A stretch of 63,698 nucleotides of DNA, the filler included, from Licmophora abbreviata (Eukaryota): assembly GCA_900291995.1 (NCBI GenBank). It is 13 parts of 13 records of this genome, joined end to end, with 100 filler letters (N's around TTAATTAATTAA, not from the genome) between each part and the next. Parts side by side here need not be neighbours in the genome. Positions count along the whole stretch, not along the records: positions 23,993 to 32,752 come from OLMU01001234.1; 12 more parts are not named here. The stretch is one strand, 5' to 3'. The translations under genes were made by a program, and so were the position numbers. Positions 1-63,698 of the stretch are shown piece by piece (position 1 is the stretch's first letter; every line of letters begins with the position of its first letter). The notes beneath the pieces were generated by a model that worked only from the letters and a program-made list of their open reading frames with translations, was not told where the DNA came from and did not search any database.

Positions 1-1518
1 ATGAGGAATCCGGGTGTGAGGGAAGATAGGGAGGCCAAGGAACGGAGGGAGCGAGTTATGCGTCGATTGATGGGAGAGATCGAAGAGGACAATAAGAAAC
101 GACGAGAGAGAGCCAAGGAACTTTTGGGAAAGCTACCGGAAACGCCTGAAAACAGGACGAGCGCCATGGAAAAGGCCTTGAAGGAAGCGAGGGAGGAAGT
201 CAAGAAGATTCGTCGTCAGCAGTTGGGCAAAGCTGCGGCTGAAAGCAGTCTGGCGTCGTCCTCTGATGCTGCCGACACTGAGACTGGTACGCCCAAATCG
301 AGTGCTGACCAGGCTCGTGAACAGGCAGCGGCCGAGGCGGCAGGTGGACGTCCGCGTCTTCCGGGCGATGAGGATGTTACGCGTGGGGATCTTGGAAAAG
401 ACTTGAAGATTGAACCTTCCTCAACCACCGTTACGGGACCCTTGCAGGTGGAGGTTTCGTCCACATACAACAAGGAGCAGTCGGATCCTCCCATGCGCAA
501 GCACTGCTTCCAGTACACGATTCGCATTACGAACAACTCCCAGACCGACACGATCCAGCTTCTCGGTCGTCGCTTTGAGATTCAGACTGTCGGAAGCAGC
601 ATGAAGGACGTCGTTCAGGGCGAAGGCGTGACGGGTCGTCAACCCATTCTCAAGCCTGGTGAAGTCTTTGAATACACGTCGACGGCTCCCCTCAGTGTAC
701 GGCCCATTGGAACTACTGAGATCGCCGCACGCATGAAGGGACAGTACCGGTACATTACGCTTGCTGAAGGACAAGCGACGGCAACCCCAGATCAAGTGGA
801 AGCGGGAGGTGACGGCAAGGCCGAGCTCGGAACCTTCCATTTCATCTTTCCCGAGGACCAGCGCGTCACTCCGTTCCGCTCTAGCGAAGAAGACGATGAC
901 GACGAAGAAGAGGAGGAAGAAGACGACGACGATGAAGCCGATGAGTCTACCAAGGCAGTTGCTACTCCCGCAGCCAAATCTGCATCCAAGCAGTCCAAGA
1001 GTTCATCGACATCTCCGGCTTCGACGTTGCCTGGCGACCAAGATATGAAGACTGGCGATATAAAAATTGAGCTCAATGACTCTTCCGATGTTGCAACAGA
1101 GTCTGTTCATGTCCAGGTGAACTCCTCGTACCGCCCTGAGCGTTCTGATGCCGCTCTTGAGAAGCATTGCTTTGCCTACAATATTCGCATCACAAACGAA
1201 TCTGATAAGAGTATTCAGCTCGTATCGCGTCGCTTTGAGATCCAGACGATTGGAAGTGCCAACAAGGATGTCGTCCAGGGACCGGGTGTTACGGGACGTC
1301 AGCCGATTCTCAAGCCGGGCGAGAGTTTCGAGTACACGAGCACGGCCCCGTTGAGTGTTCGGCCAATGCTTGAGAAGACGCCAGCTGTCGCTCGGATGCA
1401 GGGTGAATACAACTTTGTCATCTTGGCGGATGATGGAACGACGCCCGTTAGCTCGACTCCATTGCAGGCGAAACTTGGATCCTTTCATTTTGTTCTTCCG
1501 GCTTTGGACCTCGCATAA
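1..1518 (+). CDS. Tandem ApaG (DUF525) domain protein, probably 5'-partial
   Basis: Two copies of the ApaG signature: FQYTIRITN...IQLLGRRFEI...VQGEGVTGRQPILKPGEVFEYTS and FAYNIRITN...IQLVSRRFEI...VQGPGVTGRQPILKPGESFEYTS. They are separated by a poly-D/E linker and preceded by a charged coiled coil. The ORF begins at window base 1. Confidence 0.85.
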   Translation: MRNPGVREDREAKERRERVMRRLMGEIEEDNKKRRERAKELLGKLPETPENRTSAMEKALKEAREEVKKIRRQQLGKAAAESSLASSSDAADTETGTPKSSADQAREQAAAEAAGGRPRLPGDEDVTRGDLGKDLKIEPSSTTVTGPLQVEVSSTYNKEQSDPPMRKHCFQYTIRITNNSQTDTIQLLGRRFEIQTVGSSMKDVVQGEGVTGRQPILKPGEVFEYTSTAPLSVRPIGTTEIAARMKGQYRYITLAEGQATATPDQVEAGGDGKAELGTFHFIFPEDQRVTPFRSSEEDDDDEEEEEEDDDDEADESTKAVATPAAKSASKQSKSSSTSPASTLPGDQDMKTGDIKIELNDSSDVATESVHVQVNSSYRPERSDAALEKHCFAYNIRITNESDKSIQLVSRRFEIQTIGSANKDVVQGPGVTGRQPILKPGESFEYTSTAPLSVRPMLEKTPAVARMQGEYNFVILADDGTTPVSSTPLQAKLGSFHFVLPALDLA

Positions 1519-1789
1519 TTGAATGAATCGGCTTGATACGGACGAAAAATATGAGTCGGAGAGATGCGAAGATCTGTCTCGACGCTAAGCAAAAAGTTGC
1601 TGGTTGACGAACGTTGTCCATAGTGAAACCAGCACCTCGTCTTCGATCCAAAAGTACAACAAAGAAGATAATTTCGTAGGATTGCAGACTTTCTCTAGCA
1701 ACAAGTTACACCCACAGGCAGATCACTATTAGCGGACTACGGTTTAGAGAGTTCGACTGCGATCCCAATTCAATTTCTCGTACTCTTAC

Positions 1790-4700
1790 TCAAGGACTGA
1801 CACCTTTCTCAGATACGGTGACGCTCCTGTCGTCTTCCTCGGATCCGTCCGCCGTGGCAGCAGCCAACCTTCTCTTGCGGGAGCTCATCGAAGCGGGACG
1901 TGATGCGCGAGACGTTGCGAGACTGGTCACTTCACCTACTGCTTCTTCTTCGTTCATCAAATTGGCAATAAAGGACATTGCATCCTTTTTGCTCAAGTGA
2001 TGAATGTTACTCACCTGTGTGACAAGGGACGAGTGGCGTGAGTTGAAAAAGCAGCAACTGACGGAAAAACGCCGCCCAACAAACTGCAGACTTACTTTGT
2101 TCTGATGGCTAATACCGTAGCATCGATTCGCGACAGCAACTAGCTCAGGTCGGAAGGTGCTCACAATGAACTGCGTTGGGTTCTCTTCGCTGTTGGCCTG
2201 ACGCTGGATTAGCGACGCGACTGCTGCACGATGCGTGGAATCCGAGGCTTGGTCAAGTTCATCGAACAGATAGAAGGGGGCAGGGTCGCATCGCTGAATG
2301 GCAAAAATGAGTGCCATGGCGACCAGAGCTTTCTGTCCTCCTGACAGTTGCGACATGAGGTAATTCTCACCGACGTCCGAGAATCGAACCTTGATGCCGA
2401 TGCCCTTGTACAAGCTGACGTTTGGATTGTTCGGATCGAATACCTTCTTCTGGTTGGCTCCCTCGTCCTCGGAGTCGTCGCGGTCTTCGTCGTCAGAGAC
2501 TGCGCTTGATTGGTCAATGATCGTACGCATGACAAGCTCCCCGGATCCGTTCGGGACTAGCTCCTTGAAGACGTCCTTGAAATGAGCGCTGACCCCACGG
2601 AAAGTTCGGTTGATCGCTTCATCTTTTTGACGATCGAGGCTCTCCAAGAGCTCTTTCACCTTCCCAGCTCCGGTGTCAAGTTCCCCCTTGCGTTTGAGTA
2701 GGGACTCGCGCTGCTCGCTGAAATTCACGTACTGGTCGTACGCTTTCTTGTTCACATGAGAGTACTTCTTGAGCTTCTTGTTGAGCTTTTCGAGTTCACG
2801 CATCAAGGCGGCAATTGTGAGGTCTGTGTAGCTCTCGAGCGCGGACGGGGGAGGAAGCGAACCGAGTTCTTGGATCTTGCGCATGTATGTCTCGCGTTTG
2901 GACACGCACATGGATCTCTGTGAGTAAAATGAGTTAGAACAGATAAGAAGCGACCCGTGGGCACCATTTCAACACGTACAACCAGAATTACTGCACAAAC
3001 CTTGTTCAAGAGACGCTCTGCCTGTTCCTGAGCTTTCTCGAGATCGCTCGTGTTCTTCATGTCTTCGTTCTTGAGCTGCTCCAACTCTCCCTTTGAGGAA
3101 AGTAGTTCACCCTTCAGATCACTTTCCACCTTTCGAGCTTCTACGAGACGCTCCACAAGGTCATCGGCAATGCGAACTGCATCATCGAGCTCACGACGAC
3201 GCTGCTCTAGATCGTCGCGTTGCTGCTGCCGAGCAGGCGCCCCGCCTCGACTGCGACGACGATTGGACGAATCGCCCTGTTCCATCAACTCCTGACGGCG
3301 TTTTAGAAGGTTGTCTTCGAGTAGACTCTGAAGCTTCTGGCGCTCTACGCTGACATTCTCCACTACTTCGTTCTGACTCTCAATCTTGGTAGCAAGGTCG
3401 ACCTGCGTCTTCTTGAGTTGATTCAATGTCTCTCGGTCTTCGTCCGATAGTGTCGCCGTGAGCTTGGTTCCCATTTCTTCCCGCAGGCGCTCGATTTCGT
3501 TCCCCAGACTCAAGATCTCCTTTTCCAAAGGTGGAACTGCCGTTTTTTCGATCTTTTCAGTATTCTTCCGCTGGCTCTCGACGCGCTTCTCCAGACGTTC
3601 AATGCCCGTCTCTGTCTCGTTCAAGACATGATTGAAGTCAGCTTGCTTGGCTTCCAAGCGCTGCAGCTCACCCATGAGGTTCGTCACAGCCTGATCAGTT
3701 GACTGCGCTTTGCGATTGACATTGCGATGCTCGGCTTCGGCCTTGGTGAGGGTCGCTTGCGCTTCGATATTCTGTCGTTGAGCACGGAGCCGACTCTTAT
3801 TGGCATCGACGTATCCACCCGTCAAGGCACCGCGACGATCGCACAAGTCGCCGTCGAGTGTAATGGCGTCCATGTTACACTTCGCACGCCACGTAGATGC
3901 AACGTCCTTGCTGCGCGCCAGGAGTTTCTTGCCAAATACGTGCTGCATGGCAGGCTCGACCTTCTTGTCGTACTTGATACACTGCTGCAAAAGCGGTGTC
4001 ACATCGGGACTCTCGGGGTACTTGACTGGTTCGATACGGAGACGGCTCAATGGAAGGAATGTGACACGTCCCAGCTTGTCCTTTTCCAGACGACGCATCA
4101 AGCGCGCTGCTGTCGCGTCGGTATCAACAATGACATGAAATAGAGAATTCTGAGCCGCCACTTCCACGGCCGCTTGAAACTTGGGCTCCGTCAGCTCCAT
4201 GTTTTCCATCACCATGCCAAAGTACTCTTCGCCAATAACGAGCCCTTCCTGTTCCACAATATTCTGCAAGGCCTCCAGTCCCAAACTCGTAGCACGAGGC
4301 ATGACTTTGCGAAGCTCGGACTGCGCCCGCTGCGCGTTCTCGCGAGTTTCCTTGACCCGCTCAAGCAGCTCTTCGCTCCGACGCCATTGATCCTTGCGCG
4401 TATCGTGCAACTCGACGCGCTGCCGCTTCTTTTCGTCAATCGTCTTGCTGAGGGCCTGCAAAGCCGCAAGCTTCTTTGTGACGTCCACCTTCCGTTTCTG
4501 CACAATGGCACTGTCTGTCTGTACAGAACGACGCAAGTTGCTCAAGGACTCTTGCTGCTGCTGCAACGCTGTTTCCTTGTCACTCTTGGCGCCCTCAAGT
4601 TCCTCCACCTTTTCCGTCAAGTACGCATCGCGCTCAGTCTTGCTGGAAAACTGGCGACCGCGTCCCTGCTTGGCATACAAGCCATCCATCTGCTTCTTGG

Positions 4701-5899
4701 CTTCCGACTGTTCGTGCTGCATGCGTTCCAGCGACTGGATCGCCTCGTCGTAGGACGGCTGCACCGTAGTGGAGAGCCGCTCTTGAGCAGCCGCAATATC
4801 CTTCTCCAGCTGTTGCACTTCCTCCGCGTTACTGCGCTGTACTTCCTCTCCGTTCCGCACATTCTCTTCAAGCTCCTTGCACTCCAATTCCAACTTGGTC
4901 TTGGTGGTAGTGCAATCGGTCGTATCCTGCTCCAGTTGCGACAATACCACCCGATTCCGCCTCCCCTGATGCATCTTGCGCTTGATACCTGCCTCCGTGG
5001 ATCGGATTGCATCGTGCGTGGCCCTCGCCTGCTCATGAAGCTGCGTCAGATTGTCCATATCCAAGGTCCTTGCGTGTTCGATCTGATCGAGCTGTTCGCG
5101 GGCACGACGCAGTTCCTTGTCGTAGAGCGTATACTCCATGGCGCGTCGCTGTCGATCGAGCGACTGGTACTGCGTGAGCTCCTCCTTCTCATCCCGAAGT
5201 TCCTCGAGACGCTCTTCCATGTAGTGCAGCGAGTCGTCGATCTTGGCAATGCTGCTCTTGTTTTCGTCCATTTTGGAGAGCGACTCCTTCTTCTTGTCGT
5301 CGTAGACGGTCGTGCCGGCGACCTCCTTGAGCAAGAGCAGTCGCTCTGCATCGCTCATGCAGCAGAGAGCGTTGACTTTGCCCTGCTGGACGATAAAGTA
5401 GGGGTTCGATTTACTAAAGCCAGCCCCCTCGAGCAGACTCATGACTTCCTGCTTGTTACAGCGCTTGCGTTGGAGAAAGAATTCGTCCTTCTTGTGGCCC
5501 ACGGTGCGGCGCAGAACGACCTCATCGCTGTGTTCGAGGGCGAATCGGCCGTCGCTGTTGTCAAAGACGATTTCGACAAAGGCATTGACCGCGGTACTTC
5601 CAGAGCCCTCGTGGAGGAGAGCTTGACGTTCTTCCTGGAGAACGAGGGGGGAGAGAGAGGTCAGAACAGAGAGAGCAGCAAGCATGCTCACAGTGTCATT
5701 TGTCACGTAGCTTTCTACGTACCGTCCGTAGAGAATAGAACCTCGGAGCCAAGAGGCAGAACTGCACGGCATCAAAGAGATTCGATTTGCCACTGCCGTT
5801 CCTCCCGACGACAGCATTGGTATGCTGCGAGAACGGCTGGATCTCGGGCTGCTGTTTGAACGAACGAAAGTTCGAAATTGTGATTTGCTTGATGTGCAT
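1790..5899 (-). CDS. SMC3: Cohesin subunit SMC3, 4 exons (5899-5723, 5634-3001, 2917-2096, 2014-1790)
   Basis: N-terminus MHIKQITISNFRSFK, Walker A VVGRNGSGKSN, GFSKSNPYFIVQQGKV, hinge GRVTFLPL and GALTGGY, signature LSGGQKALVA, Walker B FYLFDELDQ. GT-AG introns at 5635-5722, 2918-3000 and 2015-2095 restore the frame. Confidence 0.97.
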
Positions 5900-6237
5900 G
5901 GTGGATCCAAACAACGCAGGGAAGTGTGTGGGATGGATGATGACTTTCTTTGCGGCGCGCCAAAAATCTCCTTCCAAACTTCTACAGCGTTTGTGGTACT
6001 ATTACTACGTAGAAATTGTTATACTGGCAGAAGATATGGAATGGATCTCGTGTCAAACCGATATCTCTTTCACACCTCATACTTGTCTGACAAAGAGGAG
6101 CGCGCCGGGCGAGACTCGAGACACTTCGAGTCCGAGCGAATCAATCGATCCGATGACTCTTGCCATGACTTTCTTGATTCTTTGCTCGCCATTGCTTGGA
6201 CCGCATCATTCTCAACTCGGACCCTCTCTATGATTTC

Positions 6238-7326
6238 ATGATTGCGGTTGGAAAGATACTTCCGCTGCTGGCGTTCCTCCTAGTGCTGTCTGTCAACCTG
6301 TACACCCACGTCATCTTGTTGCCGTCGACAACCTCGACAACAAGTTTTGGATACTCTGTTCCATACAAGTCTCTTCCGGACGTTCCGCTTTGCACTTCCA
6401 ACCCATACATTTCCTCTTTGAATGCCTCACTCCCCACCATTGCATCGCGCGCCGACGCCTGGTTGCGCAACGTGGACAAACACATGTCGCGCGCCACCTC
6501 GGAGAATGACCCAACACTCCGAAATCACACCCACGCCCGATTCTTCCCATTGCAAGAAATGACAGACTCTTGTATTCCCACATGTGTAGGAGGACGATGC
6601 TTTCGGGATGAAAGTAAGAGTGTCTGTGGACTGCAACAGCTAAATGACATGCCCAACAACAAGAACCAGTGCATCATTTACAGTATTGGAGGCAACAATC
6701 AGTGGAGCTTCGAACTGGATCTCTTACAGCAAACGACTTGCCAAGTGCACACCTTTGATTGTACGGGGAGTATAGAACGATTCAAGATTCCACCACATCC
6801 TCGACTGCACTTTCATCACGTGTGCTTAGGAGATGTGTCGCGGCCTGTGACATCCTGTGATGATGCTGGTGTTGATAGTAGTAGTTTGTGCGGACCCGTC
6901 ATGACATTGGCAGACATGCAGACTATGCTGGGGCATACGCGGTTGGATTTACTTAAAATGGATGTGGAGGGATACGAGTTCCCAGTCTTGAACAGCTGGC
7001 CTTTGTTGGGGGGTGCTAGTAGGGATCGTCATGATCCTGTAAATCACAGAGCCCGAACTACTAATGATGTCCCAATACTGCCAATGCAACTCCTGCTCGA
7101 GATTCATTATCGTACGCAGTTTTGCGATTTGGCAAGTACCATGTTTGGTAAGCTGCAAAATTGTAGTGACTACGAGCGACACGGCGATTGGGAAATTATG
7201 CAAGCGAGGGATTTTGTCAAATTGGAAGAACGGCTGTTGCGGATGGGCTATGTTGTGGCATTGCGGGACGACAATACCATGTGTTTGCACTGTACAGAAG
7301 TTACTCTTGTCAGGTATCGGTGTTGA
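6238..7326 (+). CDS. Type II membrane SAM-dependent methyltransferase-domain protein (Methyltransf_22 / METTL24-like)
   Basis: N-terminal signal anchor, CIIYSIGGNNQWSFE, CQVHTFDCTG, LDLLKMDVEGYEF, QLLLEIH and a C-terminal CxxCxE motif. Confidence 0.8.
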   Translation: MIAVGKILPLLAFLLVLSVNLYTHVILLPSTTSTTSFGYSVPYKSLPDVPLCTSNPYISSLNASLPTIASRADAWLRNVDKHMSRATSENDPTLRNHTHARFFPLQEMTDSCIPTCVGGRCFRDESKSVCGLQQLNDMPNNKNQCIIYSIGGNNQWSFELDLLQQTTCQVHTFDCTGSIERFKIPPHPRLHFHHVCLGDVSRPVTSCDDAGVDSSSLCGPVMTLADMQTMLGHTRLDLLKMDVEGYEFPVLNSWPLLGGASRDRHDPVNHRARTTNDVPILPMQLLLEIHYRTQFCDLASTMFGKLQNCSDYERHGDWEIMQARDFVKLEERLLRMGYVVALRDDNTMCLHCTEVTLVRYRC

Positions 7327-7520
7327 AATAGCTTTGTGGATGTACATGAAAGAGAGATACTCTAGGCTCCCGCTTTCTCTCTCGCTATGACAACACAATG
7401 CAACACGGGATCGAATCTGGAACAAACAGTGACAACGCGTATTCTATACTATGAAAATGCCATGTGTAACCTCCCCAGTTGCTGTATCCCATTTCATCGC
7501 ACCCTATGTGGCCTTTCCAG

Positions 7521-9988
7521 TTACAGTCCCCGACCATGTAACGCATACGTTGAGGTTCTACCGCGACCCCTATTCTGTTGTTGCCTTGGAGGTGCCCGAT
7601 GCTTCTGTGGGGGGTGCTGAGGGTAGTACCAACCTCCACGTTTTCTTGAGGAAGAACTAGAGGAATACTTCTTAGAAGAGTGCTTCTTTGATTTCTTCCC
7701 GGACTTTTTGCCCCCCTTTCCTCCATGCCAATATGTCGGTCTATGCCATGGCTTTGGTACGGGTTTCGGTCTCGGTACGGGCTTTGGCGTCGGTTTTGGG
7801 GTGATTGGTGATGGTGCTATGGGAGCACTTGGAGTGGGTGCGATACTGTTGGATATCGGCATCACAGTTGTTGGTTGTGGGGTTGTCGGTGTAATCAGGG
7901 TGGGTACGGAAGTCGCGGGCGCCTCCGAAGGAGCAAGAGTTGGTGCAAGCGTGGCCCCATTGTTGGGACATGTGGTGACATCAACGACTTGGATACATGT
8001 CCCGGTGCAGTCGCCTCCCTGAAAGCAACCGGCGTTCAGATCCTCTTTGAACAAACGATTCCCCGGGGCATCGCAAGCGTCTGATTGATGATTCACAATG
8101 AAAACTCCCGAACTCACGTAATCTGATTCGTCTCCTATGAAGATAGCAGTATCCGATCGGCCTCCAATGATGCACAAGTCCGTCATGTTTACAAAGCCTC
8201 GGAAAATATTGAACACCGCAGACTGCATGCCGTAAATATGACGAAGTGTGAGCGACATCCCATCGACGACAACTTGCACAAACAAGACGAGTAAACATAC
8301 CGTGAAATTGTTGTTGTCGGTCAAGGTGACCTGCTGAACGTTCGCTATTGAATCTTGGAGGATAAAGATTGGCGCAGATACATCGGGGGCCTGCGAGACG
8401 GTATAGAGCAAACCAATACTTGGTCAGGTGAAACGAACGTGACAACATCTACCAGCCGGAGTACAATCCCACAAAACGAGTAACTTACGGTACCAATGTT
8501 GTCGAATATTTCCAGATTTTCTGCGTTGACCAAACTATCGATCGTTTGTGCCGTGATCCCATACTGCATGTTGGTGTTCCCGTTGATCACAAGACCAGAT
8601 ATTGTCGCCGTACTACTCGCATTCACGAACACGCCGCTCCAGCCGAACAGTCCTGTGGAAATGACATTGTCGCGTATTATCACATCGCTCAGAATGTCTC
8701 GGATGCCGCCCCCTCGCTGTAGAAAACATCCTGAAAAGAAGAAGAAGCAAATGCAGAGGTGAGTGCTCCATCTCCATTTCCCGCCTTCGTCACTTGGCTA
8801 TCGTGCTTGCTGAGACATACCAGCATATTTGTGTTTTCAAATATTTCCACTGTTGCCATGCTGGTTATTCCTCCAGATGTGCTGAATCCAACGCTCTGTC
8901 AACGACACAGGCAATACGAATACAGAAAAGGCAGTTAGCAACATAGTCGAACGGAGGCAGTGAATAGCACTAGTCATCCTTGCTCACCTCTAGATCGCTA
9001 TTTGAAACCGACGAGCCAGACATGGAGGAAAATCCACCATTGCTTGTCACGAATACCGACTTTGATAACGAGATCTCAACAAGGTGAGAATAGACGGTTG
9101 AAAAACACACCAAAGCCAATCCCACGAACCGATATGTGACTTACCGCAGTATTGAGATTGAGAGCGGCAGTGTTCGACACAGTGAGTACCCCCTCATTGT
9201 TCGAAAAGACTGCAAACCCGGCTCCATCCTAAAAACCCGTGTTTCGATGAATTGGTTAGTCTGTGTTTGCACAAAGTTTTTCTTATTCCCAGCCTCCGAC
9301 GGCCGCCAATACTTACCGCAATAATGGAACCGCTGACATCGACACTCATTGCTGGTGGCGGATCGTCGACGGCGGTGACTGGAGTGTAGACCAAGTGAAT
9401 TGCGTAGCTACTGTCAAAATTCTGCATCAGAAGGAAAGAAGTTCCTGTCTGTCAGTGTAATTCATTATCCATCGAGGTTTACAACAAAAAGCTTGTCACA
9501 CCACGTACCGTCCATGTACAATCTGTAAACTGGGCCGATGTCACGTTGCTCGCGTATGCGGATATCGACGTCTCTGTGAAGTCCATAAAATTGATTCCTT
9601 CGAAAGCCAGTGTACTCAATGGAAAGCTTTCCAACGTTGATTCTTGAATGAGAACTTGGGTCGTACCATTTGCAACAGAACACGTATTGTCCGGTGACCC
9701 ACATATGAACACCGAGCCACTCAACAAAGGAACCAGCGTTTCGGATCCATCAAAAGGATCCCCTGGACAGAGCGTGAATAAATATACCTCCGACGGAGTT
9801 GATCCTCCGACGATAGCAGAAAATTCTTCCTCCATGTCCAAATTTAAGTCAGCAAACGATGTGTACCCGGTAATATCAGCGTCTTGTGGGCATGCCACAG
9901 TTCGTTGCCCTCTCACACCACAACAACTCAACAGTACCAGCCAGCAGAGTGATCTCACTACCCGATACCCTTCTGGATGTAATATCAT
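7521..9988 (-). CDS. Multi-exon secreted/cell-surface protein with Pro/Thr-rich stalk and Lys/Ser-rich tail
   Basis: Signal peptide MILHPEGYRVVRSLCWLVLLSCCGVRG, then CPQDADITGYTSFADLN and YLFTLCPG. About six short GT-AG introns (first at 9422-9508; the rest approximate). Last exon has TLAPTLAP/PKPTPKP and GGKGGKKSGKKSKKHSSKKYSSSSSS. Confidence 0.7.
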
Positions 9989-10362
9989 TGTTCTATGTAT
10001 TCGATGTCGCTGTTGTGATCTCATGGTGGACAAGACTTGATGCAATAGGTGCAATGGCCTAGTGTGACTGGTGTGACTTCCGACTCAAGCGATGTTGGCG
10101 CCAAAAATCTGTGCTCGATGCGTTGAAACCTGAATCAAAAAGCTATAGCGATGAATACACGTATTTAGTATGGGTCAATACAATCTGTCAGAGTCGATGC
10201 GTTGGGCCCGTTTGAAATTATCACTATCCCTACCATAGCGCACCTCGGCCTTGTAAATCCAGAGATACGAGCTACTCTTCTCGTCGAACAGGGCTTGATT
10301 GATACCGATTCGACTTGCACACACAAAACCGGTGCAATAGTGTCCTTGTTAATATTGAGTAG

Positions 10363-11229
10363 CTAACTACAGATAGTCACGGTCTCCACTGCTGGACTTT
10401 GCTGTTGCGTTTCCTTATCCTGGTCGTTCTGGAATTTCTTCATTAGTCTGTCCGCCCAGTATCGTGCCAGAAGTAGCCTCATGAGCCTCCTGTCAGAGCG
10501 AAAACTTGGGCCAGTTTGCATAGTATCGTCGTCCTCGACTGCGTCCTCTGTCTCCTCGTCATCTGTCTTCTTCGAGGGTGCCCTGTCTAGCAATTTCGGT
10601 CCTCCCAGACTCCGAATTCGATTCACCAACACGAGTACGGCCTCGTCCTTGCGACTTCCGTCGCTATTCATGACCTTCATGGTAAATCCACCCCGTCGAT
10701 CAAAGATTAGACACTCTTCAAATGGAACTTCCGAGTCGCCCCGAGCGTCAGTCGGATACTTGGTGAGCGGAAAGTTGGCAACCTGCTCCATGACGGCCTG
10801 GAGCACCACTCCAAACCCCTTGTGTTTTCCAATGTTGTACGTATTCTGCAATCGCTCCGTAATTTCGGATCGTGGAACTTGCAGAACATTCTGAATAGTT
10901 TTCGGTGACTTGGACTCGATCCACTGCACGAAGGCTTCTCCGTGCAGTTCCCAGAATTCACGATAGACTGGCATTTCCTTTTTCAGTTTGTGCCTCAGTC
11001 TGACCCGATCGCCCCAGACCTCCTCTCTCATTTCCGGAGGCCACGGGGAGGAATTGAGAGCCTTAATTTCGGCGTTGGCGGCATCCGTTTCCATGTCGCT
11101 GATGGAGTTGATCATGCCGGGAACGCCGTCTGGCAAGAAACTGGCAAAGCTGCAGCAGACGCACTGACCGCCATTGATGTATTCAAATAGGCTCCTGTCA
11201 ATCACCCAGTCGTCACTAAAGCGAGGCAT
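10363..11229 (-). CDS. Hypothetical protein (288 aa) with N-terminal CxCC motif
   Basis: ATG-initiated intronless ORF with globular-protein composition; family not recognised. Confidence 0.7.
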   Translation of the reverse strand: MPRFSDDWVIDRSLFEYINGGQCVCCSFASFLPDGVPGMINSISDMETDAANAEIKALNSSPWPPEMREEVWGDRVRLRHKLKKEMPVYREFWELHGEAFVQWIESKSPKTIQNVLQVPRSEITERLQNTYNIGKHKGFGVVLQAVMEQVANFPLTKYPTDARGDSEVPFEECLIFDRRGGFTMKVMNSDGSRKDEAVLVLVNRIRSLGGPKLLDRAPSKKTDDEETEDAVEDDDTMQTGPSFRSDRRLMRLLLARYWADRLMKKFQNDQDKETQQQSPAVETVTICS

Positions 11230-11276
11230 GATACCGGCGTAAAGAGAGAGTGAGAAAGACTACTGATGATGCTGAG

Positions 11277-11986
11277 AAAGGAAAAAGGAGGAACACTGGC
11301 AGCACTTCATCGCACCGAATCGAATCACAGCATCAGTCAGTCATTATCAGTTTTGGGAGTTGTGGGGGACGAACTTAGTTTTCTGTGATAGGGCTAAGTT
11401 TATAGGGATAGCACCCGGAGCATCAACTTTGCTTCCGAGTCGTGTCCTGAAAATTTGAAAAAACACCAACCGTTGGGTGTAATTTTTTGCGCAATCGTGT
11501 GAGTATACACAGCCATCTTTGTGTTCGGAACATCAGCCAGTCCAGGAGACCACAGTCAGCTCCATTTGGCAGGCACTCANNNNNNNNNNNNNNNNNNNNN
11601 NNNNNNNNNNNNNNNNNNNNNNNTTAATTAATTAANNNNNNNNNNNNNNNNNNNNNNNNNNNNNNNNNNNNNNNNNNNNAAAGGAAAAAGGAGGAACACT
11701 GGCAGCACTTCATCGCACCGAATCGAATCACAGCATCAGTCAGTCATCATCAGTTTTGGGAGTTGTGGGGGAAGCACTTATTTTTCTGGGATAGGGCTAA
11801 GTTTACTGTATAGGGATAGCACCCGGAGCATCAACTTTGCTTCCGAGTCGTGTCCTGAAAATTTGAAAAAACACAAACCGTTGGGTGTAATTTTTGCGCA
11901 ATCGTGTGAGTATACACAGCCATCTTTGTGTTCGAAACATCAGCCAGTCCAGGAGACCACAGTCAGCTCCTTTTGGCAGGCACTCA
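11277..11986. repeat. About 305-bp near-identical duplication on both sides of the first gap (11277-11579 and 11680-11986), probably an allelic overlap
   Basis: Both copies run from aaaggaaaaaggaggaacact to caggcactca with a few substitutions and small indels. Confidence 0.9.
11580..11679. other. Artificial scaffold linker
   Basis: N44-TTAATTAATTAA-N44, 100 nt, stop codons in all six frames. Confidence 0.99.
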
Positions 11987-11995
11987 CCGAGAACC

Positions 11996-12805
11996 ATGTT
12001 GATTCAGTCTCCCTTCGTTCCCACCAGCGACGACGTGAACGTCATCGTCGATCGCTTCTTGCCCCGCTCCTACGCGCGTCCCTACCTGTACAACTCGCTC
12101 GTGTCATTGGCCCACAAACTTCATGAAGAGGCCACCAACGCCCATCCTACCGCCCTGAACCTCTCGCTGCAGCCCGACACGTCCAAGTGGACTGTGGAGG
12201 GACGCGAGCAAGATGCAGATACTCTTTATCAATTGCTTCTCGAGAACAAGGCGACCCTCACGCTGGTGCTTCGTCGTCGCATGTATGCCTTGAAACGTCA
12301 CCTCGTCCAGGAGAGCAAACAGATGAGACGCGCGTTGACTTCCTCGTCCATGTTGGTATTGTCGGCCATGGACAAGCGCCGTCAGGCCCAAGCACTCCAC
12401 GAGCTCCTCCCGCACGTGAAGAGCCGTCCGTTTGTGTTCAATCAAATCTCGGTCACTGCAGGACAGCTCGAAAGTGAGGCGCAGTTGTTGGAGCAGATTA
12501 CCAGCCGGGCCAGCAATAGCAAGGCCGTTGTTCCTATTACTCTGACCGATAAGCAGCACATTGGTCGTTACGTTACGAACCCGCCTGCCACGCTTGAGGA
12601 GCGCAACAAGGATATCGAGTTCATGGACGAGCTGCTGTATGTGATCAGTGACCAAGTTGAGGATCAGGATGCCGCCATACACACTCACCTCCTCTTGTGT
12701 TTGCAGGAGTGCCATCACGATGCCAAGGCATTGGAAAAGCACATGATGGTACTCAAGGATGTGCACGATCTGGAGCAGCGAGCCATGCAAACTCTGATTG
12801 AGTAG
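11996..12805 (+). CDS. Hypothetical alpha-helical protein (269 aa)
   Basis: ATG at 11996 (MLIQSPFVPTSDD) in good context (accATG); coding-like codon usage up to the stop. Confidence 0.7.
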   Translation: MLIQSPFVPTSDDVNVIVDRFLPRSYARPYLYNSLVSLAHKLHEEATNAHPTALNLSLQPDTSKWTVEGREQDADTLYQLLLENKATLTLVLRRRMYALKRHLVQESKQMRRALTSSSMLVLSAMDKRRQAQALHELLPHVKSRPFVFNQISVTAGQLESEAQLLEQITSRASNSKAVVPITLTDKQHIGRYVTNPPATLEERNKDIEFMDELLYVISDQVEDQDAAIHTHLLLCLQECHHDAKALEKHMMVLKDVHDLEQRAMQTLIE

Positions 12806-13002
12806 TAGATATTAGATTTGTGATTCATCGATGGATAGATATGGCTGGTGTGCGATTCTAGAAGAAATGTGATATTCGAGTCGACAGCACAGTACGATCT
12901 TCGTATTTTTATTTTGGCAACCGGATCGTACATGTAAGGTGCACCTATACACTAAGTTAAACTACAATGCCTTTCGTGAAGGATCCGTGCTGTTTTATCC
13001 AG

Positions 13003-15486
13003 CTAGGTCTTGCGTAGCGCCCTACGGAATTTGCTCCGTAGGGCTGGCCACACATGTAGGAAAGCGTCGACACACGAGTGATTCAGAATCGCAAGGATCA
13101 AGTGGAGATCTGCGAACGACATGGCACCCTGGCTAAACATGACGAGACCCCGAAGTGGCAAAAAGTCAATGACCTGTTGAGCCATTCGGACATGGGCTTC
13201 GTCTTCCCGGAGTTCTTTAGGAAGGTTGTCCGCAGCTGCTTTACGCAGTGCGCTCAGAAGGAAACGTCCCAATCTCGAATGATGCAAATCTTTCACTCGC
13301 GTGTTCACGTGATACGGCCAGGCATCCAGAGCTGGGTGTGGAAGAGACGAAACTCCAAGCATGCGACAGAAGCTCCCGTCAGATGCAATGAACGTGCATG
13401 CAGAGGGGTGCAGCTCACGTGCTTCGGAGCTCGGAATTTGCCCAGCAGTCACGTCAATCTTGGTTGTCAGGCGAATGTCTCGACTAGAGCTCCCAATACG
13501 AAGCTCAAACACACCAGGCTCAACAATCCAGTCCTTGACGCCAACGTCGTAAAACGAGAATGCACCCTTGTCGAGGGACAATTCGACCGTCTTGGATTTC
13601 CCTGGATCCAGCCAAACTTTCGCAAATGCCTTCAACTCCTGCCGTGGACGGTAAACGGTGCTCTGACAATCGTGGACGTAGCACTGCACGACCTCGGCAG
13701 CTCTGGTGGACCCACGATTCCGGACCGACAAGGTGACTTGAACTGATAGCGGCTCCATGACCACCTTGGGTATTAAAGCACGGTATTCAAAACGGCAGTA
13801 GGACAAGCCGTGACCAAAGGGGAAAAGTACGGGAGTGTCGGCCGAGTCGAATGCCCTGTACCCGACATTCAAGCCCTCGCGATACTCAACATGGTCGTCT
13901 CCCGGAAACCATGTATGAGAGAGCTGATCCTCAACACGTATCGGAAACGTCTCAGCAAGCTTCCCAGAAGGTACTGCCATTCCGAATATCAAGTCCACCA
14001 GTGCCGACCCACCGGCCTGTCCAGCCAGATATCCGGTCATGATAGACTGCGGACCATCGACCCACGGCATGGCCACGGGTGCCCCGTGCGTGAGAACCAC
14101 CACGACTTTGGAGTGACACTTACACACAGTGTCGACGAGGGCATTGTGCTCAGATGGGAGACGGATATGCGAGCGATCCATTCCTTCCGACTCGAATACC
14201 TCGGGCAGTCCGACAAAAACAACAACAACATCAGCTTCCTTCGCCGCAGTTCGGATTTCCTCCTCCGGAATGTCGTAGCCTCCACGGGTGTATGTGACGG
14301 AGCTCGTGTACTCCTGGAACCGATCCAAAGCGCTATCAACCTTATAAGCCTTCACTTGCGAAGATCCCATGCCCTGGTAGCGAGGCTTCTCCACGAGGTC
14401 GCCAAAGAGCGCAATTTTGGCGCCGCGCTGCAACGGCAGGACGTTGTTATCGTTCTTGAGCAGCACCGCACACTCCTTTGCTACCTTTCGAGCCAGCTCG
14501 TGATGCTCGTCCAGGTTGGCTTTAGCAGCACCCTCCGTTTGTCTCAACAGGGCTCGACCCAAGAGACTCACACAGACGTTCCGAGCGACGGACTGATCAA
14601 GGACCTCTTCAGACAGTTCTCCGCATTCCACTGCTTCCATTACTTGCTCGTCAAACGCCCCATGACTGCCCGGCATTTCAAGGTCCAAGCCCGCTTGTAA
14701 GGCATGCACGCGATTATTCATGGCACCCCAGTCGGTCATGATCATACCTTGGTAGCCCCATTCCTCCCGCAAGATGGACTTCCACAATTGCGCATTCTCG
14801 CTGCAAAAGACACCGTTGAGCTTGTTGTATGCGCACATCATAGTGTAGGGCGAGGCCTCTTTCACGACAATCTCGAATCCTCGCAAGTATACTTCTCTCA
14901 GCGTGCGTTCATCCACCAAAACATTGACTCGCATACGATTGTGCTCTTGATTGTTGACACACACATGCTTGACGCAGGCTCCGACTCCCAGGGCCTGAAT
15001 GCCTCGCACCAGCGAGCCCGCCAGTGTCCCACTCAGATACGGATCCTCACTGTAGTACTCAAAGTTGCGCCCCCCACACACGTGCCGTTTGATGTTCAAA
15101 CCTGGTCCGAGCAAGACTGCCACCTTGTGTGAAATGCACTCTTGCGCAAGGGCCTTGCCGACCGTCTCGACGAGTTCCGTGTCCCAGCTGCATGCCATGC
15201 AGCTCGCGGTAGGAAAGCATGTGGCGTCGACGCGGCCTTCTAGTAAGGTACGAGAGTCCCCGTCCAGCTGCTTGCGCAAGCCATGCGGGCCATCGGTCAA
15301 GCAGATGGACGGAATGTCGTGCGACTGGATTGCCTTCATGTTCCACATGTCTTGGCCCGAAACTAGTTCAATCTTTTGCTGTAAACTGAGTTGTCCGACA
15401 ATCTTCTGGGCCTCGGCCACCAAATTCGAGTCATAAGGGCTCTGAGTGCCGTGATATCTGGCATCATTGTTGGAAGGCGTTTTCAT
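13003..15486 (-). CDS. Glycoside hydrolase family 3 beta-glucosidase with fibronectin III-like domain
   Basis: TDGPHGLRKQ, LLGPGLNIKR, GGRNFEYYSEDP, KHVCVNNQE, nucleophile MTDWG, DLEMPG, VLLKND, ESEGMDR, PSGKLAETFP, FPFGHGLSY and EVVQCY...PRQELKAFAKV. Intronless, no signal peptide. Confidence 0.95.
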   Translation of the reverse strand: MKTPSNNDARYHGTQSPYDSNLVAEAQKIVGQLSLQQKIELVSGQDMWNMKAIQSHDIPSICLTDGPHGLRKQLDGDSRTLLEGRVDATCFPTASCMACSWDTELVETVGKALAQECISHKVAVLLGPGLNIKRHVCGGRNFEYYSEDPYLSGTLAGSLVRGIQALGVGACVKHVCVNNQEHNRMRVNVLVDERTLREVYLRGFEIVVKEASPYTMMCAYNKLNGVFCSENAQLWKSILREEWGYQGMIMTDWGAMNNRVHALQAGLDLEMPGSHGAFDEQVMEAVECGELSEEVLDQSVARNVCVSLLGRALLRQTEGAAKANLDEHHELARKVAKECAVLLKNDNNVLPLQRGAKIALFGDLVEKPRYQGMGSSQVKAYKVDSALDRFQEYTSSVTYTRGGYDIPEEEIRTAAKEADVVVVFVGLPEVFESEGMDRSHIRLPSEHNALVDTVCKCHSKVVVVLTHGAPVAMPWVDGPQSIMTGYLAGQAGGSALVDLIFGMAVPSGKLAETFPIRVEDQLSHTWFPGDDHVEYREGLNVGYRAFDSADTPVLFPFGHGLSYCRFEYRALIPKVVMEPLSVQVTLSVRNRGSTRAAEVVQCYVHDCQSTVYRPRQELKAFAKVWLDPGKSKTVELSLDKGAFSFYDVGVKDWIVEPGVFELRIGSSSRDIRLTTKIDVTAGQIPSSEARELHPSACTFIASDGSFCRMLGVSSLPHPALDAWPYHVNTRVKDLHHSRLGRFLLSALRKAAADNLPKELREDEAHVRMAQQVIDFLPLRGLVMFSQGAMSFADLHLILAILNHSCVDAFLHVWPALRSKFRRALRKT

Positions 15487-15807
15487 GATCACCGCGGCGG
15501 ATCTTCTCTGCGTTCCAAAGACCAACTCGAAGGTTCAAGTCGTCTTGACGAGCACAATAACAGCATCGCAAAACACAGAAAAAAGAGCGCCGCCATGAGG
15601 ATGACGACAGACGGCCAGAGCATGATGTTCAATGTCCAAGTGAGTCATTTGTCATAATGACCATTGATAGTCATGAATGACCATTGATAATTTCGTCGCC
15701 ACAATTTGCAGCTTCGTTGCGTTGCGTTCACCACATCACACCTTGACGAGTATCATTCATTTACTGTCGACTGACTCTACATCACGCTTGTTGCAATCAT
15801 TATCACC

Positions 15808-16128
15808 ATGAAGATCATACCTATCATAACCTTGTGCCTTGCCCTGACCAGTTGGACGACTGCAGCCACCATCACCGACGAAGCAGGAGCTCGCGACGAG
15901 ACGAGCCTTCGAGCACGACGACGACAACGACGACTGGACACCTATGTTTCACAGTTTGACGACACCAGCAGTAGCAGTGAAGCCTATGACGATGATTTCT
16001 CGGATGATTTCTCGGACGTGGATGAATCTGGTAGCGGTAGCAATGGCAAGGAGGAACTACCAGTTTTGGGAGACGACGATATCTTCCCCGGGGACGACGA
16101 TGATGATAGCACACAGTTCACTGGATAG
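15808..16128 (+). CDS. Small secreted Asp/Ser-rich peptide precursor with RRL processing site (silacidin-like)
   Basis: Signal peptide MKIIPIITLCLALTSWTTA, then SLRARRRQRRL, then a 63-aa tail with about 22 D/E and 11 S. Confidence 0.7.
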   Translation: MKIIPIITLCLALTSWTTAATITDEAGARDETSLRARRRQRRLDTYVSQFDDTSSSSEAYDDDFSDDFSDVDESGSGSNGKEELPVLGDDDIFPGDDDDDSTQFTG

Positions 16129-17663
16129 AGAGAGACTGTGGCAGATGTGAGCGCAGTGCCAACAGTCATTTAAAAAGTGTGCTAGCGACACAAGAGTCGA
16201 GATAGAGACCGGGCATAGACGAGCCAGGGTGAATGGCGTATGGCTCACGAAACGAAGCGATGTGAGCTCAATATGAACGTCGTAGAAACTGTTCGTCTAT
16301 CTAAGATAAAGTGTACACAATGATCATATGCACGCTAGGATTTAGACTTAAGGGCCCCTAACGAGTGGATGTCTCAATACACAAAATCCACTTTGTCGAA
16401 CGTCTTATCAGATGCTCACAAAAATATATGCGACCTCCAAATTTTGATCCCATCCAATTTTTCCAGACTTCTTTAGTCTTGTTCCCTCACCAAAAGTGGG
16501 AACCACTGAAAACACAGTGGGAATCGAGTCAATTCTCAAATTCTTCCTCTCTCTAGCATGTCTACCATGAATATATCCAAGTCGTCTACTGTTACAGGGA
16601 TGTTGGATCCGACGAAGCGCTAAAAGTGAAGGATGACTCGTGCTCATCGCCGCCGCGGTCAAAGCCTGCACGCAAGACTACCGCCGCTGTTGTCTTGCAG
16701 CCACCGTCCCCAACCTCGGCATTCGAATTTGTAACACCATTCTGCTTTGAGACAGTTCACATGATGAATCAGAAGTTCTTGATGACACTCGAAAACATAA
16801 ACAAGGAAATCAATTTTGGGAAGGACAGGTTCTTTGAGCCAGTGCAACTCGCAACGGATATCAGAAAGGATGGCTCCGAAGAGAACGAGGGACTACAACT
16901 TGAACTGGTTTACTCCGAGGATGAGCAGTCTGAGATATCTTTGGATGGCTTGGCGCTCTTGAGTTTGGAGCAGTAGGCATTGAAGCCTGTCCCGTGTCGG
17001 TTGATGTGATTGTGAGAAGGGGCAGAAATAGCAAAAGTAACAGATAGAAAGAGCTAACGAACTAACAAATCTGAAGTATTGCAAGGCGGACCTCTGCGTC
17101 TGGTCGTTACTACCATAGGCTGATGATCGTGGACTGCAGTCGATTATCTCCGGTAGAGACATGCGACTATGCCATTTTAAGAATGGCACGCCGTCTCCGT
17201 CGACGTTTTCCAACACTCCACCGTCGACTCGCCTGACTCGCTGGAGTCAGACAGTCTAGTTTTGAGGTACCACAATATTCATGAAATTTTTCTACGCTAC
17301 ACCCGGACACATGGTCGACGATGCGAGCCATGTGGTGCAACAGAAGAAATTGCAATGCGATTCACCCCTGAGGTGCCAAACACATGGATACTCAACTGCT
17401 CAAAAAATTGGATGGGAACATTCTTTGCGTTTCATCTCGGAGACTCGTGAGTCGGAGCTGCAAAGTTCGATTCCACCCGTCAACGCCTTTCCGTTTACAC
17501 CGACGGCACTCATGACTCGCTTCAAACCTCTTTCATGTGCAAGATTATCAAAGTATGCACACAGTTCACGAGGCTCAAAGGTGCAGGCGCACCGACACGC
17601 CATTCTCCGATCAAAATTTCGTCACTGGGGCGGCACAATCCGGCAAAACCAAGTGCCTTCAGC

Positions 17664-19222
17664 ATGGAGGACCTCTTCTTCGTGACAAGCGATCAGGGAA
17701 AAGATATTGGTAACACTTGGAAGCACTCGCCAGCGCTACTTCGTATCCAGATGAACAGGCAAAATATGGCTCAGGAAGCGAACGAGTCAGGATTTCGTTT
17801 TCAGGATGATGGCGAGCTTCCCGGCGCTAACACGGACGTAGATGACGACGACTTCATCTCTCTCCCTCAAGGCCTACAGTCAACACCCAGACGAGTCTTT
17901 TGCAGCGGCCCTACCCCATCACCACGAGTAGCTCCTCCTTTTGCTTGGCCTCCACTGCCAGAAGTCCTTGTTCATACGAGCAAACGAGTTGGAGACGGGA
18001 CTGACGACTCTGCGACCAACGAGTCCCGTCGCACGTGCGAGGACATAGACTTCTCGTATTCTCGATCTTCCGATCAAGGCGAGGACATCGTAAAGAAGCC
18101 GAGGGCAGTAACTGAGCCCGTAGGGTTCCATCGAGCTGCCTCCTTTGCGCTTGTTCGTCCTCAGGATCATCATTTCACCCCCGTATATCCGGTTCAAGAC
18201 ATGCCGCTGACATACTATATGCCTCCGCAGACATCTACTACTCGGATCGACAACCTCGTCTCGGCTGCGAGGGCAGATGCTCCGACACATAAAGTAGTCG
18301 AATCCGGCGAGGATGACGTCCCTGACGAATTTAGCCCCGCACAGCTGCCGTACTCGGGTCAACTTTTCCCGTCTCCAACTGCTACACACTCGTCTCCCAT
18401 GTCAGAAAAACCCTGTTCCGCCCCATCACCGCGACGACCCGCACACGCTCGCCGTAAAGCTGCCAAGAAGTCCAGTTCTGCCCGACGACCTTCTGCCATT
18501 TCAACGTCTGCGCTTGCCCCCATCGCCCTAGACAGAGCACGGTTGGTTCCCAAGGACGATGAACTAGCAACCGCAACCAATACCAGGCTCCGAGATGCCC
18601 TCGACACATGGTATAGCCGGCTCAATGAACTCTACCAATACAAATTGAAACACGGAGATTGCAATGTGCCTCAAAAACAAGGGCCACTCGGAATCTGGGT
18701 CAACAAGCAGCGCATGGAACAGAAGGCGCGCGACGACGGTAAAAAGTCTTCTATGACGGACGGTCGACTGGAGGCATTGAATCGCATCGGCTTCACTTGG
18801 GCCAAGCGCAAGGGCGATCACATTTGGAATGAACGATTTGGTGAGCTTCAAGCTTATGGTCGGAAGCATGGTAACCGTGAGTACCAACTCGTTGCAGTCG
18901 TACCTTGACCATCTAAGCCCTTGTTCTATTCGTCTTACAAATATCATTCCCACCTCACAGCAAATGTACCCACCAAGTATCCCGAGAAACCAGCCCTCGG
19001 ACGATGGTAAGTGCAATTGTTCGTTCCGACTGTTTCACACGTGTATCGCATACTCACATATCCTTGTTGCGATCCCCAAAACTCTGCAACAGGGTCAGCA
19101 CCCAGCGTTCTCAGTACAAACTATATTTGAACGGCAAGAAGTCAACACTGAACGCTCAGAAGATCAAGAAGCTCAACAAAGAAGGGTTTCAGTGGAGCAT
19201 GTCGCAACAAGAAGATCGATGA
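17664..19222 (+). CDS. Helicase-associated (HA) domain protein, putative DNA-binding regulator; 3 exons
   Basis: Two HA repeats: WYSRLNELYQYKLKHGDCNVPQ..LGIWVNKQR..LNRIGFTW and WNERFGELQAYGRKHGNPNVPTKYP..LGRWVSTQR..LNKEGFQW. Introns 18877-18960 and 19007-19092 restore the frame. The start codon is uncertain. Confidence 0.88.
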
Positions 19223-19273
19223 CCTATTCCATCGTTGAAATAAGTGATGTAGGAAAGAAAATTAATGTCTTGT

Positions 19274-19373
19274 NNNNNNNNNNNNNNNNNNNNNNNNNNN
19301 NNNNNNNNNNNNNNNNNTTAATTAATTAANNNNNNNNNNNNNNNNNNNNNNNNNNNNNNNNNNNNNNNNNNNN
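19274..19373. other. Artificial scaffold linker
   Basis: N44-TTAATTAATTAA-N44. Confidence 0.99.
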
Positions 19374-19661
19374 ATGAGAGCGCGAAGCCCAACAGTCTGT
19401 ACGTGAGCCGGTATCGGCATACCTGTGGTGCCGCCCTTTTAGTAGGCTTCGAGAGAAAGTACGACAACGAAGGTCTGCCTACTAGTCTACCGATACCCAA
19501 GTAGTCTACTCGAAATCGAAATACTGAAGTCAACATCTAGTAGCAGCAGGAGTCCTATCGCGAACGAAAAAATGTCCAGTGACACCAGCCAAACAACAAC
19601 AAATCGCAGCAAAAGTTGTCCATCATTCCCTCTATAAAACTCTACAGATGAGAAGGCTCAC

Positions 19662-20021
19662 TCACACTCCAATCGCCCTCTCTTTGCATTCTTCAACCGG
19701 TCCCGCTCTTCTGAGATGAATAGGTTCTGTTGAGTCGCAGCACAATGACTCCATATAGGTATGGAACGAAAGAGTGTAATATCCAGAACCCTCTTCCCCG
19801 ACATAGTCGCACTTCCCCACACATGTTCTCGGCTTTGGTCCTATGGAATGTTTGAGTGGCTTGGCATCGCAAGTACCCGGTTCGAAGAGTTCGCACAAGG
19901 TATCGGGGCAGTCTACCGCCTGGTTGGGTCCAAGAGCTGTCACCTTTTGCACGCAACACTTGGCCTCTATTTCTATTACCGAGTCTGCTAGTATCAAGAA
20001 GAGTAGGATCCAGATGGACAT
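19662..20021 (-). CDS. Small secreted cysteine-rich protein (about 119 aa, 10 Cys)
   Basis: Signal peptide MSIWILLFLILADSVIEIEA followed by a mature region with 10 cysteines, including two CC pairs. Confidence 0.6.
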   Translation of the reverse strand: MSIWILLFLILADSVIEIEAKCCVQKVTALGPNQAVDCPDTLCELFEPGTCDAKPLKHSIGPKPRTCVGKCDYVGEEGSGYYTLSFHTYMESLCCDSTEPIHLRRAGPVEECKERAIGV

Positions 20022-20551
20022 CCTTGATCGATGAAAAGAGATACTTGAGCTCATTTGAAAGGCAAGTCAGGCATGGTGTCTCGGATGGTGAAGCATGCGG
20101 GAACGCAACCTTCAACATCCACATCGTCAAGTGGCGTGATGATGACCCGAGTCTCGCTTTTATCGCGCTCGCGAATGACGAGGTGCGCGATAGAAATGTC
20201 ATTGCAGTCATTTCTCTCTAAGCGAACTCAAACACGAAGACGTTTCAATGATGCAGATTATCAAGAATGATCTGTCAGTCTTGGATTGTATAATACAAAA
20301 CAAGCAGACGCTCAGAGAGAGTTCAAACGGTGTGTGGTTGAAAGCGCGCGCACGCGCCGGTTGACGTGAACCCCTCTCATCGGATTTCGGATTGCGGTGC
20401 CAGTTCGGCCGTGAAGCCATGAAGGTAAAACGTTTAGTACGATCCGGGAAACCACAGCACCTCCTGTACCAGTTTCTCAATCTAAAGAACCGGCCGCCCG
20501 AGTAGAGTTCTAAAAGAAAGGAAGCACGCACGTCCCCAGATTCCAAGTGCA

Positions 20552-23240
20552 ATGGCGAAGCGCGTCGCCCTAGCAGACGATGGCGCTGCACCCAGCATCG
20601 ACCCCGAGCTGGGCGACGATCTGCTTCCGCTGCCTTCGCTCCGAATCTGTATCTTGATTGTGGGTACTCACGGAGACGTTCTTCCCTTTTGCGGTCTCGC
20701 CGATGCGCTGGAAGCGCAGGGGCACCGCGTGCGGATTGCGACCCACGAAGTGCATCGCAAGACCGTGCTCTCCCGGAATCTCGATTTCTACCCACTCGCC
20801 GGGGACCCCAAGAAGCTGTCTGAATGGATGGTAATGACGGGTGGCAGTATCTGGGGCGAAGCGATGAACCCCCAGATGATTCCTACGAAAACAGCCATGG
20901 TCGAAGACATCTTCCGTTCTACCTGGCCGGCAGTGACGGAGAATGATCCCAGGAGCAGGGAGGATCCTGAGACGCTCGCTCCGTACGTCGCTGATGCTGT
21001 GATTTCCAATCCTCCCGCGATTGGGCATGTGCATGTCTGCGAGGCCCTGGGCATCCCGTTGCACATTATGTTTCCGCAGCCGTGGTTTTATGGAACGAAA
21101 GCCTTCCCTCACCCTATGGCGGGATTGTCCTATGTGGAGGGACGAGATCGCAACTTGCAGTCTTACGGGGCGTTTGAAGCGCTCTCATGGGCGGCTCTGG
21201 GAAGCAAAGTTAATCACTGGCGAAAGAAAACTCTGCGCTTAAAGCAGATACGTATTACGGAAGGCGCTAGTCAAGCCATCGTTCGGAGTAAAATTCCTTT
21301 CAGCGCCATGTGGAGCCCTTCGTTCGTCCCCAAGCCGGATGATTGGCCCAGACAGGTCGAAGTCGTCGGAACCTTCACGCCTCCGAAACAGCGGGAGACG
21401 AGTATTCATGGCGACGAATTTGACACGTCGCCTTTTTCCGATCTGGTTGACTGGCTACGCAAGGGATCCAAGCCTGTCTTTATTGGATTCGGCTCCATGG
21501 TCATTGAAGATCCTGATAGGTTGGTCACCGTTATTCAGGGCGCAGCTCGCCAAACCAAAACCCGGATCGTGGTGCAGAGCGGATGGTCCAAACTCGACGT
21601 TATGAACGATGATAATCCTTGGGACGAACGCCTTGTGCCTCTGTGTTTCAACGTAGGACCGTGCCCGCACGATTGGCTCCTTCCGCAAACTGCTGCAGTC
21701 ATTCATCATGGTGGAGCCGGGACAACAGCTGCAGGTCTACGCCACGGACTACCGACCATGGTCTGTCCCTTCTTTGGGGATCAGTACATGTGGAGCGAGG
21801 TTCGTTTTGTGTCTTTTTGCTATTTTCGGGTGGATTGTTATAGGTTGCTTGTTGTAATTTTACGTTTGGAAACCCCACGTTGACTGACAAGTTGTTCGCT
21901 TCTTTCAACCGTTCTTTCGTAGATGGTACGCCGGGCCGGTTGTGGACCCGAACCGTGTCCAATCGGCCAGCTGACGGAGGAGATTCTTGTTACACGAATT
22001 GGTACCCTAACGAGCAANNNNNNNNNNNNNNNNNNNNNNNNNNNNNNNNNNNNNNNNNNNNTTAATTAATTAANNNNNNNNNNNNNNNNNNNNNNNNNNN
22101 NNNNNNNNNNNNNNNNNGGAAATTAAGGAGCGTGTGCTGGAGGTTGCCGACCAGATGAATCAAGAAGACGGAATAACGGAGGGACTGAAACACTTCCTCA
22201 AGGAATTGCCGCGTGATAGTATGCTGTGTGATGTGAGCCTCCTACTCGGAGAGACGAAACTCGCTCGATATCGATACATTGACCACAACATTAAGCTGTC
22301 TTCTGACGTTGCAGCATGTGTGCTCCGGTCCACAATGTCTAACGATAAGAAGCAGAAGAAGGTTGCCAGCAGCCTCAACGATTTGAGCCTTAGAAGCATG
22401 GTAGGAGCACCCACCAAATGGCTCTCCAGACAGCCACAGCTGAAGCGAAACAGTGCGACGTTCTACAATATTTTTCAAGTGCAGACGCTTCAACAGGGGT
22501 GTAGTGCTGGAGTGTATGGATGCATCGAAAATCTTGTTCGCGCCCCCCTGCAGCTATACTTCAAACCTGACGGGAATGCTCGATCGCACGGCGCGTGTGG
22601 TTGTCTCTTTGGATTGATCATTGCACCGCTGTTCCTGGTGTGGTTTGTTATCATGGCGTTTGTAATTCTTGTGGATCGATTGCTCGTTGCGATTTTGAAT
22701 TCCTGTTTCAACAAAGATCTACACTATCTCCTTCGAGAAGATCCCAGAGCCAAGATTCATGACACAGAGGCGATCGAGCAGGAAGCCAAGGACGCAATGG
22801 CAGAGCACACCAAGATGTCGACAGTGCTCACAGTGTTCGAAGCCCTGGAAATGGCTAGGAATGCGAGGACCGCCTTTGAGGCAAGCCAACCAAGACATGC
22901 AACTGATCAGCATCATTTTCGCGTGGTGGCACCAACGAAGCTCTTCGAGCAGCTCCGCTCGTCCTCGTCCTTACCGCTACTAACAGAGTCTGAGCGAAAG
23001 TTTCTCTTGGACAAGCTTTCCGACTACGCTGAGGCGGGTAAGAGTGTTAGCTTCAGTAGGTTTTGTTTCATCATCCATGAAGCTACATCTCTGACAGACT
23101 CGCTCAAGATTAAAGATCAGAATGTCAAGCGAGGTGTCAGGAGTACGAGGCGCCCAACCTACAACGAAGTCTACCTGGCGGCAGCCGTGGACGCCATGGG
23201 CGATGACTTGAGCCAGGTGGAGGAAGAGGATGAAGATTAG
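20552..23240 (+). CDS. Sterol 3-beta-glucosyltransferase (UGT80/ATG26-like) with C-terminal membrane extension; crosses a gap
   Basis: ILIVGTHGDVLPF, HRVRIATH, DAVISNPP..GHVHVCEALGIPLH, PVFIGFGSM, PHDWLLP..AVIHHGGAGTTAAGL..PFFGDQ. Intron 21800-21922. The frame reads straight across the linker (TLTS-K-EIKERVLEVADQMNQEDG). Confidence 0.9.
22018..22117. other. Artificial scaffold linker (true gap probably 0 bp)
   Basis: N44-TTAATTAATTAA-N44; flanks abut in frame within the glucosyltransferase. Confidence 0.98.
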
Positions 23241-23260
23241 GACTGGTACAATACACGAAT

Positions 23261-23437
23261 TGCCGTTGTTCGTGTGTGCTTGCGTGAGTGACGAGAAGCA
23301 CCACCAAGTGCGGGAAGTCCAGTTGGAGACAAGCTGCATAATTCTGCATGCCGTTGTTTCGTGTGTGCTTGCGTGAGTGACGAGAAGCACCACCAAGTGC
23401 GGGAAGTCTAGTTGGAGACAAGCTGCATAATTCTGCA
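23261..23437. repeat. Two-copy 88/89-bp tandem repeat between convergent gene 3' ends
   Basis: tgccgttgtt(t)cgtgtgtgcttgcgtgagtgacgagaagcacc...gctgcataattctgca at 23261-23348 and 23349-23437, differing by one indel and one substitution. Confidence 0.93.
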
Positions 23438-23503
23438 TCCGTTTGGAGCCCGTCCGCCAAACAAGGAGAGTGGTCGTAGGAGCATATAAAAGTATTAAAT
23501 GTT

Positions 23504-25841
23504 TCATTTCTGGAGGACCGGGAGCATCATCAGATCCCACGCAGCGGCAATGTTGGTTTCGTCAAGAGAGCTTGCCTTGATTGCCTGCATCTCGATTCTT
23601 GTCATTAGTGAAATGCTGTCGATCGCCTCATCGCCCTTGTACCTAGCACTGAAATGATTCAGCAACAAACGCTTCGCCTTGACTTTCTTTGCAAACTCTC
23701 CAGCCATGAAGGGGGTCGAATGTCCATGAATTACGGTGTCTTTTGTGACCGCTCTCAGACTACTGTCCTTGTCAACACCAGGCAGGTAGGTGTTTGTGGC
23801 TTCGTGCACGAGGACGTCCGCATCTTGCGCCAGATTTGTGAGTGCACGTGCGTCCGCGGTGTCTCCACAAATGACCACCTTTCGCCCGTTGCNNNNNNNN
23901 NNNNNNNNNNNNNNNNNNNNNNNNNNNNNNNNNNNNTTAATTAATTAANNNNNNNNNNNNNNNNNNNNNNNNNNNNNNNNNNNNNNNNNNNNGCGGTGGG
24001 TCCACTGCTTCCGCATGCGTGACTACCGTACCGTCCGGAAACGAAAAAGAACTACCTTCGGGAAGGTTCTTAATGACAGCCATGGCTTTCATGGGAATGG
24101 TGAACCCAGCTTCTCTCAGCGCGCCCAGATTTCTCTTCACAATTGGTTCGACGTACTCATTTCGCAGCCGACCCGGTCTGGTTTGTTCGTCGACGACATA
24201 TCCCAGGCAAGGGACCCCATGCGACATGGGCGCGGCATAGACCTTGACATCATCTTCGTCTTCCACCTCCCAGACTGGCGCGCCATCGTACGACGATGGG
24301 TGACCATAATTAGGAAAGATGTCTCTTCCACCTGGAATCTCCCCGAACTGCGGCGATGGAGGCAAGTTGACATGATTACATTGAGTAATCCAGCTGTCAC
24401 GGTCTTCACCCGCGAGTCCATGCGACCCCCATCGCTGCTGCTGCTTCTGTTTTCGTCCTCGATAAAAGTACCGATTGGTCCTCCGATGCAACTCCCATTC
24501 AGGAGCCATGGGAATGTCCATGATTTCATGGACACGATAGGGTGGAACGATGCGCGATACGCTGTACCGAATCGCCACTCGCAACCACATCCGGAGGCCT
24601 TCGGGTCCGTAAATCTCCACAGGCGGGGCATCGCGATCCCGATCTTGCCCCATCAAACAGAGCAAGCCAGGTAGACCAAAACTGTGATCTCCATGTGCAT
24701 GTGTTATGAATATTTTCGTTATTTTGCCGGGCTTGACGCCCGAAGTTCTCTGAACTTGTAGCTGCAGTACGAGGTGAAAAATGAAGTTAAACGCGGCGAG
24801 TGCGTGAGAGAGAGAGAGTGACGACCCGGTGACATCATGGGAACTGACTGCGCAATGTTGCGAGAACAGGCATCCGAAGCGTAAAATGAAAGAAGAATAT
24901 CGCCATTGTAATAAAACTCAGACTGGTGCCAGCATCTCGAATTTCGTCCTTTGCCTTTCTCTTGCGCTGGAATACACCCTCTCAATTCATAGCTCGTAAC
25001 TCACCTGTGTACACTCTCCAACATCAAACAGCCACGTGCCTCCTGAGAAGCTGCTGTACTGCGGTGCGTTATTTTGTGCTTGTTGTTGACTTCGTCTTCG
25101 CCAATTGAGTCGCAGTGCCGTACAACTGACACCTCGGGTTGCACCCGGTGTGCAACTGGCCGTCCCAATGAAAATGACATCCATATCTGACTTTGTTGTG
25201 TTCTGCAACATGGGATGATACTGTTGTCTCACGTCCAGCACAACATCGTCTACTCCAGCCTGTGTACTAGTCAATACAGCACCTTCTTCTACTACAGTAG
25301 GCCGAAGGGGAGGGTACCTCCTGTAGAGCTGTTCATATAGAACATCCTTGGGAGTCAATTCGCCATTCGTGCGAGTCGATGGTACCGTTGTCAAAGGGGG
25401 CATGCGCAAAGGAGCCGTTGATCGTCTCGATGTTTGTTGGCTTCCCGCCGGTGTGTCGGATGCTACTTCTGTCGGTTCCTCCTTCACTTCAGGTTGCAGA
25501 AGAACTCGATTTGTACTACCTCCACTACTACTTTCATTAAAAGGCAAATGCTCTGCCAGATAATCAACCAAGTCATGTTTTCTCTTCAATCTGGACAGCA
25601 AACCTCGTTCTTGTTCATGCAATTTGTGGTCCTTCAAGAGCTGGCGGAGCTCCTTTACCGTCAGGTCTTCCAACAAGCTTACAGGATGAGACGGCGCGAC
25701 AGACAGGGGCGTACTGAAGTGGGAGTGCCGAGATGGGCGTGGCACTGGTACGAACGCACTAGAAAGACCCGTGGTAGTAAAGATGGACGAGCAGGGAAGA
25801 AAAATAACAAGAACGGATGCCCCCAGGCATGACACACGCAT
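23504..25841 (-). CDS. RNZ: Plastid-targeted ribonuclease Z (tRNase Z, metallo-beta-lactamase fold); crosses a gap
   Basis: Bipartite signal ending SSAFVP, FIGTASCTP..RGVSCTAL, WLFDVGECTQ, intron 24762-25004, KIFITHAHGDHSFGLPG (HxHxDH), MSHGVPCLGY, GRKVVICGDT, DVLVHEAT, HGHSTP and LLLNHFSARY. An alternative upstream ATG lies at 25916. Confidence 0.92.
23893..23992. other. Artificial scaffold linker (true gap probably 0 bp)
   Basis: N44-TTAATTAATTAA-N44; flanks abut to give DPPRNGRKVVICGDT in RNase Z. Confidence 0.98.
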
Positions 25842-26318
25842 CGCTATTTCGTGCGCCCCTGAGATCTTCTGCCTTCTCCGCCGTCTGAATCTCTGGTCCT
25901 TCTCGTCATTCTGCATTTAAATATAACGCTCCTCAATCGTCCACGACGATAACAACAGCAACCACAACGACGACGACACGAAGAAAAGCTTTGCAAAATT
26001 GTGATCACCATGATGGCAAAGTCGTCTCGTCGTGCGTCGTTCTGGAATGGATGGCGGACATTGCGACTCGACTCGACTCACTTGACTCAACCGTATCGCG
26101 CGGACGACGAGCCGACCTCCGCGATGAGCTTTCTGAGAAGACGTTGGAATGAACGGAGACCTCGTAACCTCGTACTCCGAGTAGTCTTCTAAAACAAAGT
26201 CTTACGAAAGGAGCTAACGCTACGACGAAAGCTCACCACCATGTCTCTTCACCTATTGCAAAGGACATGCGTACTCTCTAAAGTTTTTGCCCTTTGAATG
26301 CAGTAACATTCGTCTATC

Positions 26319-27578
26319 TTACAGCCGTCGAGCTACAAACTGAATCAACGTTCGTCCATGATCGCCATCGGACGCAATGGCATCGTGCAGTATCTCCCAG
26401 CAGCATAGACTTTCTGATAATGAAGAACCTCCTCCAAAGAGAGTGGCTAGCTCATCACGTTCCAGTACACTCCTTTCCTGATATGCAAAAGGAACGTCAG
26501 TGAGACACACTTGTGCAGTGAGAAAACTACGACACAACAGAAGCAACACGCTCACCTTGGGATGATCAAAGTCCCACGTTGCACCCTTCGATACCTTACA
26601 AAAGTGACTCATGGCAAACAGAGTGTTTGGTTGGATCGGAGCTTTCTCAGATGCCAAGTACCGTATCAACTTGGGCTCATAAAAGCGTACCGCATACAAG
26701 CACAATAAGTTTGCATCATTCTCATTGCTGTTCATCATCGCTACTTGCTCTTGAATTACATCAAGTTTGCGTAGATCCATCAAACGAGCGTCGGAATAGT
26801 CGGGGTATACCCCACGGTGGGTCCAGAATGGTATGCATCGCTTGGCACTAGCCTTGTGATGATCTAATCCGACGACTCGGCACCGACGGGGATGACGAGG
26901 CTCTGTGCTACTTCTGTTGCGATCCAATAGCTGGATCTGTTCCGCCAGAAAGCACACATCCCGACCTGCTCCGCTGCCGAGATCCCATATTTCAAATGAC
27001 ATGTGGTCGTCGTCGTCGTCGCCGTTAGTCAGGTTTGCCCTACGTGTCAAGTCGACCAGTCGCTCTCGCAGAAGCGGCCACAGAACACTCTCCACCATGG
27101 CATCGGGCTGCCAGAGTCGCGGCTGTGGCAACACGGATACCAGCTCATCCGCCATCTTGAGAAGCCCCAGCTCTCTCGCTTGTCTCCACAATGCGTCATT
27201 CGCCACCAGCACCTGCGGTACCTGCCACGGCTGTCGCGATTGCTGCGTAGCCTTGCTCGTGGTGGCACCAAAGAATGCATGTACGAGAGACAGTACTTGG
27301 GTTTCCTCGTCGATTAGAATCGCAAAACCGACATGACGAGGGGGCAGTTCACAAGACCGTTCTCCTGAAACGAGCGTAGAAAAGGGCAAGGAGACGATCG
27401 TACTGTTGGTATTCTTTGTATGCGTGGTGGTGTAAGGTGTCACATCGTCCAGTGTCAATGTCTTGTCTTGTTCTCTCTCTCGAATGTCGACCAGGGGGAG
27501 TCGAAGTCCGTTTTCTCCATATCCGTCCCACCATTCCTGCAAGCGGACTACTCGAAACTGCTGCTGCGCCGAGAGCAT
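26319..27578 (-). CDS. Class I SAM-dependent methyltransferase with N-terminal rhodanese-like segment
   Basis: Motif I WDLGSGAGRDVCFLA and VVGLDHH; N-terminal LVDIR..SLPFSTL...RSCELPP; RLWQPD. One probable in-frame intron near 26478-26555. Confidence 0.72.
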   Translation of the reverse strand: MLSAQQQFRVVRLQEWWDGYGENGLRLPLVDIREREQDKTLTLDDVTPYTTTHTKNTNSTIVSLPFSTLVSGERSCELPPRHVGFAILIDEETQVLSLVHAFFGATTSKATQQSRQPWQVPQVLVANDALWRQARELGLLKMADELVSVLPQPRLWQPDAMVESVLWPLLRERLVDLTRRANLTNGDDDDDHMSFEIWDLGSGAGRDVCFLAEQIQLLDRNRSSTEPRHPRRCRVVGLDHHKASAKRCIPFWTHRGVYPDYSDARLMDLRKLDVIQEQVAMMNSNENDANLLCLYAVRFYEPKLIRYLASEKAPIQPNTLFAMSHFCKVSKGATWDFDHPKVSVLLLLCRSFLTAQVCLTDVPFAYQERSVLERDELATLFGGGSSLSESLCCWEILHDAIASDGDHGRTLIQFVARRL

Positions 27579-27769
27579 TCCTTGTGGCCATGTGATGCTT
27601 GTTGAAAGTTTTATAGGAGTACTACTCGTAGTGTGTGTGTCAACTAAAAGCGGCGACGGACGAAATACGACACATCTCAAGGACCTTTTGAATACGAAAT
27701 TACAGTCATTTTCTTCTATTGCATTTCAAACACCATTTCGCGCCCCTCGTACATGATGCGGCTCTTTCT

Positions 27770-29806
27770 CTACGTCGTCCTTAGACTATCATATGTCGAT
27801 CGTTCGCTCCTCTCCTCAATGGTGGATAGCATGGATGCGAGTTCCGCAGGACTTGTATCGTGCCTGTTGCCATCGGCTTTTTTCTTACCACCGCCAAAGA
27901 CCTCTTGCAACTCATCCAACGTCTTTCCCTTGGTTTCCGGCAAAGTCCAATACAACCATACGAATCCACACCCACTCAGCACTGCGTACAGCCACATCGC
28001 ACGATGCGTCAAGAGACGTTCGGACAGCGTCAGGAAGCTTGCAGATATCATCAAGTTGCAAAGCCAATTGGTGCTTGTGGACAAACTCACGGCCAAACTG
28101 CGATATTTCACAGGATAAATCTCTGAATTGACCGTCCACGGGAGTCCGGCTAAGCCGATACCGAATACAACCAGGAAGAGAACCATAAACAGTACAGACA
28201 AGTAGCCGTATGGGTTCGAGCAGGACATGTAGTGAAAGGAAGCGTCGACTGGACACTGGTCCGTGTCGAATGGTCCATCGTGTGTTCCCTTGACGCACAC
28301 GCCACCGCAGAAGCCACAGTCGTCCATACCGACACAATCAAAGCAGTATGCAGTCACGCCACTCCATCCCCATCCGGGTTGCGATGCACAGGCATCACCT
28401 GCACTCGATCCTGTGACTAGCTCGGAGTCCACTCGGGCCAAGTAAAACGAGAATCCAAGTCCCACCAACGACAGGGTGACCAGACCCATACTCGTCAAGA
28501 GCAGTATACGACGTCCGGCAGTTCCAACTAGAAAGACACTCAACGCCAGCCCCAAAATCTGCGCGAGACTCGTAAATGCACTCAGCCAAATGGACGCGAC
28601 CTCATTGAATCCCGCCATTTGATAAATGGAAGCGGCGTAATACAGGACGCTATTGACACCGCACCATTGTTGCAGTACCATCAAACTGCATCCCACAACC
28701 AACGCTCTTCGTGTAGATGTGTTCTCCCACATTTCCATAAACGACGCCTCTTCATCATCACCTCCCACCATGGCCATATTTTCTTGAATCTCCAACAACT
28801 CTGCTTGCACATCCTCTTCCGTATCGCGTAGCGTCCTCAGAATCTCTGCCGCTTGTTCTCTTTTCTTCTTGGACACTAACCAGCTCGGCGACTCTGGAAG
28901 ATTCCAGAATCCCACAAACATGACGATCCCCGGCACGGCTGCCATGCCCAACATAAAGCGCCAGCCGTGGTGGTACGGAGCGAGTAGGCCATCGACTATC
29001 CCAGCAAAGAACTGTCCAAAGCACATCATTAACGCGTAGGTAGACACCAGCATGCCTCGCAAGCTTGGTTTGGCCATTTCTGCAATGTACATGGGCGACG
29101 TCAGAGACTCAATGCCAATGCCAGTACCAAGGAGTATTTCGCCAATGACAAGCATGCTGTAGTTCATGGCACAAAATAGGACCACGGCACCCAGTACAAA
29201 GACAGCCGCTGCGAGCAAGATTGTCTTCTTTCGTCCATACTTGTCATTCAAGTGTCCACCGAGAAAGCTACTTCGAAACGCCGCGAAAATGGTGGCGCTA
29301 ATGATGAGTTCCTTGTGCATTGCCGTCAACTGAAAGACTCTTGCGAGTGGCAGTAGAGCACCACTCAAAACACCAGTATTGTACCCACTCAAGAAGCCCC
29401 CCAAAGCCGCTATGCATGTTATTGTCCGCATGCGCCTCATGACTTCTTGGCATCGCTCCGAGTCCGGGGGTGGTGGTATATGTAGCAAACTCCGTCGATC
29501 TACATCCCGATCGAGCTCTGCATCGAGTGTCAACAAGTGCTGCAAATCCGCAATGTCGATGTCGAGTCCGCTGATTTTTCTATGCTTCAAATGAGAAATC
29601 GTACTGCGACGATCTCCTCTTGTTGCTGCTAGCGTACTCATACGTACGGTTGGAATGGGGCGATTCACGGAAGGGCGGACTGTAACTATGGTAGTTCGGC
29701 GACCGACCAACAGTCGATCCGCCTCTGCCAGCGTATCTTGAATCGACAGTGGCTCTTCTTGAAGCAGTGATTCATCGTACTCATCAGGAGTCTTTGACGA
29801 CGTCAT
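27770..29806 (-). CDS. MFS sugar porter, H+/myo-inositol cotransporter (HMIT/INT) type
   Basis: GGFLSGYNTGVLSGAL, DKYGRK, PMYIAE, LPESP, LQQWCGVNSVLYY, GRR, PWTVNSEIYP and LPETKG, plus a Cys-rich extracellular loop (CFDCVGMDDCGFC) typical of the HMIT/INT subfamily. An alternative start lies at 29848. Confidence 0.92.
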   Translation of the reverse strand: MTSSKTPDEYDESLLQEEPLSIQDTLAEADRLLVGRRTTIVTVRPSVNRPIPTVRMSTLAATRGDRRSTISHLKHRKISGLDIDIADLQHLLTLDAELDRDVDRRSLLHIPPPPDSERCQEVMRRMRTITCIAALGGFLSGYNTGVLSGALLPLARVFQLTAMHKELIISATIFAAFRSSFLGGHLNDKYGRKKTILLAAAVFVLGAVVLFCAMNYSMLVIGEILLGTGIGIESLTSPMYIAEMAKPSLRGMLVSTYALMMCFGQFFAGIVDGLLAPYHHGWRFMLGMAAVPGIVMFVGFWNLPESPSWLVSKKKREQAAEILRTLRDTEEDVQAELLEIQENMAMVGGDDEEASFMEMWENTSTRRALVVGCSLMVLQQWCGVNSVLYYAASIYQMAGFNEVASIWLSAFTSLAQILGLALSVFLVGTAGRRILLLTSMGLVTLSLVGLGFSFYLARVDSELVTGSSAGDACASQPGWGWSGVTAYCFDCVGMDDCGFCGGVCVKGTHDGPFDTDQCPVDASFHYMSCSNPYGYLSVLFMVLFLVVFGIGLAGLPWTVNSEIYPVKYRSLAVSLSTSTNWLCNLMISASFLTLSERLLTHRAMWLYAVLSGCGFVWLYWTLPETKGKTLDELQEVFGGGKKKADGNRHDTSPAELASMLSTIEERSERSTYDSLRTT

Positions 29807-30062
29807 GGGTTCTTGACGATGAGGAAAAGAGACGACAAAAGGAGACATGCGTTCACCCGGAGCATGTGTTTCTGGTGTGTGTTGTGTGTCGACGACGAAA
29901 GATCTCAAGATCTCAAGATCTCATCATTTTGTTCTGAGTTTTAGATTGAGAAATGTCATTGTGACGTGAATGAACCAAGTCCCGCCTATCGTCATACTCG
30001 ACACCAAACTGCCATTCCATATTCCATGCATGCTACGGCACAATCAGATCTATCTAGCGGTT

Positions 30063-32447
30063 TTACTTTGGTAGACTTTGGCCATTGCCCCAGTGTATCT
30101 CTTTGATAGGCAGATCAAACTGGTCGGAAAACGGGGCGGGATCCTCGCCATCATAGATATGAGCCAATAGCTTCGCGTTGGTCTCGTCGATCTGACCGCA
30201 ATAAGCACCTGCAACAATACGCATCTCAGCTTCGTCTTCGTAGATGTTTGGACTCGTCTTGTGGTATCCCCAATCGCTCAGGACGAACGCCAAGTCGTAT
30301 TCGTAGTTGACGGACACAACAATGTTTGCATCGTCGCTGATAATATCAAGCTCCGGCTTGGACCCCTCCACGACCAAGAGCGGAAAAATGATGTTGAAGC
30401 CTTTCTCGCCGCTCGCATAGACATCGGCGTGTGTCAAGCTGTTATCACACTCCGTAACTCCCATGAACGAGGAATGAAAACATGTCATGTTGTCTAGCCC
30501 AAAACCGTTGCCAATGCTATCCAACACCACATCGAAGCCTCCGCTACCCATGGCCCGTAGGAAACTGACACGGGCCGATTCGTCCCACGCTGCAATGTAG
30601 TGCATGTTGAATTTCCACGCATCGCTCATGTATCGATGAGCAAACCACTGCTCCCCCTCGGCGTCATCGAAAATGCGCCATTCATCACTTTGGAGAATGT
30701 TCTCGTCAAACAATTTCTTGTATACGGCTGTAATTCCACGATCTTCTGAGAACTTGCGAATGTGTTGCGAAAATCCCGTGGGTAGGCCGACTCGAAATGC
30801 GCTCTTGGCAACGGGGTTACCGTTATGCGCCCACTTGAGCTGCTCCAACTCGCCCGCTTTCAATGGAACATCGCGGGGAGCGATCTCATAGATGGCCTCT
30901 TGCTTCCACACATCGGGGAAGAAACCCTTTGGGACGTTGATTTCATGACGAAATATTGAGTAATCGGAGTCTGAATCTTCCGTTTCGGTTCTCCGAGCCT
31001 CGACATGTTTTTCCCACGCATCCTCCCAATCGGAGCCATAGTCAATGAAGATTTCCTCGCCGGGCTCGATATCGCGCAGCGCAACAATGTCCATCATGAG
31101 TTTGCCACTCATTTCGAGGACATCCAGAGGGTGCAAATCAAGCCAGTCGCTCGGGTCACCCAGAATAGATGAGTGCTCATCTGGCCATCGAATCTCGGCG
31201 TTCGGGGCAGAACCGTCGTGATTGACAAAATTGACAATCGGTGCAATTGGCACAAAAAGCATCGGTGAATCGGGATCTCCGTAGCAGTAATTGAGTAGCA
31301 GTTCCTGACCTTCGACCTTGTCAAAGTTGAGAACATCTCGAGATGAGCTCTGGTCGCCATTGGCCTCGTAAATGACCAAATCGTCTCTCTTGAGCGCCAA
31401 AAGTGGTGACGGGGATACTATCGAGCCTTGGCTTATGCGGTGCCGCGCAAAGGCACCTCTTCCAGCCTGAGGTTTCGTGGATCGTCCAACGTACAAACTG
31501 TCAATACACACACCTTCGCGTTTCAACCACTCGACATCCTTGACGGGGTCAACTTCCGCCTCGTCACTCACTGTTTTCTTCGGCAAGGCGTTGAACTGGT
31601 CGCCATGAGATCCAAAATCGGGATTCTCCAATTTGCTCCTCTTGTCCTGTTCGGTAGGCAAATTCCTACCCTCGACTCGCCCTGCCCAGTCTTCAATCGT
31701 CTCGAATGCCTGCAGCGTTCTACTCTTATCCTCAAAATCTTCATGCCACTGATCTCCATAGTCCAGAAACAATTCCGATCCCGCCGGAATGTCTTCGGTT
31801 GCCAAGAAGGAGACTCCCAAATGAGGAGAGAAGGATCCCTCTCCAGGTTCACCATGCCCCACCCGCGCCATGTCTTGCCGCTCCGCATCATCGTCTTTTT
31901 CTATATTGACCAAGAGAGGATGCGAATTGACCTGCGATGCCAGTCCAGGAGCAAATACACCCACAAAGTCGTCGTCCACAACATTGTCCAAAAAGGACAA
32001 CCCATCCGCTGCATTGAGTCCTTCTTCGACACGATACAAGGAAGCTGGAATGGAAGGGAAGGAGTGTCGCGCCGCGTGGTAGAATTGATCGGGTACATTG
32101 GGCCAGACGTAGCCGAGCCAGGACAAGAACTGTTGTTGTCCTCGATACGGGAGTGTCTTGAAGTCGTCGGCAATGGAAATCATGAGATCATCTGCTTCAC
32201 CGATAGTCCACCCCTCCGCGACATCCACGGCTGTGTAGACTCCCAGTCCTGCCCCAGGAATAGAAGAAGGTGCCAGGTAGAGTGAGCATGTACTAGAGAA
32301 AGTGCTACTACTGCTACTGCTACTACTACTTTCGCCCGTCAAAGAGGCAGGACAGCTTGGTTCTTCTACAGCAATCACAAATGTCAAACTCCAAACGGAG
32401 GTGACGACGACGAAAGCCAACGCTATCGTTCTGCAATGTATCCCCAT
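30063..32447 (-). CDS. Secreted/ER-targeted tandem SET-domain protein with C-terminal putative 2OG-Fe(II) oxygenase-like domain
   Basis: Signal peptide. SET1: CSLYLAPSSIPGAGLGVY..VNSHP..ATEDIPAGSELFLDYG. SET2: STKPQAGRGAFA..NFVNHD..ALRDIEPGEEIFIDYG. C-terminus: THADVY..FNIIFPL..YHKT..MRIVAG. Confidence 0.85.
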   Translation of the reverse strand: MGIHCRTIALAFVVVTSVWSLTFVIAVEEPSCPASLTGESSSSSSSSSTFSSTCSLYLAPSSIPGAGLGVYTAVDVAEGWTIGEADDLMISIADDFKTLPYRGQQQFLSWLGYVWPNVPDQFYHAARHSFPSIPASLYRVEEGLNAADGLSFLDNVVDDDFVGVFAPGLASQVNSHPLLVNIEKDDDAERQDMARVGHGEPGEGSFSPHLGVSFLATEDIPAGSELFLDYGDQWHEDFEDKSRTLQAFETIEDWAGRVEGRNLPTEQDKRSKLENPDFGSHGDQFNALPKKTVSDEAEVDPVKDVEWLKREGVCIDSLYVGRSTKPQAGRGAFARHRISQGSIVSPSPLLALKRDDLVIYEANGDQSSSRDVLNFDKVEGQELLLNYCYGDPDSPMLFVPIAPIVNFVNHDGSAPNAEIRWPDEHSSILGDPSDWLDLHPLDVLEMSGKLMMDIVALRDIEPGEEIFIDYGSDWEDAWEKHVEARRTETEDSDSDYSIFRHEINVPKGFFPDVWKQEAIYEIAPRDVPLKAGELEQLKWAHNGNPVAKSAFRVGLPTGFSQHIRKFSEDRGITAVYKKLFDENILQSDEWRIFDDAEGEQWFAHRYMSDAWKFNMHYIAAWDESARVSFLRAMGSGGFDVVLDSIGNGFGLDNMTCFHSSFMGVTECDNSLTHADVYASGEKGFNIIFPLLVVEGSKPELDIISDDANIVVSVNYEYDLAFVLSDWGYHKTSPNIYEDEAEMRIVAGAYCGQIDETNAKLLAHIYDGEDPAPFSDQFDLPIKEIHWGNGQSLPK

Positions 32448-32752
32448 GCTCGTTGCTTGTCAACACAGAAGTCTCAGTGTGATGTGTGTATCTTGCTATA
32501 GTTTGATTTAGTAGTTGTCGTCCTTTGGAACGGGTGGCATAGGATGACTGTCATGGCATGGCATGTCATACTCGGAGTATGATACAGTCCACTCAGGAGC
32601 ACATGAAAATAATGGAGTGTAGCACGCGCCAGCCGGCCGGTATGGGTCTACGCCGGTGTTCGCGGACCATCATCGTCCCCGAACCCCAAAAAATTAAGTA
32701 CCAGAACCTACGCGAAATCTCTGGCAAGGTAATACTCAGTCCTCATTTTTAT

Positions 32753-32852
32753 NNNNNNNNNNNNNNNNNNNNNNNNNNNNNNNNNNNNNNNNNNNNTTAA
32801 TTAATTAANNNNNNNNNNNNNNNNNNNNNNNNNNNNNNNNNNNNNNNNNNNN
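32753..32852. other. Artificial scaffold linker
   Basis: N44-TTAATTAATTAA-N44. Confidence 0.99.
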
Positions 32853-33394
32853 AGAAAGTGACAAATCGTGGGATGACCTGTATCATTCGACTTGACTAGG
32901 CTAGAGCATTGGAGGCACCCAAGTCACCGGGGACATATTCGGACCATTGGCTTTCACAGAAGGGTCCCTCCGGCCAGAGGAGGAACACAACCGCAGCGCA
33001 GAGATTCCTCTCGACGCGATGACGGAAAGATGTAGCGCTCCAAGCTGCTGGGGTACGTGGTGATGCTTCTCATACTTCAGCTCCCAGTCGATGATACGAC
33101 GTCCGTCATGCACTGAAACTTCTCTTATCGTCACTGTAGGAGACCTACGAAAAGATAAAAGAGGGAATCATCAATGGCAAACGCTCCTTTGGGACGAGGC
33201 ATGCTGTGTGTTCAACGAACGGGCACGGATATGAGGGTCGCCGGGTGCGTGTAACACGCCTTATTGGTGCGCGCAATGTGTAAGCGCGCGGCAATTCTCA
33301 AGAAGTCATCCTCGCCGCGATCACATCGAGCTCTTGAAGCTTGTGCATCAGCAAACTTCTACATTAGACTACATACACTGATGCCAGCGACCTG

Positions 33395-34303
33395 ATGAGC
33401 AGCAGCAGTGACAGCGATAGTTATGGGAATGGTCAGACTCAGATTGAATTCTGGGCCTCATTTGGCTTTTTCCTGCTGAGTTTCGTTACTTTGGTGTTTG
33501 GAACGTCCTTGTGGAAAGACTTTGTCGTTCGCCGACCGTGGTTCGTGAAATATCACAAGTACGGCCTTCTCATCCACGCGACTGTGGTAGATCTCAATGT
33601 CGCAGTGGTCGAACGAAAGCGAGGCGGTCAAGTACTCTCGCGGCGTGTCGGAAGATGCAGCGTCACGATCGAGTACGACGCCCCGCACACGATGGATGAC
33701 GAAGAAAGGATAGACGACGGCCTGGATGTACTACAAGAGCCAATTGTGAACAGTGCTAGCTTACGGCGTGTACAAAAGCACATCACCAGCGAAGGAAGAC
33801 TGTTATACGCGGAGCTAATGAGACATTCAGAAGAGATATCGCCTGAGAGTCGAAACGAAGGAGACACCCCCCAACGGCTCGAGGTGCTTCTCCTGCCGGA
33901 ACAGGCCATGTCTGCATATCCAAGAGTACTAGTGGAACATGAATTGGAGAATCAAGTCACCTGTGCAACTTGGATTCTCTTGACAAGTCTGATTCTTGCC
34001 GTGTTTAGTTTGTTGATTGTGAGCATCACGATACAGTGTCGAAAGGAAACCTGGGATCTCAACTTTGATATTGGTCCCATCGTGTGGATGGTGGTAGGGA
34101 GCATGACGATTCTCTTTCTGTTGGTTTGGTTGGCTTTGAAGCAAGAGTCAAAGGCTGTGTTTCTCACCCGTGATGCCACATGGATTCCTGCCAGGACAGC
34201 GCACGAAGGTAGTGTCGCGACAGCTTTGTTTTTGGAAGAAGAGGGAGAGGATGTGAAATCTGTCTCAGGGTCGAATACTCCAGAAGGGTCGCTTCTTGTT
34301 TGA
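33395..34303 (+). CDS. Hypothetical membrane protein (3 predicted TM helices)
   Basis: One hydrophobic segment near the N-terminus and two near the C-terminus, flanking a soluble beta-rich region; intronless ATG ORF. Confidence 0.7.
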   Translation: MSSSSDSDSYGNGQTQIEFWASFGFFLLSFVTLVFGTSLWKDFVVRRPWFVKYHKYGLLIHATVVDLNVAVVERKRGGQVLSRRVGRCSVTIEYDAPHTMDDEERIDDGLDVLQEPIVNSASLRRVQKHITSEGRLLYAELMRHSEEISPESRNEGDTPQRLEVLLLPEQAMSAYPRVLVEHELENQVTCATWILLTSLILAVFSLLIVSITIQCRKETWDLNFDIGPIVWMVVGSMTILFLLVWLALKQESKAVFLTRDATWIPARTAHEGSVATALFLEEEGEDVKSVSGSNTPEGSLLV

Positions 34304-34540
34304 CCTTGGGCAGCTATAAGCTATCCTCTAGAATTCGTTTGAAACTCTATCATGGGCGACTATTTTTAAATACGAAGAGCCAGAAGCGAGACAGATATAA
34401 AGGGTCCGTCTTGCTTCGAGCCTATAATCCTGTCATCTGTTCTGAGCGTGCCAGCGGCGGGCTCGCATCACATCCGCCAATTGACATCCTATGTACATGT
34501 TGACGCACGTAAGGAATAATTGGACTCGCTTGTTATGGTG

Positions 34541-35419
34541 TTAGGCATCCTTTCGACGGAATACGACGGCATTGGTTCGAATCAATGACCCCGCAGATTT
34601 GTACAATTCCTCTGTCTTGCTCTCATCCACTACGAGTTTCCCTCTCTGGACGATCTCGTTAATCCACTCCTCTTTGGTCTTCATGGATGGTCCCACATGG
34701 CCTTCTCCTGGCTGTCCCGGATGCGCTGCAGACCATACCACCCATTCTTTGGTAGCCTGCGTGAGAGCGTCAATGACATGCGAATGAAGATGATGCGGTA
34801 TATGCTCTACTACTTCAATGGTCTGCACCAGATCATATTCATTCTTTGGTAATTTATCCAGAGGTGTATTGCAAAGATCCGTCTCATCCTGCGTAATATT
34901 CGAAAACAAGCATTCGCCCAGACGGTGTGGTTCCATTGTCACCAGCTGGGTCATACTGACCTTGGAATCCCGAAAGGCCAAGAGCCACGCTCCAGGACCA
35001 CCTCCAAAGTCCAAGACGGTCTTTACCTGTGGAAATATCTTGGGCATGGCCTTGGCAGCATCCCAATCTCGGGGCGCATTTTGTTCCGTGTGAGTGCATG
35101 TGCCGTCCGGCTTGCGATACGACCATGCGCCGCCACCGTCGTCTTGACAGTGACCATTGACCATGTCTTGACACTCCGTAGGTCTGTAGTCTGTCTGCAT
35201 AAGGTCCTCACTGGAGACATGGATGGCCTCATCGTCTTTGCTTTTGAGAGCAGCAAAGTAGGATGTCAGGACAAGGGGATCTGCATTCCATGAGGTCATT
35301 GCCATTATCAGCGTCGCCAAGAGACACACAATCACTACGAAGGATACCAACGTTCCTGCTCGAAATATGGAGCTTAAAGAGCACCCCAAGGAGCCACGTC
35401 GTCTGGAAAACGTTGCCAT
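34541..35419 (-). CDS. Type II membrane class I SAM-dependent methyltransferase
   Basis: Signal anchor LVSFVVIVCLLATLIMAM, motif I VLDFGGGPG, YDLVQTIEVVEHIP and WSAAHPGQPGEGHV. Confidence 0.82.
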   Translation of the reverse strand: MATFSRRRGSLGCSLSSIFRAGTLVSFVVIVCLLATLIMAMTSWNADPLVLTSYFAALKSKDDEAIHVSSEDLMQTDYRPTECQDMVNGHCQDDGGGAWSYRKPDGTCTHTEQNAPRDWDAAKAMPKIFPQVKTVLDFGGGPGAWLLAFRDSKVSMTQLVTMEPHRLGECLFSNITQDETDLCNTPLDKLPKNEYDLVQTIEVVEHIPHHLHSHVIDALTQATKEWVVWSAAHPGQPGEGHVGPSMKTKEEWINEIVQRGKLVVDESKTEELYKSAGSLIRTNAVVFRRKDA

Positions 35420-35689
35420 TGTGACACTACGAGGGGCCAGATCGAACGATATATCGTATTCGTACGCGTGCGGCCTTGCTGTTTCATCCCACTCTGGCGG
35501 CGCCCCGAACGGCACTCTCGCGATTCTGGCGCGGTGGCGCACTTCTAGTATAAACGTATTGAACCCTGAACATAAATATATACAAACAACAGGAATCCGG
35601 GACTGACGCTCTTCCGGGACTCGGGAAAATTTCTCTGCAACCACATCAGTAGTAGTTTAAAAATCGTACTAATTTTAAATATTGCACTT

Positions 35690-35789
35690 NNNNNNNNNNN
35701 NNNNNNNNNNNNNNNNNNNNNNNNNNNNNNNNNTTAATTAATTAANNNNNNNNNNNNNNNNNNNNNNNNNNNNNNNNNNNNNNNNNNNN
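35690..35789. other. Artificial scaffold linker
   Basis: N44-TTAATTAATTAA-N44. Confidence 0.99.
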
Positions 35790-36022
35790 TATAGATAATC
35801 AAAACTCAATAATAAAACGGTTATAAACCGTTGTTTGAGTACGGCGGTCCGGGGCGCTCATCGCAAAACACGGCGTCGTCGTTGCTGAGCAATCCGCGGC
35901 AGCACTATTGACTGACTCCTACACCACTCCTTGCCTACTCTCTCTCTCTCTGTGTGAATCCAGAGCATTCACACTTGAAATTCAGAGATTGACGAAGCGA
36001 GAGTGATTTTCGAATTATCAAC

Positions 36023-37807
36023 ATGGCATCAGAAACGAGCAACATTAGCAATGCAGCGTTCGGCGCTACAATTAGTACTAGTAGCTCAGGGGAAGTTCTG
36101 CCCCTCATGATGGACATCAAAGATGGGGGCTACAAGAGTACAGCCAGCGGCACCGGTACTAATAAGGCTTTGATAAGTCATCTCGCCAGTGCCTTGAGCG
36201 ACAGTGACGATGATGTGGAGGAACATGCAGTATCCGATGAGCAAAAAACGAATCAAATGGAAACCTTTCTTCATCTCGTAAAGGGCTACATGGGCGCCGG
36301 CTGTCTCAGTTTGCCCTGGGCCGTATCGCAGCTCGGAATAAGTGGTGGGATTCTTGCCATTTTTGTAATGTCCTTGTGGACGTCGTATAACTGTTATGTC
36401 GTGGTGAGACTCAAGCGATACGTGGAACAAAGTCAGCAACCGCATTTCGATGAAACGGCGAGTGGAGCGAGCTCGGCCACGACCAATACAAACATAACGT
36501 ACCCAGACGTCGGAGAGTGGGCCTATGGCAAGCGCTTTCACTCCTACGTGACCACCTGCATCTGCGTGCAGCAGCTCGCTATATGCACTGTATTCATCTC
36601 CTTTGTCGGCGAGAACTTACTGGCTGTCCTGGTGCGCATGCACATTACCAGTGTCACCCACGTCGGCGTCATGACGGTGGCACTTCCAGTGGTACTGGGC
36701 TTGAGCTTCATTCCCAATTTGAAAACACTGGCACCTGTCATGGCAGCCGGAGCGCTCATGCTCTTTCTTGCCTTTGTGACACTGGGTGTTGTCGTGGAGG
36801 AAGAGTGGGCTTATCGGCCTACCGTCCTGCCGTCACTGCATCCTCCGAGCGTGCCACTGGCCCTCTGTGCTATTTTGTACTCTTATGAAGGGATTTGTCT
36901 CATTTTGCCGGTCGAATCGGCAATGAAGGAGCCTCAGCATTTTCAAAAGATCTTTACCGGGGCCATGGTCTGTGTGGCCTGTATGTTGGCCGGCGTGGCG
37001 TCAATCTGTGTGCTTGCCTTTGGAAATGTGACAAGCGGAAGTGTCACGGCCTTTCTTGTGGAAGCATATCAGGGCGATCCAACCGTGACAAGGTGGCTCA
37101 TGCTGTCCAATACGGCAGTGAGTCTGAGTGTCTTGTTGACGTACCCGCTTCAGCTTTTTCCAGCACTCGAGCTTATGGGGCCGTGGCTGTCCAGAGCAAT
37201 GTCTGGGGTTTTTAAGGGCGCCGATCCAGAGAACGAAAATGACGATCTCTCCGCTTTTGAGCCACTTCCGCCACTTCCAGAAGACGATGTGGCGTCATTG
37301 GAGTCATTAACTTCAGAACATCACTACCCTGTCATCGACGTCGACGAGCTGGCAAACAAAGACAAAAACGCTGAAGACGACGAGGTTTCGTTTTCCGCAG
37401 TCAGTTCGGTAACCTCATTCTTTCCGATAATGACAATGCCGGGTGACTCTCCGCAGCTGCGCGCCACGTTGGTGCTTCTCACATACTCGGTCGCGGTGAT
37501 CGTTCCTAATGTTCAAGCTCTAATCTCTCTTGCGGGTGCGCTCGCTGGCTCCTCAACCGCTTTGTTGATTCCGCCTGCTCTAGAACTTGCATGGATCCGA
37601 CACCTTGAGCGTGATTTGACAAAGGATGCTGATGATGAGGGGGACGCTTTGTCTCTGATCTTGGATCCCGCAACTGGCATGTGGAGAAGATTTGTGATGG
37701 AGAGAGTCAAGTGCTACGTGCTGCTCGTGATTGGTTTCGTTTTTATGGGCATCGGAACCTACGCTTCCATTTCTGACATTATACGGATCTATTTGAGTTC
37801 TGAATAA
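36023..37807 (+). CDS. Amino acid/auxin permease (Aa_trans; SLC36/AVT3-like proton-coupled amino acid transporter)
   Basis: FLHLVKGYMGAGCLSLPWA, TYPDVGEWAYG, YSYEGICLILPVESAMKEP, LLTYPLQLFPA and LAGALAGS..ALLIPP; about 11 TM helices. Confidence 0.93.
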   Translation: MASETSNISNAAFGATISTSSSGEVLPLMMDIKDGGYKSTASGTGTNKALISHLASALSDSDDDVEEHAVSDEQKTNQMETFLHLVKGYMGAGCLSLPWAVSQLGISGGILAIFVMSLWTSYNCYVVVRLKRYVEQSQQPHFDETASGASSATTNTNITYPDVGEWAYGKRFHSYVTTCICVQQLAICTVFISFVGENLLAVLVRMHITSVTHVGVMTVALPVVLGLSFIPNLKTLAPVMAAGALMLFLAFVTLGVVVEEEWAYRPTVLPSLHPPSVPLALCAILYSYEGICLILPVESAMKEPQHFQKIFTGAMVCVACMLAGVASICVLAFGNVTSGSVTAFLVEAYQGDPTVTRWLMLSNTAVSLSVLLTYPLQLFPALELMGPWLSRAMSGVFKGADPENENDDLSAFEPLPPLPEDDVASLESLTSEHHYPVIDVDELANKDKNAEDDEVSFSAVSSVTSFFPIMTMPGDSPQLRATLVLLTYSVAVIVPNVQALISLAGALAGSSTALLIPPALELAWIRHLERDLTKDADDEGDALSLILDPATGMWRRFVMERVKCYVLLVIGFVFMGIGTYASISDIIRIYLSSE

Positions 37808-38077
37808 CTGTTGGCTCATGTGCAACGAAGCAGTTCTGATGTTAGCCCGAACCTCGATGCGCGAAGTATGATATATTTTCCAATTTTTATGGACTCGTGA
37901 GTCCCGGGAGACCCGGAGATATCGTTGCAGATGGTACGGGTTCAAGTTGCAGTGGTATCTTTTTGGTTGACGCCACGCGACCTTTCAAATGCGACCAGGC
38001 CATTTGGAAAGAACAGAACCGGAACAGAACACCCATGTCATATTAACGAGAATCTCAATTTACGCTTGACTGACACC

Positions 38078-38323
38078 ATGGCCTTCCGTACACTTTTCCT
38101 TTCCCTTTTGATCGCGGCGGTCGCAAGCGCCTTCACCCCGGCCCGCCCGGCCTTTACCTCGTCGAAGACCCAGCTCCAGTTTGGCTTCCTCAAGGAAATG
38201 GGACTCGAAAAGCCCTCGTGGTTGCCTGACTTTGGTGGAAAGACGGAAGAGAAAGAGCCTGAACCCGCTGCTGTCACTGGCGAAGAAGAAGAGGGCGCGG
38301 ATGAAGCTCCTACGGAAGAGTAG
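38078..38323 (+). CDS. Small plastid-targeted protein (81 aa)
   Basis: Signal peptide ending VASA-FTP (ASAF motif), a Ser/Thr-rich transit peptide, and a short mature part GFLKEMGLEKPSWLPDFGG with an acidic tail. Confidence 0.8.
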   Translation: MAFRTLFLSLLIAAVASAFTPARPAFTSSKTQLQFGFLKEMGLEKPSWLPDFGGKTEEKEPEPAAVTGEEEEGADEAPTEE

Positions 38324-39014
38324 AGCCCATCATTGGTCAAGATATCACGCAATCATTGAGCGACTCGCTCCCGAAACTGCCCCGCCTCCGCCCACACAAT
38401 TTGAATCTTCGGTAGCGCGCTACGGCCAACTCGTCTGAAGGAACCACACATAGCATGAACCAATATGTGGAAATTAGTATAATGATACGATCCAAAGTAC
38501 TAGCCTCTTGTCAACGCTCTTTCATTTTGTTGTATGTTTTCTAATCCCAGTATGTCGTTAGTTCCCCCAAGTCCATCGGCATGGTGTTGTGCTTTGTGGA
38601 GCCATACACTACTGTTTGCAGAAGCGCAATAAGATTTACATGGTCAGAGAGAAGCACATGGAGATTCGACTTCCATTCGAATCGAATCGTCCATCACTGG
38701 CGTTGTGTCTTCGGAAATTGTTAAGCTCAAGAAAGATACTGGAGCGCGGACCTCTCGTCGTTGCGTCAACTTGCCCGACCGTCTGCGCCTTAGCGTCGAT
38801 GATTGAGCGATATTCGAATATCCGGTATTGGCAATGTCGTATTCTAGTCAGAGCTGAGCCTTGAAGCATACACAGCATACTGGCATCTACAACATAAGAA
38901 TAGAGCTCCTTTCAGTCCTGTGTCAAAAGCATTAGCAGGTTTCTAGTTAGAGAGCTATGACATCGCGCAGGCGATAGGAGTTACACACTCCAATCATGTC
39001 TACTGGAGCCTGCT

Positions 39015-42000
39015 CTAAATCCAACCTTCCTCGGTATTCTTCTCGTCGCTGAGCACTACCTGTGCTTCATTCGAAACAGCTTCCTGCATTGCTTTGGCGT
39101 TCTGCTCCACAGATCCGTTGGGCGTGGCGGATCCATCCATGTCGGCATCTTGGTTCGCATCATTCTTTTCTTTCTGGCGCATCGTTTCTTTGTGAGCCAG
39201 ATATATCTTCGAAAGTCTATCTACGAGCACTCCGAGTTCCTCTCGAACACGAGCGATATCGGCCATACCGAACTGGAACTCCGGCGCGAGAGTAATCGCA
39301 TGTTCAAAACGATTCGAGAAGTCAGCATAGGTGATTCCTTTGTGACGGCGCTGGTAAAATGCGTATGCATAGCGGCAAACGAACACTCCACAATCCCATC
39401 CATTCTCTTGATAGGGAACTGCAAAGGGTAGAGCGAAGTGAGAAACCCAATGTTCGTTCCCTGTTCAGTGGGGCATCCTAGTTAACTTACTCTTCGGGGC
39501 AAAGACTTGCATTGTGCTTTTGTCAAACATTGGCTTCTCGCTCAAGCATGGCTTGTCCAGACGCTTCCACTCAGAATTTAGCCACGTTCGAATATGCCCT
39601 GCTACTTCGCGCATTCTATGAGCCTTGAGTGAATCCAAGAACAAGATACATGCTTTCCGAGAGTCATCGGAAAAATTACTTTGGAACTCATGGACAATCG
39701 CGCCAGGATTGACAACTACACAGAGAGACCAGTGTAGTGCCTTGTTCACGGGTATGAAGATAAATCGCTTTGAAAACACGTCAATGTTCTTCTTCGCGGT
39801 CCAAGTAGTAACAGCTTCTAGACCATTTCCTTCGCTGAGGGTCGAGTAGAAATGGGAGCTAAAGATATGCAGAGGCGAAATGGACCGATCTTCTTTGCGC
39901 CATATCCTGAACAAAGGTAGCGGAACACGTCAGAAAACAACAGAAAACAAAGAAGCAGCTGAAATGCGGCCCATCGCTCGACTTTCTCACTTACCATTGC
40001 ATCCAGAAATCTACGAGACTGTCATTCAAATAGACAGTGGGAGCACAGCGATCGCGGTCTTCTTCGGTGATTGTCAGAAAGTGCCTATGACCACTTCTCG
40101 TCGCTGTTGCGTAGTTTTTTCCTGAGTCTGCTGTGCAGGAGCCATTGGGGACCCCATCACCATCGTCGGTTGAGTCACACTTCGTCAACGCTGCTGCGGG
40201 TGCAAGACCATCGTCGGCATCCATCATTTCAACATCCTCGTTGCTCGCAGAGTCGACGATCATTTTGTCTTCATCCGCCACTTGATCAATGGCGAGCTCA
40301 CACGACATGGCCTTGTCGCTGTTATCATCACCATTCGCGGTGGCTTGAAGTGGCACGAGACTGGCTTCCGCAAGACCGTTCGCGGCAGCATCGATCTCGT
40401 CCTCGTCTCCATCGAACGGGTATACGAGCAACACGTTGTTAGTGTCCTTCCCTTTCTTGTGAGAACGTGCGCTTCTCCGCTTTCGAGGCGAGCTAAATCG
40501 ATTCTCCTTCTCTTGATCGGAATCCTTCATGAGAGCCGCAGCGTATGTTGGAATCATGCCTGCGTCGAGCTTTGCATCTTCCGTCATGTACGCGCCAAGG
40601 TGATGCTTGTCTTTCCTAAGCCTCGTCAGGACCTTTCGGAACGCTTCTGGGGAACGAAATTCAACAGTGACGTATTTTCGGATGACAGTGTCTTTTGCTG
40701 GGTCGTATGAATTCGAATAAGTATGAAGGCCATTCGCTTCGTTGGGATTGATTCGCATAGCGAGGAACGCCAAATCGTCTTCGTCTCCGTCAATGACAAC
40801 CACCGCTGACGACTTTCCCGGTTGGTCGGAATCACTGTCGGGGACAAAGTACTTAATCTCCTGTACAGAGTCGTCCTCAAGACTGATCGAATGCGTGACT
40901 TTTTCGGACTTGTTTTTGGTGTAGGCCAATTCTATCATACCTCTTTTCATATTTTCTGTGAAACGGAAGGAACACTTCTTGGAGAAGACCTTTTTTCCAA
41001 TTGAAATTCGTGCGACCGTATGCCACTTGGGGCTGCTCGGTGCTCTCGAAGTAGAAAACTCATACTGTTCGTTGGCCGACCATTCATATTCCGAATCACC
41101 GAAAGACGAAGAAGAGTGTGTTGGGCTGATCCGGAGTTTGGCTTGCTGCGAAGAGGACCTCGTCTGTCGTTTGGTGGGCTTGGAGTGAAACGACGATGCA
41201 TGGACACCCGTGGACCGCGACTCAAATTGCGCTACCAAGGAAAAGAAACAACAGTGGTGAGACTCTCTGTGGCATGTGCATCGGGTGGCAATATTAGTAC
41301 AATGCTCGGTCCTTACGGTTGGTGACTGTGCGTTGACGCTTCGTGGAGACTCCTTGCTCCTCTGGAAAGTCAATGATTGGGTCGTCATTGAGCTCGTTGT
41401 TGCTGCTGCTGCTGCTGCTGGAACGCTGTACTTCCGATCGGAATGCAGGAGGAGGAGGATGAGGAGAAGAAGTCAAGCCTTCCAGAATGCTGGCACCAGG
41501 AACGACTGGCGTAGCTGCAGGTCTGCTTTTCCTCGGCACTCGATGCGACGCCGACAAGTTCCCTGTCGAGAAACAAACACAGAACGACGCCGAACAGATG
41601 TCAGCATGTAAAATATGAGCCGCACCAATATAATGAATATACATTGCATCCGACCTACCACTGTTCATCTTGGTAAAGCCGAGGAGCGTCTGCATGGACG
41701 CTCGTCTCTCCGGAAATGCCGAAGTTCGGACCGACGTTCTACCGTACGTCCTACCGCGGCGTCGTCCCGTACTAGTCGTAGTGTGATTGAAGCCACACAA
41801 GGTCTCCTCGTCCCCTGCCACTTTGAGCGCCCGTACCACGACATCTTCCTGGTTTTCATCGATCGCGTGATTCCTCGCGAGTTTTGTCGTTGTAGTAGTA
41901 GAAGGATTAGGATGATGATCTGGAGGTTGATTTGCAAGTCGCTTTTTCGCAAGTGCCTTGGGAGGCTGTTTTCGGATGGTATCCTTGGATCTAGTGCGTC

Positions 42001-42786
42001 GGGACTGGGTATCCTCGTCGTCTTCCTTCCACTCTTCATCTTCCGAGTCGTCTTTGGCGTTTGACTTGAGCATTGGAATCGGAATCTCTTCATCATCGCG
42101 CTCGGACTCTGTCTCTTCGTCATCCTCTTCATTGCAGAGGTCCACGAGTGCATCCTCTGCACGGTGTTGTTGTTGTTCCTTTTTCAATGTTGCTGTTGTT
42201 GGATTGAGTGATGATGACGAGGAGGGTGAGAGTGTGTCCATGACTTGCTGCAATCCGGACGTCAATGCTTTGGTTGCTCCATTCATTGCCCTCGCTACGA
42301 AACTAGCATCTTCCACTTGTGCAGCGGATCGCAAGGGTGCCGTAAGACGCCGACGATGAGATCCATGATTGTTCGCAGTAGTATGAGTCTGATAGGAGTC
42401 CTTGATCTTGGGTGCCTGACGTGGTGGTAAGGGAGGAAGAGTAGTAGTCGAAGAAGAATGGTTTCTTCGTAGTAGTGGCAAGTTCGTAGTGTTGTTGCTG
42501 CTGTTTCTTCGTGCTTGACGCTGCCGTGCTTGAGCGAGTGGTCCTCCTTCCAAGAGAGATGCAGGTCGATGGCGCGATGCTTTCTTACGAGGAATGCGGT
42601 GACTCTTGTTCTTATGACCTTGTTGTCATCGTCATCATCATGAGCCTGCAGTTCATCTTCGTCCACCTCAAAGGCAGGTAGGGGAGTATGCATAGCTACT
42701 GTGTCATCGTTCGGGTCTTTGTTTCGTTTTCTTCGTCTTCTTGTTCGAGAGGATCCAATCATGTAATTCTTATTGGAAGATGACAT
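39015..42786 (-). CDS. Ulp1-family SUMO protease (peptidase C48, ULP2/SENP6-7-like); multi-exon, apparent frameshift near 42620
   Basis: YLNDSLVDFWMQW, HIFSSHFYSTL, FIFIPVNKALHWSL (catalytic His), ILFLDSL (Asp) and PYQENGWDCGVFVCRYA (Gln/Cys). Long disordered N-terminus; about four introns with approximate boundaries. Confidence 0.88.
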
Positions 42787-42966
42787 ACTGATGATGATGC
42801 TTGAATACTGTTAGGTACAGGCTGTGAATCGAACTGCGATGTGTGCGACTCGACACTGTACTACACGACACACACCCACACACACGCCAAAACTTGACTT
42901 TTTTCAGTCTCTCTGTGTTGTTCGGCTCCAAAGCTCACTGCTGTCAAGCAAGCAGACTCTCTCTCT

Positions 42967-43066
42967 NNNNNNNNNNNNNNNNNNNNNNNNNNNNNNNNNN
43001 NNNNNNNNNNTTAATTAATTAANNNNNNNNNNNNNNNNNNNNNNNNNNNNNNNNNNNNNNNNNNNN
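42967..43066. other. Artificial scaffold linker
   Basis: N44-TTAATTAATTAA-N44. Confidence 0.99.
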
Positions 43067-43153
43067 TATCATACCGATCTATAGGGAGAGCTCGCAAGGA
43101 GGTGATGTTCCAATTCTTGTTCTCAAAATCCCATCCCAAAAAGACCATCGACC

Positions 43154-44875
43154 ATGAGGATGCCTTCGATCGCCCGCCGCTCTCGTCGTCTAGTAGGAGT
43201 AGCCACGCGACTGTCTTCCTCTCCAACAACAAGGACGACTTCGCCACCCGTGTGGCTCGGCCCGGATGGTACCTACCAGAATTTTGTCCATGGAGAATTC
43301 GTCGTGTCCAAGAAACTTCGTCCGCAGAAATCATCAGTGTCGACGATAGTGTCCGTCAAGAATCCTGCTACGAACCAAGTGATTGGAGTCGTTCCGGAAA
43401 CCACAGACTTGGATGCTGCCGTGAGCAGTGCCAAGTCCGCCTTTCAAGACTGGAAGACTGTTCCCATTCAACAACGCCAGCGTGTCATGATGGAGTACCA
43501 ACGCCTTCTTCGAAGCCACACCGACGACCTTGCCTACTATATCACTCTGGAAAATGGAAAGACACTACTGGATGCCAAGGGCGATGTCTTTCGAGGACTG
43601 GAGGTGGTTGAATCAGCCTGTTTCATGGCGGATCGAATGTTGGGTGACTCACTGTCCAATATATCCACTACCATGGACTGTGTCAGTATACGACAGCCGC
43701 TGGGCGTTTGTGCGGGCATTGCCCCCTTTAACTTTCCTGCCATGATTCCCTTGTGGATGTTTCCGATTGCCTGCGCGGCAGGAAATACCTTTGTCTTGAA
43801 ACCTTCCGAAAAGACACCCGGCGCGAGCATGTTGCTCGCGCACTTGGCCCACCAGGCGGGGTTGCCACCGGGGGTCCTGAATGTAGTGCAGGGCGGACGA
43901 GGGATGGTGGATCAACTCTGTGATCATGCGGATATTCAAGCCATTTCCTTTGTGGGGAGTTGTGCTGCGGGAGAGTATATTCATGCGAGGGCGACGGGGA
44001 ATGGGAAACGGGTGCAGGCCAATTTGGGGGCCAAGAATCATGCGGTCGTCTTGGGGGATGCGGATCGGCGGGCGACGGTCCAGGCGCTGGTCGGTGCGGC
44101 CTTTGGTGCTGCGGGGCAGCGGTGTATGGCCTTGAGTGTTGTTATCTTGGTGGGGGGTGATACACAAGAATGGTTGGGGGATTTGGTGGAGGAAGCCAAG
44201 AAATTAAAAGTGGGATGCGGATTGGAAGCAGGTGTGGATGTCGGGCCGCTCATTACTGCTGACGCAAAGGAGAGAGTGGAACGCATTATTGGCGAGAGTG
44301 TGGAGCAAGGAGCGGTAGTATCCCTGGATGGACGTGGTGTAGTGGTGGATGGATACGAAGAGGGAAACTTTATCGGGCCCACAATCCTTTCCAGCCTCTC
44401 GTCCACCGACAACGTGGCCTACACGACGGAAATCTTTGGACCGGTCTTGGTTTGTCTGTCAGCCGACACATTGGAGGATGCCATGGATATTATCAACCAA
44501 AGTCCGTATGGAAATGGATGCGCCATCTTTACACAGTCGGGTGCTGCGGCACGCAAGTTTCAAAATGAAATCGACGTAGGACAGGTACGTTTGTAAAAGA
44601 GAGGAACAGACATTGGTGCGCTGTCTTTGCTTGAAACTCTCATCGCGCCCCGCCTTACGTTGCCTTCTCAGGTCGGCATCAATGTTCCGATTCCAGTGCC
44701 ACTCCCAATGTTTTCCTTTACGGGTAGTCGAGGATCTATTCGTGGCGATGTGCACTTCTATGGCAAGCAGGGCGTTCAGTTCTATACGCGAACCAAGACG
44801 ATTACTTCGAACTGGACCTATCAAGAGGGCCACTCGTTGGGTGGAGTCACCATGCCGACCATGAGCAAAGATTAG
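43154..44875 (+). CDS. ALDH6A1: Methylmalonate-semialdehyde dehydrogenase (acylating), mitochondrial; intron 44585-44671
   Basis: Arg-rich presequence, [47 protein letters not shown], catalytic [14 protein letters not shown] and [24 protein letters not shown]. Confidence 0.96.
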
Positions 44876-44973
44876 ATAAATTGACATGACTCGTGTGCAG
44901 GTGTGGTCTAAATATCAACATTACACATTTTTATATAGCGGACATCGAAGTCGCAACATGTATACAATACGCT

Positions 44974-47900
44974 CTAGGCGGCGACCATTCCTCGTTGGAG
45001 TTCTTCAATGATTGCCTCGTGGTCAAGCGTTACCTTGGCCTTTTCCAACAGCTCGTAGATGCTCGCGGACTTCTGACAAACTTCAATCTGGTGTGTAAGC
45101 CGCGCTGCGCTCTCGGCCACAGCCTCGTCGCTCATGCTTAAAATGAATTCTGCTGAGAGCTGATCGAGAATAGCATAGAGGGTAATCATCGGCCGCAATG
45201 CCATTGCAAAGTCGTCGATCTGAGGGAGACCACGTTTCCGGGACGGAGGCTTTCGGCGGGCAGGTACAGCCGAGGGCGCACTACCGGTGTCGCCGAAATC
45301 CCACTCTGTAAAGGAGCTAGAACGGGCTGACCGCGTACCTCGGGGAGTACGGAGGACAGCTCCGCATCCACTATCTTCCACTTTGAGGGCGTGGCGTCGA
45401 CCAGCGCAGACAATCAGCCCACGAAGGAAATCTTCGCGGTGTACAGCCCAGCGCCGTCGCGGGTGTGGTGAGTCCGCCTTCTCCGTAGCAGCAGGGTCCT
45501 CGTCGCACATATTATGGAACAAGATGGCACAGAGAGCTGCCATTGGAGCTGCGTCGGCAATACCACGAGTCATTGACATGGCCGTCTCGGATGAAGAATC
45601 AAAGTCGCTTGCCCTTAGTATGTTCATCGCAGCGAGGAAGGCGGAGCTCAAGACTCGAGCGTGCTGAGCCGTCTCTGAATCGTCCAGGTCGGCGTTGTTG
45701 GTGAACATGTTCGACATGAAGAGCTGATAAAATATCAAAGAAGCGTTCGAGGTCAGTGATCCACCTCCACAATCGACATTCAGAGCCTCCCCGTAGGCCA
45801 TGCGAAGCATAAGAAAACGAACATCATGAAGTGCAGACCAGAGAGTTGACTTCGGACGCGTGCCCAATAGATTGACAATGGCAGTCTCATATTCCGAGAG
45901 CGCCATGTCGACGGCGACAAGCGACACCTTCGTGCTCTTGGAGGAAACCAGCGGCAGAATGGCATTGCACGCCACTCGTGAGTTTCGAAGACAGGCGCCT
46001 TCCCATTCGCCTGCGGTACACGAATGAAACAAGCACGAAAAAGTAAGCACCGAATGATCATGCAGCGTAGAGCAATCGAGAATTTGAACAACGTGAACTT
46101 ACTCTTTGGCGCCCGAGGGTGGTTTCGATCTGCCGAACGAGCTCTCGAGTGGCAGCTGCAGTGAATCGCGTTGCCAGCGGATACAGTCGAAGTGAACTGA
46201 ACAGCTCTTCGACTCTGCGACGATCCAGAGCTGGCGGACGATTGATCGCGACTTTTTCTCAACGCTTCCGCCGTGCTTTTCGAAAGCTGAAACCACTCGT
46301 GCTCGACATGTGTACTAAGAAGCGACACTGGGAGTGATGACGGGAGCGACAGAAGAAGCATTGTACCATCAATATTATCCCGTCCACCAAACCGATTCGA
46401 TGAACTGGTCACTTTCTTGATATAAACGTACAAACCCAGTAGCTCAGTCGGCTGCAAGGTCCGCCCCTCTTGGCAAACGGCGCACGTTAGTCCAGTTTCG
46501 TCCTCCATGGCCTCCATCTCGGCCATCCAGGCAGGAATCTTCGCATCGGGCTTTTGCGCAGACTGTCCCTGTTTTGCAGCCCCGCGTCTCGATCTTGAAG
46601 GGGTGCCTTCGGTCGTCGATGACACGGTGGCTGCCGTGTTCCCTGAGCTGTGGAAAAGGCCAAGAACTGGTGCGAGGAGAGAAACAGCTCCAACTCGGCC
46701 TGGTGCTGATGCAGCTTCGTCAACGCTTGCTTCTGAAGGCATTGCAGCGCTTCCCGCCAGTGGACCGAATTTACTCATGCTCGTGAGAGTCTTGCTTCTT
46801 CGTTCTTCCGATATCTCCTTCTTCCGATCACGCGTCTTTCGCCGGATTTCTTCTATTTTCTCCCCGACTTTATCGTTNNNNNNNNNNNNNNNNNNNNNNN
46901 NNNNNNNNNNNNNNNNNNNNNTTAATTAATTAANNNNNNNNNNNNNNNNNNNNNNNNNNNNNNNNNNNNNNNNNNNNGGATTTCTTCTATTTTCTCCCCG
47001 ACTTTATCGTTGCCCTGTGCCAACTCATCCAGCAGGGTTTCCGCTAGCAAGCCCATCCCGTTCGTCGATATACACAGAGATGAGTTGTCTGATGTGGACT
47101 CCATCCAATGGCATGCAAGGAGGAAAGAAGGTCCGTGAGATCCGGCCTCGCCCACCTCCGCAATCAAAGATTGGGTAGAGAGATGATCATTGCACATGCC
47201 TGCCAGCATCTGAAACGCTGTCCGAAGCCCCAAGCGCTGAAAATAGGCTCTCCATCCTTTTTCTAGTGTGTCTCTTTTCGCAGCGATCCTATCTGATTTC
47301 GACCATAGTGCGGCAGTCCACGATGGAGGCTGAGACGGTAGGTCACGCAGTATAAAGCCGGCGATTAGTTCCACGAACCCGCACCGCATGAGTTCTGCGC
47401 GCAGAGCGTGACAGACGTCACTTGGCGGAAGACTGATTGCCGCCTGAACAAAGACATCCATTAGGATTGACGACCGCGTCGAACTCTTGCTTGAGCTCTC
47501 GAATGCACTCAAAGTGTCGATATTCACATGTCTAGCAAAATGCGATGCCAATTCGCACGACAGTGATACCTGTCCATACGTTAGGAAGGGCAAGAGCTTG
47601 GCGATAACTCTTCGCAGAGGAGGCCCGAGATAGGTTGTCTGAAGAGATGATAATAACAACGGAAGGGTGGAAGCATCTCGTTCTGAGTCCGCCTTGGTCA
47701 CATCTTCCGATGCCGCAAGCGCACTTTCCGTCTCGACAGAAATGTCTGAGGCGAGAACCTCGATTAGTTCCTTGAGGATATCGGCAGTTGGATTGCTGGT
47801 GGCATGTGAAGGATCAGATGGATCAGACGCGTGCTGTCCTTCGTCATCCGACGAGTCCGCGATGGACGACGTTGAATCATCCAACGCATGGAGAACGTCC

Positions 47901-50392
47901 AGGAGCAAACGCAGTAGAGTCGTTGGTGCTCGAGCCGCGAGTAACTTCTTTCGGTTACTGGCAAGTTTGGAGCAGTACAACAATAACTTTAATCCCCAAC
48001 ACGGTGCACTCTGTTGAAACTTGGCGCGAGACGCGTTGCCTCCTGCCTGAGTGATGACATCGTCTCGACGGATGCGTCGCAGCATATCAGAAACATCTGA
48101 CTCGACCGAGCGAAGCAGAATGCTAATCCCTCTCCCCTCCGTGGCAAGACGAGTAATGCTGTATTCTTTCTCTAGAGCGCGTTCCTGTTCCTCTGGCGAT
48201 ACGTCAGACGACGGTGCATCCGGATCGACAAGAGTTTCAACCAAATCTTCCGTCGCCTCGCCGTCGACACCAGCCAATCGATACGTGACGACCATGGGCG
48301 GGAGCGACGACACGGGGGTATCAACCGTGATATTCCGTACGACTTGGCGCTCCGAGCTCGAGCTGAAAAACATGGAGATTCCAGATCCTGAAGAGAACAG
48401 AGACGACCCCCCGCTGCCCGCCAGGAGAGAAGAAGTCGACGACCCCGAAACAGATCTCTCCATCAAATGGTTTTTCCAAATCACCTGCTGCACGACTCGT
48501 AAATTCAAATCAACGGCGAGGATTTTGTTTGCAACCAGCAACTCAATCAGTTCAGCGCTGTCGGCCATCTGTAGATCGTTCGCAATGTGTTGTCGGAGGT
48601 CGCGAACAGTCGGCTCGTTAGAATTGCTACTACTCGAAGCGGCAGTCGATCCTGGAGCTAGACTGGACAGAGGGATCGGGTTGCGGCCCACACTTCCTCG
48701 AAAGAACTCTTCCTGTGTGGGTGCGCGTCTCATGTAGACCTTTAGATTGAGAGGTTTCCGCGGAGGCTTAACAAGGTTGCAAACAGATTCCAAGAGAGAG
48801 GCCTCGACCGCGGGACTCAAGATGACTCCCTTGGACTGGATCGCAGTGACTCCTCCTGACATGTGTTTCGCCGCCGGCGGGTGTTGCGCTGCAAGAACTT
48901 GCATACAAGCATGGATGTACGCTCGCTTCCGTTGAGCATGCGTCTCTGCAGATACCTTTGGCAACTCCGTCTCGGATCCTTCAGCCTTGTCCACACGAGC
49001 TTCTTCCTCCCACAAGGCAGCAAAGCCAATTTCCGTAAAGCGCATTTCAAAATTCTCCACAGCATGGATGGTACGATCTTCCTCCTCCATTTCGTCGTCA
49101 TCGTTGTCTCCTTCCGCATCCTGCATCACTTCCTCTTCTTCTTCATCATCATCATCATCGTCCACTTCCTCCTCCTCCCCATCTTCGGTTCCGAATTCAA
49201 CATCCTCGTCTTCCTCTTCCTCGTCACTGTGATTGTGTACGGCATCCTGTGTGTCAACAACATTCATTTCGTCTCCGACAAGCACACTACTAGTAATGCC
49301 ATCCGTAGTGTCGTCGTCTTGCAGATTTCCAGCAGTACCGGATGTCTTTGGATGGTCCACACGAACACGCACCGTACAGTGCAACGGAGACGTCATGCGT
49401 TTCAAAATCAAAAGGACAGACGGATGCACAGAAGTGTTGTTTGTAGTTTGCAAGACATGCAAGGAAGCAATCAAACATGCAAGTGGTGACATGCCATAGG
49501 GATCGAGTGGAATCTTCCACAAGACATCTTGGAGACGCTGGAGAGTGTCAACACGACGTGACTGGAGTGTTGCCATGTCGAGCGTGTTGGATGTAGTAGT
49601 GGAAGTAGTAGTAGTGCGTGTTGTTGTCAAGGACGCATAGTGCACGAGGCGATGGAGGAGATGCGTCAGACCCACGAGTCGTGCGGGTGATGCAGAGTGC
49701 ATCCTTGTGGACACGTGATTCCACAAGGACTGTGCTGCCCACGTCAATCCACCCGCCGCCACAAAGAGTCTCATGGACGTGTCGGTCGATGCAGCAGTAT
49801 GGGAGGCTTCGAAAATGACATGATACAAGAGTCCAAGGAGAGCTTGTTCACTGTGCTGGTTCTCATTGCGGTCCAACCAGGACACGAGCATGCGCAGGAG
49901 CTGCCAGTCGCGTTCCAAAGTAGCGTGGTCCCGATGAAGATCGCGTACGAGTAGACGGAGTGCGACTTGACGGACGGCAAGGGAAGACGATTGGAGCGCT
50001 GTCAAGACCCAGTGATCCGTAGAAGTAGTAGTAGTAGTAGTAGTAGAATCTTCGGTAGGACGATGCTGAAATGGATGAAAATTCTGTCGTGTTGCTGCTC
50101 GCAAGGGACGACGAAGGAGTGTCCGAGCTTCTTCTTCATCTTCTTCTTCTAGGCCACCCGCCTCGAGAAGTCGAGGACCGTCGTCGAGCTTGCGTCGTTT
50201 CGTAGGTCGGCTTTTGTGAGTTTGACTGGTAGTACGAAAGTTCGCAGTGGTGGCAGTCCTCGCACGGCGCGACATCAGCCACCGTCCAATGCGTCGGGCT
50301 GCTTCGTGTCGCGCGATGGCTTCTTGCAACAGCCCATTCTTCTTCAAGAGACCTTCCAGCAAGGGAAGAGACACTGCTTCTTGAAAAGGCAT
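44974..50392 (-). CDS. UBR4: UBR4/BIG-like E3 ubiquitin ligase containing only the C-terminal module (about 1,730 aa); crosses a gap
   Basis: RAPTQEEFFRGS..PTVRDLRQHI..ELLVANKILAVDLNLRVV..PMVVTYRLAGVDGEATE (UBL region), GLLAETLLDEL, KIEEIRRKTRDRKKE, and hemiRING EDETGLTCAVCQEG..LLGLYVY..NAIHCSCH..EWEGACLRNSRVACNAILPL. Intron 46011-46102; a 34-bp overlap closes the gap in frame. Confidence 0.88.
46878..46977. other. Artificial scaffold linker (contigs overlap by 34 bp)
   Basis: 46844-46877 is identical to 46978-47011. Confidence 0.98.
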
Positions 50393-50891
50393 GGTGTCAA
50401 AGAGAGACGCGACAACAGTAACGACGACGAGAGGCTCTCTTTTTTATACACGCATCACAGTATCTACCAAGCCGCCTTCGTACTATACTTCTTTCGTGCT
50501 GTCTTCGTCGATCCGATGTGTACGATACTCGAGTATGCTGTTGTTGCTTCGCTGTGGTATCATATCGTACGATACACGCGTGATGACAGTGGAACTCGCG
50601 AGGTCTCAAAAGACACGATATCATACATGTGCGATTGAGATGCACGTACAAAATATACGACTACACCGTTCCAAACTCATTCGGAAAGAGAGCTCGTATC
50701 AATGATGGATTCATTCCCCCCAAAAAGGCGCGCTCCGGCAAAACATTAGTCAAGAATTCACCCCAAGACGAAACAACACATAAGATTTCGATCCCAGACT
50801 AGTCTACGGTTTGCTGCCTCTTGTCTTCGTTGTGTTCGTGGAAACTACACAGCACTCTGGCTCCTCCCATTCCTCTGGCTGGATCGTCAGA

Positions 50892-53800
50892 ATGCCTCCC
50901 AAGAAGAAGCGAAACGCCAAAGAAAAGTCGTACGTGCAGTGTGTATTTTAGGAAGGAAGAACTAAACTGCGTCGTATGATTCACTCACTCGGATCCCGTT
51001 TTATCACCCTTTCTCATATAATAGAGTCGAGACAGCAGTGCCATCATCCTCCGATGACTGGTTACACACTCTGACGCACGAGTTGGCGCATCTCTCTCGC
51101 GACAAGACGCGTTGTTCCGCTGCTCTCCAAGCCGTCTTGGAGTGCCACACCACCAACTGGATTGACTTTGCCAGTAGCACTACTACTACAACTACAACTA
51201 CTACTAGTAGTAGTAGTATTAGTAGTCGTAGTACCACTGCAGCGATTCCAGATGCGGCATCTACTACTACTGTATATGCTCCAGAACAAGTCGCAGCACT
51301 CAAGGATGCCCAGCTCCTCCAGCTTGCCACCCATGCGATTCATCTTCTTGTCGAAGACTTGCATACTACCACAAGTTCTACTTCTACCAATACTTCTACT
51401 ACTACTGCCAAGAAGAATGCCCAAAACATCCACAGTAGCAGGATCCTTCTGCTAGCATCCCTCTGCTTTTCCCTTTCTACAGCACTCTTTGCTGACAAGC
51501 AGAAATTGGAACGATGTGCCGGTCCTACTTCCAAAGTCTGGGTCGGACGTGCATTGATGTCTGTCTCGTTGGGAAGCATGGTAGTGTTAGAAGGTCTCAT
51601 TCAAAGTGTCGCGTCTACTAGTAAGCCTCCTCCAAGAGCATCGCTTCCGCGCACTCGACAGGCACTCACGAGTGCACTCTTGGCACTCGACATGGTCATC
51701 AAACACAGTGGTGTCCTTCCTGCAAATCAGCATATTAGCAACAATAACAACAACAGTAAACACAGTGTGGATGGATGGACGGGTGCTGTCAAAAGCATGT
51801 TGCACGATGCACGCAGTCTCATTGTTCTAGAGAATGACACAGAAGGGTCGACTCGCAAGGACAAGGACGAGTCTTTATTATCTTGGAGAGAGGTCTGTAA
51901 AGCTGCGAGTAGGAAGAATTCGAGCATCGAAGAGGACTGTATGCGAGCGGTACTCGGCGGAAGACACGCCAAGGACGACGACACTCCGACAACGACAACA
52001 ACTGAGCCCTCTGCCCCCAAGACTGGGCGTACCCGCTCTCGCACTACTAGTAACACTGCTGCATCCTCTCCATCGACGATTGTCTCTACCGATCCCTTTG
52101 TTGACTTGAAGGTATCACGCGAAGCTCACAATGTTGAACTGGATGGTCGTGTTGCCATACGACGATGGGCTTGTATGGTGCTCGTGTGGTGTGGGCAAGG
52201 ACAGCAACGACTCCTACAGGCCCTGCATACATTCTTGTCCAACACTACCTATTGGAACGCTGTCTTGGAATGTCCATCTGTGACTGTGGCGAATGTCGTG
52301 GAGAATGCAGACTCAAACGTGCCGGCCAAGAAAGAGAAGCATAGTCCCAAAAAGAAGAAGAACGAGAAAAAGAGTACCAGCAAGAAGCGAAAGTCCGACC
52401 AAGGTGAAGAATCGAAGGATGCGACATTGATCCTACCCGCTGTACCTGGTGAGGTAGCGACAGTTGCATTTGCGGCGCGTCTTATGGATATCGTGTCGGA
52501 AAGTGGCGCTAGTTGTGGAGCGAAGCCTCCTTCTGGCGGCATGGACATATATGCGGGACTCGTGATGGGACAGCATGAGACGACCTCCAACAGCAGCAAG
52601 CGAGGCAAAAAGACGGCCTTGGTGCGTCCTGATATTTGCGACTTGGCATCAGTGGTCCTGTATCAAGTGATTCGTGCGCACGCCTCGTGCTTTGATGCAT
52701 CCAAGATTGACGCCATGGTCAATGATGAGACTCCGCAGGGTGCGGCTGTGTTGGGAAACGTTGCACGGTTCTATCCGTTCCTGCACAAATCACTAGATTC
52801 CTTGTGTCATAAGGCACCTTCCACGTCTCAGACGGTATCTACGAAGCATTTATTGGTGATGGTGGCTTGCTTTGTTTTTCAACATGGTCCGGTTCACGAC
52901 TGTAAGCTCACCACCTCTGGAATTCATCGCCTCGCTGACTGCTTACGAACGATCATTACGGATGACGACAACGGCGTGGCTCAATCGACAGGCGTAGACG
53001 AGATGGAACTAGATAACCCCGAAGCCGAATTTGGGTATGATGAGCCTTTATCTGTTCCAGCCCTCCACGCGCCGGTGAAAAGCACCAGAAAGAAAAAGAA
53101 GAAGAAGACGACGGGCGAGTCACAAACATTGGACGGGACAGGGGGCTTCTATGCATCAACGGAGTCTTATGTGTCCGACGCGCATACGGTCAAGCTGTTT
53201 GTACGTGCCATGATTTCGTCAGGAGAAGACGGAGCTGCGCCTGTGACAGCTCTCATGGGCCGTCTACTGGAGGTGACTCGAAGCTGCTACGATTTGACTG
53301 CCGGAGACGACGTAATAAATACGTTTAAAGATGGCCCCGCATCTGCCCATCCATCACCGGGAGGGTCTAGTGGAAAGCGAAAACGACGTAGAATATCTGA
53401 CAAGGAGGCTGCTGACGATAGCAGTCCTGCTGCTACTGCTGTTCGTGTGAGAAGGTCAGTCCAGAACTGCACATTTGATTCCAGATTGTTTTGCCTTTCT
53501 GTTTTGCCTTCTAACTAATGCTTTAATTGCGTACGTCTCGATTGCAATAGAAAAATGACAAGTGTTCGTGCTGCTCTCGCTATTGATGCAACCAGCGCAT
53601 TGCGCCTCCTCCTCTTGCATCCATCCAGAACCCATGCGAACTCTCCGAGTCATTTGCGTCTGCGCAGATTCTGGAGACGCTCCTTGACAAGTGGTCTGAT
53701 CTTTAAGTGTGTTGACTTGAACGAGATGCTGGCTGACAATATGCCGGCGTTATCTCGAAAAGGGGGGAAGGAGTCCAGCACTGGGACAGCTTCGTCATTT

Positions 53801-55010
53801 TTCTTGAGTCCGGGGTCACATGACTATAGCACATTCGCTCAAGCCTTGTGGTATGAACAAACAGGCTGGGCTGTCGACGTCAAGATCTTCTTTCCGTCTC
53901 ACGGTGTTTTATTCCATCTTTCGCTCTCCAGGTCGTCACACATTCGTTTGTGTATTGTAATCGGACGCGGGAGAAAGAATGTGGATACATTGTCCGTCGA
54001 CGGTGTGACTGAGGCGATCCTTGGACCCGCTGAGCGAAGGCTGGCTGTCTTCCAAAGGATTGCCAGGGTTTGCAATCGTTCAAAGGGTTTGGATCGTGAT
54101 GATCTCTGGCCTCTACGAATACCGGCAACACAGCATGCACTCGTTCTGTGTAACCTAGTGAGCGAGCCGCTCTTATCTGGGGATGATACACGGGACCCCG
54201 AGCGCTTTATCGTTCGTTCCTTCTTCGCATCTATCACCTCTGCTCTCAAAGATCCAGTGACCATAACAAAAGAGCGATGGAATAAGGTGAATTTGACTGG
54301 TGACATGGATGTCGCTGCCGTTGATGATATTCCTCTATCGTTTCTCGATGCCAAGCTGTTGCTTATTGCATTCTCTCGGCTAGAGATAGCGGAACAGTCA
54401 ATTCAATTCTCAAAGCTTTCAGAAACCATAAGGCACGAACTGCATGATTTGACAGCGAGCGAAGTATCGCGACAGTTCGTTGTGAGCCACCCTGAGATAT
54501 CTTCTTTCGTAGCACGCCTGACTATTGTTACTTCTTCGCTGGCTTGCTTTGTTATCGGTGGGGAGAATACCAGAAGATCGCTAGTTTCCGAATCTATCTC
54601 CGAAAGTCTTTTCCCGATTACTGACTTTGTGCCAAGGCAAAGTTTATATGTGAGAAGTACTGACTGTATTGACGGTTGGTACAGACGCGAATCATGCTTT
54701 ATGAGCATCTTTTACCACTGGGGAAAATCATATTTCCCGGACGTTGTTCTGCAAGACCAGGTGAAAAACATCGACTCATCGACGACACGCAATATGAATT
54801 CCTTCATGGAGGATGCACTTGGGCTGGGATTTTCGTCGGCTAAACACGATGGGGGGTACCTTTTGTTCGCAGCCTGGAACGCCTCCAGCTGTCGTGCTGC
54901 GTGGAATCATTCCGACACCAGAATCCAGGCAGATAGAGAGTCTATCAACATTGTACAGCAATTGCCTGGCTGGTTGATTGAGCTGAGAGATGATATCTAT
55001 CGTGTCTGCA
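50892..55010 (+). CDS. Large hypothetical, probably nuclear, helical protein (more than 1,280 aa), 3'-partial at a gap
   Basis: ATG at 50892 (MPPKKKRN, NLS-like). GT-AG introns 50930-51024, 53455-53550 and probably 53851-53931 join the ORFs in frame. Several basic NLS-like patches; family not recognised. Confidence 0.8.
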
Positions 55011-55110
55011 NNNNNNNNNNNNNNNNNNNNNNNNNNNNNNNNNNNNNNNNNNNNTTAATTAATTAANNNNNNNNNNNNNNNNNNNNNNNNNNNNNNNNNN
55101 NNNNNNNNNN
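55011..55110. other. Artificial scaffold linker
   Basis: N44-TTAATTAATTAA-N44. Confidence 0.99.
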
Positions 55111-55353
55111 AGCTTATGCTGACTCTAGAGCAGTCTAGCTTATGGAATCAAATCCTCAGATTGTCAGATAGGTTGACAAGATTCATTCAATTCAATACCT
55201 GCAATGTTTCTGATCAACGGAACGTAGAGCTGGAGAAAACACCCAAAATAACTAGCAGCTTGAGTAGTGTGGCTCACTTCTCTAATTCTAGATTGTTCAA
55301 AGTTTCATCGTTCTATTGTACATGCGGTGAGCGTTGCCTATGTTTCTCACTTC

Positions 55354-56487
55354 TTAGATGCAGATTCGGTATCCACTCGAAAAGGGAACGATTTCACAGG
55401 AAGTACCGGCGCAGCACTCGGCCCCTGCGTGAGCATCGCATGCACGATACTGGCCGATACATGTTTCAGTTTCTGATCTGCAAATCGGGAGCTCTTTACT
55501 TGTTCGAGAGTCGCCACACACGAGAGGCTGAATCCAATCGTAATGAGCCTTTACGGAAGAGTACACTCCCGGCTTGCCCATGCGAGCACAGCCAATTCCC
55601 CATGACACAACGCCAATCTGAACGGGTTCCCCGTTGCGCATCACAATGGCAGGTGAGCCCGAGTCAGCCTGGCAAGCGTCCTTGTTGCCGCCCCCGGCGC
55701 AAAACATGTCATCGTAGACGGTGTAGCCAGTCCCCAAGAGAAGGCTGCACTCATCGTATGGAATGAATGGAACAGTGACCTGCTGCAAGAATTCCGTGTA
55801 GTATCCAACATCAGGTTTGACTTGACCCTCAGAGAGTTTGCCGAATCCATACACTGTCACGTCCTCGCCTCTCTGATAGCTAAAATCGGGGTCGGCGATC
55901 TTAATAGGAGGAACGGATTTCATTTCTTCATCGGACATACAATTATCGAACGTTATCAAAGCCATATCGTGGCGATTGGAAGGATCGTCATAGTTGGGGT
56001 GCCATTCAACGGTTTTTATGGTGCTTTCAAACAACGGGTAGCCACCGTTTTTCTGCGCGTCGAAGGGGTCGTAGGCGCCCGCCATGATAGCAGTGGAGAT
56101 TCCTTCGCGATACCCTTCGACACAGTGTGCCGCGGTCAAGGCGTGGCAGTTTGATATCAGAGAAGCTCCACAACCAGAGTACCGCAACTCGTCATCGCGA
56201 TTCCTAAATATCATGGTGTAGAAGGCCGACGTAGCTGGGTCGCTGACTACCTCACCATTGACAATCCGATTTTCGCTCCCAGGCGACAAGGGGACCGGAT
56301 CAGACCCAGGTTCTGTTTTTGCGATGGATATTTTCGTATTTTTCAGACTTACGCCCTGTGTGTACTGCGCTGAGTAATCTTCCTGTAGAACACGGTTCCC
56401 TCGCAGGCTGGAAGCCTCAATGGACGGGCCGATGGCGCTGACGAGCAAAAGCCCGACCGTCACAATATGTCTCGCTTCAAATACCAT
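55354..56487 (-). CDS. Secreted trypsin-like serine protease (S1A) with C-terminal six-cysteine module
   Basis: Signal peptide, SLRGNRVL pro-region, activation site R-IVNG, CGASLI..LTAAHC, DMAL, KDACQADSGSP, GVVSWGIGC and PGVYS. Confidence 0.93.
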   Translation of the reverse strand: MVFEARHIVTVGLLLVSAIGPSIEASSLRGNRVLQEDYSAQYTQGVSLKNTKISIAKTEPGSDPVPLSPGSENRIVNGEVVSDPATSAFYTMIFRNRDDELRYSGCGASLISNCHALTAAHCVEGYREGISTAIMAGAYDPFDAQKNGGYPLFESTIKTVEWHPNYDDPSNRHDMALITFDNCMSDEEMKSVPPIKIADPDFSYQRGEDVTVYGFGKLSEGQVKPDVGYYTEFLQQVTVPFIPYDECSLLLGTGYTVYDDMFCAGGGNKDACQADSGSPAIVMRNGEPVQIGVVSWGIGCARMGKPGVYSSVKAHYDWIQPLVCGDSRTSKELPICRSETETCIGQYRACDAHAGAECCAGTSCEIVPFSSGYRICI

Positions 56488-56843
56488 GATAAATTATGGA
56501 AAAGGAGTAGTCTGTAGAGGGAAGAACGGGAGGGTCACGAATGAGTGAGTGCACATGCAACATCATCGCACTACAAATCGCCTTCGGAGGCGCCTGATGG
56601 TCGAATTTCAACGTCCACGCGCCATGCAGGCAATGATGAGACTCTTGAGACTCCAGTCAGATTTATGATCATTCCTGTCGCAGCAGATCCTGCTTCCGTC
56701 CTTACAGCGGCGACAAGCTTACCTGCAGTGATGCCAATGTTCAGTGTGCCGATTGAAATAAAATGAGCGATGCGTTGGACCTTTTGCAGTTCGGAGGGTC
56801 AATCTGGATAATACCAGAATATATATGTATGTACTTTACGTAC

Positions 56844-56943
56844 NNNNNNNNNNNNNNNNNNNNNNNNNNNNNNNNNNNNNNNNNNNNTTAATTAATTAAN
56901 NNNNNNNNNNNNNNNNNNNNNNNNNNNNNNNNNNNNNNNNNNN
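56844..56943. other. Artificial scaffold linker
   Basis: N44-TTAATTAATTAA-N44. Confidence 0.99.
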
Positions 56944-57060
56944 ATTTCGTATAGACTTCGAGAAAAAGAAGAACACACACACACACACATCACATCAGCG
57001 ACCGCACCATGGTGGCATCGCCGCCGGCCCAATCCGATCCTAGCAGGCTCTTGGCAGTTT

Positions 57061-58238
57061 ATGCATCCTCTGTGGCTTCTTGGACTTTATACGATCGCAG
57101 TTTGTACTTTTAAAGTCATATGGGCACTCAGAGTGTCGCAATTTCTTCGTCAGTGTGAATTTTCGACTTTGACCACCATCACGGAGACTCCTAGCAAGAG
57201 TAGTAGTAGCGCAAACACGATGCGAGCCATGGTCTATGGACGGCATCGAGTCGAAGAAGCTATTTTGTCTCCTCCCTGCTCTCTGAGAAAGAACCAAGTT
57301 CTGGTACAGGTGTTCTGTGTCGGTCTGAATCCGGTCGATGCCAAGCATGTTTTGGGTGACAAGCTGCCGCATTCGTGGACACGCACAAGGGACTGTGTCA
57401 AGCAACGCTTTGTCGAAGGCCACATTATTGGCTTTGACTGGAGTGGTGTGGTAATGGACTGCCCCAGTGGTACCTATCAACCAGGCGATGCTGTCTTTGG
57501 CACCATGCCGCCACTGCAAGGATCCCTGGCTGAGTACATTGCAGCCCCGCTGGATCAAGTTGCTTTGAAGCCACGTCAGCTCTCCTTTGCGGAAACAGCT
57601 TGACGTCTCTTCAGAGTTTACAGCCTTATGTACACTCGGATACTTCCATTTTAGTGCTGGGCGGCAGTGGCGGTACTGGACATGTCGCCCTGTCCGTCGC
57701 AAGGGCGCTCGGTGCGGCCAACGTGTGTGCCGTTTGCAGCCGTCGTAACTTTGACTTTGTCAAGCGACACGGCGCTACGCATGCGATTGACTATCAAACC
57801 GAAGATTTTCTCCATGAGCTGCGCACCTATTGTGATTCAACGCTCAGTGGACACCCATTTGATGTTGTCTTTGACAGTGTCACGAGTGCCGATCCAAGAG
57901 ATTCGAGCCATCAATATCCAAAGATGCTCCAACAAGCTAATCTCGTTTCGAACAAGTACATTCGGTTGGGAGGAGAGACATCGGACTGGTTTCGAGCGGG
58001 CTGCGAACGAATCCTCCCCATTCCGTGCTTTGGCAAGGAGAAACTCTCTTGGGTTCGCTTTCCGAACTCGTCTGGCGAACTTAGGCAGTTGCAGGAGTGG
58101 GCAGATGAAGGTTTGTTGAAGCCACATGTACACAGGGTTGTGGATTTTGCTGCCGATCAAGTTCAGGTAGCCCTTGATAGGATCCTCGATCGCCGTGTAC
58201 AAGGAAAGATTGTCGTACAGGTAAAAAAAGACGAATAA
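57061..58238 (+). pseudogene. Zinc-independent MDR-family NADPH:quinone oxidoreductase (RTN4IP1-like), frameshifted at about 57600
   Basis: VGLNPVDAK, IGFDWSGVV, GDAVFG..GSLAEY..KPRQLSFAETA* then, in another frame, LTSLQ..VLGGSGGTGH..GKIVV. The conserved ALPLxG segment is missing at the junction. Could be an assembly error. Confidence 0.75.
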
Positions 58239-58296
58239 AAGTATGTTGGTGCACCGTGAGAGCATTTCGTTACTCCCTGCTACATTTCTCCCTCTT

Positions 58297-60407
58297 TTAC
58301 TTTGATCCTCCCCGTCCGCCACCTCGTCCACCTCTGCCCCCGCGCCCTCGGCCACTCCGACCGCCACTACTGCCTCGCTCCTGCCTCTTCCCGTCCCCAC
58401 CTCGTCCACTCTGACGAACATCCGTGCTGCTGAACTGCGGCTTGCGCTTCGCCGGTGTAGCTTTCTTTCTGCCACCCCCACCCGCGACTTCATTCTCCAG
58501 CCATTCGGGCACGGTCTGGTTCGCTTCTCGCAGCTGCGTAATAAGCAACGTCGCGATCCGCCCGTTACCAACCTTCGGGTCGTCTCCAGGAACAAACAGA
58601 CTTGTGGCAAGTCCAACGTGACCAGCGCGTCCTGTACGACCAATTCGATGCGTATAACTATCAAAGTCTTCGGCCGATCCAGGCAAGTCCATATTGATCA
58701 CGTGCTCAACTCCGGAAATATCCAATCCTCTTGCAGCTACATCGGTCGCCACGAGCACCCGGCATTCTCCCGATCGGAACGATGCCAAGGCTGCCTCGCG
58801 CTGTGACTGCGATCGATCCCCGTGAATATCCACCGCAGTGATGGGAGTAAAGCGTTCCGACGCCTTGCCATCGTCTGGTCCTCCCTTGTTGAGCATCTTT
58901 TTAAGCCACGTGGCCGATCGTTTCTTCTGCACAAAGATAAGAGTACGACCGTCAGGACCAGAAGTGAGCGCCTCGACGACCAATTCCAGCTTCTTCCGCT
59001 TGTCGGGCGTGGCCTTGACGAGCACTTGCGTGATGGAGTCGGTAGTCGACCCAACCCGACCCACAGCAATCCAAACATACGGACGGAGAAACTCAGCCGC
59101 GAGCTTTTGAATCTCGGGAGGAAAGGTCGCCGAGAAGAGCAGCGTCTGACGCTTGTTCTTGGGTGTCATGCCGGACTTTTGCACAAGCTTTCGAATCTGC
59201 GGTTCGAATCCCATGTCGAGCATTCGATCGGCTTCGTCCAAGACGAGGAACTGCACATGGGACAGGGAGATGATGGAGCGATCGACAAAGTCGGTCAGCC
59301 TACCCGGGGTCGCCACCACGACGAGCGCGTGGTTACTACCGTGGACGCTGGCATAGGCCAAATCACGGAGTTGGGCGCGCGGGTTGGCACCGCCGTAGAC
59401 GCAGACGCAAGAGATTGAGTCAATGCTGTGCGTCAGCTTTTGAGCTTCCAGTTCAATCTGACTTGCGAGCTCTCTTGTTGGCGCAAGTATGACCGACCGT
59501 GGCTTCGCCGATTGCAACGTTTGTCCGTTGAGGCGCACCTTGTCGTCGCCATCGAGACTTTCGAGATTCGACGATGCCAGTGCGCAAATGACCGGCAGAA
59601 GAAATGCGCAAGTTTTACCACTGCCAGTCTATTTTTAGAGTAAAGTAGGGAGATCGTTGTGTGAGATATGCAAACTGTCCATATTTACATAGGTAATATA
59701 GTGGGCAATCTTGATTTCAGTCTTACCTGGGCACAGCACATGAGGTCATTTCCACCCATCGCCAAGGGAAGCGCATTGCGCTGAATGGGAGTGGGCTTCG
59801 TATAGTTCATCAAAGCGATATTTCGCTTGAGCTGCGGAGTCAGCTGCGTCAATTCCTCAAAGCTTTGCATCGTGGGAGTCCCTGCGTCGTCTGCAGAAGG
59901 ATGCCGGACCTCCACCTGAATCGCATCGTACTTTTGAAAGTTGATTCCCGCCGCGCCCTGCTTGGAAAAGAGCTCTGCCTCGCTCTTGGCTCCGCCCCGA
60001 AGTCCCGATTTCTTATTTCTAGCTTCCTTCTGGCACTGTCGATAATATGCGTCCTCGTCCGCGGCCTTTTTGGCCATGGTATTGAGCTGCTGCGCACGCC
60101 GTCCGGCCTTGCGCTCGTCGCGAGTCGGCTTGGATTTGGGTGGTTTCGTTGGGACGGCGCTGTTCGACCCTTCTTTTCCTCCTCGACCGCCACGTCCCGC
60201 ACTGCTACTCCTGCCGCCCCCTCGTCCGCTTCTGCCGCCGCCTCTGCCCCGCGTATTCTGTCCAGTCGTCGTCGTCATCATCATGGTGTGGTCGCGAACG
60301 AAACTACGAGTATTTGTGAGACGGGAATGACCGCGCGCTGCTGGCATCCTCATTCCCGTGGTTCGAACCCTTCGACTAAAAAGGCCAAAACCCGAACGAC
60401 CAATCAT
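58297..60407 (-). CDS. DED1: DEAD-box RNA helicase, DED1/DDX3 subfamily; intron 59629-59726
   Basis: GINFQKYDAIQVE, Q motif YTKPTPIQ, AQ/TGSGKT, APTRELA, TPGRL, DEADRMLDMGFEPQIR, SAT, HGDRSQSQRE, ARGLD and HRIGRTGRAG; RGG boxes at both ends. Confidence 0.95.
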
Positions 60408-60598
60408 GACACCTTCGTTTGTGGTCTTGTCTATGCCAAAGTCCTAAAGACGACCTGGTCTTCAATGGCAAGGGAAGAGCAGGGTGGAGGTGAATAGGAC
60501 GTTAAAAGTGATCGCATGGTCGTCCGCCCTGTTTAGGTCACGTCTGTGTGCGTGGAATTTTTGTCAAGTGTGCGAGTAAGGTAAACAGCCGGGTTACT

Positions 60599-60698
60599 NN
60601 NNNNNNNNNNNNNNNNNNNNNNNNNNNNNNNNNNNNNNNNNNTTAATTAATTAANNNNNNNNNNNNNNNNNNNNNNNNNNNNNNNNNNNNNNNNNNNN
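60599..60698. other. Artificial scaffold linker
   Basis: N44-TTAATTAATTAA-N44. Confidence 0.99.
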
Positions 60699-60895
60699 CA
60701 AATGATCAAAGTCGTCTCAGGATGCGGCAGTCTCGGGAATCCGAGCTTTCAGCAAGGGACCGAATTGACTATAGGCAATGTAATCAAGCGTGTTCAAATC
60801 TGAGAGCCCGATGAACTGGTCAAACACTTCCAGTGGATCTTTCAGAAGATGCGGCCAAAAGCTGTAATTCATTCGGAACGAGTCTGCATACTCCA

Positions 60896-61720
60896 TCACG
60901 GCAATGTTGTCGTCGCATTGTTCATAAAACACGGTGTTGTTAGGAAGCTGGATACCATCTGTCGTTCCAGGTTCATCTTTGTCAACAGCCCACATAGCGA
61001 AACAAAATCTAGTGACGATTCGTCAGTATCGTCGGTAAAAGTACTTACAGTCGACAACACAAACGATGATTCAAGCGAACAATCAGAGCTGAAATGTGCG
61101 TCATTCAAGATCATATCCAAGAGCGCCTGCAGAAGTTCTTGCGCATCCTGCTGCTCTCGGCCCACACTGCCTCGGCCACGTCCGTGCACTGGACGAAATT
61201 GTTTGTTTTCCCTACTGACCCGGTACAAGATGTCTCTCACGTCGCAGTGAGAAGCGGTAGAATGATTCAGAGAATTCAACAGGGCGTACAGGTCAGTGCT
61301 CAGACAATGGTTGCGTCCTGATCCATACTCGATTTGTTCATAATGTAGCTCAGTTATACGATCAAGATACAAAAGGAAGGGCTCAAGCGACGCGAGTGCT
61401 TGTAAAATAGAGTTGATAAAACACGTTTGTCCATAATTCTTGATGCCGCCTGGAGGAAACCCTGACTGTGTCAACGCTGAGGAGCGGATCGTTCGTTGCT
61501 GTCTCGTTGCCATGGACACTCTGCGAGACATCAACATAAGCTCTTGCTCATCGTCGACCAATGCTGCATACTCGCTTCGTCTCCAACGACGCATCGCCCG
61601 ATTGAAATGCAGGATTATCCAAGGAGATCCTGCCTGCACAAGCGTGTGCAGCAGGTCGAACGCCAAAAGAATCGACACATCTCTGACCATTGGAACTACT
61701 GCTAGTGGACCTTCTCTCAT
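60896..61720 (-). pseudogene. Ubiquitin-specific protease (peptidase C19, USP30-like), N-terminal half only
   Basis: Cys box GIKNYGQTCFINSILQALAS and QQDAQELLQALL are present. The ORF stops at 60896 and no His box is visible before the gap. Confidence 0.65.
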
Positions 61721-62559
61721 GATTGGAAGAGGGCGTGGCACGTACTGAATCGTCAATACGGGGATGAGACAACTTAGCTGAACTTGTGGCTCCTTAATTT
61801 CCTGATTTTGGTCTCGTTTACGAACCGCAGCTTTGACAGACTGAATTCAACGCGAGGCCTTGCTGAGTCGATGCAAACGGATCGCTCGACTGGCGATTTG
61901 GAAATGTTTCGGAGCTGGCATGGTAATCACCCCATTGGGATTTGAAAAGCGAGCAGGATTGATGTCAATGGCAGATTTGGCGGTTCCTTTGATGATGATG
62001 CTGGCGGTTCCTTCTGACGGACAACGCTTTGTTGTTGTTTGGCGTTGCTTTCACGTTTCGAATCCCGTTGTGTCGTCGGATCAGTATCCTCCGGGCGCAA
62101 AATCAAAGGCGCCGACGGTCTTCGTGTAGGAACGCAGTTAGCGACAGGAGGAGAGCTTAACGAGTCTCCCAGCACTGAGGACAGAGACGGTTTCGAAGCC
62201 TTCATGATCACGATGCGTACGTTTGCTCAAAATCGCGGCTGCGGAAGAACTTCTGATTCTTGCGTTGAAATCTTCGGCAAGTTTTCTCTCGTAAATTTCC
62301 GTTTCTCTTTTTTCTACTAAACACTAGGCTTTTCTATGACAAAGACGTCTTCTGGGACACATGTCGATACAAACAACAGGCGAGATGAGCCAAAAGCACG
62401 GCCCAAATCTCACATCATGGCGATGTCGCCGAGAATGAGCATGATGTTGGGTTCATGCTGGATTCTTTGTCAGCCCGTAGGATGCTACATAGGAAGGCTG
62501 TTCGGGACGCCTGGTTGTCTTTTATCCTCTTCCGTAAGCTCTCAAATGGATCGGAGAAC

Positions 62560-62659
62560 NNNNNNNNNNNNNNNNNNNNNNNNNNNNNNNNNNNNNNNNN
62601 NNNTTAATTAATTAANNNNNNNNNNNNNNNNNNNNNNNNNNNNNNNNNNNNNNNNNNNN
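62560..62659. other. Artificial scaffold linker (real missing sequence)
   Basis: N44-TTAATTAATTAA-N44; PDS does not continue on the other side. Confidence 0.98.
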
Positions 62660-63363
<704 letters not shown>

Positions 63364-63698
63364 TCAGTGTTTCTAAACGAAGTTCGATATCTCAAAGTTG
63401 TGAGGAGTGATGAGCGTCGAGATGAAAGGCAAGAGGCATTATGAGTCATGAGGCTGACTGGAGCACTGATGACTGACTGGCTGGCAGATTGATTCGGTTC
63501 AGTCAAAGTACGTATGCACGTAGAGTCACGTAGAAAATCTACGCATTCGCTTGAATCGGATCCGCGCCCTGTGTGAGTCCCGCGTACATAATATGCAGGC
63601 AACAGGGCACCGCCGGTTTGAACGCGTTCTGCGTCCCATTTTAGTTTTTTTAGGATGCATTATTCAACATCTCACAAATTGACAGCTAGACTAGCAAT

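Follow-up and report, generated by a model that had tools for sequence, protein, structure and literature searches.

Results

The window, a stretch of 63,698 nucleotides (filler included) from the diatom Licmophora abbreviata, carries on its minus strand a gene for a protein in which a signal-like N-terminus is followed by two SET-type domains and a C-terminal domain of predicted oxygenase fold. The open reading frame (ORF) and all motifs reported in the initial annotation were confirmed, lying within a few bases of the positions given there. The features at the locus are:

30063..32447, minus strand: whole ORF P0001, 794 aa plus stop, uninterrupted
32367..32447, minus strand: signal-like hydrophobic segment, residues 1-27, with the h-region at 8-26 and a putative cleavage site
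31743..32288, minus strand: divergent N-terminal SET-fold domain, residues ~54-235, with a large low-confidence insert and the motifs GAGLG, N174-S175...N181 and ELFLDY230G
31035..31463, minus strand: second SET domain, residues 329-471 (PF00856, E 6.2e-10, 39.9 bits vs a cutoff of 22.4)
30078..30869, minus strand: predicted PhyH-like Fe(II)/2OG-oxygenase fold domain, residues ~527-790 (~265 aa), from AF2, Foldseek and VIA; no Pfam model

The ORF is collinear with 19 diatom-type homologues at 41-56% identity and its alignment with homologues of 789-808 aa extends over the full length, M1 through the C-terminal ...SLPK, so that no intron has to be invoked within 30063..32447. When the window was searched with the protein by tblastn, its own gene was the sole match. 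In expression run X1 we found, across 31791-32638, four contigs of only 90-201 nt that were 95-100% alike and had loose ends resembling adapter, while runs X2 and X3 gave zero contigs over the gene; all three runs are uninformative on expression or gene structure.

The protein has a single strongly hydrophobic stretch, at residues 8-26, where the Kyte-Doolittle mean over 19 aa is 2.35. A signal peptide had been assigned initially, but a signal anchor is an equally possible reading of these residues. The feature is recurrent among the aligned homologues, and a similar hydrophobic segment is found in the first 45 aa of 81 of the 187 M-starting family members, compared with 1/165 for an internal control window. 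Additionally, ShK domains, which are of extracellular type, are present in the relative P0142 and in one member of alignment A2. To judge from these sequence features, a lumenal location of the SET-oxygenase protein is highly probable. Plastid targeting was judged unlikely, because the hydrophobic segment runs on as ...VIA/VEEP without an aromatic residue after it, a judgement based on the ASAFAP rule. SET domains are protein-lysine methyltransferases and classically nuclear, which would suit a nuclear or cytosolic chromatin enzyme whose hydrophobic N-terminus is an annotation artefact. The recurrence of this N-terminus far above the control, the ShK domains in relatives and the description of the diatom BacSET family as wall-associated, given in a passage of a preprint (10.1101/2020.11.23.393678), all speak against such an enzyme, to which we assign hardly any weight.

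Taken over the whole protein, PF00856 scores 50.6 bits, above the gathering cutoff (Pfam). In SET domains the N-H motif binds SAM, and the Tyr of ELxxDY is catalytic. Both are present in the second SET domain (N409-H410...N416 and EIFIDY470G, with Y470), and its profile matches EZH2 with an E of 1.4e-4. The initial annotation spoke of two complete SET domains; the second is clear at 39.9 bits, but the first is weaker than "complete", since on its own it reaches just 17.1 bits vs the cutoff of 22.4, with a match limited to residues 205-231 (Pfam). The AF2 model of this first domain has a mediocre pLDDT of 67. Its best Foldseek matches are all SET enzymes, headed by SETD8 (E 3.3e-4) and followed by EZH2, MLL3, PRDM9 and SET7/9; 10 matches have E<=0.001, and the top range of 3e-4 to 1e-2 comes with TM-scores of 0.3-0.46 on a model of that quality. 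PRDM9 is also matched by the first-SET profile (E 0.0059). The domain retains the GxG and N-x6-N blocks as well as ELFLDY230G, and it has Ser where the N-H motif canonically has His (N174-S175). Lacking this His, the first SET domain may be catalytically inactive.

The C-terminal domain had been proposed to be a double-stranded beta-helix (DSBH) 2OG oxygenase, with structure modelling and a Foldseek comparison as the way to check it, and AF2, Foldseek and VIA agree on this assignment. The AF2 model reaches a pLDDT of 89.3 and a pTM of 0.89. The PDB chains matched in Foldseek at E<=0.001 number at least 464, and the best 29 of them are all Fe(II)/2OG-type oxygenases, with SnoN (2e-7), Dictyostelium PHD, OkaE, FtmOx1, AsqJ, the CurA halogenase and P4H in the lead. 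VIA gave a Z of 13.3 for SnoN (rmsd 3.2, 205 aligned, model residues 28-301), 13.2 for SnoK, 12.8 for CurA Hal and 11.6 for PhyH, and Z>=8 in 787 of 999 chains. The neighbours in the ESM Atlas all belong to 2OG-Fe(II) oxygenase, PhyH or HalD clusters (scores 0.92-0.95). On the strength of the model, the last ~265 aa almost certainly adopt the double-stranded beta-helix Fe(II)/2OG-oxygenase fold.

In Pfam, PF05721 PhyH, PF13640, PF03171 and PF23169 HalD are all unmatched by the C-terminal domain at E<=10, and a search of 36 family members at E<=1 gave zero oxygenase-family matches. A Tombus_P19 match to the domain (E 0.063) did not reach the cutoff and was set aside. PDB sequence and profile searches with the domain returned chance-level ankyrin/lactoperoxidase matches only. 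When alignment A2 was compared by hhalign with the genuine 2OG-FeII_Oxy_3 domain (PF13640, P4H-type) of P0142, the probability was 0.2%, which is not significant; the HxD and the distal His coincided in this comparison, an observation that we do not count as evidence. The C-terminal domain defines an oxygenase family outside Pfam coverage.

This family comprises 398 clusters at 50% identity, and the searches for homologous proteins gave 36 proteins with alignment A2 and 15 with alignment A5. PF00856 is found in all 31 close homologues and in 38/48 long, distant relatives. The three organism-labelled homologues come from Seminavis robusta, Nitzschia inconspicua and a Bacillariaceae MAG, all of them diatoms. 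At least one public label is corrected by the analysis, as the Seminavis homologue is named "Guanylate cyclase".

Prolyl hydroxylases are also among the structural matches of the domain, with 6t8m, 4iw3 and PHD2 at E 3e-7 to 3e-6 in Foldseek and the proline hydroxylase 7dt0 at Z 11.4 in VIA. Given that diatom walls are known to contain the amino acid 3,4-dihydroxyproline, as stated in a section of a review (PMC4557024), the domain could be a protein hydroxylase of prolyl (or other) residues, responsible for hydroxyproline or 3,4-dihydroxyproline in wall proteins, in which case the SET fusion merely gathers wall-modifying activities. The relative P0142 already has a separate P4H-type PF13640 domain beside the oxygenase-fold domain described here, which argues for distinct jobs, and the tight, near-universal SET fusion points to lysine, so that we consider prolyl hydroxylation improbable. 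The P4H-type oxygenase of P0142 also means that other enzymes may do the hydroxylation in this pathway.

The residues proposed to form the active site, and the motifs in which they lie, are:

30434-30420, minus strand: motif THADV, residues 672-676
30423..30431, minus strand: H673-A-D675, closing DSBH strand II and proposed to bind iron as the proximal ligands; invariant in alignment A1
30398-30378, minus strand: motif FNIIFPL, residues 684-690
30266-30255, minus strand: motif YHKT, residues 728-731
30261..30263, minus strand: H729, on strand VII (model 239-242) and proposed as the distal ligand of the iron; invariant in alignments A1 and A2
30255..30257, minus strand: T731, two residues past the distal His and a possible contact of the 2OG carboxylate; T in 169/210 and S in 9/210 copies
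30224-30213, minus strand: motif MRIV, residues 742-745
30219..30221, minus strand: R743, proposed 2OG C5-carboxylate binder, first residue of strand VIII (model 254-262, RIVAGAY); invariant in A1

The strands of the AF2 model, in model numbering, are 165-178, ~181-185 (THAD), 194-202, 211-214, 221-224, 230-234, 239-242 (YHKT) and 254-262 (RIVAG...). H673, D675, H729 and R743 lie on the expected model strands, in the HxD...H plus Arg order that had been claimed for them. By strand topology, the modelled HxD stands where strand II ends, the His belongs to strand VII and the Arg to strand VIII, which is how a canonical 2OG oxygenase is laid out. The role suggested for T731 is based on the H-x-S pattern of PhyH.

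Conservation of the four residues in homologues was a check named beforehand. Across 210 domain copies, the proximal ligands are kept as H in 185 and as D in 190, the distal His in 182 and the strand VIII Arg in 179. More importantly, H-D-H-R are all kept in 136 of the 137 complete single-copy relatives. Tandem proteins usually have one copy with all four residues together with extra copies that have decayed (P0033: QYHR/HDHR/HDHV/YDQV), and at least one intact H-D-H-R copy is present in 31/36 multi-hit proteins. Catalytic residues would be expected to behave in this way, retained in single copies and lost from extra tandem copies. An HxD...H...R string by itself is weak evidence; conservation and fold together lift the match above chance. 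Read with the model, the C-terminal domain is very likely an active 2OG oxygenase.

Since many tandem copies lack the triad, non-catalytic copies of the fold do exist, and the domain in the window might likewise be a catalytically dead DSBH module used for substrate recognition only, for example reading methyl-lysine on behalf of the SET domains. The copy in the window, however, has all five residues (H, D, H, T and R) in place, and with the intact residues in nearly every single-copy relative and in most multi-hit proteins we regard a dead module as very improbable. In 2OG-dependent halogenases the Asp/Glu of the triad is replaced by Ala or Gly. A halogenase was rejected, because this Asp is kept, as D675 here and in the 190 copies counted above.

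The strand VIII Arg also bears on the kind of reaction. It is a 2OG contact of the PhyH/TauD type; JmjC enzymes use Lys/Tyr instead. Were the domain to act in a JmjC/AlkB-like manner, it would hydroxylate the N-methyl carbon and thereby demethylate methyl-lysine, so that one protein could adjust how far the lysines methylated by its own SET domains stay mono-, di- or trimethylated. Fold and cofactors would suit this chemistry too, the SET fusion in 31/31 close homologues agrees with it, and silaffins carry mixed lysine methylation states according to passages of the review PMC4557024. Yet a methylase joined to its own eraser is a futile cycle, JmjC is unmatched in Pfam, and the best 50 of the 999 VIA chains are PhyH-like hydroxylases, halogenases and the like with zero JmjC, an absence among these 50 that does not amount to exclusion. 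Taken together with the type of Arg contact, demethylation seems unlikely to us, and we favor hydroxylation of a side-chain carbon.

Discussion

The initial annotation had referred to ER-targeted diatom SET proteins linked to the wall, and such proteins are on record as BacSETs, a diatom-specific, ER-targeted and cell-wall-linked group (Nemoto 2020, Mar Biotechnol 22:551, as described in PMC11151724, PMC11554505 and 10.1101/2020.11.23.393678). A passage of the latter preprint reports that in Seminavis robusta 24 BacSETs peak together with cell-wall genes. From the features named in the citing papers, the window gene appears to be a BacSET-type member. The SET and signal-peptide half resembles the published BacSETs and is therefore not new, so that the claim of an undescribed module would apply to the other half of the protein only: in the literature searched we found no description of this oxygenase domain and no oxygenase linked to BacSETs or silaffins. 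The new part is the oxygenase domain of a secretory SET protein.

The chemistry of the silaffins offers a place for such a pair of activities. Sections of the review PMC4557024 state that hydroxylation at the delta position falls on trimethylated lysines, and that the enzymes making the methylated, delta-hydroxylated and phosphorylated silaffin lysines were not identified; a later claim on silaffin lysine-modifying enzymes was not found in the literature searched. A proposal of methylation plus delta-hydroxylation fits this known chemistry because the trimethylated lysines are those that are hydroxylated (PMC4557024, same sections).

We propose that the signal peptide or anchor would route the protein into the ER/Golgi/silica-deposition pathway. 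The protein would bring three modules along: first a SET fold that has diverged, then a canonical SET lysine methyltransferase, and at the C-terminus a PhyH-like Fe(II)/2OG oxygenase. With SAM, the SET module(s) would methylate lysine epsilon-amino groups on lysine-rich wall or biosilica proteins (KXXK-type clusters). The oxygenase joined to them, holding Fe(II) via H673/D675/H729 and 2OG via R743 (and T731), would then use O2 to hydroxylate C-delta of the same (trimethyl)lysine side chain. The product would be epsilon-N,N,N-trimethyl-delta-hydroxylysine, whose hydroxyl could be phosphorylated later.

The chances of this proposal as a whole, a secretory SET plus 2OG oxygenase that modifies lysines of silica proteins, appear to us evenly balanced. 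Lysine delta-hydroxylation specifically falls somewhat short of that, and we put it forward tentatively. More doubtful still, if attractive, is the fullest version, in which one lumenal polypeptide trimethylates KXXK lysines by SET and hydroxylates C-delta by the new PhyH-like oxygenase, a phosphorylation site is created in this way, and the tandem "dead" copies may serve as trimethyl-lysine readers. A tie between frustule formation and iron supply, as suggested initially, is speculation.

Against a lysine substrate stands the fact that the nearest structural neighbours (SnoN/SnoK, CurA Hal, KanJ, AsqJ, PhyH) act on small molecules, and the oxygenase, perhaps the SET domains too, could instead act on long-chain polyamines (LCPA) or another small lumenal amine. 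That SET domains are, as a matter of general knowledge, protein-lysine methyltransferases argues the other way. LCPA methylation is mentioned as a possible BacSET role in passages of PMC11151724 and PMC11554505, and the sections consulted of the review PMC4557024 make no mention of a hydroxylated polyamine. On balance a polyamine substrate seems to us unlikely, about on a par with demethylation, and lysine delta-hydroxylation is retained as the working proposal.

The gene is a good candidate for the maker of methylated, hydroxylated lysines in silica-forming proteins, and an open biochemical question on silaffin lysine enzymes is now testable with one recombinant protein. If the fullest version is true, the family would be the machinery, sought for a long time, that modifies the lysines of diatom biosilica, and the patterning of silica would depend on the presence of O2, Fe(II), 2OG and ascorbate within the secretory pathway. 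The preparation of natively modified silaffin peptides for biomimetic silica could be aided.

Among known systems, the JmjC KDMs and JMJD6 are DSBH 2OG oxygenases that act on protein (methyl)lysine, and SET plus JmjC is the classical pair of writer and eraser. JmjC enzymes are, however, nuclear/cytosolic and have a different 2OG contact, and the window domain is unmatched by Pfam JmjC, with JmjC absent from its best 50 VIA matches. TMLH of carnitine synthesis is a 2OG oxygenase that hydroxylates epsilon-N-trimethyl-lysine, but it does so on the free amino acid, at C3 and in mitochondria; it belongs to the TauD/BBOX group and is absent from the best 29 Foldseek and the best 50 VIA matches of the window domain. 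The collagen lysyl hydroxylases (PLOD/LH1-3) and prolyl 4-hydroxylases are close in concept, being lumenal Fe/2OG/ascorbate enzymes that act on C5 (delta) of peptidyl lysine or on proline, and P4H/PHD structures are among the Foldseek matches. They differ in that the window domain matches neither PF03171 nor PF13640, and in that the fusion partners of PLODs are glycosyltransferase domains rather than SET.

The closest likeness in fold is to the PhyH-like enzymes SnoN/SnoK (5ep9, 5epa), CurA halogenase (3nnl), human phytanoyl-CoA hydroxylase (2a1x), AsqJ, FtmOx1, OkaE and KanJ, with which the model shares the DSBH core and an N-terminal helical/strand extension (Z 11.6-13.3, ~200 aligned). Going by the residue roles in PhyH, the likeness extends to the HxD...H triad, the Thr/Ser at distal His +2 and the strand VIII Arg. 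The identity is a mere 7-14%, Pfam PhyH is unmatched here, and while those enzymes are soluble, small-molecule and bacterial, fungal or peroxisomal, the window protein is predicted to be secretory and is SET-fused. The closest likeness in overall design is to the BacSET family (Nemoto 2020), with its SET domain, its N-terminal hydrophobic signal and, as here, homologues in diatoms. In the citing papers, BacSETs are described solely as methyltransferases, whereas the conserved C-terminal third of the protein presented here is predicted to have a 2OG-oxygenase fold.

Results and Discussion

The gene studied here lies on the minus strand, with the following features:

30063–32447, minus strand: uninterrupted ORF of 794 codons, encoding two SET regions and a C-terminal domain (residues 490–794)
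30434–30420, minus strand: motif THADV, residues 672–676
Residues 684–690: motif FNIIFPL
30266–30255, minus strand: motif YHKT, residues 728–731
30224–30213, minus strand: motif MRIV, residues 742–745

The ORF aligns over its full length with 19 homologues (41–56% identity), from the start Met to the common C-terminal end, showing that a single exon suffices. ORF and domain order are as the initial annotation had them, except that its first SET domain is a divergent one, and all four motifs were found where it had placed them.

Residues 490–794 gave no Pfam family match and no PDB sequence match, and a profile of 36 relatives likewise matched nothing in Pfam or PDB. No sequence-level link to curated 2OG families was found; hhalign against the PF13640 domain of P0142, a relative containing both domain types, returned a probability of 0.2%. 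AlphaFold2, supplied with the 36-sequence alignment, modelled the domain with a mean pLDDT of 89.3 and a pTM of 0.89 (pLDDT 88.3–89.3 across all five models). A Foldseek search of this model against the PDB gave at least 464 chains at E ≤ 0.001, and among the matches listed 29 of 29 are Fe(II)/2OG-type oxygenases, including SnoN (2e-7), the Dictyostelium and human prolyl hydroxylases, OkaE, FtmOx1, AsqJ, the CurA halogenase, TlxIJ, SptF and a Burkholderia 2OG oxygenase. VIA-align superposed the model onto SnoN with Z 13.3 (rmsd 3.2 Å, 205 residues), followed by SnoK (13.2), CurA Hal (12.8), AviO1 (12.3), OkaE (12.2) and human PhyH (11.6); these values exceed the Z of 7–8 that VIA-align gives as typical for models without a true match. 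Z reached at least 8 in 787 of 999 chains, and the matches span model residues 28–301, which is the entire domain. Judged from the predicted model, the PhyH-like group is structurally closest, where rows up to 1 Z unit apart count as tied. An independent line comes from the ESM Atlas, where the clusters closest to the domain by language model bear the names "2OG-Fe(II) oxygenase family protein" (0.95) and "putative phytanoyl-CoA dioxygenase" (0.93) or are HalD/2OG-FeII_Oxy_3 clusters (0.92). We conclude that the C-terminal domain almost certainly adopts the DSBH Fe(II)/2OG-oxygenase fold. The initial annotation had read the last ~280 aa in this way and had proposed a Foldseek comparison; 2OG oxygenases, including PhyH and prolyl hydroxylases, are indeed among the top structures, and model, VIA-align and Atlas neighbours support the same reading.

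The strands of the model (165–178, a short one at ~181–185, 194–202, 211–214, 221–224, 230–234, 239–242 and 254–262 in domain numbering; +489 for protein numbering) are interpreted as DSBH strands I–VIII. H673-x-D675 is located at the end of strand II, H729 on strand VII, and strand VIII begins with R743. In the 2OG oxygenase superfamily, the facial triad and the binder of the 2OG C5 carboxylate occupy these same positions on strands II, VII and VIII. T731, two residues behind the distal His, presumably parallels the H-x-S of PhyH.

These putative catalytic residues are supported more strongly by their conservation than by their strand positions. We aligned 232 domain hits from 194 proteins to an HMM of the 36-sequence alignment. 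In the 210 copies covering the core, His is found at 673 in 185, Asp at 675 in 190, His at 729 in 182 and Arg at 743 in 179; copies without the conserved residue are mostly truncated fragments or extra tandem copies. Conservation of H, D, H and R in homologues had been put forward initially as a check, and all four are present in 136 of the 137 proteins with one complete domain copy, P0154 (Y-D-H-L) being the lone exception. At least one intact copy is kept by 31 of 36 multi-hit proteins, some of which hold a single domain split in two. In the clear tandem proteins the extra copies lack one to four of the residues (P0033: QYHR/HDHR/HDHV/YDQV; P0037: YGHQ/LDYR/HDHR; P0142: YEYG/HDHR). One active copy kept beside decaying duplicates is the pattern expected if H673, D675, H729 and R743 are catalytic, and we consider the domain very probably competent. 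Next to this conservation, a dead binding module that has only the oxygenase fold is a very improbable reading. A halogenase was ruled out because the triad Asp, D675, is retained.

An exhaustive HMMER search with the C-terminal domain over 1.84 billion cluster representatives yielded 398 proteins at E ≤ 0.001 and 106 at E ≤ 1e-30. The domain occurs after SET domains, standalone (~300–480 aa, several beginning with their own hydrophobic segment) and repeated in tandem, with two to four copies per array. PF00856 was found in 31 of 31 close homologues and in 38 of the 48 long distant relatives scanned; nine of the other ten have no Pfam match, and the tenth is P0142, with ShK and a genuine 2OG-FeII_Oxy_3. 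Organism names were available for three homologues, all diatoms (Seminavis robusta, Nitzschia inconspicua and a Bacillariaceae MAG); the label "diatom-specific" comes from the literature, and our own taxon evidence consists of these three.

Arrays of two to four copies were seen in P0033, P0034, P0037, P0049, P0057, P0059, P0063–P0068, P0085 and P0104. Usually one copy has H-D-H-R and the others have lost it; the latter may be pseudo-enzyme or reader copies. P0142 (1133 aa) carries a degenerate copy (Y-E-Y-G), an intact copy (H-D-H-R), ShK and a genuine PF13640 domain of the prolyl-4-hydroxylase type; it resembles a secretory protein that combines several oxygenase domains and lacks SET. This adjoining P4H-type domain argues that the two oxygenase types have different jobs, and means that other hydroxylases act in the same setting. 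That our domain itself hydroxylates prolyl or other residues we consider quite unlikely. P0007 (Seminavis robusta, 935 aa, SET plus C-terminal domain) bears the name "Guanylate cyclase" in both NCBI and UniRef, probably a misannotation because its precomputed Pfam domains include no cyclase domain.

The protein appears to have two SET folds, a canonical second and a divergent first. Pfam SET matches the whole protein with E 2.9e-13 in two stretches. Taken alone, the second (residues 329–471; N409-H410...N416, EIFIDY470G) scores 39.9 bits against the Pfam cutoff of 22.4, and a full-length family profile matched EZH2 there (E 1.4e-4). The first region (~54–235) alone reaches 17.1 bits, below the same cutoff, over its last 27 residues only. 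The initial claim of two complete SET domains therefore holds firmly for the second, but the first is divergent. Its model, from a 25-sequence alignment, is mediocre (pLDDT 67.1, pTM 0.68, with a long low-confidence insert); it gave 10 Foldseek matches at E ≤ 0.001, and the best are all SET enzymes, with SETD8 (E 3.3e-4) ahead of EZH2, MLL3, PRDM3/9 and SET7/9. The family profile matched PRDM9 in this region (E 0.0059). The GxG block, the N-x6-N block and the ELFLDY230G tyrosine are kept, and N174-S175 has Ser in place of the canonical N-H His, both residues being at least 90% conserved.

Residues 8–26 are the sole strongly hydrophobic stretch of the protein, a feature shared by homologues. 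A 12-aa window with mean Kyte–Doolittle ≥2.0 lies within the first 45 residues of 81 of 187 Met-starting family members, many of those without it being fragments or having doubtful starts; an internal control window gave 1 of 165. Two relatives contain ShK domains, a type usually seen in extracellular proteins. As far as this sequence evidence goes, the segment is a signal peptide or signal anchor; the signal peptide annotated initially agrees with the recurring hydrophobic segment, but an anchor fits equally well. With such an N-terminus, a nuclear enzyme is extremely unlikely. The extreme C-terminus, often the last residues of the protein, is a conserved H-W-x(4-6)-LP(K/R) (window 30066–30090 and homologues) and could serve as a signal for sorting or retention.

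The rest of the window has the appearance of ordinary eukaryotic nuclear DNA (SMC, GH3, sugar transporter, amino-acid transporter, aldehyde dehydrogenase, trypsin-like protease and UBR4-like pieces), with no second copy of the SET-oxygenase gene in it. We further observed:

6238–7326, plus strand: 362-aa ORF with Methyltransf_22 and FkbM-type methyltransferase domains
27770–29848, minus strand: neighbouring sugar/MFS transporter of 692 aa (Sugar_tr E 2.7e-95), with a ~140-aa N-terminal extension and a Cys-rich loop insert (...CFDCVGMDDCGFCGGVCV...)
44974–46778, minus strand: two adjoining ORFs that match separate portions of the UBR4 E3-ligase model and probably represent exons of a single larger gene with introns
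31791–32638: 5' part of the gene and upstream region, 95–100% alike to four short contigs of sequencing run X1

PF05050 FkbM methyltransferases are listed among silicon-responsive diatom genes in PMC11151724. The loose ends of the X1 contigs resemble transposase-library adapters, and their near-identity indicates that run X1 sampled, elsewhere and at low depth, this organism or one very close to it. Paired 44-base N runs, 12 bases apart, occur in 12 places (e.g., 11580–11679 and 32753–32852; 1056 N in total), one pair ~300 bp upstream of the gene start; their appearance suggests masking, not gaps in the assembly.

Conclusion

The SET and signal-peptide half appears to be of the type already described as BacSET, the name used for diatom SET proteins in a Seminavis preprint, where 24 BacSETs peak at cytokinesis with silicanins, frustulins and silicon transporters (10.1101/2020.11.23.393678). 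Three papers, this preprint among them, cite Nemoto et al. (2020) for such ER-targeted diatom SET proteins and their link to wall formation. According to a review, epsilon-N,N,N-trimethyl-delta-hydroxylysine and 3,4-dihydroxyproline are constituents of diatom walls, delta-hydroxylation falls on the trimethylated lysines, and KXXK clusters are a possible recognition motif of the unknown modifying enzymes (PMC4557024). Our full-text search, which covered few subscription journals and leaves absence unproven, found no paper assigning an oxygenase to the silaffin pathway or to BacSET-type proteins. Within the literature searched, neither the identification of the conserved C-terminal domain as an oxygenase nor the resulting methylase-oxygenase fusion appears to have been described before.

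The methylation and hydroxylation of silica-protein lysines proposed initially is plausible. The protein would be lumenal, residing in the ER, the Golgi or the silica-deposition pathway, where its SET module(s) would use SAM to methylate lysines in wall proteins rich in this residue. With Fe(II) and 2OG bound, the tethered oxygenase would then hydroxylate the same side chain. The lysines that are trimethylated are also those that carry the delta-hydroxyl, the outcome expected from a physical fusion of both catalysts. We assign lysine delta-hydroxylation to the oxygenase tentatively, at somewhat less than even chances. Removal of methyl groups from methyl-lysine by the domain seems unlikely, and a polyamine or small-molecule substrate equally so. 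The suggested link between iron supply and frustule formation is speculation. The chief interest is that an old question in biosilica biochemistry becomes directly testable. For lumenal 2OG oxygenases as such, the prolyl and lysyl hydroxylases of animals and plants provide good precedent.
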